Notes under the pieces: model-generated | What the model was told of the DNA's origin: nothing | Databases searched by the model: none | The model's input: only the letters and a program-made list of their open reading frames with translations | Part shown: positions 1 to 64,000 of the stretch, piece by piece | How the letters are laid out: every line of letters begins with the position of its first letter | Numbering within the stretch: position 1 is the first letter of the stretch | Program-made: the position numbers and the translations under genes | Source: an uncultured Lachnospiraceae bacterium | GTDB taxonomy: Bacteria > Bacillota > Clostridia > Lachnospirales > Lachnospiraceae | Reading direction: 5' to 3' | Length of the DNA: 64,000 nucleotides | Assembly: GCA_964650965.1 (NCBI GenBank) | Contig: CAZYYO010000004.1 | Coordinates: forward strand, 6,221 to 70,220

Positions 1-97
1 AGTCCTGTAGGATTGGAGATCGTTACTTTCTTGCTAACCATTTCCAGCTGCCTCCTATATATAATATGTTATGTGTATTGTAAATTCTTCCTGATTA

Positions 98-1447
98 TTA
101 CAGCATGGTATTAATAATTAAATCTGCCAGCTCTCTGGCATCCTTATCTATTTCCTGCTGATTCTTACCTTCAATCATAACACGTACCAGTGGTTCTGTA
201 CCTGAAGGACGAATCAGAACTCTGCCTTCTCCATCGAACTTCTTTTCCAATTCTGCTATGGCACTGGCGATTTCCGGATACTCCATAAAGCTTTCCTTCT
301 TATGGTTCGGCACCTTGGCATTCACCAGTGCCTGGGGCAGGACTTCCATCACCTTCGCCAGTTCTGACAGTGGCTTCTCGCTTTCTACCATAACCTGCAG
401 CAGATGCAGTGCACTGAGCAGCCCATCTCCCGTGGTGTTATCATCTAGGAATATCACATGTCCTGACTGCTCCCCACCCAGATTGTATCCATTTTCCTTC
501 ATATTTTCCAATACATATCGGTCTCCCACTTTGGTTTTCTCAATATGCATATTCTGTTCTTTTCCCATGAGAGTGAAGCCCAGGTTACTCATAACCGTTA
601 CCACTACGGTATCCTTCTTCAGGGTTCCCTTCTGCTTCATATAATTAGCACAGATGGCCATAATCTCATCACCGTCTACCAGCTTGCCATTCTCATCTAC
701 CGCCAGCATACGATCTGCATCTCCATCAAAGGCCAAACCGATATCTGCCTTCTCATATACTACCCTTGCCTGCAGCTCTTCCATGTGTGTACTTCCACAG
801 TTGGCATTAATGTTGGTGCCATCTGGATTGGTATGAATTGCTACCAAATCAGCTCCCAGCTCTGTCAGCGTCTGCACAGAGGTCTGATAGGATGCTCCTT
901 CCGCACAGTCAATTACAATCTTCATGCCGGACAAATCAACCGGCACACATTTCTTCATAAAGTTTACATATTCTCTTTCTAAATCAAATCGGTACTCTAC
1001 CTTTCCAACGCCAGGTCCGATTGGAAGATCCATGTTCTTCATGTTGTCGGAAATCATTTCTTCAATCTCATCCTCTAAGGCATCGCTTAGCTTATAGCCT
1101 TCGCCATTGAAGAACTTAATTCCGTTGAATTCCATTGGATTGTGGGATGCTGATATTACTACACCTGCATCTACCTTATGCTTTCTGGTTAAATATGCAA
1201 TGGCAGGGGTTGGCATCACTCCTACATAAATAGCATTTGCACCAACGGAACAGATACCTGACATTAAGGCATTTGCCAGCATTCCGCCTGATATTCTTGT
1301 ATCACATCCAACAATGATGGTGGCCTGGTGGGAAGTTTCCTTCGTCAGCACATATGCTCCTGCCTGACCAAGCTTTGTTGCCAGTTCAATTGTTAATTCT
1401 TTACTTGCTACTCCCCGCACACCATCTGTGCCAAACAATCTTCCCAT
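98..1447 (-). CDS. glmM: phosphoglucosamine mutase
   Basis: N-terminus [14 protein letters not shown] and phosphoserine loop SASHNP. Sits downstream of cdaA-cdaR, as is typical in Firmicutes. Start trimmed from the ORF-track 1465 to Met7, which follows GAGGA. Confidence 0.93.
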
Positions 1448-1502
1448 TTTTCTATCCTCTTTCATTCCTCATTTTCCTCCCGCTGGGAGGTTTCTTTTGT
1501 TT

Positions 1503-2741
1503 TTAGTGCTGTGTAATCTTAATTTTCGTTGTAGTGGTTGATGCTTCTAAGGCATCATCTAAATCCCATGTAATTGTCACTGGATGCACTGCGTCTATGG
1601 TAAGGCCGCTTACATCAATGGAACCTGTAAGGTTGGCTTCCTCTATTTTAGCCAGTTCTGATTCCAGTCCTGTTATGGTAACAGCTACCGTGCTGTCGCT
1701 GAAGGTAACCTTTTGCGTGCTGTCTAAGTTCTTCACTGTCAGATTGGCGGTAGGAACATTGTAGGTCTTACTTACCTTACTGGCAAGGCTTACCTTCACT
1801 GTTACCTGTGCCTTAGTGGAATCTACCAGACTTACATCATCCGGAAGATAGCTGGTGATATCTACAGTGGTGTTAAAATCCTCTGTAATTGTAGATAAAT
1901 CAACTACCGAGCTGGGAATTGTAATGGAGCTAATCTCATTAATTCGCTCTCCGTCTCCCTTAATTGCTATGGTTTCCGGACTGGTAGTAATCCGATCCAG
2001 CTGAAGCCCTGCTGCCAGCGTTCCTCGCGTATCTACATTAATCTTAACTGTCTTGGTTGTAAGCATGGTAACCGATACCTCTACCGTAGTTACACTAAGC
2101 TCTAAGCCTGTGGTATCCACCGGTTTCCCCTTACTGTCATATAGTATGGGCACAACATTTTCTCTAATATCACTGCTCATATCGGTTACATCACAGCTGG
2201 CAACCACCTTATTGATAGTGGAAACAATTTCTGCCGGTCCTGTAATGGTAACAACATTAGGGGATACACTGGTTTCTCCAACAGCACAGCCCTCTGCCGG
2301 ACTGCCTGTGGTTTCTGCGTCAATAACGAATTTCTGCGTCTTTCTATTTCCTATGGTTACCTGAAGATATTGCGTCTTGGCAGAAATAGAAATGGAATTG
2401 GATAATCTGCTCACTGAAATATCAATAGGTACGCGGCTATTATCCTCCAGGTAGTTCATATCTGCAGTGGCAATGAAATCCGAATTGGACAGGCGTTCAA
2501 TCACGGAACGCTTAGCTGTCACTCGAAAGCTTACTGTATTTTTACCATCATCAATGGTATAGTACTTGCCGGCATCTGTAAGAACCTGTTCATTTATTAC
2601 CTGTACTGTGGCTGTAAATGTTTTTGTCTGACTTGGGTCATCAATATTAACCACCAGAAGCCAAAGTCCCAGTGCAAAGCAGACAGCCAGTATCTTCAAT
2701 CCCACATTGGCTGTAAGAATGTTTTTAACTTTCGTCCACAT
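1503..2741 (-). CDS. cdaR: CdaA regulatory protein CdaR (YbbR-repeat protein)
   Basis: N-terminal TM helix followed by repeated beta-rich YbbR-like modules. Located between cdaA and glmM. Start overlaps the cdaA stop by 17 nt. Confidence 0.82.
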   Translation of the reverse strand: MWTKVKNILTANVGLKILAVCFALGLWLLVVNIDDPSQTKTFTATVQVINEQVLTDAGKYYTIDDGKNTVSFRVTAKRSVIERLSNSDFIATADMNYLEDNSRVPIDISVSRLSNSISISAKTQYLQVTIGNRKTQKFVIDAETTGSPAEGCAVGETSVSPNVVTITGPAEIVSTINKVVASCDVTDMSSDIRENVVPILYDSKGKPVDTTGLELSVTTVEVSVTMLTTKTVKINVDTRGTLAAGLQLDRITTSPETIAIKGDGERINEISSITIPSSVVDLSTITEDFNTTVDITSYLPDDVSLVDSTKAQVTVKVSLASKVSKTYNVPTANLTVKNLDSTQKVTFSDSTVAVTITGLESELAKIEEANLTGSIDVSGLTIDAVHPVTITWDLDDALEASTTTTKIKITQH

Positions 2742-3666
2742 GGTGCACCCTCCTTTTCAAAATTCCCGGCTTCTCGGAATCGGTATCCGGTTCATCCTGC
2801 ATCTGAAGCTTATTCAATTCTTCCTCCAGCTGCTTGTCGCTTACATTTCGCTGAAGCATTCCATCTCTGGCAATGGATACATTTCCCGTTTCCTCTGATA
2901 CTACAATGGTAAGTGCATCTGATACTTCGCTGATTCCTACTGCAGCTCTATGTCTGGTTCCCAGCTCCTTGCTAAGCTCCATATTATCTGACAACGGAAG
3001 GTAGCAGGTAGCTGAAACCACACGGTCTCCCCGCACAATAATTGCCCCATCATGAAGGGGGGTATTCTTCTCAAATATATTAATTAACAGCTGTCTGGAC
3101 AATAAGGAGTCCAGGGTAATTCCTGTTCTTTCATATTCCGACAGCTTTACATCCTTCTCAATCACAATCAGGGCTCCTGTTTTCACAGTGCCCATCTCAT
3201 AGCATGCTTTCACTATGTCATTTTTGGTTTTATCGTCAAACCGCTTCACAGCCCCCTTCATTAATCCAAAGGAGGATAGAATACTAAACAAATTCTTTCT
3301 TCCCAGCTGCTCCAGAGCCCGGCGAAGCTCAGGCTGAAATACTACAATCAGTGCAATGACTCCTGCACTGAGCATCTTCTCTCCCAGCCAGAGAATGGTA
3401 TGCATCTGAAGAATTGCCGCTATCATAAAGAATCCTATAATAATTAAAATTCCTCGAAACAGCATCCATGCTCTCGTATTCTTAATCCATACCAGAAGCT
3501 GATACAAAAACACCGATATTATGATGATTTCCACCACATCCGTTGGATGCATGGTAGGGAGATCCAGTCCAAAATAATCGCTGAAGAAAGCACTGATTGT
3601 TCCTATTAAATTATCCACCAGATCACTTCCTTTCCTTTCTTCTAAAGCTTCGTCGAATGTTAGCAC
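2725..3666 (-). CDS. cdaA: diadenylate cyclase (c-di-AMP synthase)
   Basis: Three N-terminal TM helices plus DAC-domain motifs TPLHDGAIIV, GTRHRAAVGISE and VSEETG. The start could instead be the internal Met (MHPTD), because 3623-3666 overlaps the upstream ORF. Confidence 0.92.
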   Translation of the reverse strand: MLTFDEALEERKGSDLVDNLIGTISAFFSDYFGLDLPTMHPTDVVEIIIISVFLYQLLVWIKNTRAWMLFRGILIIIGFFMIAAILQMHTILWLGEKMLSAGVIALIVVFQPELRRALEQLGRKNLFSILSSFGLMKGAVKRFDDKTKNDIVKACYEMGTVKTGALIVIEKDVKLSEYERTGITLDSLLSRQLLINIFEKNTPLHDGAIIVRGDRVVSATCYLPLSDNMELSKELGTRHRAAVGISEVSDALTIVVSEETGNVSIARDGMLQRNVSDKQLEEELNKLQMQDEPDTDSEKPGILKRRVHHVDES

Positions 3667-4594
3667 TGTTTTGTGTCTGTTCTGTGATTTTCTTCACTTC
3701 AATATCATCCTGTGCCACCTTCACCTTAGGCACAGCTGTAACATAATAATAATATTCATCATCTTCAAATTGTACTCTCTCCACTCTGGTATAATCCAAA
3801 TCCAGAATAAAGAAGGTAAACACATATCCCACCACCAGCAAAACAATATTGCTGATAATCAGGGTAGGAATTCTTGTTGCATTTCCGGTAACCAGATATC
3901 CTGTGGTCATAATAACAAACTCAGCTGCCACACCTGCAATCGATGCCTTCAGCCATGCGTAATCCATATCTCTGTTTCTTAGAGAATATACCATAAGAAA
4001 CATTACCACCATGGCAACCATGTAGAAGTAAAACATCTGATCATTTAACATCTTGCTTCGAATCAAATCTAACGCGGTTATCTGGGTAGAAGAATCCAAA
4101 AAGAGAGATGCGTTCTCACTTACCACCTTTAAATAATAGGAAAGGATACCGCCGGCAACGATTGTTACCAGTTCATTGATATTTCTCAGAAGCCCTGCAC
4201 CTAGCGGAATCGCAAAGGGAACAGATAGCTGATAGCACACAGAAATGGTCATAAGATTATATGTGTTCTTACCTCGAAAATATCCACAGGCTGCCAGCAT
4301 AATTAATACTCCTGCAAAAGCAGTAAGGGCAACTCCTGTAGACAGGCTCATCAAATGGATAAATCCATAAACCATTACCACTGCTGTCAATCCCTTCATA
4401 GGCAGAAATGCACATGCAATAGCAATAATAACTGCCAGCCACCAGTGGCGTAAGGAAATCATATAGCCAAATTTATCATTCACAATCAGTAATCCGCATA
4501 AAGCAACTACAAAATTCCACACACGAACTACATCTCGTTCGTGTCCAACAATATATCGTCTGATTTTATCTCTGAATGCAGCAAATTCTGTCAT
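3623..4594 (-). CDS. polytopic membrane protein, unknown function
   Basis: 323-aa ORF with about 7-8 hydrophobic helices and a charged C-terminal tail. Its ATG directly abuts the TAG stop of the upstream ORF (TAGATG). I recognise no family. Confidence 0.6.
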   Translation of the reverse strand: MTEFAAFRDKIRRYIVGHERDVVRVWNFVVALCGLLIVNDKFGYMISLRHWWLAVIIAIACAFLPMKGLTAVVMVYGFIHLMSLSTGVALTAFAGVLIMLAACGYFRGKNTYNLMTISVCYQLSVPFAIPLGAGLLRNINELVTIVAGGILSYYLKVVSENASLFLDSSTQITALDLIRSKMLNDQMFYFYMVAMVVMFLMVYSLRNRDMDYAWLKASIAGVAAEFVIMTTGYLVTGNATRIPTLIISNIVLLVVGYVFTFFILDLDYTRVERVQFEDDEYYYYVTAVPKVKVAQDDIEVKKITEQTQNSANIRRSFRRKERK

Positions 4595-5014
4595 CTAGTC
4601 CCAACCCTCCGGAGCTTTCTCATGCTCCTCTAGTTCATACATTTCTTCTAATTTCTGATAATCCTTCTGAATCGATTTCAGTAATTCCTTGCTCTCTCTG
4701 TATTGCTTGCCGGCGTATCGCCGTATCGCCCTGAGATACAGATAAATATATCCGGTATACAGCACCAGCCCTACCAAAATAAGAATAACCACTACGCCGT
4801 AGCTTAAGTTATTAATTACCGTAGAGAACAGTGTCATAGTTAATATTCCATATGCCAGCATAAAAAACAGTGTGCCTGCTGCCAAACCAATGAGACTGTT
4901 TAGCGTAACAAAGTCTTTTTTGCTGTAATGAAGTGCAATCTGGTATTTTCTCCCCTGCTTTTCCTCAAACATGGCCATTTTGGTCATTTGTTTTACTCGT
5001 TCTTCATTTATCAT
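4595..5014 (-). CDS. small membrane protein, unknown function
   Basis: 139-aa ORF with a cytoplasmic N-terminus, two TM helices and a charged coiled-coil-like C-terminus. Translationally coupled to 3623-4594. Confidence 0.58.
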   Translation of the reverse strand: MINEERVKQMTKMAMFEEKQGRKYQIALHYSKKDFVTLNSLIGLAAGTLFFMLAYGILTMTLFSTVINNLSYGVVVILILVGLVLYTGYIYLYLRAIRRYAGKQYRESKELLKSIQKDYQKLEEMYELEEHEKAPEGWD

Positions 5015-5027
5015 TCCATCACCTGAC

Positions 5028-5435
5028 CTATTTCAGAAATCTCATACGTTCCTTGTCTGTCATGTGGGAGAAATACTGCTCCTCATCAATCGGCTTATTT
5101 CTCATTGCTCCACCCAGCTCTGTTCTAAGCCGGCTCTTACAAGCATCACAGTAGCGTCCTGTACGTATATTGGCTCCACACACCTCGCACTCAATTCCTA
5201 CAGCAGAGCCCTCTGCAAATTCCAGACGCTCTTCCCGAACCCATTGACGTATCTGCTTAATAGAAACATCATTATCCTCTGCCACAACCTGAATGCCCAC
5301 GCCGGGATTATTTCGTACGTACTCTTTTACCTGGGCAAATTTCTTCTCTAGTCCCTCCTTGCATACTGGGCATATGCTGGGGCCACTTAGATAATTAAAT
5401 AATCTTCCACAGTTTCTGCAATTACGTACATCCAT
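5028..5435 (-). CDS. YvyF-like flagellar-operon protein (TIGR03826-type zinc ribbon plus HTH-like region)
   Basis: CRNCGRLF...CPVC zinc ribbon, then KEYVRNNP...IKQIRQWVREERLEF, and a C-terminal CEVCG...CDAC ribbon. Lies immediately downstream of comFC, as yvyF does in Bacillus subtilis. Confidence 0.72.
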   Translation of the reverse strand: MDVRNCRNCGRLFNYLSGPSICPVCKEGLEKKFAQVKEYVRNNPGVGIQVVAEDNDVSIKQIRQWVREERLEFAEGSAVGIECEVCGANIRTGRYCDACKSRLRTELGGAMRNKPIDEEQYFSHMTDKERMRFLK

Positions 5436-5449
5436 ATCTCTAATTCCTC

Positions 5450-6154
5450 CTAAAATCCCTTACCAATACAGATACATATAAAATATATCTCTTGTACTCC
5501 CGCCTGAAGCAGCGCCTGAGAAACAGCATCCATCGTGCTTCCAGTCGTATAGATATCATCGATTAATAATACTCTTTCTAATTGTACTCTATTTCCTGTT
5601 ATTTTGAAAGCATTTTTAAGATTCTGCTTCCGTTTCATGTCGCTAAGGTTTTTCTGAGCCACCGTATTCTTTACTCGCATCACCAGATGTTCTTCCACAG
5701 GGATTTGTGTCTGCCTCCCCAGCTCCCTTGCCAGTACCTTGGCCTGGTTATACCCCCGCCTTCTTTCCTTGCTTTTGTACATCGGTATGGGAATAATTGC
5801 CTGAATCCCTTTTTGCTTGATCCATGTTTGGTATTGTTCCATTAGTTCAGCTGTAAATACTCTGCTGTAGCATCTTCGATTACTGTATTTCAGGCGATAC
5901 ATTGCCAGCTTCATAGGGCCTTCATAGAGATACACCCCTTTTCCCTGGGTATAGAAATGATGCTTCCTATGGCAGTCATAGCAGTATTCCTTCCAGCTTT
6001 CCTCCAGCTGCTTTCCACAGCGTTTACACACTGGTTCCGTAACAACGGTAATCTCCTTTTTGCATTTGGCACAAAAGCCTTCTTCTTCAACCAACTGATC
6101 ACACCCTGGACACCTGGGTGGGAATAATATGTGCCGAATTTCCTGCTGTACCAC
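5450..6154 (-). CDS. comFC: ComF family protein (phosphoribosyltransferase-like, ComFC)
   Basis: N-terminal CxxC clusters (CPGC, CAKC, CKRCG, CYDC) and a C-terminal PRTase motif VLLIDDIYTTGST. Confidence 0.85.
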   Translation of the reverse strand: MVQQEIRHILFPPRCPGCDQLVEEEGFCAKCKKEITVVTEPVCKRCGKQLEESWKEYCYDCHRKHHFYTQGKGVYLYEGPMKLAMYRLKYSNRRCYSRVFTAELMEQYQTWIKQKGIQAIIPIPMYKSKERRRGYNQAKVLARELGRQTQIPVEEHLVMRVKNTVAQKNLSDMKRKQNLKNAFKITGNRVQLERVLLIDDIYTTGSTMDAVSQALLQAGVQEIYFICICIGKGF

Positions 6155-6355
6155 ATTTTCCTCTTTCTACTCTCTCCTATTGTGCTTTGCAGGGCACACT
6201 GTATATGTTCACATTATAATTTATTCTCAGGAAAATTTGTTGTAAAAACTCCTTAATTTTTCATGAATTGTTATGAACTTTCTATGAATTGGGATTGACT
6301 TTCTCTTCTTATGTATATAAAATCAACTTGTTGCAGGTCAACATGGAGGAATACT

Positions 6356-7666
6356 ATGTTTAAAATGAAAAAATTTGTAAGCTTTGCAGTGATGGGTGCT
6401 TTGGCCGTTTCCTTGATTGGTTGTGGCAAAAAATCCGTTTCCTACAAACCGCTTACTGATGATAATGAAGAAACCTATCAAATTACAGTGTGCCAGGCCG
6501 AAAATAATGACTATGAGAATCAAATTACTCTGGGATTTACGGATGCATTAAATGATCTGTTTGGTTCTGCTCATGTAAATCTAGATATGCAGGTTGCAAA
6601 TGCTGATGCTTCCACAGACACCATCTGTATGAATGCTGTAGCCAGCCAGACCCAGTTACTATTTACCAATGGTCTGAATGCATTAAATTCAGCCGTTGCT
6701 GCAACGGACAGCATTCCAGTGGTTGCCACGGATGTGATCGATTTTCACAGTGCACTGCACATTTTCTCAGACCAAGATGCCGAATGGGACCGCTTATCCG
6801 GTACAAATGTCACCGGGATTTCATCTCTAGCGCCCATTGATAAGCAGTTGTCTCTTTTGATTGAATCAACGCCTAACTTGGAAACGGTTGGCATTATATA
6901 TCGTGCAGATGATACTAATGCTATCTATCAGAATGAGATTTTAGAATCTTATCTGGATCAGGCAGGCATTCCCTGGAGAGAATTCGAAATCCCCAGTTCT
7001 GAAGACAATACTTCAGACCAGCAGGAAATTGATACCAGTTCTGCTATTGCTCCTTCGAAGCAGGTAGCTTCTTCCTCAAAAGAAGGCAGTAATATGGATG
7101 TGGAATCTATTGGACAAGGCAATTTGATTAGTGGATTGATTTCCCCTTCCAGTGCAAGAACAGCTAAAACCTCTGCCACATGGATGGGACCGAAAACCGG
7201 CGGTGAAGAATTAATTCTAGGAGAAGATGCCTCCGCCCATGACATTATAAGAGATGCATGTATGCAAAGCAGTGCGCTCTATATTCCAGCGGAAAGCCTT
7301 CTAACAGATCAGATGAGTTATATTGGTGAAACAGCTACAAATGCCGGAGTCGTTACCCTGGGTGGAGATACCTCATTGGGTGAAAATTCCCTGGTTTCTC
7401 TCTATAACGACCCCTATAATATGGGCTATGCTGCCGGAAAGCTTGCATACCGTATTCTGGTAAATGAAGAAGATCCGGGCACCATAAAGATTAATACTGC
7501 CAATGGTACCCTTCAGAAATTATATAATAAGAATTTTGCAGACAGATTACAGATGAGCTTTCCTAAATCCTTTGCAGAACGAAGCGAATATTTATCTACT
7601 TATGAAATTGGTTCTCAAACCACAAGAATTGAGTCTGACCAATCTTCGGATACGGCCACAAATTAA
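6356..7666 (+). CDS. lipoprotein, ABC-transporter substrate-binding-like (ABC_sub_bind-type) with a low-complexity insert
   Basis: Signal peptide plus lipobox (LIGCG). Start set at MFKMKKF after GGAGGA. Promoter TTGACT-17-TAAAAT at 6295-6323. Contains a Ser/Thr/Asp-rich insert of about 90 aa. No permease or ATPase gene is adjacent. Confidence 0.6.
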   Translation: MFKMKKFVSFAVMGALAVSLIGCGKKSVSYKPLTDDNEETYQITVCQAENNDYENQITLGFTDALNDLFGSAHVNLDMQVANADASTDTICMNAVASQTQLLFTNGLNALNSAVAATDSIPVVATDVIDFHSALHIFSDQDAEWDRLSGTNVTGISSLAPIDKQLSLLIESTPNLETVGIIYRADDTNAIYQNEILESYLDQAGIPWREFEIPSSEDNTSDQQEIDTSSAIAPSKQVASSSKEGSNMDVESIGQGNLISGLISPSSARTAKTSATWMGPKTGGEELILGEDASAHDIIRDACMQSSALYIPAESLLTDQMSYIGETATNAGVVTLGGDTSLGENSLVSLYNDPYNMGYAAGKLAYRILVNEEDPGTIKINTANGTLQKLYNKNFADRLQMSFPKSFAERSEYLSTYEIGSQTTRIESDQSSDTATN

Positions 7667-9888
7667 TCGATAACACATTCTATAATACGTTCTTTCAGTC
7701 CGGAATATCGCTTCTGTTGGGATGTATTATCTATCATTTGATAGAAGGTATTCTCATCTCCTACCAGGGTCACACATTTCCTAGCTCTGGTAACCGCTGT
7801 ATACAGCAAATTACGATTCATAAGCATGCGGGGGCCTGGAAGCAAAGGTATCACTACTGCCGGATATTCACTTCCCTGAGACTTATGAATGGTAATGGCG
7901 TATGCCAGCTCCAATTCATCCATACTTTTAAATGGGTATTCTACCATTCTTCCTTCATCATAGGCTACCGTAATGGTACTGGTATATTCATTGATTTCTT
8001 TCAAAATCCCTGTGTCCCCGTTAAATACACCTAATCCCTTATCTATGGGAATCCCATACTTACTTTGTATTTCCCACTCTAGCTGATAATTATTTTTAAT
8101 CTGCATCACCTTATCGCCTTCGCGAAAGATACGTTCCCCATACTGCTTCTCTACCTTTCCCTTGGAAGGTGGATTCAGATACTGCTGTAGAATGGTATTT
8201 AATCGTTCCACTCCCAGCAGTCCCTTTCTGGTAGGGGTCAGCACCTGGATGTCATAGCTGGTAGCATCTACAAACTTAGGCAGTTTCTGTTGAACCAGCT
8301 GAAGCATAACGTGAATAATATGGTCTGCATCGTACCTTTTCAAGAAGAAGAAATCCATGCTTTTGTTATCTAATGCAACATGCTCTCCTCCATTGATTCT
8401 ATGTGCATTCAGGACAATATCACTCTGGGTTGCCTGGCGAAAAATTTTCTCCAGCTTTACCACAGAAAAGCTCTTAGATGAGATAATGTCTCTTAATACA
8501 TTTCCTGGTCCCACACTAGGGAGTTGGTTAATATCGCCCACAAGTATCAATCTTGTGCCATCTGCTACTGCTTTTAGCAGCGCATATAACAGTGTGATAT
8601 CTACCATGGACATTTCATCCACTATAATCACATCTGTCTCCAGGGGATTTCTCTCATTTCGTTCAAAGCTCCCTTTGTCACTTTGTGGAAGGGAAGCATC
8701 CTTCTCTTCCATTCCACCGCTTACCTCCAGCATTCTGTGAATTGTCCTTGCTTCGTAGCCTGTGGTTTCACTCATACGCTTGGCTGCTCTGCCTGTAGGT
8801 GCTGCCAGAAAAATATCATAGCCAGAATTTTCAAAATACTTTATCATGGCTTTGATTGTAGTTGTTTTTCCTGTACCAGGGCCTCCCGTTAGAATAAACA
8901 GTCCATGAGTAACTGCCTGCTTCACTGCTTCTGCCTGTTTCTCGTCCAACTGCATATGCTCTTGTTTCTCTATGCGGGCAATCGCAGCATTTAATTCGAT
9001 TTGGGGCACATCATAGGTTACATCCAGTTCCCGCAGCATTCCTGCAGAGAGCTCCTCCATCCGGTAAAAGCTTTGGGCATATACCTGTTCCCCCTTAACT
9101 ACTAATTTTTTATCCATCGCCAGGTTCATAATGTGACTTTGGATATGCGTTGCTTCCACTCCCAGCAATTCATAGCTTCCTTCTATGAGACGTTCCATGG
9201 GAAGATAGGTATGACCATTTCCTGCTGCATTGGCAAGTACATATAAAATCCCACTGCGAATACGGAAATCAGAATCTGTTCGGATTCCTACTCGATTAGC
9301 GATTTCATCTGCAATCTTAAATCCTATACCAGAAATATCCTCTGCCATACGATAGGGATTCTCCTTAATCACCTTGTAGATTTCCGGTCCGTATTGGTTA
9401 TAAATCTTCACTGCCAAATTGGTATGGATTCCATATTTCTCAAGAAAGATCATAGCATCCCTTAAGTCCTTTTTCTCCACCATCTGACTGGAGATATCCA
9501 TAGCCATCCGCTCACTGATTCCTTTTACTTCTGCCAGCCGTTCCGGTTCTTCTTCTATGATTCGAAAGGTATCCTTCTTAAACCGGCGGACAATTCTTGC
9601 TGCCAGCGCAACGCCAACGCCCTTCACTGCGCCAGAACCCAGATATCGTTCCATAGAAAGTTCATCCTCCGGAGCCTTCACCTGGAAATTCTTCATAGAA
9701 AATTGTTCTCCATAGGTGGGATGGCTGATATATTCCCCCTGCATGGCCAGGTTCTCCCCCTCGCTTACCGCCGGGAAAATTCCCACACAGGTGATTTCCT
9801 CTTCATTGCTTATAAAATTTAAAACAGTATAGCCATTATCTGCGTTTCGATAGATGATGTGGTCTACGTATCCTTGTATGTCTTCCAT
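7663..9888 (-). CDS. recD2: ATP-dependent RecD-like DNA helicase
   Basis: SF1 helicase motifs: Walker A GGPGTGKTT, Walker B IIVDEMSMVD, LVGDINQLPSVGPG and AITIHKSQGSE. N-terminal HhH-type region. Confidence 0.9.
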   Translation of the reverse strand: MEDIQGYVDHIIYRNADNGYTVLNFISNEEEITCVGIFPAVSEGENLAMQGEYISHPTYGEQFSMKNFQVKAPEDELSMERYLGSGAVKGVGVALAARIVRRFKKDTFRIIEEEPERLAEVKGISERMAMDISSQMVEKKDLRDAMIFLEKYGIHTNLAVKIYNQYGPEIYKVIKENPYRMAEDISGIGFKIADEIANRVGIRTDSDFRIRSGILYVLANAAGNGHTYLPMERLIEGSYELLGVEATHIQSHIMNLAMDKKLVVKGEQVYAQSFYRMEELSAGMLRELDVTYDVPQIELNAAIARIEKQEHMQLDEKQAEAVKQAVTHGLFILTGGPGTGKTTTIKAMIKYFENSGYDIFLAAPTGRAAKRMSETTGYEARTIHRMLEVSGGMEEKDASLPQSDKGSFERNERNPLETDVIIVDEMSMVDITLLYALLKAVADGTRLILVGDINQLPSVGPGNVLRDIISSKSFSVVKLEKIFRQATQSDIVLNAHRINGGEHVALDNKSMDFFFLKRYDADHIIHVMLQLVQQKLPKFVDATSYDIQVLTPTRKGLLGVERLNTILQQYLNPPSKGKVEKQYGERIFREGDKVMQIKNNYQLEWEIQSKYGIPIDKGLGVFNGDTGILKEINEYTSTITVAYDEGRMVEYPFKSMDELELAYAITIHKSQGSEYPAVVIPLLPGPRMLMNRNLLYTAVTRARKCVTLVGDENTFYQMIDNTSQQKRYSGLKERIIECVID

Positions 9889-9923
9889 GCGTCCCTCCTT
9901 AGGACAAATTATATCATAAATAG

Positions 9924-9945
9924 AGACCTGCGGAAGCAGGTCTCG
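9924..9945 (-). terminator. hairpin between the flagellar rod cluster and recD2
   Basis: GAGACCTGC-ggaa-GCAGGTCTC, a 9-bp stem with only a weak U-tract. An extended -10 for recD2 (TGATATAAT on the minus strand, about 9908-9916) follows. Confidence 0.5.
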
Positions 9946-9966
9946 TGAGTTTCACTATTTTATTTG

Positions 9967-10329
9967 TTAATCAATACCATAATTGCGTTTCATCTGGTCT
10001 ACCAGCTGGTCCGTTAGCGTACCGCCATATTGATCCACCATGGTTTCTGCAAGCTGTTGCAGGGTGGAGTCCATATACATATCTGTGTACTGGGACGTGG
10101 AGCTGTCCTCTTCTTCGTCCTTTGGAATCATGGTTTCCTTCAGATTCTTCATGACCTGCTCTAGCATATATGATTCGAAGGATTCGCAAGCTTCCACCAA
10201 ATCCTCTTCTGTAGATTCCGAAGATAGTCCCTGCAGTGCATTGCTGGCATTACTGCTGGATGCTGTACTGCTGGCATGATTCATTGTTGTATCTAAATAT
10301 GATGACATTCCATCCATTGATAAACTCAT
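9967..10329 (-). CDS. flagellar rod-binding protein (FlgJ N-terminal-domain-like)
   Basis: 120-aa acidic protein with FESYMLEQVMKNLKETM, which resembles the rod-binding domain. Lies directly downstream of the two rod genes. Confidence 0.6.
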   Translation of the reverse strand: MSLSMDGMSSYLDTTMNHASSTASSSNASNALQGLSSESTEEDLVEACESFESYMLEQVMKNLKETMIPKDEEEDSSTSQYTDMYMDSTLQQLAETMVDQYGGTLTDQLVDQMKRNYGID

Positions 10330-10350
10330 CCTATGTTACCTCCGCTCCTG

Positions 10351-11169
10351 TTATCGTTTCAGGTTATTGGCCTGCTCTAGCATGGTATCTGATGTAGTAA
10401 TTGCCTTGGAATTCATCTCATAGGCTCTTTGCGCAATGATCAGATTTACCATTTCATCTGCAACATTTACGTTAGAGCCCTCAAGAAATCCTTGAGATAT
10501 GGTACTTCTAGTCAACCCTGCATCCGTTGCTTCATTCATAGCAAGTCCGGAAGCTGCTGTCTGGGTTAACAGATTATTAGCATTCTTCTCCAAGCCTGCC
10601 GGGTTACGGAATTGATATAATCCCACCGTTTGTCCTGTTCCAATATAATTTCCATCTGGTCCTTTATAAGCCACCTGGCCATCTGTTCCAAATGACACCC
10701 CATCTGCGCTGGCTGTTCCCGGAATTGTAATTCGATTGCCATTAGAATCTAACACAGGGTTTCCATTGGCATTGGTAAGAATTCGGTTTCCATTATTATC
10801 CAAGCTCCAGGTAAAATCACCATTTCTTGTATAATAGGTCTGCCCATCCTCGCCTGTTACTGCAAAGAATCCATCTCCATTGATACATAATGCCATCTTA
10901 TTAGAGCTTGCCAGCTGTGCCCCCTGGGTATAGCTGGTATTGGTGGAAGCCACTCTGGTTCCCAACCCTACCTGTGCACTGGTGGGTTTTGTTTCTCCAT
11001 TTGCAGAGGTAGTTTCCGTCTGCATTGTCTGATACAGTAGGGATTTAAACTGTACTGACTGGGATTTATATCCCGTGGTATTTACATTTGCTAAGTTATT
11101 GGCAATGGTATCGACATTGGTCTGCTGCGCCTTCATGCCGGATGCCGCTGTCCATAATGATCTCATCAT
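10351..11169 (-). CDS. flgG: flagellar basal-body rod protein FlgG
   Basis: N-terminus MMRSLWTAASGMKAQQTNVDTIANNLANVNTTGYK and C-terminus VADEMVNLIIAQRAYEMNSK are canonical rod-protein signatures. Confidence 0.9.
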   Translation of the reverse strand: MMRSLWTAASGMKAQQTNVDTIANNLANVNTTGYKSQSVQFKSLLYQTMQTETTSANGETKPTSAQVGLGTRVASTNTSYTQGAQLASSNKMALCINGDGFFAVTGEDGQTYYTRNGDFTWSLDNNGNRILTNANGNPVLDSNGNRITIPGTASADGVSFGTDGQVAYKGPDGNYIGTGQTVGLYQFRNPAGLEKNANNLLTQTAASGLAMNEATDAGLTRSTISQGFLEGSNVNVADEMVNLIIAQRAYEMNSKAITTSDTMLEQANNLKR

Positions 11170-11191
11170 GTGGATGCATCTCCTTTTTCGC

Positions 11192-11992
11192 TTATACTCG
11201 TCCTACCGTGTTCACTGCTTTGTCTAATGTGGAATCCTCTGTCTGAATTACCTTTTGGCCAGCTTCATAAGCTCTGGCTATGGCAATCATTTGAACCATC
11301 TCATCTACCACATTCACGTTTGAGGCTTCTAAGCATCCTTGCTCCACCTGTGCGTCACTTGCTATCACCTGACCGCCCTCTGCCAGGTCGTATAGATTTT
11401 CTCCATACTTTTCTAGATAGTTATAATCTGCAATATCAACCACACCCACTCTGCCTACAATCGCATTGTTCTGGTATACGTAGCCCTGTTCATCCACGGT
11501 ATAATCCAGATTCGGATTAATCTGCAGGTAATTATTGGGATTACTATCTGAATTCACGGCTCCGTTATTATTCAGCAAATAGTCTCCATCACTGGTAACA
11601 AAGTAGCCCTGGGCATTAACGGAAAAAGAACCATCCCTGGTATATTTAATGGATGTATTTCCACCTTTATCCGTAAAAGCTATCGCAAAAAATCCTTCTC
11701 CGGAAATTCCTAAGTCGGATGCTTTGTCTGTTACTTGAAAACCACCCTGTTCATAGTTGGTATAGGTCTCACCAATTTTAACTCCCTGGTTAATGTATCC
11801 CAGTCTTCGAGGGAGACCTGCATCGGAGGTATCCTTGATTTTAATGGCCAGCTGGGCATCAAAAGACTGATTGGTGGTGCCTTCCTTCTTATACCCTGCT
11901 GTATTGGAATTGGCAAGATTGTTGGACAATACATCCAGTCTACGCTGTTCATTTACCATTCCTGTGTATGCGGTATATAGACCTTTTACCAT
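11192..11992 (-). CDS. flagellar hook-basal body rod protein (FlgF/FlhO-like)
   Basis: N-terminal LSNNLANSNTAGYKK and C-terminal VVDEMVQMIAIARAYEAGQK rod-family motifs. Gene order mreB-rod-rod matches mbl-flhO-flhP. Confidence 0.85.
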   Translation of the reverse strand: MVKGLYTAYTGMVNEQRRLDVLSNNLANSNTAGYKKEGTTNQSFDAQLAIKIKDTSDAGLPRRLGYINQGVKIGETYTNYEQGGFQVTDKASDLGISGEGFFAIAFTDKGGNTSIKYTRDGSFSVNAQGYFVTSDGDYLLNNNGAVNSDSNPNNYLQINPNLDYTVDEQGYVYQNNAIVGRVGVVDIADYNYLEKYGENLYDLAEGGQVIASDAQVEQGCLEASNVNVVDEMVQMIAIARAYEAGQKVIQTEDSTLDKAVNTVGRV

Positions 11993-12163
11993 TTTCTATC
12001 CTCCGTTTGCTACTATGTACTTCCATTCCCTACAGGGAAGTAAAGTCATACGTGTACTTCATGCTATTTATATCGGCTATATATATGTACTTCTTTAGCT
12101 TTTTTTACCTAATGAACAAAGAACACTCCCTGTTTTTATTTCAGGCAGTGTTCTTATGATTTC

Positions 12164-13159
12164 TTATGCGTCGTCTCTCTCTCCAGATAAGAATTCCACG
12201 TATTTTCCAGTACCAATTGCCACACAGGTCATTGGATCCTCTGCAGTCATGGTATTAATTCCTGTACGGTCTTCTACCAGTTCTTCCAATCCACGAAGAA
12301 GTGCGCCTCCACCGGTTAATACAATTCCACGTTCTGCCACATCAGCTGCCAGCTCTGGTGGTGTCTTCTCCAATACACTGTGGATTGCCTCAACAATCTG
12401 CAATGTAGCCTCTCTTAATGCTTCTTCTGTCTCCTCGGAGGATACCTGAATCGTCTTAGGAAGACCTGTTACCAGATTTCTTCCTCTTACATCCATGGTC
12501 TCCGGCGTTGGAAGAGGATAGCATGTACCAATCTTAATCTTAATATCTTCTGCTGTTCTTTCGCCAATCAGAAGATTATGTTTCTTTCTCATATAACGAA
12601 CCAGAGCTTCATCAAAGTCATCACCGGCAATCTTAATGGATGTGCTGACTACCGAGCCTCCCAAAGAGATTACCGCAATATCAGCAGTACCTCCACCTAT
12701 ATCCACAATCATATTTCCACATGGTCTGGAAATATCAATTCCGGCACCGATGGCTGCTGCGATAGGTTCTTCAATAATGGCAACCTCTCTTGCTCCTGCT
12801 GCATAAGTAGCATCCTCTACTGCTCTCTTCTCAACCTCTGTTACACCACTAGGCACACAGACACTGATTCTAGGCTTCCGATAACTCTTCTTGCCCATTG
12901 CCTTCTGGATGAAATATTTAATCATTTTCTCTGTAACGGTGTAATCAGAAATAACACCCTGACGCAGTGGTCTTACTGCCACAATATTACCAGGTGTTCT
13001 TCCCAGCATTAATCTTGCTTCTTCACCAATTGCTTTTATTTTATTGGTATCTCTGTCAAAAGCTACCACAGATGGCTCTTTTAACACTACACCTTTTCCC
13101 TTAACGTACACCAGAATACTGGCCGTACCTAAATCAATTCCGATATCTGTTGAAACCAT
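12164..13159 (-). CDS. mreB: rod shape-determining protein MreB/Mbl
   Basis: Actin-fold motifs IGIDLGTA, DIGGGTADIAVISL and GIVLTGGGALLRGL. Start trimmed to MVSTDIG after AAAGGAGA. Confidence 0.92.
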   Translation of the reverse strand: MVSTDIGIDLGTASILVYVKGKGVVLKEPSVVAFDRDTNKIKAIGEEARLMLGRTPGNIVAVRPLRQGVISDYTVTEKMIKYFIQKAMGKKSYRKPRISVCVPSGVTEVEKRAVEDATYAAGAREVAIIEEPIAAAIGAGIDISRPCGNMIVDIGGGTADIAVISLGGSVVSTSIKIAGDDFDEALVRYMRKKHNLLIGERTAEDIKIKIGTCYPLPTPETMDVRGRNLVTGLPKTIQVSSEETEEALREATLQIVEAIHSVLEKTPPELAADVAERGIVLTGGGALLRGLEELVEDRTGINTMTAEDPMTCVAIGTGKYVEFLSGERDDA

Positions 13160-13390
13160 AACGTTTCTCCTTTCATTTCCCTGTCTATTGAAATGGACAA
13201 AATTCACCTAATAATAGTTTTTGCATTCTCTTCTAATTATATACAATTGTTGCCATTTTTCAATCAATATTTTTACGTTCACAATTTCTTCATAAAAAAA
13301 ATTGTACTTTTTTTGTATTTCTTCACACAATCAACACATTTTATGGTTATATTATTAATGTACTAGCTGATAAGCTAATATAATTTTTCA

Positions 13391-13461
13391 TAACTCAGCT
13401 CCGGGACTTCGGTTCCGGAGCACTCCCCAAAAATTTACGCCACATTTCGTGGCGTTTTTTT
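13391..13461 (+). ncRNA. candidate small RNA: UUCG-capped hairpin, C-rich linker, intrinsic terminator
   Basis: GCTCCGGGAC-TTCG-GTTCCGGAGC (13398-13421; one G-T pair on the plus strand only), linker ACTCCCCAAAAATTT, then ACGCCAC-5 nt-GTGGCGT plus a T-run (13437-13461). Possible -10 TATAAT at 13379-13384 with a weak -35. Confidence 0.3.
13437..13461. terminator. bidirectional intrinsic terminator downstream of the DUF624 gene
   Basis: A 7-bp GC-rich stem, with a T-run on the plus strand and AAATTTTT on the minus strand. Confidence 0.7.
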
Positions 13462-13477
13462 ATTGGGAATATGCTGT

Positions 13478-14128
13478 TTATTCTTCATCCACCTCATAGT
13501 ATGGATCTTCTCGCTGCCGTTCCTCATCTGACATGAGCTGATAGAAGGTATTGTCCATGAACCAGGCAAATCCCCACATAGCAATCCCCGGTAAAAATAA
13601 TACCGTCCATATTTGAATCATAATGATAAAGCCCATCACAAACAATGCTCCAAAAATCAGCAAATCTCCCAGCACATGCCCTACCATAATAATCCAGGAG
13701 CTGCGGAAGGTCTTCATTAATGGTCGTTTGAATCTGGCCATATAGGCTATAACATGCAGGGCATACAAAACCCCGATGAAGAACGCAATAGCACACACCA
13801 TTCTAAGAAGGTTGGTTACTGTTCCATAGCCTTGTTCTGTCATCTTAGCAAACATATTGGCAAGGGTAAATAATGCTGCCAGATTCACCAACAGAATCAT
13901 CCAGGCAATGGTCACCTGTCCAAAATTCTTCTTAAACTCCGCCCAGAAGCGGCGAACTGCATGTCCTTCTCCATTCAGGATACAGTAATGCATGGTAGCA
14001 TACAGTGCTGTAAGACTTGCTCCAGCAGTAACAACGGGAATGCAGGCAATCAAACAGCAGATATTTACCATAATAATTGTTCCGATTTTATCAAATACTT
14101 CTAACCACTTGGTATCTTTACTATTCAT
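13478..14128 (-). CDS. DUF624/YesL-family membrane protein
   Basis: Six-helix membrane protein. The N-terminal FDKIGTIIMVNICCLIACIPVVTAGAS pattern is typical of YesL-like proteins, and it is a paralog of the next gene. Confidence 0.6.
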   Translation of the reverse strand: MNSKDTKWLEVFDKIGTIIMVNICCLIACIPVVTAGASLTALYATMHYCILNGEGHAVRRFWAEFKKNFGQVTIAWMILLVNLAALFTLANMFAKMTEQGYGTVTNLLRMVCAIAFFIGVLYALHVIAYMARFKRPLMKTFRSSWIIMVGHVLGDLLIFGALFVMGFIIMIQIWTVLFLPGIAMWGFAWFMDNTFYQLMSDEERQREDPYYEVDEE

Positions 14129-14162
14129 TTTACTTCTTATCCTTCCTTGTCTATTGTCTCTA

Positions 14163-14915
14163 TCATGTGTTGCCCTGCTGCTTTGCTTCCTCAGCTTCTA
14201 TCATTGCCTGAAACACCTTCTCTAATCGAATGGCAAACATCATTAAGAAGGTTGCCGGAAGTATAAGAATACACCATGGCACGAAAGCAATCAATGCCAC
14301 CATAATAATGGTCATAATAACGGCCACAAAATTCCTTCCTGGGTGCATCAGCATAATTAAAAAGGAATTACGGATACACCGCCAGGTAGTGTCTTGAAAA
14401 TGTGACATGTAGCCAAAAGAATAATATAGGGTAAGCACTGCCAGGGTAAAGGGTATCAATAGCAGAATAAAGCCAAGGGCACTTCCATTTCCTGTCTTAG
14501 CTACTCCATTAAGATAATAAATATCATATCCCATCAAGCCCAGAGCAAGTGCCATGGGAATCCATACCTTTACGCCGCTTTTAAAATTACTCTTAAGCTG
14601 CTTCCAATATGTTGAAAAGGGATATCCTTCATCATCAATGATTGCTTTTCGAATGGTTGTATATAAAGCAATCGTGGCCGGTCCAATGGTAATAATCGGC
14701 ACACAGGTAATCAGCCAGAATATATTCAGCAGCAACAAAAAAGCTGCCTTATTAATTAAATTCATAAACCCGGTTAAGCCTGTTTCTTCTGCATCATAAT
14801 GATCGTCCTCATCTCCAGGCTTTTTCTTTCTCGGGGCTCCGGAATTAGCCAGATTTTCCATTCCCGGTCCGGAATTCACTTGATGATATTGGCGATTTTC
14901 ATCATTTGCTGCCAT
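14163..14915 (-). CDS. DUF624/YesL-family membrane protein with a charged N-terminal extension
   Basis: LLLNIFWLITCVPIITIGPATIALY resembles the YesL family. Tandem paralog of 13478-14128. Confidence 0.6.
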   Translation of the reverse strand: MAANDENRQYHQVNSGPGMENLANSGAPRKKKPGDEDDHYDAEETGLTGFMNLINKAAFLLLLNIFWLITCVPIITIGPATIALYTTIRKAIIDDEGYPFSTYWKQLKSNFKSGVKVWIPMALALGLMGYDIYYLNGVAKTGNGSALGFILLLIPFTLAVLTLYYSFGYMSHFQDTTWRCIRNSFLIMLMHPGRNFVAVIMTIIMVALIAFVPWCILILPATFLMMFAIRLEKVFQAMIEAEEAKQQGNT

Positions 14916-15050
14916 AACAATTTCCTCTTTCTACTGCATCTTTCTTATTTTCCCTAAGGAATCTTATACATAATAACATAAAGAGAGGACAAATATTATC
15001 ATTTACCCTCTCTTTTTATCAATTTTTTATAATTAATTTCCCGATTTCTG

Positions 15051-17885
15051 CTATTTCAAGTATTTCTTAATGTATTGGCCGGTATAGGACTTTTTGCATC
15101 TGGCCACCTGTTCCGGCGTGCCCTTGGCAACTACCGTCCCTCCTCGGTCTCCTCCATCCGGTCCCATGTCGATAATATAATCGGCGGTCTTAATCACATC
15201 CAGATTATGCTCAATAACCACAACCGTATTGCCTCCCTCAGATAACTGGCGAAGAATCTCTACCAGCTTATGCACATCTGCAAAATGAAGACCTGTGGTT
15301 GGTTCATCCAATACATAGATGGTTCTGCCTGTACTTCTCTTACTTAACTCAGTAGCCAGCTTAATACGCTGTGCCTCTCCACCTGATAATGTGGTAGATG
15401 GCTGGCCCAGCTTCAAATAGGACAGTCCAACATCATACAATGTCTGTATCTTACGATGAATGGTGGGGACATTCTTAAAGAAGCCCAATGCTTCCTCCAC
15501 AGTCATGTCCAATACATCATAAATGGATTTATCCTTGTACTTCACTTCCAGTGTCTCCCGGTTATACCGCTTGCCGCCACACACCTCACAGGGCACATAT
15601 ACGTCTGGCAGGAAATGCATTTCAATTTTCAGGATTCCATCTCCTGAGCAGGCTTCACAACGGCCGCCCTTCACATTAAAGCTGAATCTTCCCTTGGCAT
15701 AGCCTCTTGCCTTAGCATCTGCCGTTCCTGCAAACAAATCCCGTATCATGTCGAAAACACCGGTATAGGTAGCCGGATTGGATCTGGGGGTTCTTCCAAT
15801 AGGGGATTGGTCAATATCGATAATTTTATCTAACTGGTCTACACCTTCAATTTCATCATGCTTTCCCGGAATCTGTCTTGCACGATTCAGCTGCTTGGAC
15901 AGGCTCTTATACAGGATTTCATTAATCAGGGAAGATTTTCCCGAGCCTGAGACTCCGGTAATACAGGTCATAATTCCCAGTGGAATATCCACATCTATAT
16001 TGCGAAGATTATTCTCTCTTGCTCCCTTAATAGTAAGAAATCCTGTTGGTTTTCTTCGTTCTGCCGGTACAGGAATCTTCATTCTTCCACTTAAATAGGC
16101 ACCGGTAACGGATTTTGGACATGCCATAATATCCTCTACAGTTCCGGCTGCTACCACTTCTCCACCATGCTCCCCTGCAAGGGGACCAATATCCACAATG
16201 TAATCTGCTTCCCGCATGGTATCCTCATCATGCTCTACCACAAGAAGGGTGTTGCCCAAATCCCTTAATCCCTTGAGAGATGCCAGTAATTTATCATTGT
16301 CCTTCTGGTGCAGACCAATACTTGGTTCATCTAGGATATATGCAACCCCTACCAGCCCGGAGCCTATCTGGGTTGCCAGCCGAATTCGCTGGGCTTCTCC
16401 ACCAGACAATGTACCGGTAGCTCGTGCCAGAGACAGATAATCCAGTCCCACATCCATCAAGAATCCTACACGTCCCTTAATCTCTTTAATGACCTGATGA
16501 CCAATTTTCTCCTGCTGCTGACTCAGCTTCATTTCATCCAAAAACACCTTCAAATCTCGAACCGGCATCTCAGTGATTTCGTAAATATTCTTATCTGCTA
16601 CTGTTACACCCAGGGAGGTCTTCTTCAGTCGCTGTCCATCACATACCGGGCAATGTGTTACCCGCATAAACTCTTCATATTCCTGCTTAATAACCTCGGA
16701 CTTGGTCTCCCGGTATCTCCGATTCACATTCTTAATCAGTCCTTCAAAGAATACGTCGTAGACTCCTTCCCCACGCTGTCCCTTATAATGTACCTTAACA
16801 CTGGTATCTGCTCCATAGATGAACATATGCCGCACATGAAGAGGCAGGTCCTTATAAGGCGTGTCCAGGGAAAAGCCATATTCCTTAGCCAGTGCTTTCA
16901 AAATTGCATGGGAATAGCTCTTAGGATCGGATGCAGACTGCCAGCCCATCACCTGAACTGCACCGGAATTAAAGCTAAGATTCATATCCGGAATCATCAG
17001 CTCCTCGTCAAATTCCATCTTATAGCCCAGTCCAAAGCATTCCGGACAGGCGCCAAAGGGATTATTAAAGGAAAAGCTTCTTGGTTCAATCTCGTCAATC
17101 GTCACACCACAGTCCGGACAGGCAAAGCTTTCTGAAAACCGTATAGGTTCTCCCTGGAATACATCTACTACCATTAACCCCTTAGACAAATGCATTACAT
17201 TTTCAATGGAGTCTGTAAGTCGCTTCTCAATCCCCGGCTTTACCACCAGGCGGTCTACGATAATCTCAATATTATGCTTCTTATTCTTATCTAATGCAAT
17301 TTCCTCGGTAAGCTCAAACTGATTTCCATCTACAACTGCACGAACATAGCCGCTTCTTTTAGCCTTCTCAAACAGCTTTTCATGGGTACCCTTTCTTCCC
17401 CGCACCACCGGTGCTAACAGCTGAATTCTTGTCTTCTCTGGAAGTGCCATGATTTCATCCACCATTTGATCCACCGTTTGCTTCTTAATCTCCTTGCCGC
17501 ACTCCGGGCAATGAGGAATTCCAATGCGGGCATACAGCAACCGGAAATAATCGTAGATTTCTGTAACCGTTCCCACAGTAGACCTGGGATTTCGATTGGT
17601 AGATTTCTGATCGATAGAAATTGCTGGGGGCAATCCTTCAATCTTCTCCACATCCGGCTTCTCCATCTGTCCTAGGAACTGTCTTGCATAGGAAGACAGA
17701 GACTCCATATATCTTCTCTGTCCCTCTGCAAATATGGTATCAAAGGCCAGGGAAGATTTACCTGAGCCACTAAGTCCGGTTAACACCACGAACTCATCTC
17801 TTGGTATATCCAGACTGATATTCTTTAGGTTGTGTACATTGGCACCCCTGATTTTGATGTATTTTCTGTTATTACTATCCTTCAT
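15051..17885 (-). CDS. uvrA: excinuclease ABC subunit A
   Basis: Two ABC modules (GLSGSGKSS and GVSGSGKSS), two LSGGEAQR signatures and CxxC zinc-finger pairs. Confidence 0.97.
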
Positions 17886-17955
17886 GTTCTTTTCCTTTTC
17901 TTTCCTGTAGCTTTCCCGCTACGGAAGTCTATATGTCGCTTCTCTGTGCCCGCCA

Positions 17956-19950
17956 CTAAGAATCCTGCTCTATCTCCCGCAGCATATTCTTCAGCTCCAC
18001 TAGCTTATCTCTATATTCTGCCGCTGCTTCAAAGTTCAAATCGCCTGCTGCCTTCTCCATCTTCTTCTTCACCTTGGCAATCATCTCTTCTAGCTCCTGA
18101 CGATCCATATCTTCCGGTTCCTTAGAGAACTTCATTTCCTCCTGAGCGATTTCTTTGGATATGCTAATCAAATCTCGTACCGATTTCTGAATGGTTGTGG
18201 GCGTTATGCCATGCTCCTTATTATATGCTTCCTGAATACCTCGTCGCCGCTTGGTCTCATCGATGGCCATTCTCATGGAATCCGTTATCTTATCTGCATA
18301 CATAATTACGTGGCCTTCACTGTTTCTTGCAGCCCTGCCGACGGTTTGGATGAGTGAACGTTCTGAACGCAGGAACCCTTCCTTGTCTGCATCTAAAATT
18401 GCAACCAATGTAATTTCCGGAATATCCAATCCTTCTCTTAGAAGGTTAATTCCTACCAGAACATCAAATACATCCAGGCGAAGGTCTCTTATAATCTCTG
18501 CCCGCTCCAGGGTGTCAATATCAGAATGAAGGTATTTCACACGAATTCCCAGCTCTGCCATATAGTCTGTCAAATCCTCTGCCATCCGCTTGGTCAGGGT
18601 GGTGATTAATACCTTGTGCTTTCCAAGGATTTCCTTATTTACTTCACCAATCAAATCATCAATCTGTCCCTCCACAGGGCGAACCTGTATTTCCGGATCC
18701 AGCAAGCCTGTGGGGCGAATTACCTGCTCTGCCCGTAGCATCTCATGTTCTGCTTCATAATCTCCCGGAGTGGCAGAACAAAACATCATCTGGTCTATCT
18801 TGGATTCGAACTCCCCAAAATTCAATGGACGATTGTCCTTGGCAGAGGGCAGGCGGAAGCCATAATCCACCAATGTTGATTTTCTAGACTGGTCACCTGC
18901 ATACATTCCCCGCACCTGAGGCAATGTAATATGAGACTCATCAATAATGATTAAATAATCATCTCCAAAATAATCCATCAACGTCTGGGGTGGTTCTCCT
19001 GGCTGCTGGCCTGTCATATGTCTGGAATAATTCTCTATTCCACTGCAAAAGCCTGTTTCCCGGAGCATCTCTATATCAAAGTTCGTTCGTTCTGCAATTC
19101 GCTGCGCTTCAATCAGCTTGTCCTCGCTCTTAAAGTATCGAACCCGTTCCTCTAACTCTGCTTCAATGGTCTTACACGCCGCATTGATTTTCTCCTGGGG
19201 AACCACATAGTGCGATGCTGGGAAAATAGCCACATGCTCCAACTCCCGCTTTACCCCGCCTGTAAGCACATCAATCTCAGTAAGTCGATCTATTTCATCT
19301 CCAAAGAATTCTACACGGTAAGCATATTCTGATGCATTTGCCGGAAAAATCTCCACCACATCGCCTCTTACCCGAAAGGTTCCTCGGGTAAAATCCATAT
19401 CATTGCGAATGTACTGCATATCAATGAGCGCCCGAATCACATCATCCCTATCCTTCTCATCCTGGGGGCGCAAAGAAACCATCATATTCTGATAGTCCTC
19501 AGGACTTCCGATTCCATAGATACAGGATACCGATGATATAATAATTACATCCTTTCGCTCTGCCAATGCTGCCGTTGCAGACAAGCGAAGCTTATCAATC
19601 TCATCATTAATTGCTGAGTCCTTGGCTATATAGGTGTCTGAAGACGGAACATATGCTTCTGGCTGGTAATAGTCATAATAGGACACAAAATACTCCACTG
19701 CATTTTCTGGAAAGAATTCCTTGAATTCTCCATAAAGCTGCGCCGCCAGTGTCTTATTATGCGCAATAATCAATGTGGGTTTATTCAGTTGTTCAATTAC
19801 ATTTGCCATGGTAAAGGTCTTACCACTTCCAGTGACTCCCAGCAGGGTCTCAAACTGGTTGCCCTCTTTAAACCCCTGCACCAGCTCCTGAATTGCCTGG
19901 GGCTGATCTCCTGTTGGTTCGTATGGAGAATGCAATTTAAAATGATCCAT
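17956..19950 (-). CDS. uvrB: excinuclease ABC subunit B
   Basis: Walker [15 protein letters not shown] box, helicase C-terminal motifs and a C-terminal UVR domain ([11 protein letters not shown]). Confidence 0.97.
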
Positions 19951-20039
19951 AGGCTTGTTCTCCCAAGTAATATCTTATTAGACATCGCTTTTATTATGCT
20001 CGTTGGCTGTTCTCATTATTATAGCAAAACGCAAAAAGA

Positions 20040-20074
20040 AAGTACAGAGCAAACCGAATGTTTGTTCTGTACTT
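20040..20074 (-). terminator. intrinsic terminator after the epimerase gene
   Basis: AGTACAGAGCAAAC-5 nt-GTTTGtTCTGTACT, followed by TTCTTTTT on the minus strand. Confidence 0.65.
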
Positions 20075-20099
20075 AGTATTTTTATATGGAGGTTATATT

Positions 20100-21119
20100 T
20101 TATGCCACGTTAATCTTGCCGGTCTCCTTTAACCACTGCACTTCATCATGAATGGTTTCTTCATAGGAGCGTGTGTGATATCCCAATTCCTTCTGTGCCT
20201 TAGAGGAATCGAAGGCATTATTTCTAGCCAGATTATATACTGCAAAAGTAGTCATCATTGGCTTTTCACCTTTTTTCTTAGCCTTCTTCTCCATAACCTT
20301 GGCCATAAGATTCGCCATTTTCAGTGGCAGGAACATTCCCACTGGCTTGCAATTGCACTCCTTCTGAAGCATACCGCACATGGCGCGGAAGGTTACTTCG
20401 TCATTTCCAAGGATATAGCATTCTCCTGCTTTTCCCTTCTTCGCCGCACGAATGGTTCCATCTGCCAAATCTCGTACATCACATAGATTAAAGGAGCCAT
20501 CAATACCCGCTGGCATTTCTCCGTTAATAATCTTAATTAATGTTCCGGTGGTTTCTCCCACTGCAAAATCCTCTGGTCCTAAGATACCACTTGGGTGAAC
20601 CACACAGGCATTTAATCCTTGATTGTGTACCGCATCTAATACCACCTGAGTAGCCAACGCCTTGGACTGACTATAGCATCCTAACACCTTGGTCTCATCA
20701 AATTTCTTAACCTCTTTGATTCTGCGTCCCTTAGGAAGCTCTGGAATTGCTCCGGTACTGCTGCAATACACTAATTTCTGGCATTCCTTATGTGCCAGAC
20801 ACAAATCCACAATATTCTGGGTTCCACCTACATTTACATCCATAACCAGCTTGTTATAATCCGGATCGACGGTTACCACACTGGCAATATGAAGAACAAT
20901 GGTCTCGCACCCTTCCTCTACGGTAAAGAATTTCTCCAAAGAAGCCTTATCACATAAATTTCCTTCTACAATCTCTGCTTCCTTGGGAACGAATTTCATC
21001 GCCTTGTCATTGGGAAGAACAAATGCTCGAACCTGCTCTCCCTGGTCTACCAATTGACGGCAAATGGTGCCTCCTAAGAATCCTGCTGCTCCTGTGACTA
21101 AATATTTTGTATTACTCAT
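20100..21119 (-). CDS. NAD-dependent epimerase/dehydratase family (extended SDR) protein
   Basis: N-terminal Rossmann motif VTGAAGFLGG and a YSQSK catalytic motif. Terminator hairpin at 20040-20074. Confidence 0.8.
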   Translation of the reverse strand: MSNTKYLVTGAAGFLGGTICRQLVDQGEQVRAFVLPNDKAMKFVPKEAEIVEGNLCDKASLEKFFTVEEGCETIVLHIASVVTVDPDYNKLVMDVNVGGTQNIVDLCLAHKECQKLVYCSSTGAIPELPKGRRIKEVKKFDETKVLGCYSQSKALATQVVLDAVHNQGLNACVVHPSGILGPEDFAVGETTGTLIKIINGEMPAGIDGSFNLCDVRDLADGTIRAAKKGKAGECYILGNDEVTFRAMCGMLQKECNCKPVGMFLPLKMANLMAKVMEKKAKKKGEKPMMTTFAVYNLARNNAFDSSKAQKELGYHTRSYEETIHDEVQWLKETGKINVA

Positions 21120-21259
21120 GATTTTATCCCCGCTTTCTTATCTGCATATTTTATTTTCATATTCTCATCAACCCAAGGTATCTCTTCTGTTGATGATGAT
21201 AATATAGCAGGGGTTTATTTCTGGATTATTTCACTTTTGTTTCAGTTATGTTAAATGTA

Positions 21260-23830
21260 CTATTTATTCTTACCACAGCATTGCTTATACTTCAGTCCAC
21301 TTCCACAAGGACATGGTGAGTTAGGGTAAATCTTAGCTGCCGTACGCTTCTTAGGACCACTGGCTACCGAATCATCCTTATTGGTTCCTGTTACCTTGGC
21401 AACCTCTTCTCTCTCCACCTTCTTCTCAATACGAATATGATAAAGCATCTGTACTGTATCAGAACGAATGGCTTCATTCATGGCATCTAGCATATCATAG
21501 CTGGCTGCCTTGTATTCATCTAATGGATTACGCTGTCCGTATGCCTGCAGACCAATTCCCTGGCGAAGCTGATCCATATCGTCAATCTGATCCATCCACT
21601 TCTGGTCGATTACCCGAAGCAATACCACACGTTCTACCTCTCGAAAAGCTTCTGGCTCTGGGAATTCTGCTTCCTTCCTGTCATACAAAGCAAGGGCGCG
21701 TTCTTCTAGAATATCCTTCAGCTGACTGGTATTCTTCACCTGCTCAACGGTATTCACAGTCACCGGCTCCATAGGAATCACAGGAAGCAGCACCTGGTTA
21801 ATCTCATTTAAATCCCAATCTGCTGGATCCACTTCATCATTAAAGCACATGTCTACCACTTCATCTACCTTGCTGGTAATCATTTCCAGGATATTCTTCT
21901 TCATATCCTCGCCCTCTAGGACACGGCGTCTCTGCTGATAGATAATTTCTCTCTGCTCATTCATTACCTGATCATAATCTAACAGATTCTTACGAATTCC
22001 AAAGTTATTTCCTTCAATCTTCTTCTGTGCCTTCTCGATGGCATCACTAAGCATCTTATGCTGAATCTGTTCATTCTCAGGAACACCTAAGGAATTAAAC
22101 ATGGAAATCAGCTTCTCCGAACCGAAGAGGCGCATTAAATCATCCTCTAAGGAAATAAAGAACTGAGACTCACCTGGGTCTCCCTGACGACCGGCACGGC
22201 CTCGCAGCTGATTGTCAATACGTCTAGACTCATGGCGCTCTGTACCAATAATCTTCAAGCCGCCTGCTGCTACTGCCTCTTCGTCTAGCTTAATATCGGT
22301 ACCACGACCTGCCATGTTGGTTGCAATGGTAACTGCTCCATGGCGGCCTGCTTCTGCAACGATTTCTGCTTCCTTTTCATGGAACTTGGCATTTAACACA
22401 TTATGCTGAATTCCTTCCCGGTGAAGCAGCTTACTGATTTCTTCTGAAATATCAATGGTAATAGTACCAACCAGTACCGGCTGACCAATGGCATGAGCTG
22501 CTTTGACCTCTTCTACGACTGCATGATATTTCTCTTTCTTGGTCTTATATACTGCATCTTCATGATCCTTACGGGCAATGGGGCGGTTTGTAGGAATCTC
22601 CACTACGTCCATTCCGTAAATATCACGGAATTCCTGCTCCTCTGTAAGGGCAGTACCAGTCATACCTGATTTCTTCTCATATTTATTAAAGAAGTTCTGG
22701 AAGGTGATGGTTGCCAAAGTCTTACTTTCTCTCTTTACCTTCACATGTTCCTTAGCCTCAATTGCCTGATGAAGTCCATCGGAATATCTTCTTCCCGGCA
22801 TCAGTCGTCCTGTAAATTCATCTACAATCATAACCTGATCATCTTTTACCACATAATCCTGATCACGGAACATAAGATTATGTGCCCTTAATGCCAGAAT
22901 AATGTTATGCTGAATCTCCAGATTCTCTGGATCTGCCAGATTTTCAATCTTAAAGAAGCTTTCAACCTTCTCAACACCCTGCTGGGTCAGGTTCACTACC
23001 TTATCCTTCTCATTTACAATAAAGTCTCCGGTCTCTTCCCGTTCTACTCCCATAATGGCATCCATCTTGGAGAATTCCGGCATATCCTCACCACGGGTCA
23101 TCTGCTGGGCAAGCAAATCACAGGCTTCATATAATCTGGTAGACTTACCGCTTTGTCCGGAAATAATCAATGGTGTTCTTGCCTCATCAATTAATACAGA
23201 ATCCACCTCATCTACAATGGCATAATGCAGTCCACGCTGAACCAGCTGTTTCTCATATACCACCATGTTATCTCGCAGGTAATCAAATCCCAATTCATTA
23301 TTGGTAATATAGGTAATATCACACTGGTATGCTTCCCGGCGTTCATCCTTGTCCATATCGTTTAGCACTACACCTACCGTAAGTCCCAGGAACTGATGCA
23401 CTGCTCCCATCCATTCGGAATCTCGCTTAGCCAGGTAATCATTAACGGTTACAATGTGTACACCCTTCCCTTCTAATGCATTTAAATATGCCGGCAGGGT
23501 AGACACCAGGGTCTTTCCTTCTCCAGTCTTCATCTCAGCAATTCGTCCCTGATGAAGGATAATGCCACCGATTAACTGCACTCTATAATGTTCCATACCC
23601 AACACACGCTTGGCAGCCTCCCGTACCACTGCATATGCCTCCGGAAGGATATCATCCAAGGTCTCCCCCGCATCTAACCGACCTTTAAATTGTGTGGTCT
23701 TGTCCTTCAGTTCCTCATCGGTCAGCTTCTGCATCTCAGGCTGAAGTGCTTCGATTTTATCTACAATTGGATATATTCTTTTCAGTTCTCTTTCGCTGTG
23801 AGTTCCAAAAATCTTAGTTATAACACTCAT
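21260..23830 (-). CDS. secA: preprotein translocase ATPase SecA
   Basis: MKTGEGKT Walker [20 protein letters not shown], and a C-terminal zinc motif [14 protein letters not shown]. Start trimmed to MSVITKIFG. Confidence 0.97.
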
Positions 23831-23994
23831 ATGGTCTCCTTTTAATTTCACAGTTGATAATGCTCCCTAAATCTTCAATTTTATAACTGGAAGCTTCCCC
23901 TGTTTATTCACGTTACACAAAGTTTATTCTAACACTATTTTCCATATGAAACAACATGGAAGGTAGAAGGATTTTATTAATTTTTTATGAAGTG

Positions 23995-24067
23995 AATCCA
24001 CCAATTTCCAGGAAACCTGGTGGATTGTCCCTCAGCTCCTGCCCAGGATGCGGAGGGACAATCCACC
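23995..24067. promoter_or_regulatory. three-segment alternative-pairing element between the divergent secA and TIGR03905 promoters
   Basis: AATCCACCA (23995-24003) can pair with TGGTGGATT (24018-24026). Alternatively GGTGGATTGTCCCTC (24019-24033) can pair with GAGGGACAATCCACC (24053-24067), a 15-bp perfect stem. Confidence 0.4.
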
Positions 24068-24211
24068 CACTTTACCGAAAAATACAGTCTGGTATCAGCA
24101 GTAAAACAAAAAAGTTCAAGAATTATATACACCTTACTCCGCTTTCATGATATACTACGTTCTGAAATCCAATCGAGCTTTATATTTTATACTTTTAAGG
24201 AGGATCTATAA

Positions 24212-24469
24212 ATGACCTACACATACAAAACCCACGGAACCTGCTCCACCAAAATCGAATTGGAGTTAGATGGAGATATTGTTAGAAATGTAAAATTTAC
24301 CGGCGGCTGCAATGGTAATCTGCAAGCCATTCCTAAGCTGGTAGAAGGCATGACTGTTGCACAGGTAGAAGAGAAAATTGGTGGTATTTCCTGTAATGGA
24401 AGACCTACCTCCTGTGGAGATCAGCTAGCAAGAGCCTGCAGAGAGGCTTATGAAGCCAGCCAGAACTAA
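24212..24469 (+). CDS. TIGR03905-family TSCPD-domain small protein
   Basis: 85 aa with GTCS...GGCNGN...SCGDQLA, the cysteine pattern typical of this family. Strong RBS AAGGAGG. Confidence 0.75.
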   Translation: MTYTYKTHGTCSTKIELELDGDIVRNVKFTGGCNGNLQAIPKLVEGMTVAQVEEKIGGISCNGRPTSCGDQLARACREAYEASQN

Positions 24470-24539
24470 GCAGGTTCTTTTTGTCATAGGATAACGAAAG
24501 CCCACATATACTTATTCATAAAACATTTTAGGAGGTTAT

Positions 24540-26396
24540 ATGAGTAGTATTGCGGGTTTTTTTCATCCTTTTTTCGATTTTACTGCAGATCACAAGAAAA
24601 CCACTCAGGTTGCGGAAGCCATGTGCGACGCTTTATCCCGCAGAGGACCCAACCATTCTTATCATATGATTACCAGCTGTGGTGCTATATTACATACATC
24701 TTTGGATATTTCTCCCAAGGCCCAGCTTCCACAGCCCCAGCACGGTCCAGGAAATCTTAAATGCCTTAGTCTGGCTATGGACGGTAACATTTACAATATG
24801 ACAGAGTTAAGAAGCCGTCTGCTTTCCAGAAATATTTCTGCACGAGAGTTAAATGACTGTGAAATATTAATTTATCTTTTTTATCTATATGGTGTTAAAT
24901 TTGTGCAGTTGCTGCGGGGCAGCTTTGCCATCTGCCTGTTGGACGAATTTCATCATCGACTGTATCTCTTCCGGGATCCTTTGGGTATTAAGCCCCTCTT
25001 CTTTCATATGAAGGAAGGCACTATGGTATTTGCATCTGAATTAAAAGGAATTTTTGCATATCCAGGTGTAACAGCCAGATTAGACCTGCGCGGATTGAAT
25101 GAAGTCTTTTCTCTTGGTCCTGCCCGCACCTGTGGATGTGGGGTCTATAAGGATATTCTGGAGGTAAAGCCAGGCCATATCTTAACCTACTCCAAGGAAG
25201 GCTATCAGGACACAATATTCTGGAAGCTGGAAAGCCGCGTTCATCAGGAATCCTATGAAGATACCCTAGAGCATTTATCTTTTCTTCTCAAGGACTCTGT
25301 AAAACGTCAGGTTGACCCTGAGGCCTATAACTGCTGCATGCTTTCCGGAGGACTAGATTCCTCCCTTATTTCTGCTATGGTAAATGAGGAATTAAAGGCA
25401 CAGGGCATCGGTCCACTGCGAACGATTTCCTTTGATTTTACTGACAGTCGTAAATATTTTCAGGCAAATGATTTTCAGCCTTCCTTAGACCGTCCCTTTG
25501 TATCTGCCATGGCAGAGCATCTAGCCTCTGAGCACGTATCTCTGGAATGCACCAGTGAAGATCAGACCGCCTTACTGTATCAATCTGTAAATGCTCATGA
25601 TCTGCCCTGTATGGCAGATATTTCCTCCTCCCTTTTACATTTTTGCGGCAAGACAGCCGCCTATGGCAAGGTGGCTTTTACCGGAGAATGTGCGGATGAG
25701 ATATTCTGCGGCTATCCATGGTATCACAAAGCCTCTATGAGTAGCCTAAGCACCTTCCCATGGACCAGCGATCTTCATCCTAGAAGATTGCTGCTAAAGG
25801 AAGATTTTCTATCTCAATTAAAAATGGAGGAATACGTATCAGAGTCTTATCATGCATCTCTAAAACAGGTTTCCTTGCTTCCCGGGGAATCCAGTGAAAT
25901 GCAGGCGCATCGCCAATTATTTGTTCTTACTACCACCTGGTTTATGGGGACTTTGCTAGAGCGAATGGATCGGGCCGCCTCCTACTGTGGCATCTGTGCA
26001 AGGCTTCCCTTCGCCGATATTTTGCTCATTGAATATTTGTATAACGTTCCCTGGGAAATGAAATCGAAGCACGGAGAGGTGAAACATCTTTTGCGGGAAA
26101 TTGCAAAGCCCTATCTCCCTGAAACTATCATTCAAAGGAAGAAAAGCCCTTATCCCAAAAATTACAATCCTGCCTACGAGCAGCTATTGATTCGCAGCTT
26201 TAAAAGTGTACTGGCAGACAAAAACAGCCCCATTCTGCAATTCATTGATCCTGGGAAGGTTCTTGATTTCTGCGAGCAAAAGAAGGATTACGCTAAACCC
26301 TGGTTTGGACAGTTGATGGCTGGCCCTCAGCTATTGGCATACTATCTGCAGATTAACTACTGGTTAAAAAAATACAATATTCATGTAGAGCTTTAA
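24540..26396 (+). CDS. asparagine synthase-like protein (AsnB family) lacking the N-terminal Cys nucleophile
   Basis: Synthetase PP-loop SGGLDSS is present. The N-terminus reads MSSIAGFF instead of the usual MC(G/S)IAG. Strong RBS AGGAGG lies 5 nt upstream of the ATG. Confidence 0.82.
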   Translation: MSSIAGFFHPFFDFTADHKKTTQVAEAMCDALSRRGPNHSYHMITSCGAILHTSLDISPKAQLPQPQHGPGNLKCLSLAMDGNIYNMTELRSRLLSRNISARELNDCEILIYLFYLYGVKFVQLLRGSFAICLLDEFHHRLYLFRDPLGIKPLFFHMKEGTMVFASELKGIFAYPGVTARLDLRGLNEVFSLGPARTCGCGVYKDILEVKPGHILTYSKEGYQDTIFWKLESRVHQESYEDTLEHLSFLLKDSVKRQVDPEAYNCCMLSGGLDSSLISAMVNEELKAQGIGPLRTISFDFTDSRKYFQANDFQPSLDRPFVSAMAEHLASEHVSLECTSEDQTALLYQSVNAHDLPCMADISSSLLHFCGKTAAYGKVAFTGECADEIFCGYPWYHKASMSSLSTFPWTSDLHPRRLLLKEDFLSQLKMEEYVSESYHASLKQVSLLPGESSEMQAHRQLFVLTTTWFMGTLLERMDRAASYCGICARLPFADILLIEYLYNVPWEMKSKHGEVKHLLREIAKPYLPETIIQRKKSPYPKNYNPAYEQLLIRSFKSVLADKNSPILQFIDPGKVLDFCEQKKDYAKPWFGQLMAGPQLLAYYLQINYWLKKYNIHVEL

Positions 26397-26397
26397 A

Positions 26398-26438
26398 AAT
26401 ATCCCGGCAGTGAATTTAAAATCATCTGCCGGGATATT
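26398..26438. terminator. bidirectional terminator between the asnB-like gene and dpaB
   Basis: A 13-bp stem, AATATCCCGGCAG / CTGCCGGGATATT. Confidence 0.7.
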
Positions 26439-26458
26439 TACGTATTTTTTGCTTGATA

Positions 26459-27037
26459 TTACTGAAGAATTGGCTGAATCTGTTTTCCTTCCACTGCCAT
26501 CTCAATGGTCTCTGGTATTAATTCTGTTCTTGCAATCATAGAGGTTGGTTTTGCCTTATAATTATCCTGTCCAAAGGGAACAAAATAGATATTTTTCATA
26601 TGAAGCAATGCACCAATATTTCGGAAATTAATTCCCAGCGCATCATTGGTGGATATTGAAATCACCAGTGGACCTCCGTTTCGCATATGTGCCTTAGCAG
26701 CCATCAATACCGGCGTATCAGAAATTCCAGCATGAAGCTTTGCCAGAGAATTCCCGGTACAGGGAGCAATCACCATAACATCCAGAAAATTATTTGGGCC
26801 AATAGGCTCTGCCTGACCAATGGTACGAATTCCCTCATTCATAGTAATATTTGTAACATCATTTATAAAATCCTGCGCCGAACCAAATCTGGTATCGCAG
26901 GTTAGTGTCTGATAAGAAAAGATTGGTATAATATTTGCGCCCATATCCACCAGACGCTTTAGTTCTTTCTTGATTTTATCGTGTGTACAAAAGGATCCTG
27001 TAATTCCAAATCCAATGGTGTACTTCGAAAAATCCAT
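26459..27037 (-). CDS. dpaB: dipicolinate synthase subunit B
   Basis: Flavoprotein-fold N-terminus IGFGITGSFCT. 192 aa, directly downstream of the dpaA-like gene. Confidence 0.82.
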   Translation of the reverse strand: MDFSKYTIGFGITGSFCTHDKIKKELKRLVDMGANIIPIFSYQTLTCDTRFGSAQDFINDVTNITMNEGIRTIGQAEPIGPNNFLDVMVIAPCTGNSLAKLHAGISDTPVLMAAKAHMRNGGPLVISISTNDALGINFRNIGALLHMKNIYFVPFGQDNYKAKPTSMIARTELIPETIEMAVEGKQIQPILQ

Positions 27038-27049
27038 GATATCCTCCTT

Positions 27050-27841
27050 TTAAAATGGCATTGCACGCAACAGTATCTCCCCACTTGTCTTGGGAGAATA
27101 TTTTCCTGGAAGTCCCAGCGCCAGTTGATATGGGACTCCTTTTTCTTTGCAATATGCGCCGTCACATCCGCCGGGAGCAGATGCAATATCCACAATGACT
27201 GCGTCTGGGCTTAGCCGATCAATGGCCTCTTTATCTACTACCCTAGCCGGCACTGTGTTAATGAGCCCATCTGCCTGTTCATAGGGAATATCTTCGTGAA
27301 AATCATAGGTTTCAAATCCAAAAAAGCCCGCCAGATTTCTTACCTCATCCCTTCTGGCTACCACTGTCACCCTTGCTCCTAGACAATACAGCTTCTCAGC
27401 AATTATTTTTCCACATTTTCCAAAGCCTAAAAGAATGATACTGGCACCTTCCACATTAATCGGCATCATTTTCATCAGTGTGGCAATGCAGCCCTCTCCT
27501 GTAGCAATGGCATTTTCTGCTGCAACCTGAGAATCTTGAAGTACATCAACAACTTCTACCTGAAGTGCCTTTAACCGGTCTGTGAGCTCCTGGGAAAAAA
27601 CACCACCATAACAGCACCGAACCCGGCTTCCTTTTAACCCATCTAGGAAATAATCCATATGCTCCATACGACTTACCGGCACTGGCAGAATAAGCTGTGG
27701 GCACTGGAAAATTTGATCAGCAATTTCTTCCTCCCGCTGGTCCCATAGCATTACCTGGTATCCTTTTTCTCTAAGCATCCGTGTCATATATATCTGTCGC
27801 ATGTCGCATGCGATAATCCCGATTCCTTCCCCCTGGTCCAT
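27050..27841 (-). CDS. dpaA: dipicolinate synthase subunit A
   Basis: Dehydrogenase-like Rossmann motif LGFGKCGK. Paired with dpaB. Start trimmed to MDQGEG after AGGAGG. Confidence 0.78.
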   Translation of the reverse strand: MDQGEGIGIIACDMRQIYMTRMLREKGYQVMLWDQREEEIADQIFQCPQLILPVPVSRMEHMDYFLDGLKGSRVRCCYGGVFSQELTDRLKALQVEVVDVLQDSQVAAENAIATGEGCIATLMKMMPINVEGASIILLGFGKCGKIIAEKLYCLGARVTVVARRDEVRNLAGFFGFETYDFHEDIPYEQADGLINTVPARVVDKEAIDRLSPDAVIVDIASAPGGCDGAYCKEKGVPYQLALGLPGKYSPKTSGEILLRAMPF

Positions 27842-28037
27842 AGTTCTAGCCTCCTGAATCTTCTTGCACAATCTATATTTCTATTATATGCAGGCAATGA
27901 GGTTTGTGATTGTTGCTTCTATCCTATTATTTTTCAAAATGCAACATGGAATGCCTGTATAATTATCTGACTATTTACTACTATATTAAGCGAAAATAGT
28001 TATTTTGAACTTTTTTAAATTATTTTCAATTTTATTA

Positions 28038-28066
28038 TTGACAAATCTATATTTGTGAGATATTAT
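28038..28066 (+). promoter_or_regulatory. near-consensus sigma-A-type promoter with no downstream same-strand gene
   Basis: TTGACA (28038-28043), a 17-nt spacer, and TATTAT (28061-28066). Confidence 0.55.
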
Positions 28067-28072
28067 GTAGTT

Positions 28073-28489
28073 ACAAAGAAACAAGAAAACAGTTTTTTCC
28101 CTCAAATCGGAAGTGAGGGAACGATGAAATCTAAGAAAAGGAGGTACAGACCACCAGAAGCGTAAGAGAAGTAAAGAAGTATAAGGAAATTGTTATCGGA
28201 TGTATATCATTGAAATAACAGAATCCACGAATTTTATGCAAGCCTTAAACCTATTATAAGATTGAAAAGTTTTTAAGGAAATCTTGAAGATTTATGAATT
28301 TTGAGAATTCAAAGAAGGAACATCCAGATAACCAAAAAGTACCAAAGTACCTGTCGATAGTAAGTTATAGATAGATGATAAGTTATTCATTGATACGGAA
28401 CAAAGAAAGGTATAAGAAAGAGAGGATAGTCCATTGGATGATATCGTTTAAAAGGGGACATGTGTCGAAGTCGAACATGTCCCCTTTTT
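28073..28489 (+). ncRNA. orphan promoter-to-terminator unit: candidate ncRNA or small-peptide mRNA
   Basis: About 415 nt, purine-rich, with no ORF of 60 aa or more. Contains the hairpin TTCCCTCA-9 nt-TGAGGGAA (28097-28121) and ends at the 28452-28489 terminator. Confidence 0.35.
28452..28489. terminator. bidirectional intrinsic terminator
   Basis: AAGGGGACATGT...ACATGTCCCCTT stem flanked by A4 and T5. Lies just downstream of the minus-strand gene ending at 28506 and closes the plus-strand orphan unit. Confidence 0.75.
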
Positions 28490-28505
28490 CATGTGCATTT
28501 TTATA

Positions 28506-29681
28506 TCACTTCACATGAGAGGTTGCCTTTGCAATGACATTTAACAATTTTCTTCCATGGGCTTCCCAGCTATATTCTTTCTCATAATATTCAAATGCTC
28601 GCTCTGCCATGGTTTCCTGCTCCTCCAACGTCATATGCAGCATTTCTTCCAAGGCATCTGCTAACTGTTCTCCATTTCCCTGAGTATAATAGCGAATAGT
28701 TTCTCCATCTTGCAACAATGTATCCGCCTTTGGGGATGCATTGGTAATACACAGTGTACCATTTGCCATTGCTGTTGTAACCCGGTCATGAATGCCCTGA
28801 TGAAAGAAGGGATTGATATCAATAAGAATCCTGCTGTCTGCAATGACTTCAAAGCTTCGGGCAATCGTTGTAGGCGGCAGTATACAAACATTTGCATACC
28901 CTGCTAAGGCACTGTTCTCCCAGCCCTCTCCCAGAATGGTAAGAGGAATCCCCCGTTTTGCTACTGTCAGAAGTAATTGATTTCTTCGGTAATTCCGTAC
29001 ATATTTATCCACCGGATACAGGCGGTTCATAAATTCTGGAAAGGAATATGTGCTCTCCTTGTCCCCCATGATTTGTCTCACTGCATCTTCCATAGCAATA
29101 TCATTCTGCAACATGATAGGAATTATCTTCTGTCCCATAACGGACACTTCTTCTCCCATATGCTGTAGCATAGGAAGAAAGCGATTTTCATCCTCATAGG
29201 TTCCACTAAATAATACAGGATATTTGCGTTCTGAGAATTTCTTCTGATTCCATGCCCTGGTTCCTGCAATGGTCAGATATGATACGGATTGCAAATGAGG
29301 ATAATAAGTACGCATATAAGCGCAATGTTTTTGGTCGATACCAATGGCATGGTAATTCTTCAACGGAAATTGCAGCCCTGGATGATGATACAAGGGATGA
29401 TCTAGTATGTAATTAAAAAAAGGTGCATCTATCTTATCTAATAGATAATCACCTTTTTCCTCTAACACCAAATAAGGGAGTTTGGAATTAACATCCAAAA
29501 CCCCATCATAGTGTCTTCCAACATAGTTCTCTAAAATATCAAAATGCTCCTTGTCTCCTGCTAATGACAGCTTGGTTACCTTTGCACCCAAGCCTTCCAA
29601 GCTTTCCTGCATTCGATCCAGAAAAAATCCTCCGGAGAAATAACACAGTTCTCTGGTATGTATCATCAAGATTTCCTTCAT
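28506..29681 (-). CDS. CgeB-like glycosyltransferase family protein (paralog of 53338-54507)
   Basis: Shares the block APF(F/Y)..ILDHPLYHH...PLKNYH...YPH(L/I)QSV with the second copy. The C-terminal region resembles Glyco_trans_1_2/CgeB. Start set at MKEILMI by alignment with MKNILMF of the paralog. Confidence 0.62.
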   Translation of the reverse strand: MKEILMIHTRELCYFSGGFFLDRMQESLEGLGAKVTKLSLAGDKEHFDILENYVGRHYDGVLDVNSKLPYLVLEEKGDYLLDKIDAPFFNYILDHPLYHHPGLQFPLKNYHAIGIDQKHCAYMRTYYPHLQSVSYLTIAGTRAWNQKKFSERKYPVLFSGTYEDENRFLPMLQHMGEEVSVMGQKIIPIMLQNDIAMEDAVRQIMGDKESTYSFPEFMNRLYPVDKYVRNYRRNQLLLTVAKRGIPLTILGEGWENSALAGYANVCILPPTTIARSFEVIADSRILIDINPFFHQGIHDRVTTAMANGTLCITNASPKADTLLQDGETIRYYTQGNGEQLADALEEMLHMTLEEQETMAERAFEYYEKEYSWEAHGRKLLNVIAKATSHVK

Positions 29682-29728
29682 CCTTGTGTTGTGCTCCTTC
29701 TTTATGAAAGTCTCTGCCCTGCTGCATG

Positions 29729-30598
29729 CTAATATGATATCAGCTCTGCACCATCCTCGGTTACTAATACCTGATATTCCCATTGGGCTGACGGCATACC
29801 ATCTAAGGTGTATACTTCCCATTTATTTTCCTGGTCCGTGTATATCTTCTGTGTCCCCATATTTACCATAGGTTCTATGGTAAACATCATTCCTGGCACC
29901 ATCAGCATCTCTGTTCCACGCTTGGTATTATAGCTAACCCATGGGTCCTCATGGAACTCCAAGCCTACACCATGTCCACCAATTTCACGTACCACCGTGT
30001 ATCCATGCTCCGTGGCATGATCATGGATCACCTGACCAACATCACCTAAAAAGCCCCAGGGTTTTACTTCCTTGAACCCTAATTCCACGCACTCCTTGGT
30101 AACGTCTACTAATTTCTGTTTCTCAGGGCTTACATTTCCCATACAAAACATTCTAGAGGAGTCTGAGTAATATCCATCCAAAATAGTAGATACATCTACA
30201 TTAATAATGTCCCCATCCTCAAGTACTACCTGTTTGGATGGGAATCCATGGCATACCTGATCATTTACCGAAGTACACACGCTATAGGGGAACCCTTCAT
30301 AATTCAATGGTGCAGGGATTCCTCCCATCTTAGTGGTTAATTCATACACCATATCATCAATTTCCTTAGTATTCATTCCCACTTTAATATTGGCTTCAAT
30401 GTGGTCTAATACCGCAATATTGATTTTGGCACTTTCTTTGATTTTTTTAATCTGCTCTGGCGTCTTAATGATATCATGGTCCGGCACAATATGTCCTTCT
30501 AATGCATATTTTTCGATTTTTCTATCAAATGCTTCATGACACTGTTTATATTTTCTTCCGCTGTGGCACCAGCAAGGGTCATTTCTTCCTATTTTCAT
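29729..30598 (-). CDS. map: type I methionine aminopeptidase with an N-terminal SEC-C zinc motif
   Basis: RNDPCWCHSGRKYKQCH followed by M24 pita-bread fold blocks (DVSTILDGYYSD, HGVGLEFHE, FTIEP). Start trimmed to MKIGRND, 8 nt after the upstream stop. Confidence 0.9.
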   Translation of the reverse strand: MKIGRNDPCWCHSGRKYKQCHEAFDRKIEKYALEGHIVPDHDIIKTPEQIKKIKESAKINIAVLDHIEANIKVGMNTKEIDDMVYELTTKMGGIPAPLNYEGFPYSVCTSVNDQVCHGFPSKQVVLEDGDIINVDVSTILDGYYSDSSRMFCMGNVSPEKQKLVDVTKECVELGFKEVKPWGFLGDVGQVIHDHATEHGYTVVREIGGHGVGLEFHEDPWVSYNTKRGTEMLMVPGMMFTIEPMVNMGTQKIYTDQENKWEVYTLDGMPSAQWEYQVLVTEDGAELISY

Positions 30599-30606
30599 AT
30601 TCTTAT

Positions 30607-31302
30607 CTATTCCTCTTTCTGATCTGACTGACCATTTACGTAATTGGGTGCTCCATGTTCTAAAGTAATTCCACCCATCACAAGCCGATCCCATATTTTC
30701 TTATGTATCTTAACGGTATGCTCCTTTTCAAGAAGCTGCTCATAATAATAACCATCCCAACTATAGGATGCGCTTTCAGCTCCATTCTCGTCAGCAAGCT
30801 GCTCCTGATACTTCTGGGCATAAGCAATCTTCTTAATGGTACCATGAATCACTTCGTCCGATACTGGAATGGAGTCCTGCTGTTCGTCTAAAAGGTCCAT
30901 CCAGAAATCAGTAATTGCATTTTCCACCTGCACTTCTTCCTGGTGAGTAAGCTCTAGCTTTTTCTCTCTTGCAAGTTGGTAGAATATTTCATCATGCACG
31001 GCCATTTTCATTACCGTATTCTTGGCATCTGCCTGAATGAACACACCATTAACATGCAGATTCCAGTAATCTCTTGTATTATCTGGATTATAAATCATAG
31101 CCTGCTGTTCAATCTGCCCTTCCTCATATACAATGTAAAAGGCTAAATCCTGCAGCGTAAGCTCCCTTCCATCCACAGTAACTGCTGTCTCACCTAAATT
31201 CTCCTGATAATTCAGCGGCTGCCTGCTTTCATAGTGATAAAAGAATCCTAGGCCTACAAGAATGATTAATACTGCCAGAATTGCAATTTTTCGTATTTTC
31301 AT
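30607..31302 (-). CDS. membrane-anchored protein, unknown function
   Basis: 231 aa with one N-terminal TM helix and an acidic extracytoplasmic domain. Packed within 3-8 nt of its neighbours in the operon. Confidence 0.55.
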   Translation of the reverse strand: MKIRKIAILAVLIILVGLGFFYHYESRQPLNYQENLGETAVTVDGRELTLQDLAFYIVYEEGQIEQQAMIYNPDNTRDYWNLHVNGVFIQADAKNTVMKMAVHDEIFYQLAREKKLELTHQEEVQVENAITDFWMDLLDEQQDSIPVSDEVIHGTIKKIAYAQKYQEQLADENGAESASYSWDGYYYEQLLEKEHTVKIHKKIWDRLVMGGITLEHGAPNYVNGQSDQKEE

Positions 31303-31305
31303 ACT

Positions 31306-31743
31306 TTACTTACTCAATTTTGCCACCATCTGGTTGATGACCTTTCCATCTGCTTCGCCCTTTAACATGGGCATTACCGTTTTCATAATCTGTCCCTTAT
31401 TTCCTGTAGCCAGCACTTCGCTGCAATTTTCCTTCAAGAACGCCTCAACCTCTTCCTCTGACATTAGCTTGGGGGCATATTCTGAAATCACGTCATACCG
31501 AAGCTGGTACTCTGCCAGAAGATCTTCTCTTCCAGCTGGACAGGTATCTATCTGTTCTTTTGCTGTTTTCTGTTCTTTTAAAATCACCCGGTCTACTAAG
31601 TCTGCTTTGATATCGTCTCTACAACCTTCGTCAATTGCCACCTTCTTTACTGCAGAAACCAGGGAAGAAATTGCATCCTTTCTTGGTCTATCCTTCGCCT
31701 TCATTGCAAGAATCATGTCCTTTTGTAGCTGTTCCATTTCCAT
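31306..31743 (-). CDS. yqeY: GatB/YqeY domain-containing protein
   Basis: LQKDMILAMKAKDRPRKDAISSLVSAVKK is typical of the YqeY family. 145 aa. Confidence 0.82.
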   Translation of the reverse strand: MEMEQLQKDMILAMKAKDRPRKDAISSLVSAVKKVAIDEGCRDDIKADLVDRVILKEQKTAKEQIDTCPAGREDLLAEYQLRYDVISEYAPKLMSEEEVEAFLKENCSEVLATGNKGQIMKTVMPMLKGEADGKVINQMVAKLSK

Positions 31744-31774
31744 TGATTGTTCCTCCTTTAAACACGGGGATTTT

Positions 31775-32881
31775 TTATATCACCCGACGGATTGTAATAA
31801 TTGTTTTGCAGTTAGCTGCTCGATTGTTGGTAATACCAGCTTTTGTACTTTGCGCCTCTACAATTTTACCACCACCAGCGTAAATTGCAACATGGCCACT
31901 ATAGCAAATAATATCCCCAGGCTGCATATTACTGTAGCTCACCTCTTGTCCCACACTTCGGAAGTCTCCGGAAGTAAGTCTTCCAAAATTAATACCAAAG
32001 TGAGCATAGACGGAACAGATAAAACCAGAGCAATCTGCCCCGTTGGTTAATGATGTACCGCCCCAGACATAAGGATTTCCCACAAATTGATTGGCATATG
32101 CTACCACCTCTGACCCACTAACATTGGTAGTATGGCCTGGATTTAAATTGCCATTTACATTACTGCTAGAGCTGCTTCCTGTATTTCCAGTGGTGCTACT
32201 TGCTGCCTGCTGAGCTGCTAACTGAGCCGCAGCCTGCTGCGCTGCCAGCTGTCTTGCTTTCTCTAGCTGTGCATCAAAATCTGCCATCTGTGTCTTCTTG
32301 CTGGCAATCATACTATTTAAAGAAGCCTTCTGACTTGCCAACTGGTTTTCACTTGCCTTTAAATCGCTCATTTCTCCACTGAGAGACTGCTTTAAATCCT
32401 CTAGTGCCCGTTGTGCATTCTCGTATGTATCCAGTACATTTCTATCATAAGCATAGACCTGATTCACATACTCTAACCGATTTAGGAAATCCGTAATGCT
32501 TCCAGACTCCAGTAAAATAGTAAAAAGATCCTGATCATTATTCTCATACAGATACTGAATACGAACCTTCATAGACGCATATTGAGCATCAATCTGCGCC
32601 TGGGCATCTGCTATATTTTGGTTTGTCTCATCAATCTCTGCCTGCTTACTGCTAATATCAGATTCCAGGCTATCTATCTCTGTCAGAATACCTACCAGTT
32701 CAGAGTCTAAATCATTGATTTCCTCCTGCAGCTTTTTCTGGTCCTCCTTAATCTGGGACACAGACTTGGCAGCCTGGGAATTCATTGTCTGTCCAAATAC
32801 TGCGGTCAGCACAAGAGCAAGCGCTGTAACTCGTCGGATTTTGGTTTTTAATCTTATATTCATAGGTATATTTCTCCTCAA
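31775..32881 (-). CDS. secreted coiled-coil NlpC/P60 (C40) peptidoglycan hydrolase, CwlO-like
   Basis: Signal peptide, a long coiled-coil region and an A/Q repeat. C-terminal NlpC/P60 domain with the catalytic motif DCSGFICSVY and a downstream His. Confidence 0.85.
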   Translation of the reverse strand: MRRNIPMNIRLKTKIRRVTALALVLTAVFGQTMNSQAAKSVSQIKEDQKKLQEEINDLDSELVGILTEIDSLESDISSKQAEIDETNQNIADAQAQIDAQYASMKVRIQYLYENNDQDLFTILLESGSITDFLNRLEYVNQVYAYDRNVLDTYENAQRALEDLKQSLSGEMSDLKASENQLASQKASLNSMIASKKTQMADFDAQLEKARQLAAQQAAAQLAAQQAASSTTGNTGSSSSSNVNGNLNPGHTTNVSGSEVVAYANQFVGNPYVWGGTSLTNGADCSGFICSVYAHFGINFGRLTSGDFRSVGQEVSYSNMQPGDIICYSGHVAIYAGGGKIVEAQSTKAGITNNRAANCKTIITIRRVI

Positions 32882-32987
32882 TACGCAATCTTGTTAGTTA
32901 TATATAATAATAGGTAAAAAACCTTCAGAATGCAACCTAAAAAATCTTCCAATTAGAGTTTCTAACTGGAAGATTTTGGTCTGGATT

Positions 32988-34544
32988 CTATCCTGCTACC
33001 CTCTTAACAATTAATAGCTTCTGTCCAGGGCGCAGCACTTCTTCTGTAAGCTGGTTAATTTCCATCAAATCAGCAACGGTTGTATTATATTCTCTGGCAA
33101 TCTGCCACAGTGTATCCTCCCGTCCCACCAGATACCCTGTCATTCCAGGACGTTTCTGCAGCTGTTCCTCGTTGGATTCCTCCAGCTGTATTTCCTCAAT
33201 CACTGGTGTCTCTTCTTGGGAAAACACCATAAGATTCAGTTGTATTTCCCCCTTTACAGAAGCTGTCTGTGGATCCTCTAGGGATACTCTCAGCTGCTCC
33301 ACACTACTCTCCAGACTGATCCTATCCTGTGAATGAATTGGTCCCGTCTCCAATCGAGCTTCGATTGGAAAGCTTTTTTTAGCCGATGACAACGGTATTA
33401 CGTCATCTGATGTTAAATACAGCACCTCTACCAATAATCTTCCTGTCACTTGCAGGGCATCCTCCAACAGCTGTGTATCATCAATAGACACCGTTCCTTC
33501 CGCCCCACACAAATAGATTGCCGGCTCTAATTCATCCAACGGAAGCTCCCCTGCCACTTTGATTCTTGCATCATTCTTCTGAAGCAGCTGTTGGAGATAA
33601 ATGTTTTTCCTCTGAATGTGAATCTCTTTGTCCAACGCATAAAGATCCTCAATCATATTTATCCGCTCTTCCTTCCAGATAGAAAGTTCTATTTCCATAT
33701 AAATGTCTAAGGCAACATTTCGCGATTCTCCGTCATCATCCTCCCTCAATTCCATTTGGGTATTGAGATTGATGATTCTAGTCTGATAATGTTCTCCATT
33801 CTTGCCCATAGAGCACTCCATGCTTCCTTGCACTGGGATGGTTATCTCCATCCATTCAAATGGTGTTTCCTCTGTTGATTTATATAGTATGCAGACATCT
33901 GCATCTGCTGACACCTGCATTTCATGTTCCTGCAGATTTGTATGAATCCCCTGTATGCTGGCAGTACTCCACAACAGTTCTGTTGCATTGGGTTTATCCT
34001 GAGGAAGCATAAATTCTTGTCGAATCCGTACAATATCTTTTTTATTTTCTATCAACTGCAATGCTTCCCGCTCACTACGCAAAATCTGGTATTGTTCCTC
34101 ATTTTCTAAATGAACCGGGATCTGTTCATCTGTCATTTGATAGGCTAATGCATGAAAATCAACAATTGCTCTAATATTGATTTTTCTGGAATTAATCACT
34201 GTAATATTCATATCATTTACCTTAGCGGTTACCTCTACCGGATCTAATTCCTCTATCTGATCCATATTGATTTTCTCCCGCATGGGTATCTCTCCGGTAA
34301 GGCTGCTAATGCTACTGCTTCCTGACTCTCCCAGATACAAAATCTGAAACTGAAGCCGTCCAGTAATAAAAATACACTGATTGCTGACGCGTACCTCATC
34401 CGTTATTATTTTCCCCTGGTATTTTATAATTTTCATAATATCAGGTTTATAATCCGCCAGGTTATAATCATCATCCAGGTTCGACTGATAATAGGTTCGG
34501 GCCTTTATTTCATTTTTATGTATATAACGTTTTTCTAATTCCAC
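32988..34544 (-). CDS. DUF3794-type protein with C-terminal LysM domain (SipL/SpoVID-like spore morphogenesis candidate)
   Basis: C-terminal LysM (YLVGREDTLWQIAREYNTTVADLMEINQL...GQKLLI). The long N-terminal repeated region has the same architecture as clostridial SipL. GTG start after AAGGGGA. Confidence 0.65.
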   Translation of the reverse strand: MELEKRYIHKNEIKARTYYQSNLDDDYNLADYKPDIMKIIKYQGKIITDEVRVSNQCIFITGRLQFQILYLGESGSSSISSLTGEIPMREKINMDQIEELDPVEVTAKVNDMNITVINSRKINIRAIVDFHALAYQMTDEQIPVHLENEEQYQILRSEREALQLIENKKDIVRIRQEFMLPQDKPNATELLWSTASIQGIHTNLQEHEMQVSADADVCILYKSTEETPFEWMEITIPVQGSMECSMGKNGEHYQTRIINLNTQMELREDDDGESRNVALDIYMEIELSIWKEERINMIEDLYALDKEIHIQRKNIYLQQLLQKNDARIKVAGELPLDELEPAIYLCGAEGTVSIDDTQLLEDALQVTGRLLVEVLYLTSDDVIPLSSAKKSFPIEARLETGPIHSQDRISLESSVEQLRVSLEDPQTASVKGEIQLNLMVFSQEETPVIEEIQLEESNEEQLQKRPGMTGYLVGREDTLWQIAREYNTTVADLMEINQLTEEVLRPGQKLLIVKRVAG

Positions 34545-34617
34545 TAAAAAATCCCCTTGGCTTGCTTTTCATAATATCTTATTCCAAACCTGGGGACTTT
34601 ATTCTTACTCTATTCAA

Positions 34618-34860
34618 TTAACATAACTTCATTCGGATTTCTTTCGTAATAATGTCAGTATAGCTAAAAGATAACAACTGTGCTGGCTTATCTTCTTCCT
34701 TATCCTCTACTAATATGGTAAATACACTTGGATAGGCTTCCTGTATAATTCCCTCCTGCACATCTACTTTATTACGACCTCTGTCAAGCTGAATCACGAC
34801 CTTGCTTCCGCACTGCTGTTGTACTGACGCACGAACTTTATCGAAATCTGAGTGTTCCAT
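34618..34860 (-). CDS. veg: Veg family protein
   Basis: AYPSVFTI...SFSYTDI matches B. subtilis Veg (ETYPSVFVI...SYSYADI). The consensus promoter TTGACA-17-TATACT at 34914-34942 lies inside the longer track ORF, so the start is set at MEHSDF. Confidence 0.85.
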   Translation of the reverse strand: MEHSDFDKVRASVQQQCGSKVVIQLDRGRNKVDVQEGIIQEAYPSVFTILVEDKEEDKPAQLLSFSYTDIITKEIRMKLC

Positions 34861-34913
34861 TATTCTATTACCTCCTACTGCTCGTTCTAGTTGCTCTAGA
34901 ACTTGTCTTTGGT

Positions 34914-34942
34914 AGTATAGCACTTTATGTGTATTTTGTCAA
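34914..34942 (-). promoter_or_regulatory. veg promoter
   Basis: The minus strand reads TTGACA (34942-34937), a 17-nt spacer, and TATACT (34919-34914). Confidence 0.7.
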
Positions 34943-34985
34943 AAAATCCAGGGATATTTTTGTATAAAAATACATACTGTCAGCT

Positions 34986-35396
34986 TTATTGAAACACTAC
35001 ATTTTTATCCAGACTTTCTGTTTTCACCACAATTACAGGATATGTTTCCTTCTCTTTCACCTGCTGACCTTCCCTTGGTCCCTGTAAAATGGTAGAAAAT
35101 ACCATGTGATCCTGGGTAAGATAAAACTCCTTTACCTGGATGCTATACCCACTAGTGGCCTGTGCGCCATATCCCTTAATAACGTATAAATATTCCTCTG
35201 TTTCGTAGGTAAACTGCATATTTTCTTTTTTCTTTTCCTTGATAACCTCCTGAACCTCCTGGGGAAGCTGCTCTATGGTTGCGACTGTATACTCTATGTC
35301 CCGTAGCTTTTCTTCCTGGTCCACACTACATGCCGTCACAAGAAACAGACACAACAGAACAAGAGGTACAAATGTTTTCTTCATCTGACATTTCAC
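34986..35396 (-). CDS. lipoprotein with PrcB-like C-terminal domain
   Basis: Lipobox LVTACS, and GYGAQATSGYSIQV resembles the PrcB_C domain. Confidence 0.55.
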   Translation of the reverse strand: MKCQMKKTFVPLVLLCLFLVTACSVDQEEKLRDIEYTVATIEQLPQEVQEVIKEKKKENMQFTYETEEYLYVIKGYGAQATSGYSIQVKEFYLTQDHMVFSTILQGPREGQQVKEKETYPVIVVKTESLDKNVVFQ

Positions 35397-35555
35397 CGTC
35401 CATTCTATTTCTACTATCCTATTCTTCTACAATTTGTCCTTATGCATCTGATTGCTTTCTCATAGAATTCTATGGCTCTTTGTAATAATAGTTGAATTTT
35501 ATATAGTAAAAAGCTTATAATTAAAACAAGAAAGAACCATCAGAAGGAGGCTCTT

Positions 35556-36308
35556 ATGTTTCGTGCATTAGGCAGTTTATTATTTGCAATATTATTTCTT
35601 ATTCTGGGAATACCCGTTTTGGGAATAGAATGGATCATCGGAAAATTTAACAAAAAAGCAGAAGATTATTCTTCCCTACGCATCGTGCAGTGGGCTCTTA
35701 ACGTGATTCTTACCATCTGTGGCACGGATGTCACCGTGATTGGGGAAGAAAATATTCCCAAAGACCAGGCTGTATTATATATTGGCAATCATCGCAGTTA
35801 TTTTGATATTATTCTCACTTATGTAAGATGCGCTAGGCCAACGGGCTATATTTCCAAAAAGGAAATGGGCAAGATTCCCGTATTAGGAATCTGGATGGAT
35901 CGTCTGTATTGTCTTCTTCTAGACCGGGAAAATCCGCGGGAAGGAATGAAAACCATTCTGACCGCTATGGACTATATTAAGCGTGGCGTTTCCATTTGTA
36001 TTTTTCCAGAGGGAACCAGAAATACCAGCAAAACAGAGAAGCTCCTTCCTTTTAAAGCAGGAAGCTTTAAGATTGCCACCAAAACAGACTGTCCAATTAT
36101 TCCAATTGCATTAACCAACACCTCTGATATTTTAGAGGATCATTTTCCCCGGGTGAAGAAGACATCTGTCATCATCACATACGGAAAGCCCATTATACCT
36201 AGCCAGCTCTCTACGGAAGATAAAAAACACATTTGGGATTATACTCAAAAAGTCATTTCAGAGATGCTCGACGAAAACCAATTGATTTTTGATGATATTC
36301 AAAAATAA
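35556..36308 (+). CDS. plsC: 1-acyl-sn-glycerol-3-phosphate acyltransferase
   Basis: HX4D motif NHRSYFDI and FPEGTR motif. N-terminal TM helix. Confidence 0.88.
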   Translation: MFRALGSLLFAILFLILGIPVLGIEWIIGKFNKKAEDYSSLRIVQWALNVILTICGTDVTVIGEENIPKDQAVLYIGNHRSYFDIILTYVRCARPTGYISKKEMGKIPVLGIWMDRLYCLLLDRENPREGMKTILTAMDYIKRGVSICIFPEGTRNTSKTEKLLPFKAGSFKIATKTDCPIIPIALTNTSDILEDHFPRVKKTSVIITYGKPIIPSQLSTEDKKHIWDYTQKVISEMLDENQLIFDDIQK

Positions 36309-36342
36309 AATTACTGATGTGTTTCTAAAGGAGGTACGTATT

Positions 36343-36756
36343 ATGATTAAGAACAAAGCTGTAAGAGATGAAGTGGTGAAGGCCGCTGCTAAAACAGAAG
36401 CTGCAACTGCTGCTGCAAAAAAAGAGGCCGTAAAGGCTGTGGCAAAAGCTAAGGAAGAAACAACAAAAATCACGAAAGCTGCAGAAGAAAAAGCTGATAG
36501 TGCAAAGGCTGCTGCAAAAACAGTGAAAAAGGTTGTAAAAAAGAAAGCTGCTGGCCCTAAGACAGAGATTTATCTTCAGTTTGCCGATCGGGAATATACC
36601 AACGAATCCGTTATTAAAATGGTAAAAGAAGTATGGACCAAACAGATGAAAAAGAAGATTGGAGATATGAAGACACTTCAGGTATATGTAAAGCCCGAAG
36701 AGTTCGCAGCTTATTATGTTATCAATGGAGATGTTGTTGGACGTGTAGAGCTGTAA
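36343..36756 (+). CDS. Lys/Ala-rich small protein, unknown function
   Basis: Start set at MIKNK after AAGGAGG. N-terminal K/A-rich low-complexity half and a conserved-looking C-terminal half (EIYLQFADREY...YYVINGD). Confidence 0.55.
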   Translation: MIKNKAVRDEVVKAAAKTEAATAAAKKEAVKAVAKAKEETTKITKAAEEKADSAKAAAKTVKKVVKKKAAGPKTEIYLQFADREYTNESVIKMVKEVWTKQMKKKIGDMKTLQVYVKPEEFAAYYVINGDVVGRVEL

Positions 36757-36781
36757 GTAGTTTCATAAAACCTACAAATAG

Positions 36782-36833
36782 AAGCAAGCGCTGATAGATG
36801 GTATGAAAATCTATCAGCGCTTGCTTTTGTTTT
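36782..36833. terminator. bidirectional terminator between the Lys/Ala-rich ORF and murF
   Basis: An 18-bp perfect stem (36782-36799 / 36809-36826) followed by TTTTGTTTT. Confidence 0.8.
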
Positions 36834-38211
36834 ACTGGTAATGATGTTGCTGAAGCTGGTCTACAATCTGGGGAAACTCCATAAAGTGAGATGCTTTCAC
36901 CAAAATCGTGTCGTTTTTTTTGGTATTGGCCAATAATTCAGGCAGCATTGCCTCTCTGGTTTCAAAGGTATAGGTCTGACAATCTACCTGATGTTCCTGT
37001 ACGTAATCTGCTATCTTTCTTGCCAAAGGTCCTGCGGTGTAAAGCACCTGTATGTGATTGTTCTGGATTGCTTCTCCCAGCTGATAATGAAGCGCTTCTT
37101 CGTCCTCGCCTAGTTCTCCCATATCACCCAAAACCGCCACAGTCCTTCCTGCTGCATGTCCCAGCACCTCCAGGGATGCCCGCATAGATACTGGATTGGC
37201 GTTGTAGCAATCATCAATAATGGTAATATCATTTTGATGGATAAAATTAGTTCTTCCCGATATGGTTGCTGCTGTTTCTATTCCTCTGGCTATCTCTGGC
37301 AGGGTCAGTCCTAATTGTAAACCTGCTTCCACGGCCGCTAATGCATTGTATACATTGTGGCTTCCCGGTATGGGGATTGTTGCCTGAAATTTTCCCAGGG
37401 ATGTTACAAAGCATGCACTCATACCTTCCAAGCCCAGATTTTGAATATCTGTAGCTGCCACCTCCTGACCATGGCAACCATAGCGCAGGATTTTTGCACC
37501 ATTGGCACTTTGAATCGTAGACAGCTTATCATCATCTCCATTTATGATAACGCAGGCTCCCGGCGCCAGATGTTCAAGCACTTCTGTCTTTGCTCTTAGC
37601 ACGCCATCTCGATCTATTAGATTCTCCAGATGGCAGATTCCTATATTGGTCATAATAACCATATCTGGACGGGCGATTTCCCCCAGCCGATGCATTTCTT
37701 CAAAATCTGAAATTCCCATTTCTATTACTGCCACTTGATGCTCTTCTCTTATTTCGCACAGAGTAAGGGGCATTCCGATTTCATTGTTTAAATTACCCTG
37801 GGTCTTTAACACCCGGTATTTTTGTTCCAATACATTACTTACCATCTCCTTGGTACTGGTTTTTCCAACACTTCCAATAATTCCAATCACCGGAATGGTA
37901 AGCTGTCTTCGATAGAAGGACGCTAAATCCTTTAGTGCCTGTTGGGTATCCTTTACCAGGATATAGGGTATGTCTTGTTGCTGTATTTTCTGTTGGGACA
38001 AGGTTAGCGCGGCACCAGCGGCAAATGCTGCCGGTATAAATTGATGACCATCCACCTTCTGTCCCACAATGGGAATAAATAGGTTTCCCGGTTGCACCTT
38101 TCGATTATCTATGACCACTCCCGTAATTTCCTGCATGGCCTTCTTTTCATCTGCACAAAACAACTGCCCACCGGTTGCGTGGGCAATATTTTCAAAGCTC
38201 ATATTTTTCAT
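36832..38211 (-). CDS. murF: UDP-N-acetylmuramoyl-tripeptide--D-alanyl-D-alanine ligase
   Basis: Mur ligase P-loop GIIGSVGKTSTKEM. Directly downstream of ddl. Start trimmed to MKNMSF after AGGAGA. Confidence 0.92.
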   Translation of the reverse strand: MKNMSFENIAHATGGQLFCADEKKAMQEITGVVIDNRKVQPGNLFIPIVGQKVDGHQFIPAAFAAGAALTLSQQKIQQQDIPYILVKDTQQALKDLASFYRRQLTIPVIGIIGSVGKTSTKEMVSNVLEQKYRVLKTQGNLNNEIGMPLTLCEIREEHQVAVIEMGISDFEEMHRLGEIARPDMVIMTNIGICHLENLIDRDGVLRAKTEVLEHLAPGACVIINGDDDKLSTIQSANGAKILRYGCHGQEVAATDIQNLGLEGMSACFVTSLGKFQATIPIPGSHNVYNALAAVEAGLQLGLTLPEIARGIETAATISGRTNFIHQNDITIIDDCYNANPVSMRASLEVLGHAAGRTVAVLGDMGELGEDEEALHYQLGEAIQNNHIQVLYTAGPLARKIADYVQEHQVDCQTYTFETREAMLPELLANTKKNDTILVKASHFMEFPQIVDQLQQHHYQ

Positions 38212-38228
38212 AGCATATTTTCTCCTGA

Positions 38229-39293
38229 TTACTTTGTGTCCTGTTTGTATTTTGCAAGAGAAATTCGAATAATTTCTTCGCACAATTCTTCATAGGATAT
38301 TCCCACCACCTGAGCTTCCTGTGGAAGTAGGCTTGTTGGAGTCATTCCAGGTAATGTGTTGGCTTCCAGACAATACATCTGATCCTTCTCGTCTAATAAG
38401 AAATCCATTCTGGAATAGGTCTCAAGGCCTAATGCTTCTGTCACCTGCTGAGCATATTCCTGCATTTTTTCACTAATAGACGCATCTAACTGGGCTGGAC
38501 AGGTTTCCACTGCACTTCCTGCCTTATACTTATTCTTATAATCATAGAAACCAACCTTGGGGGCAATCTCAATAACCGGCAGTGCTTTTCCACTTAAGAC
38601 ACCAACCGAAAATTCCCTCCCTTTGATATAATCTTCTACCACTACCTGGTCTTCCCATACAAATGCATCTTCTAATGCCTTTTGGTAATCCCCTTCATTT
38701 TCCACAATGGAGACACCGATGGAGGAGCCTCCGCATGCCGGTTTTACTACACATGGAAAACAGGGCTTTTTATCACCATCTACCGGTAACCCTTCCACTT
38801 TGCTTAGCGTGAAGCCACCTGGACATGGTATCCCGTATCCCTTCAGAAATTGTTTGGCTATTCCCTTATCCATTGCAAGGGCACTGCTTAGATATCCATT
38901 TCCCGTATATTTTATGCCAAACAGGTCAAAGGCCGCCTGTACCTTACCATTTTCTCCGTTTTCTCCATGAAGTGCCATAAAAACAATATCAGCCTTCTGA
39001 CACAGAGCAATTACATTTGGTCCAAAAAAGCAATCACTTTGATCTGCCCTCTGGGCTTTTACCTGAGCCAAATCCGGTGCCGTAGCTGGGATATCTCGAA
39101 CCTGTACGCTAATTTCATCCGCTCGGTCAAACATATCATCTACAGCAACTTCCTTATCACCATATCCCATGAACACATCCAGCAAAATTACCTTGTGTCC
39201 CCTATTTCTTAGAGCATGAGCCACCATATCTCCAGACTTAAATGATACATCTCTCTCTGTACTCAATCCTCCGGCTAATACTACGATATTCAT
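38229..39293 (-). CDS. ddl: D-alanine--D-alanine ligase
   Basis: MNIVVLAGGLSTERDVS N-terminus and ATP-grasp blocks (HGENGENG, EANTLPGMT). The track ORF carries a 95-codon spurious N-terminal extension. AAGGAG lies 7 nt upstream of the chosen ATG. Confidence 0.93.
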   Translation of the reverse strand: MNIVVLAGGLSTERDVSFKSGDMVAHALRNRGHKVILLDVFMGYGDKEVAVDDMFDRADEISVQVRDIPATAPDLAQVKAQRADQSDCFFGPNVIALCQKADIVFMALHGENGENGKVQAAFDLFGIKYTGNGYLSSALAMDKGIAKQFLKGYGIPCPGGFTLSKVEGLPVDGDKKPCFPCVVKPACGGSSIGVSIVENEGDYQKALEDAFVWEDQVVVEDYIKGREFSVGVLSGKALPVIEIAPKVGFYDYKNKYKAGSAVETCPAQLDASISEKMQEYAQQVTEALGLETYSRMDFLLDEKDQMYCLEANTLPGMTPTSLLPQEAQVVGISYEELCEEIIRISLAKYKQDTK

Positions 39294-39400
39294 ATCCAAT
39301 CTCCTTATTACAATGCTTTTGCAGGAAAAATCACCTACGCTTTTTTTATGTAATATAGTATACCATTTTTTCGAAAAGTAACAAGGTACATGGATAGGTT

Positions 39401-40324
39401 TCATATAATTCGATTGGCTTCTCCCCAGTGAAGATAATCCTCCTGGTCCCAGCTTACTTCTTGATTTCCATGCATAATTTGATATAAATTCTTGGCGGCA
39501 AACATATCTTGGAAAAAAGCATCCATATCGCCCCGCTCTTTTGACACCATGGATCTGGTATGTAACAGGTGAAGACAAATATTCCAGTTTCCCGCCCTTC
39601 CAATATGAGCTATTCCTTTATTACAATAATACAATGCCTCATCAAACATTTTTAAATGTCTGGCACATACCGCGATATTACCGCAGATGCCTGCCTTTTG
39701 CTTATAGAAATTCTCCTGAGACAATGTATTTGTATGATTCTGACAAATCTGATAGAGCTGAAGAAAAATGGCCATCGCTTCCTGATATCTTTCCTCCGCC
39801 AAATAAGAAATCCCAATATTATTTAATAACAATGTTTCAATCTGGTTCAATCGCATATCCATAGATGTATGAATTCCATCAAAATCTGGATGGGTCATTT
39901 GAAACAACGAAATCAGTTCCCTTGTCTGTGTCCCAACGTGTGCCCCACTAATCTGATACCACAGGATCTGGACCATCTGGCAAAATTGATGTTCCCAGAT
40001 ATGATTGGAATCTTTGATTTGTTCCAGAATCCATAGTTTCTCTTCCACCTGAGCCTCCTGCTGAAATTCCATTGCTGCAAGGAGCTCCTTTTGTAATTTT
40101 TTTACCTGCATTTCCCGTTCATTTGCAAATGAAAAATAAGAAAAACCAGGTTCCCCCAAACGTTCCATAAGTAATTCAAAGGTGTGTCTGGATGGTACCT
40201 GGCTTCCATTTTCAATTTTTGACAGAGTGCTGACAGCACAGATTCCTTCTGCCAGTTTCTCCTGTGTGATTTTCTTCTCTTTGCGAATGCTACGTATCAC
40301 ATTCCCCATAGATTGTTTCTCCAT
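39401..40324 (-). CDS. XRE-family HTH regulator with TPR-like C-terminal domain
   Basis: N-terminal IRSIRKEKKITQEKLAEGICAVSTLSKIENG HTH. A helical-repeat C-terminus of about 230 aa gives an RNPP/Rgg-like architecture. Confidence 0.72.
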   Translation of the reverse strand: MEKQSMGNVIRSIRKEKKITQEKLAEGICAVSTLSKIENGSQVPSRHTFELLMERLGEPGFSYFSFANEREMQVKKLQKELLAAMEFQQEAQVEEKLWILEQIKDSNHIWEHQFCQMVQILWYQISGAHVGTQTRELISLFQMTHPDFDGIHTSMDMRLNQIETLLLNNIGISYLAEERYQEAMAIFLQLYQICQNHTNTLSQENFYKQKAGICGNIAVCARHLKMFDEALYYCNKGIAHIGRAGNWNICLHLLHTRSMVSKERGDMDAFFQDMFAAKNLYQIMHGNQEVSWDQEDYLHWGEANRII

Positions 40325-40417
40325 ATCTCATTCCTCCCAAAAAAAGCATAGCACGAGATATAAGATACATCTATTGGCAAATTGCATTCTATCTTGGCAA
40401 TACGCAAACTGGTCTAT

Positions 40418-40957
40418 TTAGAATTCCGGTTCAATAAGACCATATGTATTTCCTTTTCTCTTATATACCACATTTACCTCATCGGTCTCTGCATTACGGA
40501 ATACAAAGAAATCATGTCCTAATAATTCCATTTGTACGCATGCATCCTCTGGATACATTGGTTTCATTCCAAATTTCTTAGAACGAATAATACGAATCTC
40601 CTCATCATCATCTACATCTTTGTTAATAAACTCTTCATTAAAAAATGCTGCCGCATTTTGCTGCTTGGTTATTAATTTATGACGATACTTCTTCAGTTGC
40701 CGCTCAATGACTTCCTCAACCAAATCAATAGATACATACATATCATTACTAACCTGCTCTGAACGAATAATCTGACCCTTAACAGGAATGGTAACCTCTA
40801 TTTTCTGTCTCTCTTTCTCAACACTTAATGTTGCGTGAGCCTCGGTCTCCTCCGCAAAATATTTGCCTAACTTATTCAGCTTCTCTTCAACAGCCTCCTT
40901 CAGTCCCTGTGTTAGTTCAATGTTTCTTCCTGTGATGGTAATTCTCATGATGTCCAA
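40418..40957 (-). CDS. hpf: ribosome hibernation-promoting factor (long HPF)
   Basis: S30AE N-terminal domain (ITGRNIELTQGLKEAVEEKLNKL) and a C-terminal dimerisation domain (MELLGHDFFVFRN). Confidence 0.9.
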   Translation of the reverse strand: MDIMRITITGRNIELTQGLKEAVEEKLNKLGKYFAEETEAHATLSVEKERQKIEVTIPVKGQIIRSEQVSNDMYVSIDLVEEVIERQLKKYRHKLITKQQNAAAFFNEEFINKDVDDDEEIRIIRSKKFGMKPMYPEDACVQMELLGHDFFVFRNAETDEVNVVYKRKGNTYGLIEPEF

Positions 40958-41250
40958 CCCCTTTTTCCTGTATTTGATACTACTTCGTAACGCCTTTGAA
41001 AGGTGTTACTGATCATGTATTTATTATATCATATTCCTTTTTACGGGCAATGCATTTTTGCATTATTTTCTGAAAAGTTTATATTTTTTTTAATATTGTG
41101 TACACAAGGAGCCCTCATATTCCTTAATATTTTCAGAAACTTAATGAGAATCCCCTGTATTTGTGGTAAGATGATGGAATACATATCAGAAGATAAACTA
41201 GGATGAACGCCAATAAATGGGGACATCTTATAAACGAAGGAGGAGTTACG

Positions 41251-41979
41251 ATGAAAACTGCTTTTATATCCGGTGCTTCCAGAGGAATTGGACGTGCCAT
41301 TGCTTATGCTTTGGGAAAGGAAGGGTATCATCTGGCCATCTGTTGTGAAAAATCAAGGGAGTTATTAGAAGAAACGGCAAATGATCTTGAAAAACACTAT
41401 CACACACAGGTCTTAACCTACACGGGAAATATTGGAGATGCTGCCTTTGTCTCGGAAATGGGGTTGGATATCATCCAACACTGGGGACACATGGACATTG
41501 TTGTGAACAATGCAGGAATTGCTCATATTGGCCTAATCACCGAAATGGATACAGCCCAGTGGAATCACATGATGGACGTGAACCTTTCCTCCTGTTTCTA
41601 TACCACCAAAGCCTTTGTGCCAGAAATGATCCAACAAAAATCTGGACACATCATCAATATCTCATCTATGTGGGGCACCTGTGGTGCATCTTGTGAAGTT
41701 GCCTATTCTGCTGCAAAGGGAGGAATGAATGCATTTACCCGCGCTTTAGCTAAGGAATTGGCTCCTTCTCATATTCGTGTAAATGCCATTACCTGTGGCG
41801 TCATCGATACGCAAATGAATCAAATGCTATCCGTAGATGAGAAAAGCGAATTAATAGAAGAAATACCCTGGGGACGTTTTGGCACACCAGAGGATGTTGC
41901 ACTGGCTGTTACCTCTTTAATACACAGTCCTTCCTATCTTACTGGACAGATTATCGGTCTGGACGGGGCATATCTATGA
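41251..41979 (+). CDS. SDR-family oxidoreductase (FabG-like)
   Basis: ISGASRGIGRAIA cofactor motif, NNAG, and YSAAK catalytic motif. Start set after GAAGGAGG. Confidence 0.88.
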   Translation: MKTAFISGASRGIGRAIAYALGKEGYHLAICCEKSRELLEETANDLEKHYHTQVLTYTGNIGDAAFVSEMGLDIIQHWGHMDIVVNNAGIAHIGLITEMDTAQWNHMMDVNLSSCFYTTKAFVPEMIQQKSGHIINISSMWGTCGASCEVAYSAAKGGMNAFTRALAKELAPSHIRVNAITCGVIDTQMNQMLSVDEKSELIEEIPWGRFGTPEDVALAVTSLIHSPSYLTGQIIGLDGAYL

Positions 41980-42106
41980 CAGTAAGGTAACCATCCCACG
42001 CAAAATATTCGCGTTTCGCAAATTACATATGCGTTTCGCGTATTCTGGTATGAATTTCCATTTTTTGTTTTATGATTGTGTCATACAAATGAATGGAGGA
42101 CGCAAT

Positions 42107-42469
42107 GTGAAGTTCGGCACTCGATTATCATACTTGCTGGAGATGGAACAAATCTCTCAACAACAGCTGTCACAAGAATTAAATATTTCGCCTTCTACCC
42201 TGAATGGGTATTTAAAAAACCGCCGTCAGCCTGACTATAAAACGTTACAGCGTGTGGCTGCTTATTTTGGTACCTCAACAGATTATCTTCTGGGTATGAC
42301 CTCGGTACGTGAAAGTCCCGCAGGCTCTCTTTCTTCAGAGGAATCTCATTTGGTAGACATGTACCGTCTTATGACGGACACTGGTCAGTCTATGATGATG
42401 GACGAGGCACACCTCATCTGGAGGCATAATAAGAAGCATGGGGAAGACACTGATCGTTTTAAATCTTAA
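42107..42469 (+). CDS. XRE-family helix-turn-helix protein
   Basis: ISQQQLSQELNISPSTLNGYLKNRRQP HTH. GTG start chosen 6 nt after GGAGGA; the ATG at 42089 is an alternative. Confidence 0.68.
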   Translation: MKFGTRLSYLLEMEQISQQQLSQELNISPSTLNGYLKNRRQPDYKTLQRVAAYFGTSTDYLLGMTSVRESPAGSLSSEESHLVDMYRLMTDTGQSMMMDEAHLIWRHNKKHGEDTDRFKS

Positions 42470-42492
42470 TTTTATGTGCAAGCATACATAGA

Positions 42493-42545
42493 AAAAGCGT
42501 TACCAAACGGAATATTTTTTGCTTCCGTCTGGTAACGCTTTTTTC
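42493..42545. terminator. bidirectional terminator between the XRE gene and the ABC transporter operon
   Basis: AAAAGCGTTACCA...TGGTAACGCTTTT stem with flanking A and T runs. Confidence 0.8.
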
Positions 42546-42555
42546 ATTTTTTCTG

Positions 42556-43317
42556 CTATGTTAAATCGTGGTATTTTCCCAGGAACTCCCGGGTTCTTTC
42601 ATTATCTGATTTAAACATCTGCTCTGGCGTTGTCTCTTCTACAATCACGCCCTTATCCATAAAAATCATTCGATCTGATACATCTCTGGCAAAATTCATT
42701 TCATGGGTAACAATTACCATTGTCATATTCTCCTGCGCCAGTTCCTTAATTACCTTAAGTATTTCCAAGGTTAGTTCAGGATCCAGTGCACTGGTAGGTT
42801 CATCAAAGAACAAAATCTTGGGTTGCATCGCCAAAGCTCTTGCAATGGATACTCGTTGCTGCTGTCCTCCGGATAATTGACACGGATATGCAAGCTCTTT
42901 ATCACTTAAGCCCATTTTTCTTAAGAGCTCCCTTGCCTCCGTAATCACCTCATCTTTGTTTCTTTTCTGTACGTTTAATGGTGCATCCACGATATTTTTC
43001 ATTACCGTGTAATGTGGGAATAAATTAAAGTTCTGAAATACAAGGCCAAAATATCCCATTGCCTTTCTCTGCTGAGCCTTTGTTCCATACACAGCATGAC
43101 CAGCCTGTGAAGAAACCACCTTGCTGTCCACATACAGCATCTCCCCATCATCCATTGTCTCTAGAAAGGTCGCACATCGAAGAAGTGTTGATTTTCCAGA
43201 ACCAGAAGGACCAATGATAGAAACCACTTCTCCTTCAGCAACGGTTAGATTAATATCCTTCAAGACATCATTGCTGCCAAAGCTCTTCTTAACATGATTC
43301 ATTTCCAATATATTCAT
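42556..43317 (-). CDS. amino acid ABC transporter ATP-binding protein
   Basis: [24 protein letters not shown] and [10 protein letters not shown], a GlnQ-type PAAT family pattern. Confidence 0.93.
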
Positions 43318-43331
43318 TTCTCTGGCTCCTT

Positions 43332-43982
43332 CTAATTATAATAGTTCATTCGCTTCTCAAAATATTCCATAATGGCCGCAACCAGGAAGTTGAAGACATA
43401 ATAGAATACGGCTGCTGCAATAAAGGGCACCATACTTTTCTGTGAAGCTGCCAGCGCTTTCGCCTGGGTGAACATTTCTGCATAGGCAATAGAAAAAGCC
43501 AAGGAAGTATCCTTAACCAAGGTAATCACTTCATTGGTTACGGATGGCAGAATTCTCTTAAATACCTGCGGTAAAATTATTTTAAAGAAGGTCTGGGTAC
43601 TACTATAGCCCAGCACTCTTGCTGCCTCGTACTGTCCCTGAGGCATGGATTCAATACCACTTCGGTATATTTCCGCAAAATATGCTGCATAATTCAATGC
43701 AAATGCAATCACCACCGCATAGGCACGGTATGATGAGTTAATAGAAATACCAAATATGTAATATGGTCCAAAATAAACCACAAGAAGCTGAAGCATCAAA
43801 GGTGTGCCTCTCATAATTGAAATATATATTTTAACAATATTTCTTATGATTGCATTCTTTGACATTCTTCCAAAGGAAACAATCAGTCCCAACGGAAGTG
43901 AAAATAAAAGTGTCAGCAAGAAAATCTGTATGGTTGTCACCATACCCTGTGCCAACTGACTTAACATAACCTGAATACTCAA
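43332..43982 (-). CDS. amino acid ABC transporter permease
   Basis: Five-helix HisM/GlnP-type permease containing EAARVLGYS (EAA loop). Confidence 0.9.
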
Positions 43983-43991
43983 AATAACCTC

Positions 43992-44771
43992 CTAAGGCTG
44001 TAAGGTGCATACGTCTGTATCAAACCACTTCTCAGAAATTTTTGCAAAGGTGCCATCCTTCACCATCTCAAGAAGTGTAGACTGTACTTCATCTCTTAAC
44101 TTGGTGTTGCCCTTATAGAATCCAACTCCGTACTGTTCTGTAGAAATCTGCTCATCTAAAATTACCAGTTCCCCATTCTTGTCTGCAATCTGATCCTTTG
44201 CAACAAAAATATCCATGGCTACTGCATCTACTGCTCCGGATTCTAAATCCATCAGCGCTGTATTGTATTCGCCAACTGTTAAAAACTGCGCGAAGCTATT
44301 TAATAAGGTCTCATTGTCTTCAATGGCAGACTGTGCAGAGGACTCCTTCTGTGCTTCTACAATCTTACCTGCCAAGCCTGCTAAATCAGTAATCCCTGAA
44401 TTCTTCTTCACTACAACGACCTGAGAATTATCCATGTATGGATCGGTAAATGTGTACTGATCCTCGCGACCGTTCATGGTAAATCCATTCCAGATACAGT
44501 CAATGGTTCCTGATTCTAATTCCATATCCTTAGCATCCCAATCGATAGGCTGTAACACAATTTCCTTGCCCATTCTCTTAGCACATTCTGTTGCAAGTTC
44601 AATATCAAATCCTGTGAATTCTCCATCATCTCCCACATATCCAAACGGTGGGAAGTCCTGATCAAACCCAACGATAAAGGTATCCTCACTTGCTTTCTTG
44701 CCGCAGGCAGCCATGCCAAACATCATACAGCCGGCCATAACCAGTGCTAAAACTTTCTTCATGTTCTTCAT
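43992..44771 (-). CDS. amino acid ABC transporter substrate-binding lipoprotein
   Basis: Lipobox MAACG. Family-3 SBP blocks (GFDIELA, DCIWNGFT). Confidence 0.9.
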   Translation of the reverse strand: MKNMKKVLALVMAGCMMFGMAACGKKASEDTFIVGFDQDFPPFGYVGDDGEFTGFDIELATECAKRMGKEIVLQPIDWDAKDMELESGTIDCIWNGFTMNGREDQYTFTDPYMDNSQVVVVKKNSGITDLAGLAGKIVEAQKESSAQSAIEDNETLLNSFAQFLTVGEYNTALMDLESGAVDAVAMDIFVAKDQIADKNGELVILDEQISTEQYGVGFYKGNTKLRDEVQSTLLEMVKDGTFAKISEKWFDTDVCTLQP

Positions 44772-44972
44772 TTTGTTTCTCCCTTTTCCTCTTTATTTTC
44801 TGTCTTCTTCTGTGCCTGACAGTTTGTCTTTTCACTTTGTAAGCCTACTGTGGCACTTTAGTTGACTAACATGATAAAAAGGTACCATATTCGCGAGGAA
44901 AAGTAAAGATGGGGATTGCAAACTGATGCCCATCACATGAATTTCATCAAAAATATTTTTCACGCATTGCCG

Positions 44973-45001
44973 TTGCCATTATAAGATTTTTTTGATAGAA
45001 T
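44973..45001 (+). promoter_or_regulatory. sigma-A-type promoter for the small toxin-like ORF
   Basis: TTGCCA (44973-44978), a 17-nt spacer, and TAGAAT (44996-45001) with an upstream TG (extended -10). Predicted start near 45008 (GGTGCTACC). Confidence 0.55.
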
Positions 45002-45007
45002 ATACGT

Positions 45008-45268
45008 GGTGCTACCTTGCACGGTAGGCGGTTAGCCCTCTTATGGAGGGTACGCCCTCCAAAGGCACTGTATTTCACAGTGAGAAAGGAGGGATTGCCA
45101 TGGTTAGTTATGCCGAGTTGTTTCAATTTGGATTGTTAATCGTAGCTATTGTTGGTCTTGTTTACAAGATTTCACATAAAAAATAATCGCCCACAAGCCT
45201 GAAAACTTAAGCGATTATTTTTATCAAATAATTTTGAGGGCTGACCGTCTATCGGTAGCACCTTTTTT
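45008..45268 (+). other. predicted toxin mRNA with long-range 5'/3' end pairing and an SD-sequestering helix
   Basis: 5' GGTGCTACC (45008-45016) and CGGTTAGCCCTC (45029-45040) pair with 3' GAGGGCTGACCG (45236-45247) and GGTAGCACC (45254-45262), followed by T6. CCCTCC (45055-45060) is complementary to the SD GGAGGG (45088-45093). An internal hairpin plus U-tract lies at 45182-45222. Confidence 0.45.
45100..45186 (+). CDS. 28-aa hydrophobic peptide, putative holin-like (Hol-Tox-type) type I toxin
   Basis: The ATG is preceded by AGGAGGG at a 6-nt spacing. Peptide MVSYAELFQFGLLIVAIVGLVYKISHKK has one TM helix and a basic tail. It has its own promoter and terminators, plus a convergent antisense unit. 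Confidence 0.55.
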   Translation: MVSYAELFQFGLLIVAIVGLVYKISHKK

Positions 45269-45269
45269 C
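45178..45269 (-). ncRNA. candidate antisense (antitoxin-like) sRNA, about 90 nt
   Basis: Runs from the predicted start just below the -10 to the hairpin AATAATCGC...GCGATTATT (45219-45182) followed by a U-run on the minus strand. Overlaps the last toxin codons and the 3' UTR. Confidence 0.4.
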
Positions 45270-45275
45270 ATCTAT

Positions 45276-45304
45276 ATATTAGAATATAGATAATCATTTG
45301 TCAA
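45276..45304 (-). promoter_or_regulatory. convergent sigma-A-type promoter antisense to the 3' part of the toxin transcript
   Basis: The minus strand reads TTGACA (45304-45299), a 17-nt spacer, and TAATAT (45281-45276). Confidence 0.55.
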
Positions 45305-45341
45305 TATAGAAGAGCTAAATTCTGAAGCTTTGCACTCCATC

Positions 45342-46334
45342 TCATCTATAATTCTTCAGAATCTCCTGCAGATAGTCACGATACCCATCCACCACCTGCT
45401 TAGGTCCTGTAATTTGTATCTGGCTTCCCAAACCTGTAATCCATCCATAAAACTGATTACTCACCTCTACATTTACACGGACAAGAATATGCTCCGCTGT
45501 ATCCAGTGAACACCGCATCGTGACATCTGTACCAAAGCGGTCAATCAGTACTCCTGCCAGGCTTGTGCTGCATTCCAGGCTCACTATTTCCTCCTGACCC
45601 GCATACATGGAAAAGGTTTTCTTAGAATAAGAAGCTATGTCAATCTGGTTTCTCTCTCGTCCTCCGTCCCGTGGCTGGTCCAGTTCACTGGCATTTACCA
45701 TCTTATCTACTCGATAATGACGAATCGACTGGGCGTCACTGTCATATGCCACCAGGTAATAATTCTCATTGTCCCACAGCAGGAAGCTGGGGCTGACCTG
45801 ATACATGGCACCGTCCTTTCTCAATTCCCGCTTCTTCTCTGGTGTCCACTCTGTATACTGAAACTGCAGCCTGTGATTATGATCAATGCATCTATAAATA
45901 ACATCAATTGTATAGTAGATTCCCTCGTTTTCCGTTTTTGCCCGGTCTGCAACTACCACCTGTCGCTGAAGCTGTGTGCCTTCATATTTGCTGGACAGGG
46001 TCTCTAATTTCTTCACCAGTTCTCTGGACTTCTTCTCGGTGATAAACTTAGAAGCTGATACTGCGTCTACCAGAAGCTTTAGCTCAGGAAGTTCAAACTC
46101 CTTACTGGCCAGGTAATACCCTCCCTGGGCATCATCCGATTTCATAATATCCATCCCATACTGAATCAGTATCTCCATGTCAGAATAGATGCTCTTTCGT
46201 TCTGCCTTGATGCCATCCTCTGCCAGGCGTTCTATAATTTGCTTGGTTGTAAGGACATGATTCTCATCTGTTTCTCGATGCAGCATTTCCATGATACGAA
46301 GGATTTTCAATTTCTGATTTCCTGAATTGGCCAT
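45342..46334 (-). CDS. HTH plus WYL-domain transcriptional regulator
   Basis: The N-terminal wHTH (KLKILRIMEMLHRETDENHVLTTKQIIERL) and the central YQVSPSFLLWDNENYYLVAY region fit WYL-type regulators. Confidence 0.78.
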   Translation of the reverse strand: MANSGNQKLKILRIMEMLHRETDENHVLTTKQIIERLAEDGIKAERKSIYSDMEILIQYGMDIMKSDDAQGGYYLASKEFELPELKLLVDAVSASKFITEKKSRELVKKLETLSSKYEGTQLQRQVVVADRAKTENEGIYYTIDVIYRCIDHNHRLQFQYTEWTPEKKRELRKDGAMYQVSPSFLLWDNENYYLVAYDSDAQSIRHYRVDKMVNASELDQPRDGGRERNQIDIASYSKKTFSMYAGQEEIVSLECSTSLAGVLIDRFGTDVTMRCSLDTAEHILVRVNVEVSNQFYGWITGLGSQIQITGPKQVVDGYRDYLQEILKNYR

Positions 46335-46420
46335 AGGTGTTCCCCTCCCCTTTTTTGCTCTGTTACAATCATTGTATCGTTTGTATTCCGCTTTGGCAAC
46401 GAGGTTTTCGGAAATTACCG

Positions 46421-46449
46421 TTGCATTTTCTCCACTCCCATGCTATATT
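46421..46449 (+). promoter_or_regulatory. promoter of the glpA-like operon
   Basis: TTGCAT (46421-46426), a 17-nt spacer, and TATATT (46444-46449). Confidence 0.5.
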
Positions 46450-46486
46450 GTTGTTAGAAAATATTAATAATTTTACCAGAGACGTG

Positions 46487-46538
46487 AGCAAGGTAAGAAT
46501 AGGCGAAGAAATTCGTTCTGTTTTGTCTTGCTTTTTTT
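46487..46538 (+). terminator. leader terminator upstream of the glpA-like operon (candidate GlpP antitermination target)
   Basis: AGCAAG...AGAA..CGAA-gaaa-TTCG-TTCT...CTTGCT nested hairpin followed by T7, located between the promoter and the RBS. Confidence 0.6.
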
Positions 46539-46564
46539 GCGTCCATAAGAGAGGAGATATTCAC

Positions 46565-48022
46565 ATGTATGATGTAGCGATTATTGGTGCAGGTGTTACC
46601 GGAAGTGCCATCGCAAGAGAATTATCTAAATATCGTGTGAAGGCATGTGTCATTGAAAGAGAAGAGGATGTATGCTGTGGCACTTCTAAAGCCAACAGTG
46701 CCATTATTCACGCCGGATTCGATGCCACACCCGGCACATTAAAGGCCAAATTAAATGTACGGGGAAACGAGATGATGGATCAGCTGTCTAAGGAGCTGGA
46801 TGTTCCATTTCATAGAAATGGTTCCCTGGTGGTATGTACCCGCCAACAGGATCCTGCACTTTTAGAAGAACTGTTACGCAAGGGCATTGCCAATGGGGTA
46901 AAGGGTCTTCGAATCCTGCAGCGGGAGGAGCTGCTTCAAATGGAGCCTAATCTGGCAGATGATGTAAGCCATGCATTATTCGCTCCAACTGGTGCTATCG
47001 TATGTCCCTTCCATCTAACCATGGCTCTGGCTGAAAATGCCTGTGACAACGGGGTAGACTTCTTCTTAAATACCAGTGTTACTAACATTGAAAAGCAAAA
47101 TCGCTCCTATCTGCTTCATACAAATAAGGATGTGATTGAGACCAAGGTTGTAGTAAATGCTGCCGGCGTCTATGCAGATCTCTTTAATAATATGGTAAGT
47201 GAGCATAAGCTCACCATCATTCCAAGACGTGGACAGTACTGTCTGTTGGACAAATCTGCCGGCACTCATGTCAGCCATACCATCTTCCAGCTTCCCAGTA
47301 AAATGGGTAAGGGCGTTCTGGTTACGCCAACGGTTCACGGGAATCTGCTGGTTGGTCCCACCGCTGAGGATATTGACAATCGCGATGGAGTAAACACCAC
47401 AAGCCAAGGTCTTGATTCCTTGGCACCAAGAGCTTCTGAAAGCGTTAAAAATCTTCCAATGCGACAGGTCATTACCAGCTTTGCCGGATTACGAGCTCAT
47501 GAAGTAAATGGTGACTTTGTGATAGGGGAGGCTGCAGATGCCCCTGGATTTATTAACGCCGCAGGAATCGAATCTCCCGGCCTGTCCTCCGCTCCTGCGA
47601 TTGGAGAAATGGTGGCACAGCTGGTACAAAGCATCCTTTCACTGGATCCTAATCCTGATTTCAATGGTCAGCGGAAGGGAATTCTGAACCCTGAAAAGCT
47701 GTCACTAGAAGAGCGAAACCAACTGATTAAAAAGCAGCCCGCCTATGGCAACATTATCTGTCGCTGCGAAATGATATCCGAGGGTGAAATTCTAGATGCC
47801 ATCCACCGTACTTTAGGCGCCCGTTCCCTGGATGGTGTAAAACGAAGAACTCGCGCCGGAATGGGAAGGTGTCAGGCAGGCTTCTGTTCTCCACGTACCA
47901 TGGAGATTCTGGAGCGGGAGATTCCTATGAGCGTCTTTGACATCACCAAGTCCGGAGGTGCATCCAGGATTGTCTATGGATATAACAAGCAAATACAGGA
48001 GGCAGAACATGAAAGATTATGA
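46565..48022 (+). CDS. FAD-dependent glycerol-3-phosphate dehydrogenase-like oxidoreductase with C-terminal BFD-like [2Fe-2S] domain
   Basis: IIGAGVTGSAIA dinucleotide fold and C-terminal CRCEMISEGE...CQAGFC. Start set at MYDVAII after GAGGAG. A leader terminator lies upstream and glpP downstream. Confidence 0.82.
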   Translation: MYDVAIIGAGVTGSAIARELSKYRVKACVIEREEDVCCGTSKANSAIIHAGFDATPGTLKAKLNVRGNEMMDQLSKELDVPFHRNGSLVVCTRQQDPALLEELLRKGIANGVKGLRILQREELLQMEPNLADDVSHALFAPTGAIVCPFHLTMALAENACDNGVDFFLNTSVTNIEKQNRSYLLHTNKDVIETKVVVNAAGVYADLFNNMVSEHKLTIIPRRGQYCLLDKSAGTHVSHTIFQLPSKMGKGVLVTPTVHGNLLVGPTAEDIDNRDGVNTTSQGLDSLAPRASESVKNLPMRQVITSFAGLRAHEVNGDFVIGEAADAPGFINAAGIESPGLSSAPAIGEMVAQLVQSILSLDPNPDFNGQRKGILNPEKLSLEERNQLIKKQPAYGNIICRCEMISEGEILDAIHRTLGARSLDGVKRRTRAGMGRCQAGFCSPRTMEILEREIPMSVFDITKSGGASRIVYGYNKQIQEAEHERL

Positions 48023-49286
48023 TTTGGTAATTATTGGTGGAGGTCCTGCCGGTCTGGCAGCTGCCATTGCGGCAAGAGATAACGGTGTCCAAAGTATATT
48101 GATTCTGGAACGGGATAAGGAACTGGGTGGTATTTTAAACCAGTGTATTCACAATGGATTTGGTCTTCATACCTTTAAGGAAGAGCTGACTGGTCCGGAA
48201 TATGCTGCCCGCTTTATTCAACAGGTTCAGCAGCGAAATATTGCATACAAGCTAAACACCATGGTAATGGATATTTCCAATACAAAGACAGTTACTGCTA
48301 TGAATAGTGTAGATGGCATGTTCACTATTTGTGCCAAAGCCATCATTCTGGCTATGGGCTGTCGGGAACGCTCCAGAGGTGCTCTTAACATTCCCGGTTA
48401 CCGACCAGCGGGTATTTTCTCAGCCGGTACTGCACAGCGATTAGTAAATATGGAAGGTTATATGCCAGGAAAACGTGTTGTCATCTTAGGCTCCGGTGAT
48501 ATTGGACTGATTATGGCAAGACGAATGACCTTAGAAGGTGCCAAGGTTCTGGCTGTTGCTGAACTTATGCCTTACTCCGGTGGTCTCAAGCGTAACATCG
48601 TGCAATGCCTAAATGATTTTGACATTCCATTATACCTGTCTCATACAGTTATTGATATTCAGGGCAAGGAGCGGGTAGAAGGAATTACGATTGCGCAGGT
48701 AGGCAACGACCGGAAGCCAATCCCCGGAACGGAAATTCACTACGATTGTGACACCTTACTTCTGTCCTGCGGTCTAATTCCAGAGAATGAATTGTCTGCC
48801 AACTCGGGTGTGGAACTTAGTCCTATTACATCCGGTCCTATTGTAAATGATGCATTAGAGACAAATATTCCAGGAGTATTTGCTTGTGGGAATGTACTGC
48901 ATGTACATGATTTGGTTGATTTTGTATCTCAGGAAGCTTCCAATGCCGGAAGAAATGCTGCCCGATATATTCAAAATGAAAATGGATATGACGAAAAATC
49001 TCAGAAAGCAAGACCTATTGAAATAAAACCTGTGGACGGAGTTCGCTATACCGTTCCCAAATATATCCGACCGGAAATGATGGACGAGAATCTAACCGTT
49101 CGGTTTCGTGTAGGTCAGGTGTATCAAGGATGTGCCATCGCTACTTATTTCGGAGATCAGCTGATTTCCAAGAGAAAACGTCAGGTAATGGCACCTGGGG
49201 AAATGGAAGAAGTCAAACTTACCAAAGAGCTGTTTACAAAATATCCGGATACGAAAGAAATAACCATTAGGATTGAGGAGGCATAG
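48009..49286 (+). CDS. NAD(P)/FAD-dependent pyridine nucleotide-disulfide oxidoreductase
   Basis: IIGGGPAGLAAA and ILGSGDIGL dinucleotide folds. Start overlaps the upstream stop by 14 nt. Confidence 0.82.
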   Translation: MKDYDLVIIGGGPAGLAAAIAARDNGVQSILILERDKELGGILNQCIHNGFGLHTFKEELTGPEYAARFIQQVQQRNIAYKLNTMVMDISNTKTVTAMNSVDGMFTICAKAIILAMGCRERSRGALNIPGYRPAGIFSAGTAQRLVNMEGYMPGKRVVILGSGDIGLIMARRMTLEGAKVLAVAELMPYSGGLKRNIVQCLNDFDIPLYLSHTVIDIQGKERVEGITIAQVGNDRKPIPGTEIHYDCDTLLLSCGLIPENELSANSGVELSPITSGPIVNDALETNIPGVFACGNVLHVHDLVDFVSQEASNAGRNAARYIQNENGYDEKSQKARPIEIKPVDGVRYTVPKYIRPEMMDENLTVRFRVGQVYQGCAIATYFGDQLISKRKRQVMAPGEMEEVKLTKELFTKYPDTKEITIRIEEA

Positions 49287-49288
49287 GG

Positions 49289-49654
49289 ATGGAAACAAGA
49301 GAATTAACCTGCATTGGCTGTCCTATGGGATGCAGCCTTGTTGTAACAATGGAAGGAAATCAGGTTACAGACGTAACCGGCAATACCTGTAAACGAGGAG
49401 ATGTGTATGCCAGAAAGGAAGTCACTAATCCCACACGTATTGTAACCTCCTCGGTGAGAGTCCACGGTGGCACCTTAAATATGGTGAGCTGTAAAACCAA
49501 AGAGGATATCCCAAAGGGTAAAATCTTTGATGTTGTACACGCCCTAGAGGCAGTGGATGTAAATGCTCCTGTTAACATTGGAGACGTATTACTGTCAAAT
49601 GTATGTAATACAGGTGTAGACATTGTGGCTACTAAAAATGTAGCCGCAAGATAA
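49289..49654 (+). CDS. DUF1667 domain protein
   Basis: CIGCPMGC...TCKRG cysteine pattern. It is the third gene of the clostridial glpA-like trio. Confidence 0.75.
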   Translation: METRELTCIGCPMGCSLVVTMEGNQVTDVTGNTCKRGDVYARKEVTNPTRIVTSSVRVHGGTLNMVSCKTKEDIPKGKIFDVVHALEAVDVNAPVNIGDVLLSNVCNTGVDIVATKNVAAR

Positions 49655-49700
49655 AGCTTTTTTGAGGGAAGAAGATGGATTCCATCTTCGAAAAGGGGTA

Positions 49701-49770
49701 AGGTCTCCTGTAACTATGGTACCAGGATTTGGGGAAATCCTGGAAGAAACCATATTGCAGGGGACCTTTT
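49701..49770 (+). terminator. large intrinsic terminator after the DUF1667 gene
   Basis: AGGTCTCCTGTAACTATGGT...ACCATATTGCAGGGGACCT outer helix with an inner CCAGGATTT-gggg-AAATCCTGG, followed by TTTT. An extended -10 (TGATATAAT, 49772-49780) follows directly. Confidence 0.7.
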
Positions 49771-49855
49771 ATGATATAATGAGTGCAAGAAAGCCATGGT
49801 GAGCTTGCTCACCTTTGGCGACAACAAACGCGATTCTTTAAATGCTACGTAAATT

Positions 49856-50088
49856 GAGGATTTGTGCAGTTAATATTGCTTCTTCTTGGATACCAGAAAT
49901 AAGATATTCTAAGTATTCCTGGTTTCATTATGCATAGTGTGACGCAAGCGGCTTAAATTCGCCATCCATGGCTCAGTTAAGCCTTTCACAGACATCGTGT
50001 CTGTGAATTGCTGGTTGCTGAAAGGAATACTAAGAATATCTAATTCCTTATATAAGGCGAAGAATCAATACCAACTGCACAAATCCTC
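49856..50088 (+). repeat. long foldback element, copy 1 (74-nt conserved core 49941-50014)
   Basis: Basal arms GAGGATTTGTGCAGTT (49856-49871) / AACTGCACAAATCCTC (50073-50088). Proximal arms 49902-49920 / 50023-50041. The core matches 63830-63903 at 70 of 74 positions. Confidence 0.8.
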
Positions 50089-50131
50089 CCCACGTTAATT
50101 TATCACCCACCGTTCATAAGGAGTACACAAC

Positions 50132-50698
50132 ATGAAGCAAGAATTCCACAACGCATTAGAATGCTCCCCAATTATCGCTGCCATCAAGAGTCCAGAAGGC
50201 TTGCAACGCTGCCTGGACTGCGACAGTCAAATTATATTCATTCTATACGGAGATATCATCACCATCCCGGACATTGTCGAAAAAGTAAAATCCTCTGGGA
50301 AAATTGCCATGGTTCATATTGACTTAATCAATGGATTACACTCCAGAGAAATTGCAGTAGACTTTATCCACAAATACACCCAGGCAGACGGAATCATATC
50401 CACCAAAGCGCCTCTCATTCAACGAGCCAAGGAACTAGGACTATATACCGTCATGCGATTCTTCATGATTGATTCTATGGCCTATGCCAGTATTGAGAAG
50501 CAGTTAAAGAATACTCGTCCAGATGTAATAGAGATTCTTCCAGCATTAATGCCCAAGGTAATAGAGCGCATTAGTAAAATATCTAAATGTCCTGTGATTG
50601 CCGGAGGTCTGGTGAGCGAGAAGGAGGATGTAATGGCACTGTTAGAGGCAGGTGCCTCCTGCATATCCTCTACAAATGAAGATGTATGGTTCCTGTAA
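50132..50698 (+). CDS. glpP: glycerol-3-phosphate-responsive antiterminator
   Basis: 188 aa. SPIIAAIK...VHIDLINGL...ISTK...VIAGGL is the pattern of the GlpP (G3P_antiterm) family. Confidence 0.82.
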   Translation: MKQEFHNALECSPIIAAIKSPEGLQRCLDCDSQIIFILYGDIITIPDIVEKVKSSGKIAMVHIDLINGLHSREIAVDFIHKYTQADGIISTKAPLIQRAKELGLYTVMRFFMIDSMAYASIEKQLKNTRPDVIEILPALMPKVIERISKISKCPVIAGGLVSEKEDVMALLEAGASCISSTNEDVWFL

Positions 50699-50817
50699 CA
50701 CAAAATCCTTGGACCGGAATAGACACAATTATATAGCAAAAAGCAGATGCTCTATCCCCCTAATCTACGGAGGATATAACACCTGCTTTTTTATATACAA
50801 CGATTTTCCAAAAAGAA

Positions 50818-52032
50818 TTATACTGCCTGAGCAGTTACCTGTGGGTCTGAAGGCTTCTGATTCTTTTCCTTAAATACAACCTTAAGTAAAATTGGCGTAA
50901 TTAATGTTGTAACAATAACTACAACAACAACTGGTGCAAACATATCATTGTCAATCAATCCACACTGACGTCCCTTCTCGGCAACAACCAGTGCCACCTC
51001 ACCACGGCTAATCATTCCTACACCAATCTGAAGGGCTTCCTTATTATTACATTTACATAATCTTGCACCTAAGCCACATCCAACAACCTTGGTTAAGATG
51101 GCAACCACTGTAAGAAGTATTGCAAATAACCAGATATCCATTCCCATTCCACCTAAGGTTACCTTAATACCTATGCTGGCGAAAAAGATTGCTGAGAAAA
51201 ACATATTGGATACATTTGAAATCTTGATATCAATATATCCTCGTACCTTAGACATACACAGCATTAAGCCTGCAAAATATGCACCTGTAATATCTGCGAT
51301 GCCAAAGACCTCCTCTGATACAAAGGAGAGAATCATACAAAATGCAATAGCAAATAATGCAACTCGTCTCTTATGATCTGCCTTCTCAATAACAAACTCT
51401 AATCGAGTAACGATGAGGAAGAGGATCAGTATCAGAACCACATACAATACAATCTTAAGCATTACGGTTGCTGGCTTAACAGTAGTATCTGTTAAACTGG
51501 TTACCAAAGACAATACAATGATTCCCAATACATCATCAATGACTGCAGCGCCCAAGATGGTCGTTCCCACCTTGCCACTTAATTTTCCCAGCTCTCGAAG
51601 TGTCTGCACTGTAATACTTACTGAGGTTGCCGTTAATACAACACCTACAAATATGGATTTAAGCAGAGAATTATAATCTCCTAAATCCTCTTTAAAATAC
51701 AGTGCATAGCAAATGGTTCCACCAATTAACGGTACCACAACACCAATGATGGCCGTTACAAACGAAGCAACAGCATTTTCCTTCAACTCTCTCAAGTCTG
51801 TGTCAAGTCCAGCGGCGAACATTAAGAAGATAACGCCCAGCTCAGCTGCATACTCTAAAAATGATCCTGCTTCACCTGTAAAAGTCACTAACCCTAAGCA
51901 TGAGGGTCCTAAAATAATACCTGCGATCAATGCTCCAACTACTTCTGGCAAATTAATCTTTTTGAATAGTATTCCTAATGCCTTTGTGGCAATAAGAATT
52001 AATCCAATCCATAACAAAAATTGATAATTCAT
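50818..52032 (-). CDS. cation:proton antiporter (CPA2-type Na+/H+ or K+/H+ exchanger)
   Basis: About 12 TM helices. N-terminal LPEVVGALIAGIILGPS is typical of the family. Start set at MNYQ after GGTGA. Confidence 0.87.
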   Translation of the reverse strand: MNYQFLLWIGLILIATKALGILFKKINLPEVVGALIAGIILGPSCLGLVTFTGEAGSFLEYAAELGVIFLMFAAGLDTDLRELKENAVASFVTAIIGVVVPLIGGTICYALYFKEDLGDYNSLLKSIFVGVVLTATSVSITVQTLRELGKLSGKVGTTILGAAVIDDVLGIIVLSLVTSLTDTTVKPATVMLKIVLYVVLILILFLIVTRLEFVIEKADHKRRVALFAIAFCMILSFVSEEVFGIADITGAYFAGLMLCMSKVRGYIDIKISNVSNMFFSAIFFASIGIKVTLGGMGMDIWLFAILLTVVAILTKVVGCGLGARLCKCNNKEALQIGVGMISRGEVALVVAEKGRQCGLIDNDMFAPVVVVVIVTTLITPILLKVVFKEKNQKPSDPQVTAQAV

Positions 52033-52135
52033 TACAATCACCTTTTCTTTCTTTTTTTAGCGCACTCATTGTAACTCTTTCATATTTTGAATGCAACCGT
52101 ATTCTTTTGTTTTTCTTAATAGATTTTATTTTTTG

Positions 52136-52921
52136 TTAATAATTCAATAGTTTGTGACATAATTCCAGTTTTTCTTGTGACATATCACTGTTGTAAAAAG
52201 TTACATTTCCTATATAATTATTATCCAAATTTCGTACGCCTGCCACCTCCATTCTACGCATTAGTTCTTTCGCCGTACCATATCCTCCGTCAAAGATTTC
52301 CACCTGTTCCCCTAAAATCTTCTGAATGGTATGAATAGCAAAGGGATAGTGTGTACAGCCTAATACAACAGCATCAATTTTACCTTCTTGATATGGTTCC
52401 AAAATTTCCGTAAGATATGCGTTTAGTTCGGGAGAATCTAACTTTCCATTTTCTACAAACTCCATAAATCCCGGGCACGGCAGCTGATATATGATTGCTC
52501 GATCTTCATATTGAGAAAGTAAATGCTGAAACTTCTCTTCACGAATGGTCATGGGTGTTGCCATAACCAGAATCCGTCCCCGCTCCTTATGAAGTACCGC
52601 TGGTTTTAGAGCTGGTTCAATTCCTACTAACGGCAGCTGGGGATACATTTCTCTTAAGACACGCACTGCTGCAGATGTGGCGGTATTGCATGCAATGGCT
52701 ACTGCCTTTGCCCCTTGTTTTAGAAAATCCTGTGTATGAGCGATGGTCAGACGACGCACCTCTTCTACACTTTTTGTTCCATAGGGAGCATTTTTTGAAT
52801 CCCCATAATACATAAAATTTTCATTTGGCATAAGCTTCACCATTTCCCGCAAAACACTGATGCCACCAACACCAGAATCAAATACAGCAATGGGTTGTTG
52901 ATTATATTCCATATTTTTCAT
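52136..52921 (-). CDS. murI: glutamate racemase
   Basis: FDSGVGG, the catalytic Cys motifs IACNTAT and LGCTHYP. Confidence 0.93.
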   Translation of the reverse strand: MKNMEYNQQPIAVFDSGVGGISVLREMVKLMPNENFMYYGDSKNAPYGTKSVEEVRRLTIAHTQDFLKQGAKAVAIACNTATSAAVRVLREMYPQLPLVGIEPALKPAVLHKERGRILVMATPMTIREEKFQHLLSQYEDRAIIYQLPCPGFMEFVENGKLDSPELNAYLTEILEPYQEGKIDAVVLGCTHYPFAIHTIQKILGEQVEIFDGGYGTAKELMRRMEVAGVRNLDNNYIGNVTFYNSDMSQEKLELCHKLLNY

Positions 52922-53078
52922 TCCTTTTTTATTAACAATTGAAACAATTTCATTTTATCATTTTCAATATTGGAATACAACTTTCTTACCACCGAAAATA
53001 TGTGCTATACTAGAGAAAGAAATGCAAAGCATGCGTAACATATAGGATAAGAAAATATGCAAATTATGAGGTAATCGT

Positions 53079-53360
53079 ATGGATCAGCAACAGCGAAGTT
53101 CTACCAGGATTTGTGAGAAATGCGGGCACATTTTACCCGGAAGCTATAAGGAATCTCTTTGCAGGACCTGCAAAGAGGAAGCCTTGTATAAGCAGGTGAA
53201 AGAATATATACAAAACCATTCTGTCACGGAATTTGAAGTTGCCCAGCATTTTCAACTTCCATTGTCTACCATTCGACGATGGGTGGCAGACGGAAGAATA
53301 GAATACCGGGCAAATGATTCTACATGGGATGAAACCAATGAAAAATATTTTAATGTTTAA
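53079..53360 (+). CDS. YvyF-like zinc-ribbon/HTH small protein (paralog of 5028-5435)
   Basis: CEKCGH...CRTCKEE...VKEYIQNH...LSTIRRWVADGRIEY aligns with CRNCGR...CPVCKEG...VKEYVRNN...IKQIRQWVREERLEF. Overlaps the start of the downstream glycosyltransferase. Confidence 0.62.
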   Translation: MDQQQRSSTRICEKCGHILPGSYKESLCRTCKEEALYKQVKEYIQNHSVTEFEVAQHFQLPLSTIRRWVADGRIEYRANDSTWDETNEKYFNV

Positions 53361-54507
53361 ACTGAAAAGTGTATGTTATGACTCTTATTTCTACTTTTGT
53401 GATTCCATTGCCACCCAACTACAAAGAATGGGATATCACGTAGAAATCTTTGATGGTCGCAGGGAATGCCTCGCTTCCCTCGACCGCTTTGAAGGCACCT
53501 CATATGATGCTGTTATTGATTTTAATTCGGATCTTCCTAAGGTACTTTTAGAGGATGGTCAATATTTTCTCAACAGTATTCAGGCTCCCTTCTATGATAT
53601 TATTCTGGATCATCCACTGTATCACCATGATATGTTGAAGGCTCCCCTGAAGAATTATCACGTTATCTGCCTGGATCGAAATCATAAAAAGTATATTCAA
53701 GAGAATTATCCCCATATTCAGTCTGTCCATGTTCTCCCCATGACCGGAGAAGCGGCATCTGCAGATTTTTCCAATACCAGAGCTATTCCCCTTTTATTTA
53801 CCGGCAGTTATACTCCCTCTAACGAAATAAGGAACGCAATCTATGACTGCCCCCACTTTATGCAGGGATATATGCAGGGTTTTATCCAGGAAATGCTCGA
53901 AAACCCCAGCATCACACTAGAAGAATGTGCCATAAAGCTGGCCAAAGATAATGAACTTATTCAAGAGGAATTCCCTCTGCATATGCAGTCTTTCTTCCTA
54001 GCTGATTCTTATCTTCGAGCTTATCGCCGGGAGCAGCTCATTTCAACCATTATAAAAGCAGGCTTACCCATAACGTTATGTGGGCATGGCTGGGACGCCT
54101 TTCTCACTTCTCAGGCAACAGCTAGCAGCACCCTTTGCCGTCATGTTCAGCTTCTTCCTTCGGTTTCTTTCAAAGAATCCTTCCGACTAATGAATCAGGC
54201 TGAAATCACCCTTAATATTTTACCGGAGTTCAAGGACGGAAGCCATGACCGTATTTATTCCGCTATGCTAAATCACAGCATATGTGTCACCGATACCTCT
54301 CCCTTGATACAAGAGCAGTTTATTTCGGGGGAAGATTTGCTGATTTACCAGCTAGACCAGCTAGAGCAGATCCCTTCCCAATTAGAAATCCTCCTAGGGG
54401 ATGAAGACCAGAAATCTTATATTGCAGAAAATGGATATCAAAAAGCCATAGCGCATCACACCTGGAAGGCAAGGGTAACGGAGCTGGTTACAATCCTTCA
54501 GCTATAA
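53338..54507 (+). CDS. CgeB-like glycosyltransferase family protein (paralog of 28506-29681)
   Basis: APFYDIILDHPLYHH...PLKNYH...YPHIQSV block and a C-terminal Glyco_trans_1_2-like region. Start chosen by alignment with the paralog; in-frame ATGs at 53314, 53329 and 53353 are alternatives. Confidence 0.62.
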   Translation: MKNILMFKLKSVCYDSYFYFCDSIATQLQRMGYHVEIFDGRRECLASLDRFEGTSYDAVIDFNSDLPKVLLEDGQYFLNSIQAPFYDIILDHPLYHHDMLKAPLKNYHVICLDRNHKKYIQENYPHIQSVHVLPMTGEAASADFSNTRAIPLLFTGSYTPSNEIRNAIYDCPHFMQGYMQGFIQEMLENPSITLEECAIKLAKDNELIQEEFPLHMQSFFLADSYLRAYRREQLISTIIKAGLPITLCGHGWDAFLTSQATASSTLCRHVQLLPSVSFKESFRLMNQAEITLNILPEFKDGSHDRIYSAMLNHSICVTDTSPLIQEQFISGEDLLIYQLDQLEQIPSQLEILLGDEDQKSYIAENGYQKAIAHHTWKARVTELVTILQL

Positions 54508-54519
54508 TATAAATGCAAC

Positions 54520-55263
54520 TTATCTGATTCCAGTAAGATCTTTGATCACCTCACCAGCCAAAATCAGTCCTGCTACCGAGGGTACAAAGGACAGGCTTCC
54601 AGGCGTTTGCTTTCTTCCCGCCTTCTGTAGAGCTTCTGTCTGTATCTCACCCGAAGTTTCCTTTATATTCAGTGGTTTCCTTGCAATTTCTTTGGAATAT
54701 ACTACCTTGACCCCAGTAATTCCTCTTTGCTTCAGTTCTCTTCGCATAACCTTCGCCAACGGACATACCGAGGTCTTGGATATATCTGCCACTTCAAAAG
54801 CTGTAGGGTCTAATTTATTGCCTGCTCCCATAGAGCTAATGACAGGAATTCCCCCTTCCTTTGCCTTACGAATAATTTCAATTTTAGCAGTAATGGTGTC
54901 TACTGCATCAATCACATAATCAAATTGAGAAAAGTCTATCTCATCACTATTCTCCGGGAGAAAAAAAGCTTCTATGGGATGAACCACTGCCTGGGGATTG
55001 ATGCTTTGGATTCGTTCCATACACACCTTGGTCTTAGACTCCCCAATATGATTCGTAGTAGCAATAATCTGACGATTCAAATTACTAATATCCACCACGT
55101 CATTATCAATCAATGTAAATTCGCCAATCCCTGTACGTGCCAGAGCTTCCACCGCATAACCGCCTACTCCGCCTACACCAAAAATGGCAATGTGCTTTTT
55201 CTCCAACTGATTGATGGCTTCCTCTCCTAAAAGCAGGCTGCTTCGTACCCAGCGTGAATCCAT
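54520..55263 (-). CDS. tcdA: tRNA threonylcarbamoyladenosine dehydratase (ThiF-family)
   Basis: IAIFGVGGVGGYAVEALARTG...LIDNDVVDISNLNRQ Rossmann/E1-like motifs. Confidence 0.86.
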   Translation of the reverse strand: MDSRWVRSSLLLGEEAINQLEKKHIAIFGVGGVGGYAVEALARTGIGEFTLIDNDVVDISNLNRQIIATTNHIGESKTKVCMERIQSINPQAVVHPIEAFFLPENSDEIDFSQFDYVIDAVDTITAKIEIIRKAKEGGIPVISSMGAGNKLDPTAFEVADISKTSVCPLAKVMRRELKQRGITGVKVVYSKEIARKPLNIKETSGEIQTEALQKAGRKQTPGSLSFVPSVAGLILAGEVIKDLTGIR

Positions 55264-55331
55264 AATATTTCTCTCCTTCTTTATTTTCTGCTTCCAATTC
55301 TAGCACAGAACCCAACGGGTCTACAACTGTC

Positions 55332-56735
55332 TTACTTCTTCTCTGCAGCAATCACTGCCTGATATTCCTTCATATCCTTTGCAATTTCTCCACTTAACAA
55401 TAGGAGACAGATAAGATTTGGGATTGCCATTAATGCATTGGCAATATCCGAGAAATCCCATACGATTTTTAAAGATGTTGTTGCCCCCACATAGGCAATA
55501 AGTGAAAATGCAATGCGATAAATCATATTATACTTCGGTCCATGGAATAAATACTCAAAGGCCTTCTCTCCATGATATTCCCATCCTAAAATGGTGGAAA
55601 ATGCAAACAATGCAATTGCAACAGACACCAGGATTGCGCCTACCGGTCCTAGTACCGTCTGAAACGCCATAATGGTCAATGCCGCTCCCGTTACCAGCTC
55701 ACCAGATGCATCTACACTGCCTAATACACCAGAGCTGGCAATGCACAATCCTGTAATAGAACACACTACAATCGTATCCCAAAAGGTTCCTGTCATATTA
55801 ATATAGCCCTGCCCTACCGGCGAATTGGTTTTAGCAGCAGAGGCAGTAATAGCTGCACTTCCCATACCTGCTTCGTTGGAAAATACCCCACGTGCAACAC
55901 CATATCGCATAGCATTCATCATAGATGCTGTCATAGTACCGGCAACACCACCTGCTACCGATTGTGGAGAAAATGCCATTTTAAAAATCAGAACCAGTCC
56001 GGTGGGTACATTTTCAATATTTCCTATAATCACAATAAGTCCTGCGACAATATAAAAAATTGCCATAAGAGGCACTACCACACTGCTTACCTTGGAAATT
56101 GTCTTAATCCCACCTACAATAATAACCAGCGCCAATATGGTAACCACCAATCCTGTGGCCCAGGCAGGAATTGCAAAGGTCTGCTGCAAAGATGAGGAAA
56201 TGGAATTTGCCTGAGTCAGGTTACCGATACCAAAGCTTGCAATCACTGCAAAAAAAGCAAACAGCCAGCCTAACACTGTACCAAAGCCCTTATGTTTCAG
56301 TGCGTGCTTCATTACATACATGGGACCGCCTGTCATTTCGTTTTGTTCATTGGTCTCTCGATATTTAATTGCCAGCATACACTCGCTGAACTTGCTGGTT
56401 AGTCCAAACGCTGCAGATATCCACATCCACACCAAAGCTCCTGGTCCTCCGGAAACCATTGCAGTAGCTACCCCTACAATATTTCCGGTTCCAATGGTGG
56501 CTGCCAATGCAGTAGTCAATGCGGAAAATGGTGAGATATCCCCTTCTCCGTGCCCTTTCGTTCTGGCTTCCTTGCTTAAGGTTCGTTTAATTGCATACCC
56601 AAGATTCCGCCATGCCATGGCTCTGGTACGTATGGTAAGAATAATTCCGGTACCTACTAGCAGCACCAGCATTACCGGTCCCCAAACAAATGCATCTACC
56701 TGTTCTAATATTCCTGCGAATGTGTCCAATCCCAT
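55332..56735 (-). CDS. alanine/glycine:cation symporter (AGCS family)
   Basis: About 11 TM helices. The SPFSALTTALAATIGTGNIVGVATA block is typical of sodium:alanine symporters. Start set at MGLDTF; promoter TTGACG-17-TACAAT upstream. Confidence 0.88.
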   Translation of the reverse strand: MGLDTFAGILEQVDAFVWGPVMLVLLVGTGIILTIRTRAMAWRNLGYAIKRTLSKEARTKGHGEGDISPFSALTTALAATIGTGNIVGVATAMVSGGPGALVWMWISAAFGLTSKFSECMLAIKYRETNEQNEMTGGPMYVMKHALKHKGFGTVLGWLFAFFAVIASFGIGNLTQANSISSSLQQTFAIPAWATGLVVTILALVIIVGGIKTISKVSSVVVPLMAIFYIVAGLIVIIGNIENVPTGLVLIFKMAFSPQSVAGGVAGTMTASMMNAMRYGVARGVFSNEAGMGSAAITASAAKTNSPVGQGYINMTGTFWDTIVVCSITGLCIASSGVLGSVDASGELVTGAALTIMAFQTVLGPVGAILVSVAIALFAFSTILGWEYHGEKAFEYLFHGPKYNMIYRIAFSLIAYVGATTSLKIVWDFSDIANALMAIPNLICLLLLSGEIAKDMKEYQAVIAAEKK

Positions 56736-56860
56736 ATCCTCCCTTATTATTAATACAAAAAGACGCAAACGTATCATACGTCGCGCCTTTGCTAACCTTT
56801 TTCTATTGTAATCAATCTCCTGCTTCTCGTCAAGACAGCTTTTTTCCTACTTCCTGTCTA

Positions 56861-57553
56861 CTAGACATAATAGATTTCTACCCCTCCAAAGGATACATTT
56901 CCTGTCATAATCAGCTTCTTGCCTCCTGTAGGACATAAATGGGGATTCTTCTCATCAATTCCACCAAAACTGGCATCCACCTGATTCACCACTGTCCATT
57001 CCTTAGGAATATACAATTCAGCCCCGGCAAAAGAGACATGAAGGTTCAACTGTGCACTTTCCCCCTGAATCATTGCATTTTGAAAATAGATTTTCATAGC
57101 ACCAAAGGTACAGCCTGCCTTAAGATATTTAAAATCATCACTGTTCACATTTTTCACTGTAGAAGTAAAGCTGGTATTAAAATCCATATCGGACTGGGAG
57201 ATATTCTCTGCTGCAGTGTCATAAGGTTCCTGACTAAAATGCTGGTGGGCATGACCATTTCCAAAAATCATAGAGCATCCAATACTTGCCAGTACTGCTG
57301 CACCTAATACCGGCCATGGTGTCAATCTCTCAATGCCCAGGACATCATCATAGATGATCAGTAAAAATGCCACCGCAAAAATAACACCTGAAATACTTCT
57401 TGCAACAATGCTGCGAACCAGACAGGCAATCAGCACTACTGTAAATATAATATTCCAGATATTCAAATCTATTCCAATACCCATGGCATTAATAATAATC
57501 AGCACTGCTGCCAGAATAAATAATAATCCCCAAAATATGTTGTCTTTCTTCAT
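56861..57553 (-). CDS. membrane protein with LiaF-like C-terminal domain
   Basis: Four N-terminal TM helices, then a beta-rich C-terminal domain ending in GNVSFGGVEIYYV. The resemblance to LiaF/DUF2154 is by pattern only. Confidence 0.5.
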   Translation of the reverse strand: MKKDNIFWGLLFILAAVLIIINAMGIGIDLNIWNIIFTVVLIACLVRSIVARSISGVIFAVAFLLIIYDDVLGIERLTPWPVLGAAVLASIGCSMIFGNGHAHQHFSQEPYDTAAENISQSDMDFNTSFTSTVKNVNSDDFKYLKAGCTFGAMKIYFQNAMIQGESAQLNLHVSFAGAELYIPKEWTVVNQVDASFGGIDEKNPHLCPTGGKKLIMTGNVSFGGVEIYYV

Positions 57554-57620
57554 AATATACGCTCCTTACCACTATTTCATTGTTATACGTCTTCTTTATC
57601 ATAGCACAAACATCATCTGA

Positions 57621-59315
57621 TTACATAGCATCAATAATCGACTTTAATTTTTCTAACTGCTGACTTGCATGTTCATAATCCTTCTTTGCCAAAAGTGCAT
57701 TGATTCGTTTCTCCACTTCCTTCTTCTGCTGTTCCAAAATCAGATACTCCTTATCGAAATGATTGGCATAAATCATCTGGCGGAATCTGCGGATGCTCAT
57801 GGTGCGAATCCCCTTATCCTCCACTAGAAGTACATAATCCATAGCATTGGCCACCATATAAAAATCATGGGATACCATAAGCACCGTCCCCTGATACTCC
57901 TCTAATGCTTGTTCTAAAGCCTGCTGGGCATTTAAATCCAGATGGGCACTAGGCTCATCTAACAGCAAAAGGTCCACTGGCTGAGATGCAATTTTATCCA
58001 ACTGCGCCAAATCCCGTTCTCCTCCAGAGCGTGTATTTTTCTCATCCGCTGCTTCCCGTACATCCTGGGTAAACATGGCCAGCTTCGCCTGTGTATCAAG
58101 AATAACAGAAGCTTTCTTCTGCTCCATCACATCCCTTAGCAGCGTAGTCTTTCCTGTTCCATTTCCACCAATAATGGCAACCTTGTCGCCAGCATGAATC
58201 TCCAGATTAATATGCTCTAACAGCTGCTCACCAAAGGCGGCAGAGTAGTCCTGTAGATGAAGAATCACCGGAGAATCCTGTGTTTTCTCCAGGTCTGCAA
58301 TCTCTTTTTTTGGGGAAAGTTCCCTGGTAACATCTTCCTCTTCTCTTGTGGTATGAAAATGTATCTCTGGCATAAACACGTCCACAAAAGGTTCCTGGGT
58401 CTGTCCTGCAATTAACCGATCTAAAATAGTCTGTCTTGCATGAACACTTCTTCCTAGAGATGCATTATCCATTGCGGTGGCTTTTGCTCGAAGCTTGGCA
58501 ACTAATGCTGCATTTCGTTCAATCTCCGCTGCATCCTTTACATGCTGCTCCTGCATGGCAATCTTGGTTTCTAACAATTCATAATGATAATGTGCATAAT
58601 CACCATCATATTCATATACTGCAGTATTTTCCATATGAAGAATCTGGTTGAAGCAGTGATTCAACAAATATCTGTTATGGGTAATGACCAGCAATGTACC
58701 ATGATGTGCATTGATTAAATCCACCAGAGCATTTAAGTGTTCAAAATCAAGAAATACATCTGGTTCATCTAAAATCAGCATTCCCGGACTTAGCAGCATC
58801 TGACGAATAATCTGCACCAGCTTAAATTCCCCATTGCTAATGCTGGTAATGGTCTGTTTTTCTATTTTTTCCAGTCCAGCCAGCTTTAACTGCTTCTTAA
58901 TATTGCTGTCATAGAAGTCTCCATCAATGGCAGTAAAGGTATCCAGTGCCTGCTGGTATTGCTCAAATGCCAGCTCCATGTTTTCTGCCGTTTCCATGGT
59001 TGTGCACAATGCCTCAATTTCCTGCTGCTGACGAACAAATTCCTCACTGATATACTCATAGACGGTCTCAGATTCCTTGGAATCCAAGACAGAAAACTGG
59101 CTGACATATCCGATTTCTTTTGGATTTGTAATTTTAATTTTCCCATCATACATGTAATTTTCCGGGTCAAGCAGCATCTTTACAAAGGTGCTTTTCCCTG
59201 TTCCGTTGCTTCCAATCAATGCACAATGTGCATCCTTTCTTATATGAAAGCTTACTTTGTTATACAGGTCTTTATCTGGAAAAGAAAAAGACATATTTTC
59301 TACTTTTATCATCAT
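57621..59315 (-). CDS. ABC-F family ATPase (two ABC domains, no TM domain)
   Basis: Walker A GSNGTGKST and GGNGTGKTT, Walker B LILDEPDVFLD and LLLDEPSAHLD, and a C-terminal coiled coil. Confidence 0.86.
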   Translation of the reverse strand: MMIKVENMSFSFPDKDLYNKVSFHIRKDAHCALIGSNGTGKSTFVKMLLDPENYMYDGKIKITNPKEIGYVSQFSVLDSKESETVYEYISEEFVRQQQEIEALCTTMETAENMELAFEQYQQALDTFTAIDGDFYDSNIKKQLKLAGLEKIEKQTITSISNGEFKLVQIIRQMLLSPGMLILDEPDVFLDFEHLNALVDLINAHHGTLLVITHNRYLLNHCFNQILHMENTAVYEYDGDYAHYHYELLETKIAMQEQHVKDAAEIERNAALVAKLRAKATAMDNASLGRSVHARQTILDRLIAGQTQEPFVDVFMPEIHFHTTREEEDVTRELSPKKEIADLEKTQDSPVILHLQDYSAAFGEQLLEHINLEIHAGDKVAIIGGNGTGKTTLLRDVMEQKKASVILDTQAKLAMFTQDVREAADEKNTRSGGERDLAQLDKIASQPVDLLLLDEPSAHLDLNAQQALEQALEEYQGTVLMVSHDFYMVANAMDYVLLVEDKGIRTMSIRRFRQMIYANHFDKEYLILEQQKKEVEKRINALLAKKDYEHASQQLEKLKSIIDAM

Positions 59316-59406
59316 TGATTCCTCGTTTTAAATTCATTTTACTTTTCCACTCATTGTACCATAAATATCTCCTCTTGCGTATAGCTTCCTTCATAGACGC
59401 ACAAAA

Positions 59407-59427
59407 GCCCAGGTGCAATACCTGGGC
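59407..59427 (-). terminator. intrinsic terminator after ilvC
   Basis: GCCCAGGT-5 nt-ACCTGGGC, followed by TTTTGTG on the minus strand. Confidence 0.7.
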
Positions 59428-59472
59428 TCTATCATCTATCCTATGTGCTCTTTATAACAACCGCATTTCTGC

Positions 59473-60504
<1,032 letters not shown>

Positions 60505-60521
60505 CTAATCCTCCTAATAAA

Positions 60522-60590
60522 ATAATAGTTGTATGACTTCTTCAACAACTTGTCATACAACTATTATAGCCCGGGATTGCAATTTGTCAA
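60522..60590 (-). promoter_or_regulatory. ilvC promoter overlapped by a 16-bp perfect inverted repeat
   Basis: The minus strand reads TTGACA (60590-60585), a 16-nt spacer, and TATAAT (60568-60563). Inverted repeat ATAATAGTTGTATGAC (60522-60537) / GTCATACAACTATTAT (60552-60567). Confidence 0.55.
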
Positions 60591-60634
60591 TCCCTAATTT
60601 ATTTATTTTAGCCATTTCTGTATTTTATCCGTTC

Positions 60635-61336
60635 CTAGTGCTCCTCCCAGGGTAGCTCCTCGTGCCAGATAGCATGGTGCAAATGTATGGTAATGGCGCT
60701 CTTAATGGCTTCTGCATCCCGTCGCTCCAGACACTTCATAATCATAATGTGATCCTTATAGGCGTCCTCTGCAATCATATCCAGATTATAATCCAGAGAT
60801 AAGGTTCGCTCTATCGTTTCTGTTACCGTAGGCATAAATTGACTGAGGAAATCATTATGGGATGCCTGAATAATTGCTGTATGAAAGGCATTCTCTGAAT
60901 GAATTCGCAGCTCTCCCTTGGGATTTACCTTCAGCTGATGCTGACATTCCTCTCCCAGCTTCATAATCTGAGCAATTTCTTCATCACTGGCTCTTCGACA
61001 TGCCAGTGCTGCCGCCTCCGGCTCGAAAATCATACGGGCTTCATACAAATCTCTTAAGGTAATTTTCATTTGAGAAAAATCATGAAGATCAATGGGTCCT
61101 CTTGCGTATTGCTGCATATGTTCTGTGACAAAGGTTCCCGTTCCTCTCTTAACCGTTAGAATTCCTTCTGCTGTTAAGATACGAATCGCCTCTCTCAGGG
61201 TCGTTCTGCTGATTCCCAGCTGTTCTGACAATTCATTTTCGTTGGGAAGTTTCTCCCCAAATCCATATTTCTTCTCTTCTAAAATACATTTCTTTAATGC
61301 GTCCGCTGTTCGCTGAGACAGGTTTTCTTTTCCCAT
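60635..61336 (-). CDS. GntR-family (FadR/FCD-type) transcriptional regulator
   Basis: LPNENELSEQLGISRTTLREAIRILTAEG wHTH plus a helical FCD-like C-terminal domain. Confidence 0.87.
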   Translation of the reverse strand: MGKENLSQRTADALKKCILEEKKYGFGEKLPNENELSEQLGISRTTLREAIRILTAEGILTVKRGTGTFVTEHMQQYARGPIDLHDFSQMKITLRDLYEARMIFEPEAAALACRRASDEEIAQIMKLGEECQHQLKVNPKGELRIHSENAFHTAIIQASHNDFLSQFMPTVTETIERTLSLDYNLDMIAEDAYKDHIMIMKCLERRDAEAIKSAITIHLHHAIWHEELPWEEH

Positions 61337-61360
61337 ATTCTTCTCATCCTTATATTAATA

Positions 61361-61402
61361 AACAGGACAAATACCCAGAAGTGGATATCTGTCCTGCTTT
61401 TT
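61361..61402. terminator. terminator between the DUF4097 gene and the GntR gene
   Basis: CAGGACAaATAcCCA-gaag-TGGaTATcTGTCCTG hairpin with T-rich flanks on both strands. Confidence 0.6.
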
Positions 61403-61455
61403 CTGGTAAATATGTCTTATAGTGTACTACATTTTCCAGAACTGTCAAAAGGTTT

Positions 61456-62241
61456 TTAAGAAATGGGATATTTCACTTCAATATCACCGGTACTGTTATT
61501 CACGGTTACATCTCCCGCTCCCGTTCCTGCATTCTCATAATCATCATCATAATCCTGACCATTTATTTCTATCTCTCCCACGCTGGTGGATAAGTCCATA
61601 CGATAGCCTGCAAGACTTGTTGTGGTACTGATCTCCACATCTCCTACCGAAGCATTAATTTTCAAATTGGTAAAGGTAACCTGGTCTAAGCTTATATCAC
61701 CAGTAGACATGGAAAAATCTGCATCTCCCATATTGGCATTATCAATATCAACATCTCCTACATCTGCATCCATGGTAGTAGACGTTGCTTTGATCCCGTT
61801 GATTTTCACATCTCCAACATCTACCTGCATATTTAAATTATCCAGCTGCGTGTCCTTAGGCAATGTTATTGTCATTTCACACTTGGCATTGTCTAGGGAA
61901 AAGAGATTCCAATTGGTACTAGAGGACTGTTTTACATATAACGTATCATCCTTTACCTGATACTGTGGAATATATCTCTTATCACAATCATAGGCAATTG
62001 TATATTGGTCTCCATATACAATGGTAACATCCAGTACATTGACATCCAAATCAATATTGGTAAATGCTTCCAGCTCCTGGGCATTTGCATCTGTTCCCAA
62101 TTCCTGGTCATCTGTACTGCCAGAATAAGAGTCCCAATGGAACCAGTTAGATCCCAGCTTTCCAATAATACGAAGGCAACCGACAATCATACAAATGATG
62201 GTAATTACCGACAAAACGGTTAAATATATATTTTTCTTCAT
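61456..62241 (-). CDS. DUF4097-type beta-helix protein (putative adhesin-like), membrane anchored
   Basis: N-terminal TM helix and repeated GD(V/I)x(I/V) beta-solenoid-like repeats. Third gene of the PadR operon. Confidence 0.65.
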   Translation of the reverse strand: MKKNIYLTVLSVITIICMIVGCLRIIGKLGSNWFHWDSYSGSTDDQELGTDANAQELEAFTNIDLDVNVLDVTIVYGDQYTIAYDCDKRYIPQYQVKDDTLYVKQSSSTNWNLFSLDNAKCEMTITLPKDTQLDNLNMQVDVGDVKINGIKATSTTMDADVGDVDIDNANMGDADFSMSTGDISLDQVTFTNLKINASVGDVEISTTTSLAGYRMDLSTSVGEIEINGQDYDDDYENAGTGAGDVTVNNSTGDIEVKYPIS

Positions 62242-62250
62242 ATTGTCCTC

Positions 62251-63249
62251 CTATTGATTCCCAAAAATATTTTTTAACAGGGTATGAATCACTCCTGAAA
62301 TCGGCCAGATAATCCAGGTAATATGCCAGTCAAAGCTTAAGAAGCTCCAGCATAGATAAATGCAGGTAATGGTAGGCCAATATACTGATATGATTACTTC
62401 TGCCGTTTTATTATTATAATGGGTCTGTTCCTTCTGGGATGGCACAAAATCTCCCCCCATGGTTCCACTACCATTTATAGATAACAGCTTCTGGTATCCG
62501 CTCATCTTAATATTGGCCGCAACTAGCATATATACACCAATTGCTACGATAATAAGCAAGGATAAGCCTCCGATAGCCTCCATAAAATTTCCGGCAAATC
62601 CCAGGCTGTCTACGACGACTGCCGGGATAAAACATACAACACATAACATAATACCTACGGTAGTAAGAACTGCATACAGAGTACGATAATTTTCTCTCTG
62701 ATTATGAACAAATTCTGCAGAGGCAAAATCGATGGCGCAGGCCTGTTCCTTTAAGAAATTCCACTTTCCGATTTGCATCCCCGAGAACACGAACAGTCCT
62801 ACTGCAATAGCGATGGTTACAAACATCAGTACAATTCCTATGGCATCTCCTCCACGTGCAAGACTGTCATTCATTTGAAACAGTCCATCCATCCAAATGG
62901 GAAATATGGGACTGATAATGCAAAGCAGCACACCCAAGGCGATTCTTACTGCATAATGGTTATTATCGCTGATGGCATCCTTAACTTCCTGAAAGGACAG
63001 CTTTCTTACATTATATCCTGCATCTCGCTTCATATAGCCTCCAATGCCCAGCTCGTCTGCCAGCTCATCTAGATTTCCAAATTCTGCGATGATAGTTCCT
63101 ACCGCTTCATTCTCACTCTTTCCACTATTTCGAAGCTCTGTGTATTTATCCTCCATCATTTGTCCCAGCTCATATTTTGCCTTTTGCACCTCCTGGGTAT
63201 TGGGAAGATTCTGAAACATACTCTCCAAATAATTTCTAATTGCATCCAT
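62251..63249 (-). CDS. membrane protein with N-terminal DUF1700-like helical domain
   Basis: The cytoplasmic N-terminus (IRNYLESMFQNLPNTQEV...EAVGTIIAEFGNLDELA) resembles the sensor partners commonly encoded after PadR genes. It is followed by about 6 TM helices. Confidence 0.55.
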   Translation of the reverse strand: MDAIRNYLESMFQNLPNTQEVQKAKYELGQMMEDKYTELRNSGKSENEAVGTIIAEFGNLDELADELGIGGYMKRDAGYNVRKLSFQEVKDAISDNNHYAVRIALGVLLCIISPIFPIWMDGLFQMNDSLARGGDAIGIVLMFVTIAIAVGLFVFSGMQIGKWNFLKEQACAIDFASAEFVHNQRENYRTLYAVLTTVGIMLCVVCFIPAVVVDSLGFAGNFMEAIGGLSLLIIVAIGVYMLVAANIKMSGYQKLLSINGSGTMGGDFVPSQKEQTHYNNKTAEVIISVYWPTITCIYLCWSFLSFDWHITWIIWPISGVIHTLLKNIFGNQ

Positions 63250-63250
63250 T

Positions 63251-63598
63251 TTATTTTTCCTCCTGTCTTACATCAATAAATCGGCCAACTACTTCGTTGG
63301 TCAAATGCCATTCTTCACATTTTAGCTTGTAATATTCTCTTCCTTCTTCTGTAATCCGATAATAGGTTCTGCGTTTTCCTGCAGATAAGTCTTCATCATA
63401 AAAGGATTGGATATAGCCGTTCTTCTCCATTCTGGTAAATGCAGAATACAGCGTTGTCTCCTTTATGACATATTTCTCGTCAGACATGGTCTTAATCTGT
63501 TTGGATATCTCATACCCGTAGGATGGACTGTCTAACAGCAGGAAAAGTATCATGGTGTCATTGTATCCGCGGATTACATCACTGCTGATACTGGTCAT
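63251..63598 (-). CDS. PadR-family transcriptional regulator
   Basis: ILFLLLDSPSYGYEISKQI...YSAFTRMEKNGYI...RRTYYRITEEG winged-helix pattern. Confidence 0.87.
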   Translation of the reverse strand: MTSISSDVIRGYNDTMILFLLLDSPSYGYEISKQIKTMSDEKYVIKETTLYSAFTRMEKNGYIQSFYDEDLSAGKRRTYYRITEEGREYYKLKCEEWHLTNEVVGRFIDVRQEEK

Positions 63599-63743
63599 AT
63601 CATTTACCTCTTTTCCGTGGGCATCGGTGTGATGCTTTTTTACTGGGTCAGACGTAGTATGTCTGTCGTTGGTACGTCTGTCGTAGTAAATGTATCATGT
63701 TTCGGGATTGGTGTCAAGGGGGAGTTTTTTGGGAGTGGACGGC

Positions 63744-63975
63744 AGCGGGCTGCACCGCCCCTGGTTTCCTTTGTTGGATTGGGAAATAAGGTATTCTAAG
63801 GATTCCTCGCGGTAGGTGGGGAAGGGGGAGACGCAAGCGGCTTAAATTCGCCATCCATGGCTCAGTTAAGCCTTTCGCAGACGTCCTGTCTGCGAATTGC
63901 TGGGAGGAGAGAGGAATTCTAAGAATACCTAATTTCCGGCATCAGGCAAAGAAAACCAGGGGTGGTGCAACTCGC
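63744..63975 (+). repeat. long foldback element, copy 2 (74-nt conserved core 63830-63903)
   Basis: Basal arms 63751-63773 / 63947-63969 (21 Watson-Crick pairs, 1 G-T, 1 mismatch). Proximal arms 63789-63808 / 63911-63930. Outer limits are approximate. Confidence 0.8.
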
Positions 63976-64000
63976 TTTCGTTTACTGCAAGAAATACTCG

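Follow-up and report, generated by a model that had tools for sequence, protein, structure and literature searches.

The question raised by this locus is whether a 330-bp intergenic island (44973-45304) of an uncultured Lachnospiraceae bacterium carries a genuine toxin-antitoxin (TA) module and, if so, by which logic such a module would be controlled. The island lies in a stretch of 64,000 nt (assembly GCA_964650965.1, contig CAZYYO010000004.1), the whole of which was analysed and is hereafter called the window. Type I TA systems are poorly catalogued beyond Bacillus, Staphylococcus, Enterococcus, C. difficile and the enterobacteria.

A preliminary description of the island had listed six elements: a toxin promoter, a transcript with paired ends, a Shine-Dalgarno sequence (SD) that can be sequestered, a 28-codon ORF, a promoter on the opposite strand and a palindromic hairpin. 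All six are present in the sequence where it had placed them. Its core reading is that of a type I TA-like cassette in which a Hol_Tox peptide is encoded by an mRNA with paired ends, and a convergent antisense RNA of about 90 nt overlaps the stop codon and 3' UTR. This reading is supported by the family of the peptide and by the conservation and covariation of the elements in about 90 independent loci, all of which are demonstrated by the comparison. The set of elements is not a product of chance, because the identical set recurs across many unrelated loci. Most probably the island is a type I TA ("addiction") module made up of a small toxin and an antisense RNA, and it is probably best explained, by analogy, as a chromosomal module of the TxpA/BsrG/SprG (Pfam Hol_Tox) kind with a bsrG/SR4-like switch. 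This kind is known from Bacillus and Staphylococcus, and what is new here is most likely a large uncharacterised subfamily in gut Clostridia and phages.

Candidate toxin promoter and predicted mRNA

The plus strand shows a candidate toxin promoter, TTGCCA-17-TAGAAT, with a TG-extended -10 (44973-45001). The TG-extended -10 is found at the equivalent site in 51 of the 66 homologous cassettes, compared with 22% of control windows, and the -35 is weak. The predicted toxin mRNA, of about 261 nt (45008-45268), would extend from the inferred transcription start to a run of six T after the long helix (45263-45268), a candidate 3' end; at least five T among the nine nt past the 3' arm are found in 50/67 homologues. 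Homologous mRNA units range from 214 to 285 nt, with a median of 254. The minimum free energy (MFE) of the predicted mRNA reaches -105.3 kcal/mol, compared with -65.0 +/- 4.8 in 200 shuffled versions (z = -8.47), none of which folds as well.

The 5' end of this mRNA contains the 5' arm (45008-45040), whose inner end, GCCCUC, is element A and which pairs and covaries with the 3' arm (45236-45262), the inner end of which is GAGGGC (element E). Between the 5' arm and the ORF there are three further elements. Element B, GGAGGG (45046-45051), is an SD look-alike which can pair with A or with C; it is found in at least 53 of the 67 homologues, and the RNAalifold consensus shows the B:C pairing. Element C, the anti-SD CCCUCC (45055-45060), is paired with the SD in the MFE structures of both the full and the truncated RNA. 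Element D is the SD itself, GGAGGG (45088-45093), six nt before the ATG. The C:D stem encloses an optional small hairpin, CACUGU/ACAGUG (45066-45082), which is predicted in only some homologues. At least four of the five SD bases are paired in the MFE structure of 66/67 truncated and 54/67 full-length homologue RNAs.

The putative toxin peptide and its family

The toxin ORF (45100-45186, plus strand) shows 28 codons and a stop and encodes MVSYAELFQFGLLIVAIVGLVYKISHKK; its assignment comes from the Hol_Tox match and the conservation of the family. It is the 3' part of a 47-aa ORF in the ORF list of the window, other gene callers extend it upstream to 44-63 aa, and protein relatives were sought with the 47-aa upstream-extended ORF and with longer database versions as queries. 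The peptide contains a hydrophobic segment at residues 8-22 (FQFGLLIVAIVGLVY) and a basic tail, KISHKK. The single hydrophobic helix and the basic C-terminus are kept in 71 different peptides, whose lengths range from 22 to 50 aa and peak at 27-30. Across the family the entropies of the three codon positions of this ORF are 15.2/5.5/27.7, a coding-type substitution pattern. Loss of the ORF in homologous loci, which had been named beforehand as an observation against the module, is limited to one pseudogene among 87 cassettes, and two further copies show a disrupted SD. The cassette thus shows a feature general to type I toxins: its small ORF is conserved by purifying selection and is served by an SD and a promoter of its own.

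Against the Pfam model PF16935 (Hol_Tox), the peptide of the window reaches 23.2 bits (E = 6e-5), 0.1 bit short of the gathering score of 23.3, and 39 of the 41 close family peptides match at E <= 0.01 (best E = 2.2e-8). The model also catches the sequences taken as those of TxpA, BsrG and PepG1/SprG1, with scores of 31-35 bits. No Pfam match of the window peptide to the Hok or Fst families was found. In NCBIfam the peptide shows weak matches to ComI and PepG1. The best is that to the 30-aa competence inhibitor ComI (E = 3.5e-5, far under its cut-off).

The claim that such an ORF would usually go unannotated does not hold, since RefSeq contains 28-aa relatives named "putative holin-like toxin", such as WP_416387754.1 of Eisenbergiella tayi. 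"Holin-like toxins" and Clostridiales sequences were already assigned to the TxpA family by Fozo et al. (2010), and a review of Clostridia from 2019 names TxpA-like sequences in Clostridium bolteae. In the literature on the present clade, no report of expression, toxicity or repression was found for the locus or any homologue.

The peptide would be toxic, to judge from its family. The ComI match, which is its best in NCBIfam, and the family member YhzE-2, which is paired with an antisense RNA and showed no toxicity when tested (Fozo et al., 2010), suggest another role, that of an antisense-controlled small membrane protein, which might for instance regulate a membrane complex or, like ComI, inhibit competence, and this would make the cassette a regulatory pair and not an addiction or defence module. 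The position of the window copy among housekeeping-type genes, with no obvious mobile element, is also consistent with such a role. However, the Hol_Tox model also catches the experimentally toxic TxpA, BsrG and PepG1; multiple copies, tandem arrays, scattered contexts and presence on viral contigs are typical of TA modules; and if the product is harmful, selection against it would fit the one pseudogenised ORF and the disrupted SD of two further copies. We therefore consider a non-toxic regulatory pair to be quite improbable.

The predicted antisense unit and the central hairpin

The minus strand shows a near-consensus candidate antitoxin promoter, TTGACA-17-TAATAT (45276-45304). At the equivalent site, at least 10 of the 12 consensus positions match in 73% of the homologues and in 2% of control windows, and between 73% and 92% of the cassettes keep a near-consensus convergent promoter. 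From this promoter we infer an antitoxin RNA of about 92 nt (45178-45269, minus strand), which would contain a 5' stem-loop complementary to the 3' arm, covering it fully, and a terminator hairpin. Its predicted fold reaches -27.8 kcal/mol (z = -3.8), and its duplex with the mRNA, perfect by construction, -157.6 kcal/mol. Homologous antisense units range from 72 to 107 nt, with a median of 88. The stretch of mRNA opposite to it, approximately the last 90 nt, contains the 3' arm, a spacer, the hairpin and the last Lys codons with the stop. As in type I systems generally, an antisense gene can be recognised in silico that possesses a promoter and a terminator of its own and whose RNA would be complementary to the predicted toxin mRNA.

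The hairpin, which lies over the stop codon, is flanked by an A-tract on its upstream side (Lys-Lys-stop) and by a T-tract on its downstream side; it is predicted to terminate the antisense RNA and may in part terminate the mRNA as well. It had been placed at 45182-45219 with U-tracts on both strands. The tracts are indeed present on both sides, and the hairpin itself is slightly wider, with perfect arms of 12 bp at 45179-45190 and 45211-45222 (45179-45222 in all). Its stem covaries in RNAalifold on the cassettes. The upstream A-tract, which gives the U-tract of the antisense RNA, reaches at least 6/9 in 56/67 homologues, and the downstream T-tract, on the sense strand, in 39/67. The hairpin is thus conserved mainly as a terminator of the antisense RNA, and as an mRNA terminator it is unconvincing in many homologues. 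In the clade of the window it also resembles a good sense-strand terminator (7 T of 9); if sense termination at this hairpin is efficient, most of the mRNA would be without the 3' arm. An ORF of 29 aa on the minus strand (45261-45172) was considered as coding and rejected: it shows no SD, and its GTG in the window is lost in homologues with a covarying outer helix.

The long-range helix between the mRNA ends

In the window, the duplex of the 5' and 3' arms has an energy of -50.9 kcal/mol. When the full cassettes were aligned with MAFFT and analysed with RNAalifold only the inner helix was recovered, because indels misalign the outer helix, and for this reason arm-only constructs and the energies of cognate and non-cognate duplexes were used. 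In the alignment of the arms, 90.9% of the cells are paired and compensatory changes are found at 19 of the 27 pairs; none of 500 shuffles reaches this level, and slid controls do not exceed 52%. The cognate duplexes average -46.1 kcal/mol against -31.4 for non-cognate pairs. G·U pairs represent 12% of the arm pairs, two of them conserved, and the plus-strand duplex is the more stable in 58/63 cases, so that the long helix is an RNA structure of the mRNA strand.

These data bear on two further readings of the island. The cassette is bounded by inverted repeats, multicopy and scattered, as a DNA-level inverted repeat such as the termini of a miniature mobile element might be; and in the window the minus-strand promoter faces an ABC transporter operon (44771-42556), of which it could be a distal promoter with no dedicated antisense RNA. 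Covariation, the 12% of G·U pairs with two conserved and the greater stability of the plus-strand RNA in 58/63 cases are, however, unexpected for DNA repeats, and both promoters lie outside the repeats. As for the operon, which the preliminary description had named as a use of this promoter that would speak against the module, the promoter is kept in loci without a nearby ABC transporter and therefore does not serve only as a distal operon promoter; promoter and terminator are kept where the downstream genes are unrelated, and the hairpin with its U-tract is located about 90 nt past the promoter. Arm covariation with G·U pairs and the conserved promoter and terminator lead us to discard both readings, which retain at most a very slight probability.

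Distribution and genomic context

Related loci confirmed by tblastn number at least 236 in GTDB representative genomes, mostly of Lachnospiraceae and Oscillospiraceae, with a further 84 on IMG/VR viral contigs, and the closest relatives of the 47-aa upstream-extended product belong to Lachnospiraceae. Several or tandem copies of the cassette are frequent within single genomes; in the window, neither the peptide nor an arm was found a second time. Cultivable carriers include Eisenbergiella tayi, Lachnospiraceae bacterium CE91-St56 (AP025576.1) and Oribacterium sp. NK2B42, the last with at least four copies. None of the 91 fetched loci shares the flanking genes of the window, and homologous loci in unrelated neighbourhoods keep the ORF, the long helix, the alternating CCCUC/GGAGG elements, the convergent promoter and the hairpin. 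A tblastn search of PLSDB plasmids and GenBank phages with the peptide gave no match; it is not taken as absence, because the query is short and hydrophobic and was subjected to the low-complexity filter.

Modules of the TxpA/BsrG type, in which the antitoxin gene and the mRNA architecture can both be recognised, are therefore common in Lachnospiraceae, Oscillospiraceae and their (pro)phages, and frequently multicopy. The cassette accounts for the numerous inconsistent gene calls of 28-63 aa at such loci, and the comparative set can directly seed a model of the RNA family with which toxin mRNA and antitoxin could be annotated jointly. The set also offers 67 natural variants of a long-range RNA switch that had been probed in bsrG/SR4 alone, and these could help in choosing mutations to test or in designing RNA devices. 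None of this alters how type I TA systems are currently understood.

The predicted switch

In the module as we read it, the weak TG-extended promoter would give the mRNA of about 260 nt for the 28-aa single-helix membrane peptide, and the near-consensus convergent promoter the antisense RNA of about 90 nt. In the nascent mRNA, A (GCCCUC) would pair with B (GGAGGG) and C (CCCUCC) with the SD, keeping translation off. The completed 3' arm would then capture the 5' arm (27 bp), freeing B to compete for C, and the SD may become somewhat more accessible. The antisense RNA, which would form a stronger, all-Watson-Crick duplex with the 3' arm, would displace the 5' arm; A:B and C:SD would re-form, translation would again be off, and the long antisense/mRNA duplex might be cut by RNase III and lead to decay of the mRNA.

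Folding models of the 67 homologues are consistent with this direction. The median probability that the SD is unpaired is 0.095 in the full-length RNA and 0.009 in RNA whose 3' arm is missing or blocked; accessibility with the 3' arm is higher in 54 homologues and lower in six, a comparison for which the Wilcoxon P overstates independence, as the homologues are phylogenetically related. For the window RNA the corresponding probabilities are 0.079 and 0.004; whichever state is modelled, the SD stays largely paired, and the B:C state with an open SD can be imposed only at a cost of +10.5 kcal/mol. The predicted switch would be relative and not on/off, with a modest effect, in MFE models that are unreliable for RNAs of 260 nt. 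The 5' UTRs show four alternating elements (cgcg) in 53 homologues and two (cg) in seven, with no clear odd-numbered form; the remaining seven of the 67 show irregular counts which were judged on inspection to be scoring artefacts.

A more specific version of this mechanism is put forward tentatively and may be correct, though we would not favour it over its negation. The cassettes would represent a large RNA family outside Rfam, in gut Clostridia and phages, whose antitoxin works at a distance of about 200 nt from the ribosome-binding site, by a strand-displacement relay. The antisense RNA would be a perfect-match mimic of the 5' arm, the even number of elements (four or two) would lead to closure of the SD, and the 5'/3' clamp would be an activator and not a lock. 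Under this proposal, the intramolecular helix would be weakened by an internal loop and by its two conserved G·U pairs, so that the antisense RNA would outcompete it. The 5' arm thus released would start a chain of alternating CCCUC/GGAGG helices, and the even count of these elements would mean that binding of the antitoxin always closes the SD.

The same module could instead follow a hok-like logic, in which the 5'/3' helix is the lock of an inert stable mRNA, processing at the 3' (or 5') end enables translation, and the antisense RNA mainly triggers mRNA decay. End pairing is recognised in several type I toxin mRNAs (T1TAdb paper), the full-length MFE structure of the window RNA keeps the SD paired to CCCUCC while the ends are paired, and both the +10.5 kcal/mol of the SD-open state and the 54/67 full-length homologues with at least 4/5 SD bases paired in the MFE are in agreement with a locked RNA. 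In the models, however, removal or blocking of the 3' arm makes the SD less accessible (54 versus six homologues), the opposite of hok activation; the element number is even in all 60 cleanly scored 5' UTRs of the 67, which fits a relay where arm pairing opens the SD; the antisense RNA aims at the 3' arm, whereas Sok aims at the translation initiation region; and the probed relative bsrG follows the logic of the bsrG/SR4-like switch. A hok-like lock is thus unlikely here, and the bsrG/SR4-like switch is the reading retained in the comparison that follows.

Comparison with known type I systems

The closest likeness is with bsrG/SR4 of the Bacillus subtilis SPbeta prophage. Both contain a Hol_Tox-type toxin, putative here, and a convergent antitoxin whose complementarity extends over the 3' part of the toxin mRNA and takes in the last codons of the ORF; in both a long helix (P1 in bsrG) ties the 5' end of the mRNA to the antitoxin-bound 3' region, the SD is located in a local duplex, and of the two promoters that of the antitoxin is the stronger. 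In bsrG/SR4, binding of SR4 releases nt 1-33 of helix P1 and the duplex over the SD lengthens from 4 to 8 bp, while decay requires RNase III (Jahn & Brantl, 2013; PMC3834814). Release of the 5' arm and tighter SD sequestration on antitoxin binding, shown in that system, are predicted here by the folding models. The present cassettes differ in size, with a toxin of 28 aa instead of 38, an antitoxin of about 90 nt instead of about 180 and an overlap of about 90 nt instead of 123; in an antitoxin terminator that overlaps the toxin stop and uses the A-run of Lys-Lys-stop; in an explicit four-element CCCUC/GGAGG relay; and in their hosts, Lachnospiraceae and Oscillospiraceae instead of Bacillus. 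A scan of Rfam, even at E <= 10, gave no relevant match, the overlapping ones being terminator-like noise, and the likeness to bsrG/SR4 or RatA is therefore one of layout and not RNA-level homology.

The start M-x-x-Y-x-x-L, the one TM helix and the basic tail of the peptide are also found in txpA/RatA of the B. subtilis skin element, in E. faecalis EF3263, which has an antisense RNA of about 110 nt, and in S. aureus SprG/SprF, all of which show a cis-antisense RNA overlapping the 3' end. Their toxins are of 31-59 aa and their antitoxin RNAs are unrelated in sequence, and their toxicity and the function of their antitoxins, predicted from sequence here, were shown there by experiment. With hok/sok of plasmid R1 and enterobacterial chromosomes the cassette has in common the pairing of the 5' and 3' ends, a sequestered SD and a small membrane peptide. 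However, Sok overlaps the 5' leader (mok), whereas the antisense unit here is at the 3' end, and hok is activated by 3' trimming, whereas loss of the 3' arm is predicted by the models to close the SD. The resemblance to hok fold-back inhibition seen in the preliminary description gives way to one with helix P1 of bsrG, since the antisense RNA targets the 3' arm and the SD is less accessible in the models when this arm is blocked. Finally, par (fst/RNAII) of Enterococcus faecalis pAD1 also shows convergent RNAs with a common central terminator hairpin. In par, direct DNA repeats make the 5' regions of the two RNAs complementary, whereas the repeats here are inverted, so that the antisense RNA resembles the 5' arm of the mRNA and would compete with it.

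Elements of the cassette in the window

The island between 44973 and 45304 contains every element of the preliminary description, with matching sequence. On the plus strand, a putative TG-extended toxin promoter (TTGCCA-17-TAGAAT, 44973-45001) lies upstream of a 28-codon ORF (45100-45186) preceded by a GGAGGG Shine-Dalgarno sequence (SD, 45088-45093), and the minus strand carries the putative antisense promoter (TTGACA-17-TAATAT, 45304-45276); each promoter matches 10 of 12 positions in a consensus scan, and the ends of the predicted transcripts were inferred from consensus motifs. An inverted-repeat search of the region found a 5' arm (45008-45040) with its 3' arm (45236-45262) on the plus strand, the match of CCCTCC with GGAGGG, and a hairpin whose 12-bp arms (45179-45190 and 45211-45222) are perfectly complementary. 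Folding bears out the proposed pairing of the toxin transcript ends: the 263 nt from 45008 to 45270, which include the predicted transcript of ~261 nt, show a minimum free energy (MFE) of -105.3 kcal/mol with 27 bp between the ends, versus -65.0 +/- 4.8 kcal/mol in shuffled versions (z = -8.47). The predicted antisense RNA folds as a 5' stem-loop and a terminator hairpin (z = -3.8). At 45175-45190, the C-terminal Lys-Lys codons and the stop (AAAAAATAA) are also the stretch from which the antisense terminator takes its U-tract, so the basic tail of the toxin and the antitoxin terminator use common nucleotides. The window holds a single copy, a search for a second one within it finding none. It also contains, within 14 kb, two full-length matches to Rfam TwoAYGGAY (RF01731; 49888-50055 and 63775-63944, both on the minus strand; 129 and 113 bits, with the gathering score at 43). 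This motif is an orphan structured RNA found in gut Clostridia, and no function is known for it.

Peptide family

The suggested kinship with small holin-like toxins finds support in profile searches: Hol_Tox (PF16935) is the sole Pfam match of the 28-aa peptide (E = 6e-5, 23.2 bits, 0.1 bit under the gathering score) and is matched by 39 of 41 diverse family peptides (best E = 2e-8), so that the window peptide is borderline and its family above threshold. NCBIfam gives weak matches to ComI and the type I toxin PepG1. Since TxpA, BsrG and PepG1 score 31-35 bits with the Hol_Tox model, this model spans the TxpA/BsrG/SprG toxins. Relatives include RefSeq 28-mers called 'putative holin-like toxin' in Eisenbergiella and Merdisoma. 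TxpA-family members are sometimes labelled holin-like toxins and occur in Clostridiales (Fozo et al., 2010), where the family has been known since 2010, and C. bolteae is named for TxpA-like sequences in a review on Clostridia (2019).

Database versions extended at the N-terminus (44-63 aa) diverge upstream of MV[ST]Y; therefore, the conserved unit is the 28-aa ORF, and the extended versions are annotation artefacts. Their extensions correspond to translated conserved 5' UTR, such as 'VLPYTVGG' from GUGCUACC…ACGGUAGGCGG. In the window, an in-frame ATG further upstream gives a 47-aa ORF (P0001, 45043-45186), called by at least one gene caller. Among 79 distinct ORF sequences, the entropy at codon positions 1/2/3 is 15.2/5.5/27.7 and synonymous codon differences (21,504) are slightly above non-synonymous ones (20,834), both signs of purifying selection on the protein.

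Distribution and variant copies

Scanning a single genome of each GTDB species with a back-translated pattern yielded 236 confirmed loci, 80 of which were fetched. Most of these genomic loci belong to Lachnospiraceae (among them Oribacterium, Roseburia, Enterocloster and Eisenbergiella), and Oscillospiraceae and Christensenella are also represented. In predicted viral contigs of IMG/VR, 84 further loci were confirmed. Neighbouring genes are wholly different between loci, for instance holA and a radical SAM gene at one (L001) and an AraC-family gene and enolase at another (L007), and neither the ABC-transporter nor the WYL neighbours of the window copy were found beside any of 91 loci. Several genomes contain three to five copies, and tandem arrays are also present; the cassette is thus a self-contained, horizontally scattered module. 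Each copy in the tandem or clustered arrays of some genomes and viral contigs retains its own arms and promoters. Examples are the IMG/VR locus L116 (ORFs at 1466, 2001 and 2400), L011/L016 (two ORFs, spacing 420 nt), L077 (three copies, in both orientations) and L027 (two copies and a remnant at 1083-1124).

The copy at L047:2765-2848 shows an in-frame TAG at codon 23 (…LVY*ITHKK) and an intact RNA architecture, and is probably a toxin pseudogene with the antitoxin kept. Two separate copies of Oribacterium sp. KHPX15 (L023:2920-2996 and L028:2920-2996) show an insertion of ~75 nt inside the SD (AAAGGA|insert|GGCG), near-identical between them (one difference in the alignment), the remainder of the cassette, 5' arm included, being intact. 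The insert contains three small hairpins and a weak GAAGG before the ATG, sequestered in a hairpin; possible explanations are a small mobile insertion silencing the toxin or an extra regulatory domain.

Long-range helix between the predicted transcript ends

Conservation was analysed in 87 distinct cassettes with flanks alignable at the nucleotide level. MFE folds pair the 5' UTR with the region following the hairpin in 79 of the 87, and in 50 of 51 from viral contigs; nearly all cassettes have an arm duplex energy between about -35 and -60 kcal/mol, and the mean is -46.1 kcal/mol for cognate versus -31.4 kcal/mol for non-cognate arms. The outer helices clearly co-vary, e.g. GGUGCUACC/GGUAGCACC, GUGCUUGCC/GGCAAGCAC, GGAAAGUCAGAG/CUCUGACUUUCC and AGGAAUUGCCG/CGGCAAUUCCU. 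In an arm-only alignment, with arms chosen by duplex energy and the structure taken from the window row, paired cells reach 90.9% versus 82.7% in shuffles (0/500 as high), double changes occur at 19 of 27 pairs, and slid controls stay at or below 52% paired.

G·U pairs make up 12% of all helix pairs, and in 58 of 63 cases the arm duplex is more stable as plus-strand RNA than as its mirror image on the minus strand; therefore, the helix is selected as RNA of the mRNA strand, and a DNA-repeat nature of the arms is rejected. Two G·U pairs are near-invariant in alignment A4, 45027/45253 (columns 20-72; 29/35 sequences) and 45031/45249 (columns 24-68; 34/35), and the CGGUAGGCGGUU and AACCGUCUAUCGG motifs around them show more conservation than pairing would demand. 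Owing to these G·U pairs, the helix within the mRNA is less stable than the duplex with the antisense RNA. A kissing contact may form between the UCUAU/AUAGA loops.

Promoters and central hairpin in homologues

The usual type I arrangement is a strong antitoxin promoter and a weak toxin promoter. At the equivalent position, 73% of cassettes have an antisense promoter with a score of 10/12 or better, and 92% one with 9/12 or better, versus 2% and 9% of random windows from the same loci; the toxin promoter shows a TG-extended -10 in 51 of 66 cassettes (control 22%) and a poor -35. A strong antitoxin and a weak toxin promoter are reported for bsrG/SR4, the type I pair of Bacillus subtilis SPbeta (Jahn and Brantl, 2013; PMC3834814).

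Nearly all of the 67 cassettes analysed have a GC-cored hairpin after the stop codon. The A-run upstream of this hairpin, derived from the Lys-Lys-stop codons and forming the antisense terminator U-tract, scores 6/9 or more in 56 of the 67, whereas the downstream T-run does so in only 39 and is missing from whole clades, e.g. Roseburia-like ones. The conserved role of the hairpin is thus the termination of the predicted antisense RNA of ~88 nt (range 72-107). In many cases the mRNA must continue past the hairpin as far as the 3' arm, after which a T-rich tail is present in 50 of the 67.

Modelled switch and comparison with known systems

Pyrimidine and purine elements alternate along the 5' UTR: GCCCUC, with which the 5' arm ends (A), GGAGGG (B), CCCUCC (C) and the SD (D). 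Element E (GAGGGC) ends the 3' arm. Their order is A-B-C-D in 53 of 67 homologues and A-D only in seven; no clear odd-numbered form was found among the 67, the remaining seven having irregular counts, read by inspection as scoring artefacts. The nascent 5' UTR of the window folds with A:B plus C:D, and once the 3' arm is made A would pair with E, releasing B. Across the 67 homologues, the unpaired probability of the SD has a mean of 0.16 (median 0.095) in the full-length RNA and of 0.039 (median 0.009) with the 3' arm missing or blocked, as by the antisense RNA; the full-length form has the higher value in 54 homologues and the lower one in six, P being only indicative as the sequences are related. 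Duplex energies are -157.6 kcal/mol for antisense:mRNA versus -50.9 kcal/mol for arm:arm.

For bsrG/SR4, structure probing shows that SR4, with its complementarity to the bsrG 3' end, turns nt 1-33 of helix P1 single-stranded on binding and that the SD duplex, 4 bp before, reaches 8 bp through a new stem-loop; decay of the mRNA depends on RNase III (PMC3834814). The SD there becomes less open once the 3' arm is blocked, the same logic as modelled here, and by this analogy the switch of the cassette would work as in bsrG/SR4. The preliminary description had likened the cassette to the fold-back inhibition of hok-type mRNAs, a reading consistent with the end pairing, with an SD still paired in the window's own MFE and with a cost of +10.5 kcal/mol for its open state; it is less apt because the modelled switch follows the bsrG/SR4 logic, the SD closing in the models without the 3' arm.

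No RNA-level homology to Rfam families was found for the cassette RNAs, nor any literature description of RNAs from this toxin clade. By in-silico criteria, the cassette falls outside both Hok and Fst, and classifies as a putative type I toxin-antitoxin locus of bsrG/SR4-type layout.

Follow-up and report, generated by a model that had tools for sequence, protein, structure and literature searches.

TwoAYGGAY (RF01731) elements in a Lachnospiraceae contig are likely mobile, invertible DNA foldbacks that extend beyond the Rfam motif

TwoAYGGAY and comparable elements

The TwoAYGGAY motif was named for its two AYGGAY loops and described from 216 examples in the human gut, Clostridia and gamma-proteobacteria; its stem P1 was already noted there as "often very large", and the motif was judged to be probably RNA, with no cis-regulatory or riboswitch role (Weinberg et al. 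2010, Genome Biol 11:R31). A 2025 paper still called TwoAYGGAY "relatively unexplored", with its function unknown, and the descriptions we found gave no function and did not describe mobility. A September 2026 bioRxiv preprint (10.64898/2026.09.22.753630) may already assign a function to it; the words recombinase, nuclease, integrase, CsrA and ribozyme do not occur in the preprint.

Three kinds of described system invite comparison with the elements reported here. The first comprises MITEs and palindromic repeats, such as Correia/CREE of Neisseria, ERIC/IRU of enterobacteria, and RUP and BOX of Streptococcus pneumoniae. Like these, TwoAYGGAY elements are short, non-coding, multi-copy and intergenic, with long inverted arms that would form hairpins when transcribed, and they share target duplications, insertion polymorphism and ends that may supply promoter parts. 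Unlike them, TwoAYGGAY has a centre that is conserved and covaries across genera, and outer arms that are hypervariable yet complementary; no parent insertion sequence was found for it in the material searched, and adjacent copies lie almost always head-to-head. The second kind, CsrB/RsmZ sponges and CsrA-bound leaders, likewise has A-N-GGA hairpin loops and two sites spaced for a dimer, whereas TwoAYGGAY has only two sites, both of them predicted and one often degenerate, showed no defined transcription unit or strand preference, and is dispersed as a mobile repeat. As in invertons, the third, a segment between inverted repeats, here of ~190 nt, occurs in both orientations at one orthologous site. 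In TwoAYGGAY, by contrast, the inverted repeats vary by copy, neither a conserved promoter nor an adjacent invertase was found, and inversion was seen once, between genomes and not within a population.

Two copies in the window and their surroundings

We scanned the window, that is, the whole 64,000-nt stretch of DNA analysed here, against Rfam at the gathering threshold, which is 43 bits for RF01731. Exactly two matches were obtained, both to TwoAYGGAY and both on the minus strand. Copy 1 matched at 49888-50055 (minus strand) with 129.0 bits and an E value of 4e-23, over positions 1-168 of the 168-position model and without truncation, and copy 2 matched at 63775-63944 (minus strand) with 112.8 bits and an E value of 2e-19, again over the full model (1-168). 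It is near certain that both loci are copies of the known family, and their origin fits its recorded occurrence in Clostridia and the human gut. The first-pass annotation had called the element unclassified, had named a search of Rfam as the check on that claim, and had read the element on the plus strand. The search returned an existing family, its scores of 129 and 112.8 bits lying well over the 43-bit threshold, so the claim of novelty fails, and the strand must be turned round, since the model lies on the minus strand. As first filed, the finding thus adds nothing new, because any Rfam scan labels both loci TwoAYGGAY. What the analysis adds is that the element is likely a mobile, invertible DNA foldback longer than the Rfam motif, and its characterisation may be of use: terminal repeats, duplications of ~8 bp, many copies and empty orthologous sites, with covariation that favours no strand, an invertible centre and head-to-head neighbours.

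Much of the structural description given earlier was borne out. The 74-nt cores at 49941-50014 and 63830-63903 differ at exactly four positions (49988, 49994, 49997 and 50004), and two of these four form a compensatory change from A-T to G-C in the CACAGAC/GTCTGTG helix. The three-way junction drawn for the core equals the RF01731 consensus structure and has covariation support in 76 relatives. In copy 1, this apex (49941-50014, minus strand) is made up of a closing helix (C-A-GCAA with TTGC-G), hairpin 1 (on the minus strand, CACAGACA-CGA-TGTCTGTG) and hairpin 2 (GGCTTAA...GCCA-TGGA-TGGC...TTAAGCC), and apex helices 4-7 were 85-100% paired in the 76 relatives. As in RF01731, the window copies have two apical stem-loops, and the stem that closes them, P1, is very long. 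In the Rfam consensus the loops read CAuGGAUG and GCCaUGGAuGGC; hairpin 2 carries AUGGAU in both window copies, while the loop of hairpin 1 is ACGAU in copy 1, one G short of AYGGAY, and AGGAC in copy 2. Loop 1 of both copies therefore departs from the motif that gave the family its name, but membership stands, and both loop variants are common among relatives that pass the RF01731 model.

The long imperfect arms were found where they had been reported, together with the variable bulge of ~20 nt and the conserved mismatch. The proximal arm of copy 1 (49902-49920), which bears this mismatch, pairs with 50023-50041, and the basal arms occupy 49856-49871 and 50073-50088. The whole foldback, drawn in the first-pass annotation as 49856-50088, has 67 enclosing pairs and measures 233-249 nt; its ends are GAGGATTTGTGCAG and CTGCACAAATCCTC, and the minimum-energy pairing reaches ~49847-50095. 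Folding of 49856-50088, proposed earlier as a check, gave energies far better than chance on both strands, with -96.4 kcal/mol (z -10.7) for plus and -105.7 kcal/mol (z -13.2) for minus, and none of 200 shuffles folded as well. The better-folding strand is minus for copy 1 and plus for copy 2. No mobility or Cas gene adjoins the element, in agreement with the earlier reading. That reading had also seen no target-site duplication; however, the 9-mers ACGTAAATT (49847-49855, plus strand) and ACGTTAATT (50092-50100, plus strand), identical at 8/9 positions, flank copy 1 as a candidate duplication, and duplications occur in the family. Three extra C separate the end of the foldback from the right-hand repeat. 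The foldback of copy 2 (63704-64000) pairs up to base 64000 and is therefore cut by the end of the window, its right end lying beyond; its left terminus, GGGATTGGTGTCAAGGGGG, resembles the family terminal repeat and is a diverged version of the repeat that bounds one subfamily.

Copy 1 stands between a glpA-like operon (DAO, Pyr_redox_2, DUF1667) and glpP, the gene of a glycerol-3-phosphate responsive antiterminator (50132-50698, plus strand; PF04309, E 1.4e-68), and is antisense to both. The extended -10-like TGATATAAT upstream of it was confirmed at 49772-49780 on the plus strand and was not called by a consensus two-hexamer promoter scan. A plus-strand promoter at 49772-49780 that reads through copy 1 into glpP is plausible from the arrangement of these features. 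Since the family model lies on the minus strand, a leader transcribed in this way would carry the reverse complement of the TwoAYGGAY RNA; if TGATATAAT is a promoter, the glpP leader would thus contain, in antisense to the Rfam RNA, a hairpin that folds at about -96 kcal/mol. The proposed course of events is that copy 1 inserted between the terminator of the glpA-like operon and the ribosome-binding site of glpP, and a landing there would mean that any glpP leader starting from the upstream -10 carries a very stable hairpin.

The first-pass annotation had proposed that the element is a new plus-strand cis-regulatory leader RNA of glpP. Its place between TGATATAAT (49772-49780) and the start of glpP agrees with such a role, as does the presence of TGCTATAAT ~25 nt upstream of the glpP ribosome-binding site in relatives. 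However, the family is already catalogued and modelled on the other strand, its members adjoin 209 different gene families, none of them glp-specific, and the motif was scored as not cis-regulatory when it was described (Weinberg et al. 2010, Genome Biol 11:R31). Furthermore, glpP orthologues lack the element. In two of them, with 86% and 76% GlpP identity, DUF1667 and glpP are arranged as in the window, but the spacers measure 197 and ~186 nt, against 477 nt in the window, and the TwoAYGGAY signal is absent from both. This empty-site comparison is between species, whose intergenic DNA is too diverged to give a base-exact insertion point, and the only other assembly with an identical GlpP breaks inside copy 1. 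A device specific to glpP already fails on these grounds, and we regard a new leader RNA as a most improbable account of the element. For annotation of the window, the loci are better entered as two likely insertions, copy 1 in the glpP leader and copy 2 on the upstream side of padR (63598-63251; PadR). Copy 2 has the same orientation as padR. A promoter-like site on the minus strand (63689-63717) points at padR, with a TTGACA -35 within the terminal repeat, a spacing of 17 nt and TG-TACATT; it is predicted from its match to the consensus, and copy 2 would accordingly offer padR an outward -35.

Anatomy and covariation of the family

To describe the family, we used an exact-pattern scan with one genome per species, which gave at least 116 loci, with at least ~97 true members, as defined by the pattern, among the matches listed. 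The members listed are nearly all from Lachnospiraceae (Roseburia, Lachnospira, Agathobacter, Hespellia, Dorea and Eubacterium), with a few from Acutalibacteraceae; pattern matches in GC-rich soil genomes were set aside as chance matches. Each member was folded with 330-nt flanks. Among the members listed, the foldback had a median length of 278 nt (range 230-410) and 55-127 enclosing pairs, with the core at its tip, and the 168-nt model of RF01731 covers the inner part only, so that the actual foldback exceeds it by 60-240 nt. At the tip stands the apex, a three-way junction whose two stem-loops bear YGGA-type loops. It is followed outward by unpaired linkers, which are variable and measure ~10 nt (5') and ~21 nt (3'), then by the proximal arms, which are conserved, and by a small internal loop with the outer arms. 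On the Rfam strand, both proximal arms are the quasi-palindrome TTAGAnnnTCTTA, and this identity of the two arms leads to two conserved U·U mismatches, which correspond to the A-A mismatch noticed earlier on the plus strand. Complementarity of the outer arms is almost perfect, but their sequences diverge strongly from copy to copy, even in the same genome. One group of 26 members has outer arms in common, and for ~41 of the 76 members aligned for covariation no counterpart of the outer arms could be detected in another member.

Loop 2, the junction CAGCAA...TTGCGTC and the AAG linker were invariant or nearly so in these 76 members, although some invariant columns, loop 2 included, were fixed by the search pattern itself. 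GGA is often missing from loop 1, as in copy 1 and the largest subfamily, where the sequence is ACGAU. The loops, the junction strands and the two mismatches are conserved across genera. A guide-like role of the 3' linker was also considered and rejected: its matches to the flanks averaged 6.32 against 5.92 in controls (p 0.014), with no fixed register, and base composition is our explanation for this marginal excess. Within one element, the 5' linker does match the 3' linker, but this amounts to no more than additional pairing.

The covariation alignment contained 76 distinct members and 49 pairs. Standard pairs filled 94.3% of the cells, compared with 71% in column shuffles and ~42% when partners were slid, double changes were found in 39 of the 49 pairs, and the covariation score was 0.60 versus 0.18. 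Based on the pairing and double-change figures, the fold is real and maintained. In an RNA under selection on one strand, G·U is much more readily tolerated than A·C. Here, one-sided changes were rare and symmetric, with 162 G·U against 176 A·C mismatches in the arms (p 0.48) and ~46 against 43 in the core alignment. As G·U and A·C are about equally frequent, the covariation does not tell which strand, if any, acts as RNA. Folding energies of the sense and antisense strands were also close, at -76.1 and -75.5 kcal/mol (p 0.25, 86 members). Such covariation is equally expected of a DNA palindrome whose arms are kept symmetric by recombination between them or by template switching, and the case of TwoAYGGAY cautions against taking Rfam covariation as proof of RNA function.

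These data bear on the possibility that TwoAYGGAY is chiefly a functional RNA that docks a protein, its copies being CsrA-type binding or sponge modules in many transcripts. Apical C-A-N-G-G-A-N-G loops ~30 nt apart would fit the preferred hairpin site (A/U)CANGGANG(U/A) of the dimeric regulator CsrA/RsmE. The Rfam consensus loops CAuGGAUG and GCCaUGGAuGGC are of this form, the hairpin stems covary in the 76 members, and the near-invariance of loop 2, the junction and the AAG linker in the same members, some columns being pattern-fixed, is also what a docking site would show. One metagenome contig, in addition, has two such sites ~300 nt upstream of a CsrA-like ORF. Loop 2, which the search pattern fixes, always fits CANGGANG. 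On the other hand, loop 1 fits in some members only, with GGA often missing and ACGAU in copy 1 and the largest subfamily. On the Rfam strand, G·U mismatches are not enriched over A·C, and an inverted centre occurs at a fixed site. The elements showed no significant orientation bias towards co-directional flanking genes (34 antisense, 20 sense), and no conserved promoter or terminator was seen in the family, which likewise speak against such a role. The word "CsrA" is absent from the recent preprint, which treats TwoAYGGAY at length. In the window, no csrA-like ORF was found. Taken with the points in its favour, we consider such a protein-docking RNA unlikely as the main account, and it would be compatible with TwoAYGGAY also being mobile. 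A metagenome scan for canonical double AYGGAY loops gave, in the matches examined, unrelated hairpin repeats of GC-rich soil DNA along with chance matches, and none of 18 metagenome loci tested against Rfam matched TwoAYGGAY.

Dispersal, inversion and possible partners

The distribution of copies points to mobility. Among the matches listed, six assemblies had 5-7 loci each, with at least 7-10 copies each, and the housekeeping genes around the copies are unrelated to one another. In eleven members, a locus end is no more than 110 nt away, and several of these ends are true contig ends. Both termini of the elements in the 26-member group carry an inverted repeat, (G)ATTCGGGTGTCAAAAGG, ~110 nt on the 5' side and ~120 nt on the 3' side of the core. 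This repeat stands at a fixed distance from the core in ~20 members, and in the first 116 loci every occurrence of it accompanied a core. Fifteen elements bounded by both terminal repeats measure 303-373 bp, and the 8-mers just outside their ends matched at 5.6 of 8 positions, against 4.28 in a control of mismatched pairs (sd 0.20, maximum 4.93 in 300 trials), a difference of ~6 sd. The match was 8/8 in two of these elements (L031 and L039) and 7/8 in four others. Over all members, the duplication signal was only ~2 sd above the control, and in ~41 of the 76 members duplications could not be scored because the ends are not sharply defined.

We therefore compared the family with the features by which MITEs are recognised. 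The elements are small (230-410 nt) and non-coding, a subfamily has terminal inverted repeats, and the 15 elements bounded by these repeats have a target-site duplication of fairly fixed length (~8 bp). There are multiple dispersed copies, and the glpP loci differ in presence and absence of the element. An autonomous partner with the same ends was found in none of the loci, the window or the plasmid collection. Overall, we judge it likely that TwoAYGGAY in Lachnospiraceae is a dispersed, non-autonomous, MITE-like mobile foldback DNA repeat. Copies would spread by cut-and-paste or copy-and-paste transposition, with a transposase supplied in trans, and the complementarity of the arms would be preserved through recombination or template switching between them, or because source copies are under selection, and not by selection on one RNA strand. 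A phage or plasmid origin was considered and rejected: a blastn search with copy 1 gave no match in phage and plasmid collections, a scan of viral contigs gave one match, and a literature search on MITEs in Lachnospiraceae returned nothing relevant.

The genes around the elements are diverse. The 148 nearest ORFs fell into 209 Pfam families, none with more than five members, ABC_tran being the largest, and the 25 commonest of these families (at least two members each) include no transposase, recombinase, reverse transcriptase or nuclease. A conserved partner gene was sought by all-against-all clustering of 525 ORFs and by Pfam on the 148 ORFs, and was rejected for lack of enrichment. The sole terminal repeat found elsewhere is a single one on a Roseburia plasmid, where no second repeat occurs over 45 kb; it lies ~1.1 kb from an HTH gene, which is followed by a tyrosine recombinase gene.

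The possibility that TwoAYGGAY serves, as an RNA, a reverse transcriptase whose gene lies in another part of the genome, being its partner or its template, whether as a retroelement-like repeat with an RNA intermediate or as a trans-acting retron-like system, was weighed against these neighbourhoods. In the preprint 10.64898/2026.09.22.753630, TwoAYGGAY occurs 52 times and "reverse transcriptase" 14 times, both also in the abstract, which is a co-occurrence of terms, and target duplications would also suit target-primed reverse transcription. However, a motif scan found no reverse transcriptase signature in the window or in the loci scanned, RVT_1 is not among the 25 commonest families of the 148 nearest neighbours, and the terminal inverted repeat of the subfamily together with the fairly fixed duplication length points to a DDE-type transposase. 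We consider a reverse transcriptase partner improbable.

One orthologous comparison revealed that the centre of the element can be turned round. Loci L012 and L017 represent one chromosomal site in two genomes, and their flanks are ~91-95% identical once one of the loci is reverse-complemented. Set in that orientation, the two loci align over the flanks, over the terminal repeats and over a part of the outer arms that is asymmetric, whereas the ~190-nt centre, comprising the internal loops, the proximal arms and the apex, aligns only when reversed, and then almost perfectly. As judged from this alignment, the difference between the two loci is an inversion of the centre by exchange within the outer arms, and not a second insertion. 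Orientation was kept in three other clear orthologous comparisons, namely two L015/L065 elements and L055/L068.

Such an inversion raises the question of a programmed invertible switch, in which a recombinase acting in trans flips the centre and alters expression of the neighbouring gene. In agreement with it, the ~190-nt centre is inverted between two genomes at one orthologous site with flanks and outer arms unchanged, and the quasi-palindromes TTAGAnnnTCTTA of the proximal arms are of the kind bound by recombinase dimers. Nevertheless, the crossover falls in the variable outer arms, outside the conserved proximal sites, and the three other comparisons keep their orientation. In addition, no conserved promoter was seen in the centre, no recombinase is among the 25 commonest neighbour families, and the candidate on the Roseburia plasmid is anecdotal. 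An invertible switch is, like the glpP-specific leader, among the less likely accounts, and we rate it quite improbable.

Two observations run counter to an ordinary MITE. First, the centre is the most conserved part and not the ends, which is the reverse of what is usual in MITEs. Templated correction of a palindrome does not explain the conservation of the loops, the junction and the mismatches, and therefore something selects on the apex. The elements may be mobile, invertible foldback cassettes whose apex, with two CANGGANG-type loops on a three-way junction, docks a trans factor (CsrA-type or a reverse transcriptase), a combination to which we give only a small chance. If it were true, the gut Lachnospiraceae genome would hold dozens of dispersed modules that bind a protein or act as templates and that enter leaders, the one of glpP among them. 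Second, 15 of the 17 adjacent pairs with cores less than 900 nt apart are head-to-head, which simple random insertion of a mobile repeat does not predict. The orientation of flanking genes was considered as the cause and does not account for these pairs. The two members of such a pair have no outer-arm sequence in common, and the genes beside them are oriented now one way, now the other.

Arrangement of TwoAYGGAY elements in related genomes

Where two cores of the TwoAYGGAY foldback element lay no more than 900 nt apart in the related loci, a minus-strand core was followed by a plus-strand core, that is, head to head, in 15 cases (L013, L014, L019, L026, L036, L045, L058, L070, L088, L090, L098, L100, L101, L110 and L112), with a single convergent pair (L024) and a single tandem pair (L113). 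The outer arms, the variable distal parts of the foldback, were unrelated between the two members of a close pair, and the orientation of the neighbouring genes differed among pairs. A rearrangement within one element was found at an orthologous site of two Lachnospiraceae genomes (L012:5911-6822 versus L017:2270-3182), where the central ~190 nt were inverted while the outer arms and the flanks were collinear.

Terminal repeats at copy 2 and on a Roseburia plasmid

From the terminal repeat of copy 2, a TTGACA motif reads outward on the minus strand, 17 nt from TG-TACATT (window 63689-63717); the two motifs together may serve padR (63598..63251) as a hybrid promoter. An exact single copy of the family's terminal repeat, GGATTCGGGTGTCAAAAG, was found on the plasmid NZ_CP135163.1 of Roseburia sp. 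831b (L122:4003-4020, around record position 131512-131529). It borders a 1.25-kb unannotated stretch, beyond which lie genes for an HTH protein and a tyrosine recombinase; neither a TwoAYGGAY core nor a second repeat was detected within 45 kb.

The glpA-like operon next to copy 1

The DUF1667 gene is followed by a long G+C-rich hairpin with a TTTT 3' to it (window 49686-49769), probably the operon terminator that the first-pass annotation had placed directly before copy 1. A simple terminator scan gave no call here; the relatives L118 and L121 carry a counterpart of the hairpin. A regulator gene with WYL and WCX domains (window 45342-46334, minus strand) is divergent from the glycerol-3-phosphate dehydrogenase-like operon.

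Metagenomic hairpins with GGA-type loops

A GC-rich soil repeat, CACTGGCGCGCG..CGAACGCCCGGC-CATGGATG-GCCGGGCCGG..GCGCCATGGATGGC, was seen in metagenome loci L140, L154, L171, L197 and about 40 more; CAUGGAUG-type loops cap both of its two hairpins, and it is occasionally tandem with a period of about 108 nt. Eighteen metagenome loci, representatives of this repeat among them, gave no Rfam match at this position at the gathering threshold. Seven metagenome loci (L138, L148, L157, L182, L184, L228 and L235) contain arrayed short hairpins whose loops are CCATGGATGG and which adjoin 'AATGCAGGAGCAATTGCC'; the arrays resemble multi-GGA sponge RNAs; in L148, a 6S RNA lies about 1 kb from the array. 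In L242 (minus strand, about 234-800), a CATGGATG...GCCATGGATGGC pair precedes, by about 300 nt, an ORF resembling the regulator CsrA (LVITRREGEEVVIG...VAVHRKEV).

Follow-up and report, generated by a model that had tools for sequence, protein, structure and literature searches.

TwoAYGGAY motifs at the centre of a dispersed foldback repeat in Lachnospiraceae and a probable role of template switching in keeping its arms paired

Near the end of a 64,000-nucleotide stretch of DNA from an uncultured Lachnospiraceae bacterium (contig CAZYYO010000004.1 of assembly GCA_964650965.1, positions 6,221 to 70,220; hereafter the window) lies a long imperfect palindrome with a second copy elsewhere in the same stretch, and several of the differences between the two copies preserve base pairing. 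A preliminary description took this as the mark of a selected RNA structure, read from the plus strand and tied to the adjacent padR and glpP operons, and set it apart from recently spread mobile repeats. The locus raises the question of what the element is, and whether the pairing of its arms reflects selection on an RNA helix, and then on which strand, or a process acting on the DNA itself.

The two foldbacks and their family

As described earlier, the overall length is preserved: copy 2 measures 232 nt (63744–63975, minus strand, the strand being given as in Rfam) and copy 1 233 nt (49856–50088, minus strand), and 124 nt of them were picked up by a repeat finder as a direct repeat with 85% identity. 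Copy 2 ends 25 nt from the end of the window, the sequence being viewed up to position 64000. A scan against Rfam 15 identified both copies as full-length TwoAYGGAY RNAs (RF01731), both on the minus strand. The match in copy 2 covers 63775–63944 (model positions 1–168 of 168) with 112.8 bits and E = 2e-19, and the match in copy 1 covers 49888–50055 (again model positions 1–168 of 168) with 129 bits, the gathering score being 43. The region is a new instance of an already catalogued motif, a family in which the preliminary description had not placed it.

TwoAYGGAY was found in 2010 by comparative genomics, and its discoverers judged it to be probably an RNA, with neither a cis-regulatory nor a riboswitch role (Weinberg et al. 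2010, PMC2864571); according to the supplement of that paper, its P1 is "often very large (e.g., 24 base pairs)." It has been an orphan motif ever since, the only functional proposal being that of Gardner and Eldai, according to whom its two GGA-containing loops sequester CsrA, an idea called untested in the same paper, where a tandem G.A in one of the stems is also reported (PMC4333381).

The window copies share with TwoAYGGAY the two hairpins, the junction stem, the tandem G.A and the large closing stem, P1 here having about 55 pairs, and they come from the same taxa (Clostridia, gut). Towards the ends of copy 2 lies a basal stem outside the Rfam model, in which the low-coordinate arm (63751–63773, TGCACCGCCCCTGGTTTCCTTTG), which contains the outer-arm motif TGCAC and a copy-specific block, pairs with the high-coordinate arm (63947–63969, CAAAGAAAACCAGGGGTGGTGCA); our recount gave 21 Watson–Crick pairs, 1 G–T and 1 mismatch, a C–A, in agreement with the earlier figures. 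Inside it, the proximal stem is formed by a conserved TTAGnnnTTCTTA-type module at 63774–63808 and its partner at 63911–63946, and is followed by a large internal loop (63809–63829), rich in C and poor in G on the minus strand, which corresponds to what had been described as a G-rich bulge on the plus strand. The core consists of hairpin 2 (63839–63872, minus strand), whose 15-position stem contains a tandem G.A/A.G and a C.U mismatch and carries the loop AUGGAU, and of hairpin 1 (63874–63896, minus strand), with a stem of 9–10 bp and the loop AGGAC. Core hairpin 1 of copy 2 is also the site of an A–U to G–C compensatory difference from copy 1.

Both window copies belong to a subtype in which loop 1 is one base short of AYGGAY, being AGGAC in copy 2, where the GGA is kept, and ACGAU in copy 1, where it is missing. 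Among the matches listed, this short loop 1 occurs in 44 of the 77 distinct cores, as ACGAT, AGGAC or ACGAC in 42 of them and as CGGAT and AGGAT in one each, and GGA is absent from loop 1 in 27 of the 77, copy 1 included. Both window copies have AUGGAU as loop 2, as do 49 of the 77 distinct cores listed; two loops bear a GGA in copy 2 and one in copy 1. About 45 of the 77 cores among the matches listed have, like the two window copies, the tandem GA/AG at hairpin-2 positions 9–10.

A base-level check agrees with the differences between the copies as first reported. Two of the four core differences turn cAcagac/gtctgTg into cGcagac/gtctgCg and replace an A–T pair with G–C, while the other two are loop positions; in the proximal arm, AGATATT/AATATCT has become AGGTATT/AATACCT and one T–A pair has become G–T. 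The statement that the basal stems are unrelated stood in part: they do not align between the copies, but both hold the outer-arm motif TGCAC(A/C)A, on opposite arms. The arrangement in copy 2 is the usual one, and the flipped outer motif of copy 1 is complete in only 2 of 74 copies and partial in 2 more among the matches listed.

Long modular arms in a dispersed setting

Relatives were sought with a degenerate pattern on the family-invariant positions in contigs representing one genome per species, which gave at least 118 loci. Among the matches listed, about 85 are true members, the remainder being high-GC chance matches without the first hairpin; the true members listed represent 81 loci in at least 43 genomes, nearly all of them Lachnospiraceae, and the richest genome has at least 7 loci and at least 9 copies. 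A scan of 2.9 million viral contigs with the family pattern gave one chance match only, and the plasmids searched for TwoAYGGAY gave no match. In the family, an asymmetric, G-poor internal loop adjoins a conserved core, whose two small hairpins have GGA-type loops and sit on a short junction stem.

To measure the pairing of the arms, the 5' flank of each copy was aligned to the reverse complement of its 3' flank, with a free offset because of the asymmetric internal loop. The arm-pairing score had a median of 91 among the matches listed, in comparison with 11 for shuffled flanks, of which the highest reached 22. In nearly every member listed the 168-nt Rfam motif is enclosed by a much longer helix, and the foldbacks listed span roughly 208–414 nt with a median of 297 nt, two short exceptions apart. 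The basal stem of the preliminary description is therefore nothing peculiar to copy 2 but a general feature of the family. At 50–70 positions from the core, the arms listed form 87–93% Watson–Crick pairs within a copy and show about 29% identity between copies. Alignments within genomes reveal a layout in which a conserved proximal stem is followed by a copy-specific block of about 16–45 nt and then by outer motifs; two of the latter, TTGGCAAATTGCACAAA and GGGTGTCAAAAGG, recur across genera, and the one outer motif tested is almost confined to the arms of TwoAYGGAY foldbacks. Modules of the arms are there or missing as wholes, on both arms at once. Paralogs within one genome have the same core in 5 of 6 copies and very similar proximal stems, and their seemingly unrelated mid-stem blocks are diverged homologues, about 65% alike by eye.

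Among the matches listed, the foldbacks are dispersed and intergenic, lie at the 3' ends of genes and occur in either orientation. With ORFs called mechanically, 57 of the copies listed had ORFs on both sides, which were co-directional in 39 cases, convergent in 15 and divergent in 3; of the 39 co-directional cases listed, 22 had genes antisense to the Rfam strand and 17 had genes in its sense. No sigma-70-type promoter was found at a constant distance on either strand of 70 copies listed, which had 6 and 5 scattered weak sites, and neither window copy has a terminator-like site. Across the 81 loci among the matches listed, followed to distances of up to 8 kb, no neighboring gene recurred beyond common housekeeping families, and no transposase, recombinase or csrA recurred beside the copies. 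Target-site duplications were not found either, the longest flanking direct repeat of 1–4 nt being equal to that of a displaced control, a comparison that a 2-nt duplication would escape. A mobilising enzyme or a burst of near-identical copies was not found in most genomes among the matches listed.

In the window, 43 nt separate copy 1 from the downstream glpP, a plus-strand gene amid co-directional plus-strand genes, and the spacer between glpP and the gene upstream of it is 477 nt in the window vs. 40–80 nt, with no hairpin, at syntenic relatives, which are distant. Upstream of glpP relatives from metagenomes, the element was absent in 13 of 13 cases. For the padR operon, the strongest sigma-70-type promoter match (TTGACA, 17 nt, TACATT; 63717–63689, minus strand) lies between copy 2 and padR, and copy 2 would therefore be outside the padR leader if that site is the operon promoter. 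The exact GlpP of the window was found on one 2.5-kb contig, which breaks inside the element, and the exact PadR on none. A cis-regulatory leader or riboswitch of the adjacent operon was rejected on the lack of a conserved neighbor, the random orientation and the absence from the 13 glpP-relative loci, and the proposed link to the padR and glpP operons is not borne out. A small ORF starting at the conserved ATG in loop 2 was likewise considered and rejected, its length varying from 4 to more than 50 codons without conservation. The contrast that had been drawn with a mobile repeat fails as well, because the family is itself a dispersed, multi-copy repeat. As in REP- and ERIC-like repeats, the copies are dispersed, intergenic, in either orientation and mostly downstream of genes. 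Such a setting fits a repeat of the dispersed extragenic palindromic kind and not an operon-specific regulator; the glpP- and padR-side hairpins of the window are ordinary instances of a known repeat, and copy 2 is not exceptional.

Covariation of the arms and the question of strand

Changes in the arms were counted in pairs of copies with at least 84% identity in both arms, a threshold of 70% having been dropped as it let in nonhomologous pairs. In 18 close pairs among the matches listed, we observed 91 cases where both partners of the same base pair had changed, against 20.1 expected with independent arms, the copies counted being related and not phylogenetically independent. Watson–Crick pairing is restored in 69 of these double changes, of which 37 are transitions and 32 transversions; flips from GC to CG are frequent among the compensated changes. 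Of the 41 pairs in a consensus structure computed from 80 of the copies listed, 36 have changes in both partners. Individual orthologs show the same: in orthologous copies with flanks 86–87% identical, the copy-specific block is about 93% identical and includes a G–C to T–A double transversion, and in a more distant orthologous pair all 5 differences within a 16-nt stretch are exactly compensated. The changes of the two arms are tightly correlated, and the pairing is actively maintained and not accidental. In this respect the preliminary description was right, and two findings that would have weakened it did not appear: substitutions in the arms are not random with respect to pairing, and no pre-existing hairpins were found at the syntenic empty sites, which come from distant relatives.

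Helices selected as RNA contain many G.U and few A.C pairs, and their compensation proceeds mainly via G.U intermediates. The foldbacks lack this wobble signature: their few wobble pairs are divided evenly between the two strands. Among the matches listed, isolated mismatches within solid helix comprised 34 G.U and 44 A.C on the Rfam strand of the arms, 20 G.U vs. 18 A.C when oriented by the co-directional neighbor genes, and 13 G.U and 12 A.C in about 1,770 stem positions of the core hairpins, loop-closing positions excluded. The 41 consensus pairs gave 3,028 Watson–Crick, 49 G.U and 33 A.C cells, again among the matches listed. A 2:1 bias toward the strand opposite to Rfam was present in the raw totals and was rejected: it stems from misalignment of loops and ends in C-rich flanks and was gone when only isolated mismatches in solid helix were counted. 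Equal numbers of G.U and A.C would also be expected if selection demands a perfect duplex or acts on both strands.

Within the window, the argument for the plus strand had rested on two G–T pairs. The bases are as reported, but the argument cancels: the basal stem of copy 2 has one G–T on the plus strand, while its C–A "mismatch" is a G–U on the minus strand, giving one wobble per strand, and two A–C of the basal stem of copy 1 on the plus strand are two G–U on the minus. Folding energies do not decide the matter. For copy 2, the folding energy is −126.3 kcal/mol (z = −11.7) for the plus strand and −112.0 kcal/mol (z = −12.05) for the minus strand, neither value being equalled by any of 200 shuffles, and with z close to −12 in both cases the thermodynamic scores do not separate the two strands; the fold is 14 kcal/mol better on the plus strand for copy 2 and 8 kcal/mol better on the minus strand for copy 1.

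Other features are strand-specific. Hairpin 2 has its conserved tandem G.A/A.G and C.U mismatch, the proximal stem has fixed mismatches, U.U among them, and the Rfam-model stems contain 115 isolated transversion-type mismatches among the matches listed. On both sides of the internal loop the Rfam strand has a G content of 0.10–0.11 and a C content of 0.29–0.35, and directly 3' of the foldback C-runs occur in 15 of 71 copies and G-runs in 2, all among the matches listed. The tandem G.A, the C.U, the fixed mismatches and the G-poor loops are not products of a strand-symmetric process. The core hairpins were also better retained in the minimum-energy fold of the Rfam strand in 48 of the elements listed and of the opposite strand in 16 (P = 0.002); in copy 2, the core pairs kept were 100% on the minus strand and 45% on the plus strand, where the G-rich bulge invades hairpin 2. 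These strand-specific cues all point, if weakly, to the minus (Rfam) strand as the relevant one when single-stranded. With the Rfam matches of both copies on the minus strand and no wobble bias in the family, the claim of a plus-strand RNA is not upheld.

Possible explanations and comparison with known systems

Taken together, we consider it probable that the minus-strand TwoAYGGAY motif is the centre of a dispersed foldback repeat of about 230–410 nt, mainly of Lachnospiraceae, whose arms are homogenised by template switching combined with selection for the hairpin. The arms would stay complementary mainly through a strand-symmetric process, template switching during replication between the imperfect inverted-repeat arms, which would fix or mirror a change in one step and leave hairpin selection to filter the outcome; slow G.U-mediated compensation in a plus-strand RNA would then not be the mechanism. 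Symmetry and substitution spectra are what suggest this. Template switching is known to homogenise inverted-repeat arms and to give multibase compensation in one event, and it may leave the spacer inverted or the repeat longer (PMC8794818, PMC8604942, PMC13100816). Applied to a quasi-palindrome such as this one, it predicts arm homogenisation, transversions compensated in one step as readily as transitions, mirrored indels, arm expansion and an occasional inversion of the spacer, as may be seen in the flipped outer motif of copy 1. It is, however, a mutational mechanism, inferred here, and leaves the conserved core and the fixed mismatches unexplained. The mismatches (tandem G.A, C.U and U.U) have not been erased, and homogenisation is therefore not the sole force: some strand-specific selection must act. 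Identical cores next to mid-stem blocks only about 65% alike within a genome call for an explanation as well, either strong constraint on the cores or their conversion between paralogs.

If the element acts at all, it would probably do so when transcription reading through from neighboring genes makes the foldback a long hairpin RNA, a putative determinant of processing or stability. The minus-strand version would also display the two conserved loops to a putative binding partner, for which the conserved asymmetric core is a candidate site. A bolder form of this reading, which we put forward tentatively, is that TwoAYGGAY is not primarily an sRNA gene but the centre of an undescribed foldback DNA repeat of Lachnospiraceae, up to about 410 nt in length and with conserved outer modules and template-switched arms, in which the asymmetric two-hairpin core may be the ssDNA or RNA site of a protein that maintains or spreads the element.

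The alternative closest to the published view is a trans-acting sRNA made from the minus (Rfam) strand, in which the long stem would be a processing stalk or a stabilising helix and the GGA loops would sequester a dimeric RNA-binding protein such as CsrA. The strand of the Rfam model and the heavy covariation fit this, as do the conserved strand-specific tandem G.A and C.U, the G-poor internal loops and the better retention of the core hairpins on the minus strand; loop 2 is AUGGAU in 49 of the 77 cores listed, copy 2 has GGA in both loops, the CsrA hypothesis is already in print (PMC4333381), and CsrA is described as recognising hairpin loops containing GGA (PMC13443453). However, neither a promoter nor a terminator has a conserved position, and with the random orientation to the neighbors, read-through would yield the sense RNA only about half the time. 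The absence of GGA from loop 1 in 27 of the 77 cores listed, including the ACGAU of copy 1, and the lack of an independent transcription unit weaken the idea of a CsrA sponge for the short-loop subtype. Moreover, G.U makes up about 1.5% of the pair cells, unusually low for a selected RNA helix, and in having at least 9 diverged copies in a genome, with arms exceeding 100 nt, the family is unlike the known Csr/Rsm sponge RNAs. We regard this explanation as unlikely.

The plus-strand reading of the preliminary description, a structured RNA acting in cis on the padR and glpP operons as, for instance, an RNase III substrate or a protein scaffold, fares much worse and appears very improbable. It can draw on the 14 kcal/mol better plus-strand fold of copy 2, the two G–T pairs checked on that strand, the position of copy 1 43 nt upstream of glpP among co-directional plus-strand genes, and the general knowledge that MITE-like hairpins such as ERIC and Correia are RNase substrates. 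Yet for copy 1 the minus strand gives the better fold, by 8 kcal/mol, and holds the basal wobbles, the plus fold of copy 2 destroys hairpin 2 and leaves 45% of the core pairs, and a wobble bias is absent family-wide, on the Rfam strand as well as on the gene-sense strand. A conserved gene association is also missing, with none of the 13 glpP relatives, syntenic loci included, having the element, and the padR promoter match lies between the element and padR.

It is just as improbable that a short mobile element, consisting of the core and the proximal stem, inserts at the tip of a hairpin or palindrome already in place, the basal stems being derived from the target. The copy-specific basal and mid-stem blocks, the near identity of core and proximal stem within a genome where the outer parts differ, and the joint presence or absence of whole modules on both arms would agree with such insertion. 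It is disfavored because conserved motifs, the cross-genus TTGGCAAATTGCACAAA and GGGTGTCAAAAGG, flank the variable block on its outside and because the syntenic glpP empty sites of 40–80 nt, from distant relatives, have no hairpin. Arms of up to 170 nt are far beyond natural terminator hairpins, the blocks of paralogs are diverged homologues, and target-site duplications are absent.

The possibility of a programmable hairpin, with the copy-specific duplex block serving as a guide or spacer and processed to small RNAs against phages or other nucleic acids, was rejected as exceedingly remote: the perfectly paired block of free sequence is indeed bracketed by conserved motifs, and the block of copy 1 is matched exactly over 22 nt by one IMG/VR virus (four contigs), but this match is an AT-rich 20-mer with an estimated 0.1–0.5 chance matches and the only one found in phages, plasmids or viruses, the copy-2 block and two GC-balanced blocks of other elements have no viral match, the outer arms of 21 other elements, copy-specific blocks included, and both window basal stems have no phage match at E ≤ 1, the blocks have no second match inside the window, they are inherited vertically at ordinary evolutionary rates, and no associated nuclease gene was seen at the loci listed.

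Returning to the dispersed foldback with its probably template-switched arms, the known systems close to it include the dispersed palindromic or MITE-like repeats that fold as RNA hairpins, namely ERIC/IRU in enterobacteria, Correia in Neisseria, REP/BIME, and BOX/RUP in streptococci. ERIC and Correia hairpins, when cotranscribed, are determinants of processing and stability. Like these repeats, the TwoAYGGAY foldback is multi-copy and intergenic, lies mostly at gene 3' ends or inside operons in either orientation, has no promoter of its own, forms a long imperfect palindrome, varies in presence among relatives and is likely active only if cotranscribed. Unlike them, it has no target-site duplication, no parent transposase or RAYT was found at the loci to 8 kb, and its copies are old and diverged and not near-identical; its non-palindromic, strongly conserved and covarying two-hairpin centre has no counterpart in those repeats. 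With MITEs it shares terminal inverted repeats and many copies, whereas target-site duplications and a nearby transposase were not seen at the 81 loci among the matches listed, up to 8 kb. A search of the literature for a described Lachnospiraceae MITE of this kind gave nothing relevant, and foldbacks of about 300 nt with modular arms, dispersed-repeat behaviour and covariation lacking a wobble signature were not found described in the literature searched.

CsrB and RsmZ resemble TwoAYGGAY in having GGA in the loops of short hairpins, here at two sites with a spacing that would suit a CsrA dimer, as proposed for the family (PMC4333381). They differ in that TwoAYGGAY has only two sites as opposed to many, one of them without GGA in about one third of the cores, has neither promoter nor terminator of its own, is multi-copy and lies inside a stem of at least 100 bp. 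In comparison with the 168-nt TwoAYGGAY model itself, the closing helix of the foldback reaches further, to 232–233 nt here and up to 414 nt elsewhere, and its outer arms are modular and partly conserved. A modular foldback of about 300 nt with dispersed-repeat behaviour and covariation lacking a wobble signature would change how TwoAYGGAY is studied and annotated. It would also provide a natural case where covariation, counted as evidence that proves selection on an RNA helix, can arise from template switching at the level of DNA or with its help.

Motif orientation, paired elements and contig ends

In the two TwoAYGGAY foldbacks of the window (copy 1, 49856-50088; copy 2, 63744-63975), the outer-arm motif TGCAC(A/C)A, conserved in the family, is carried on opposite arms. 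Among the 74 copies listed, the flipped arrangement of copy 1 had only one other full case, L110, a locus retrieved from outside the window, and two partial ones. The flip fits an earlier event in which the core was inverted with respect to its outer arms. Template switching is known to produce inversions of this type.

In several genomes, two TwoAYGGAY foldbacks were found head-to-head (L011, 5866-6400; L041, L070 and L111), with a gene-free gap of approximately 65-600 nt, being approximately 115 nt in L011 and L070. Many assembly contigs terminate within or directly beside an element (L004, L005, L013, L020, L055, L056, L076, L078, L085, L097, L098, L116, L118 and L120), which fits a repeat or palindrome breaking short-read assemblies. 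The last of these, from Logan SRR8925773, is the only other contig encoding the exact GlpP of the window, and it ends at a TwoAYGGAY element.

Copy 1 and its upstream flank

The copy-specific stem block of copy 1 (22 nt, 49866-49887) gave an exact match to one AT-rich IMG/VR virus sequence, found in four contigs (L134-L137) and apparently within coding sequence. Three further stem blocks gave no match. The viral match is compatible with chance, as approximately 0.1-0.5 hits were expected by our estimate. Upstream, the 200 nt from the gene for a 121-aa protein to copy 1 (49655-49855) contain three additional hairpins, GAAGATGGATTCCATCTTC, CCAGGATTTGGGGAAATCCTGG and CCATGGTGAGCTTGCTCACCTTTGG. 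This stretch had no match in Rfam and no counterpart in syntenic relatives, where the spacer is 40-80 nt.

Elsewhere in the window, 34-nt direct repeats (AAAACAGAAGCTGCAACTGCTGCTGCAAAAAAAG and variants) recur at a spacing of 27-42 nt at 36391-36523. They are unrelated to the TwoAYGGAY foldbacks and probably represent a repetitive alanine/lysine-rich coding stretch.

Promoter-like sequences near the element ends

Of the sigma-70-type promoter matches directed towards the padR operon, which adjoins copy 2, the best consists of TTGACA and TACATT separated by 17 nt (63717-63689 on the minus strand, in the region 63689-63725). Its -35 box falls within CTTGACACCAATCCCGAA, a stretch 27 nt outside the paired foldback of copy 2 and similar to the outer-arm module TTTTGACACCCGAATCC of the family. 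The stretch may be a remnant outer arm that donates an outward-facing -35 box, and the partner of this putative arm would fall past the end of the window. At 63640-63690, in the interval separating the promoter match from the start codon of padR, GTAGTATGTCTGTCGT / GGTACGTCTGTCGTAGTA occur as direct and inverted repeats that resemble operator sites of the PadR-type repressor.

The longest TwoAYGGAY foldbacks terminate in a module that includes GGATTCGGGTGTCAAAAGGTAC, conserved across genera and present in the outer arms of L014, L022, L029, L062, L066, L090, L096 and L115. Within the fetched loci, the module almost never occurs elsewhere than in TwoAYGGAY arms, and it places an outward-facing TTGACA hexamer at each of the two ends of the element. 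In carrying outward TTGACA hexamers at their ends, the longest members of the family resemble insertion sequences that create hybrid promoters.
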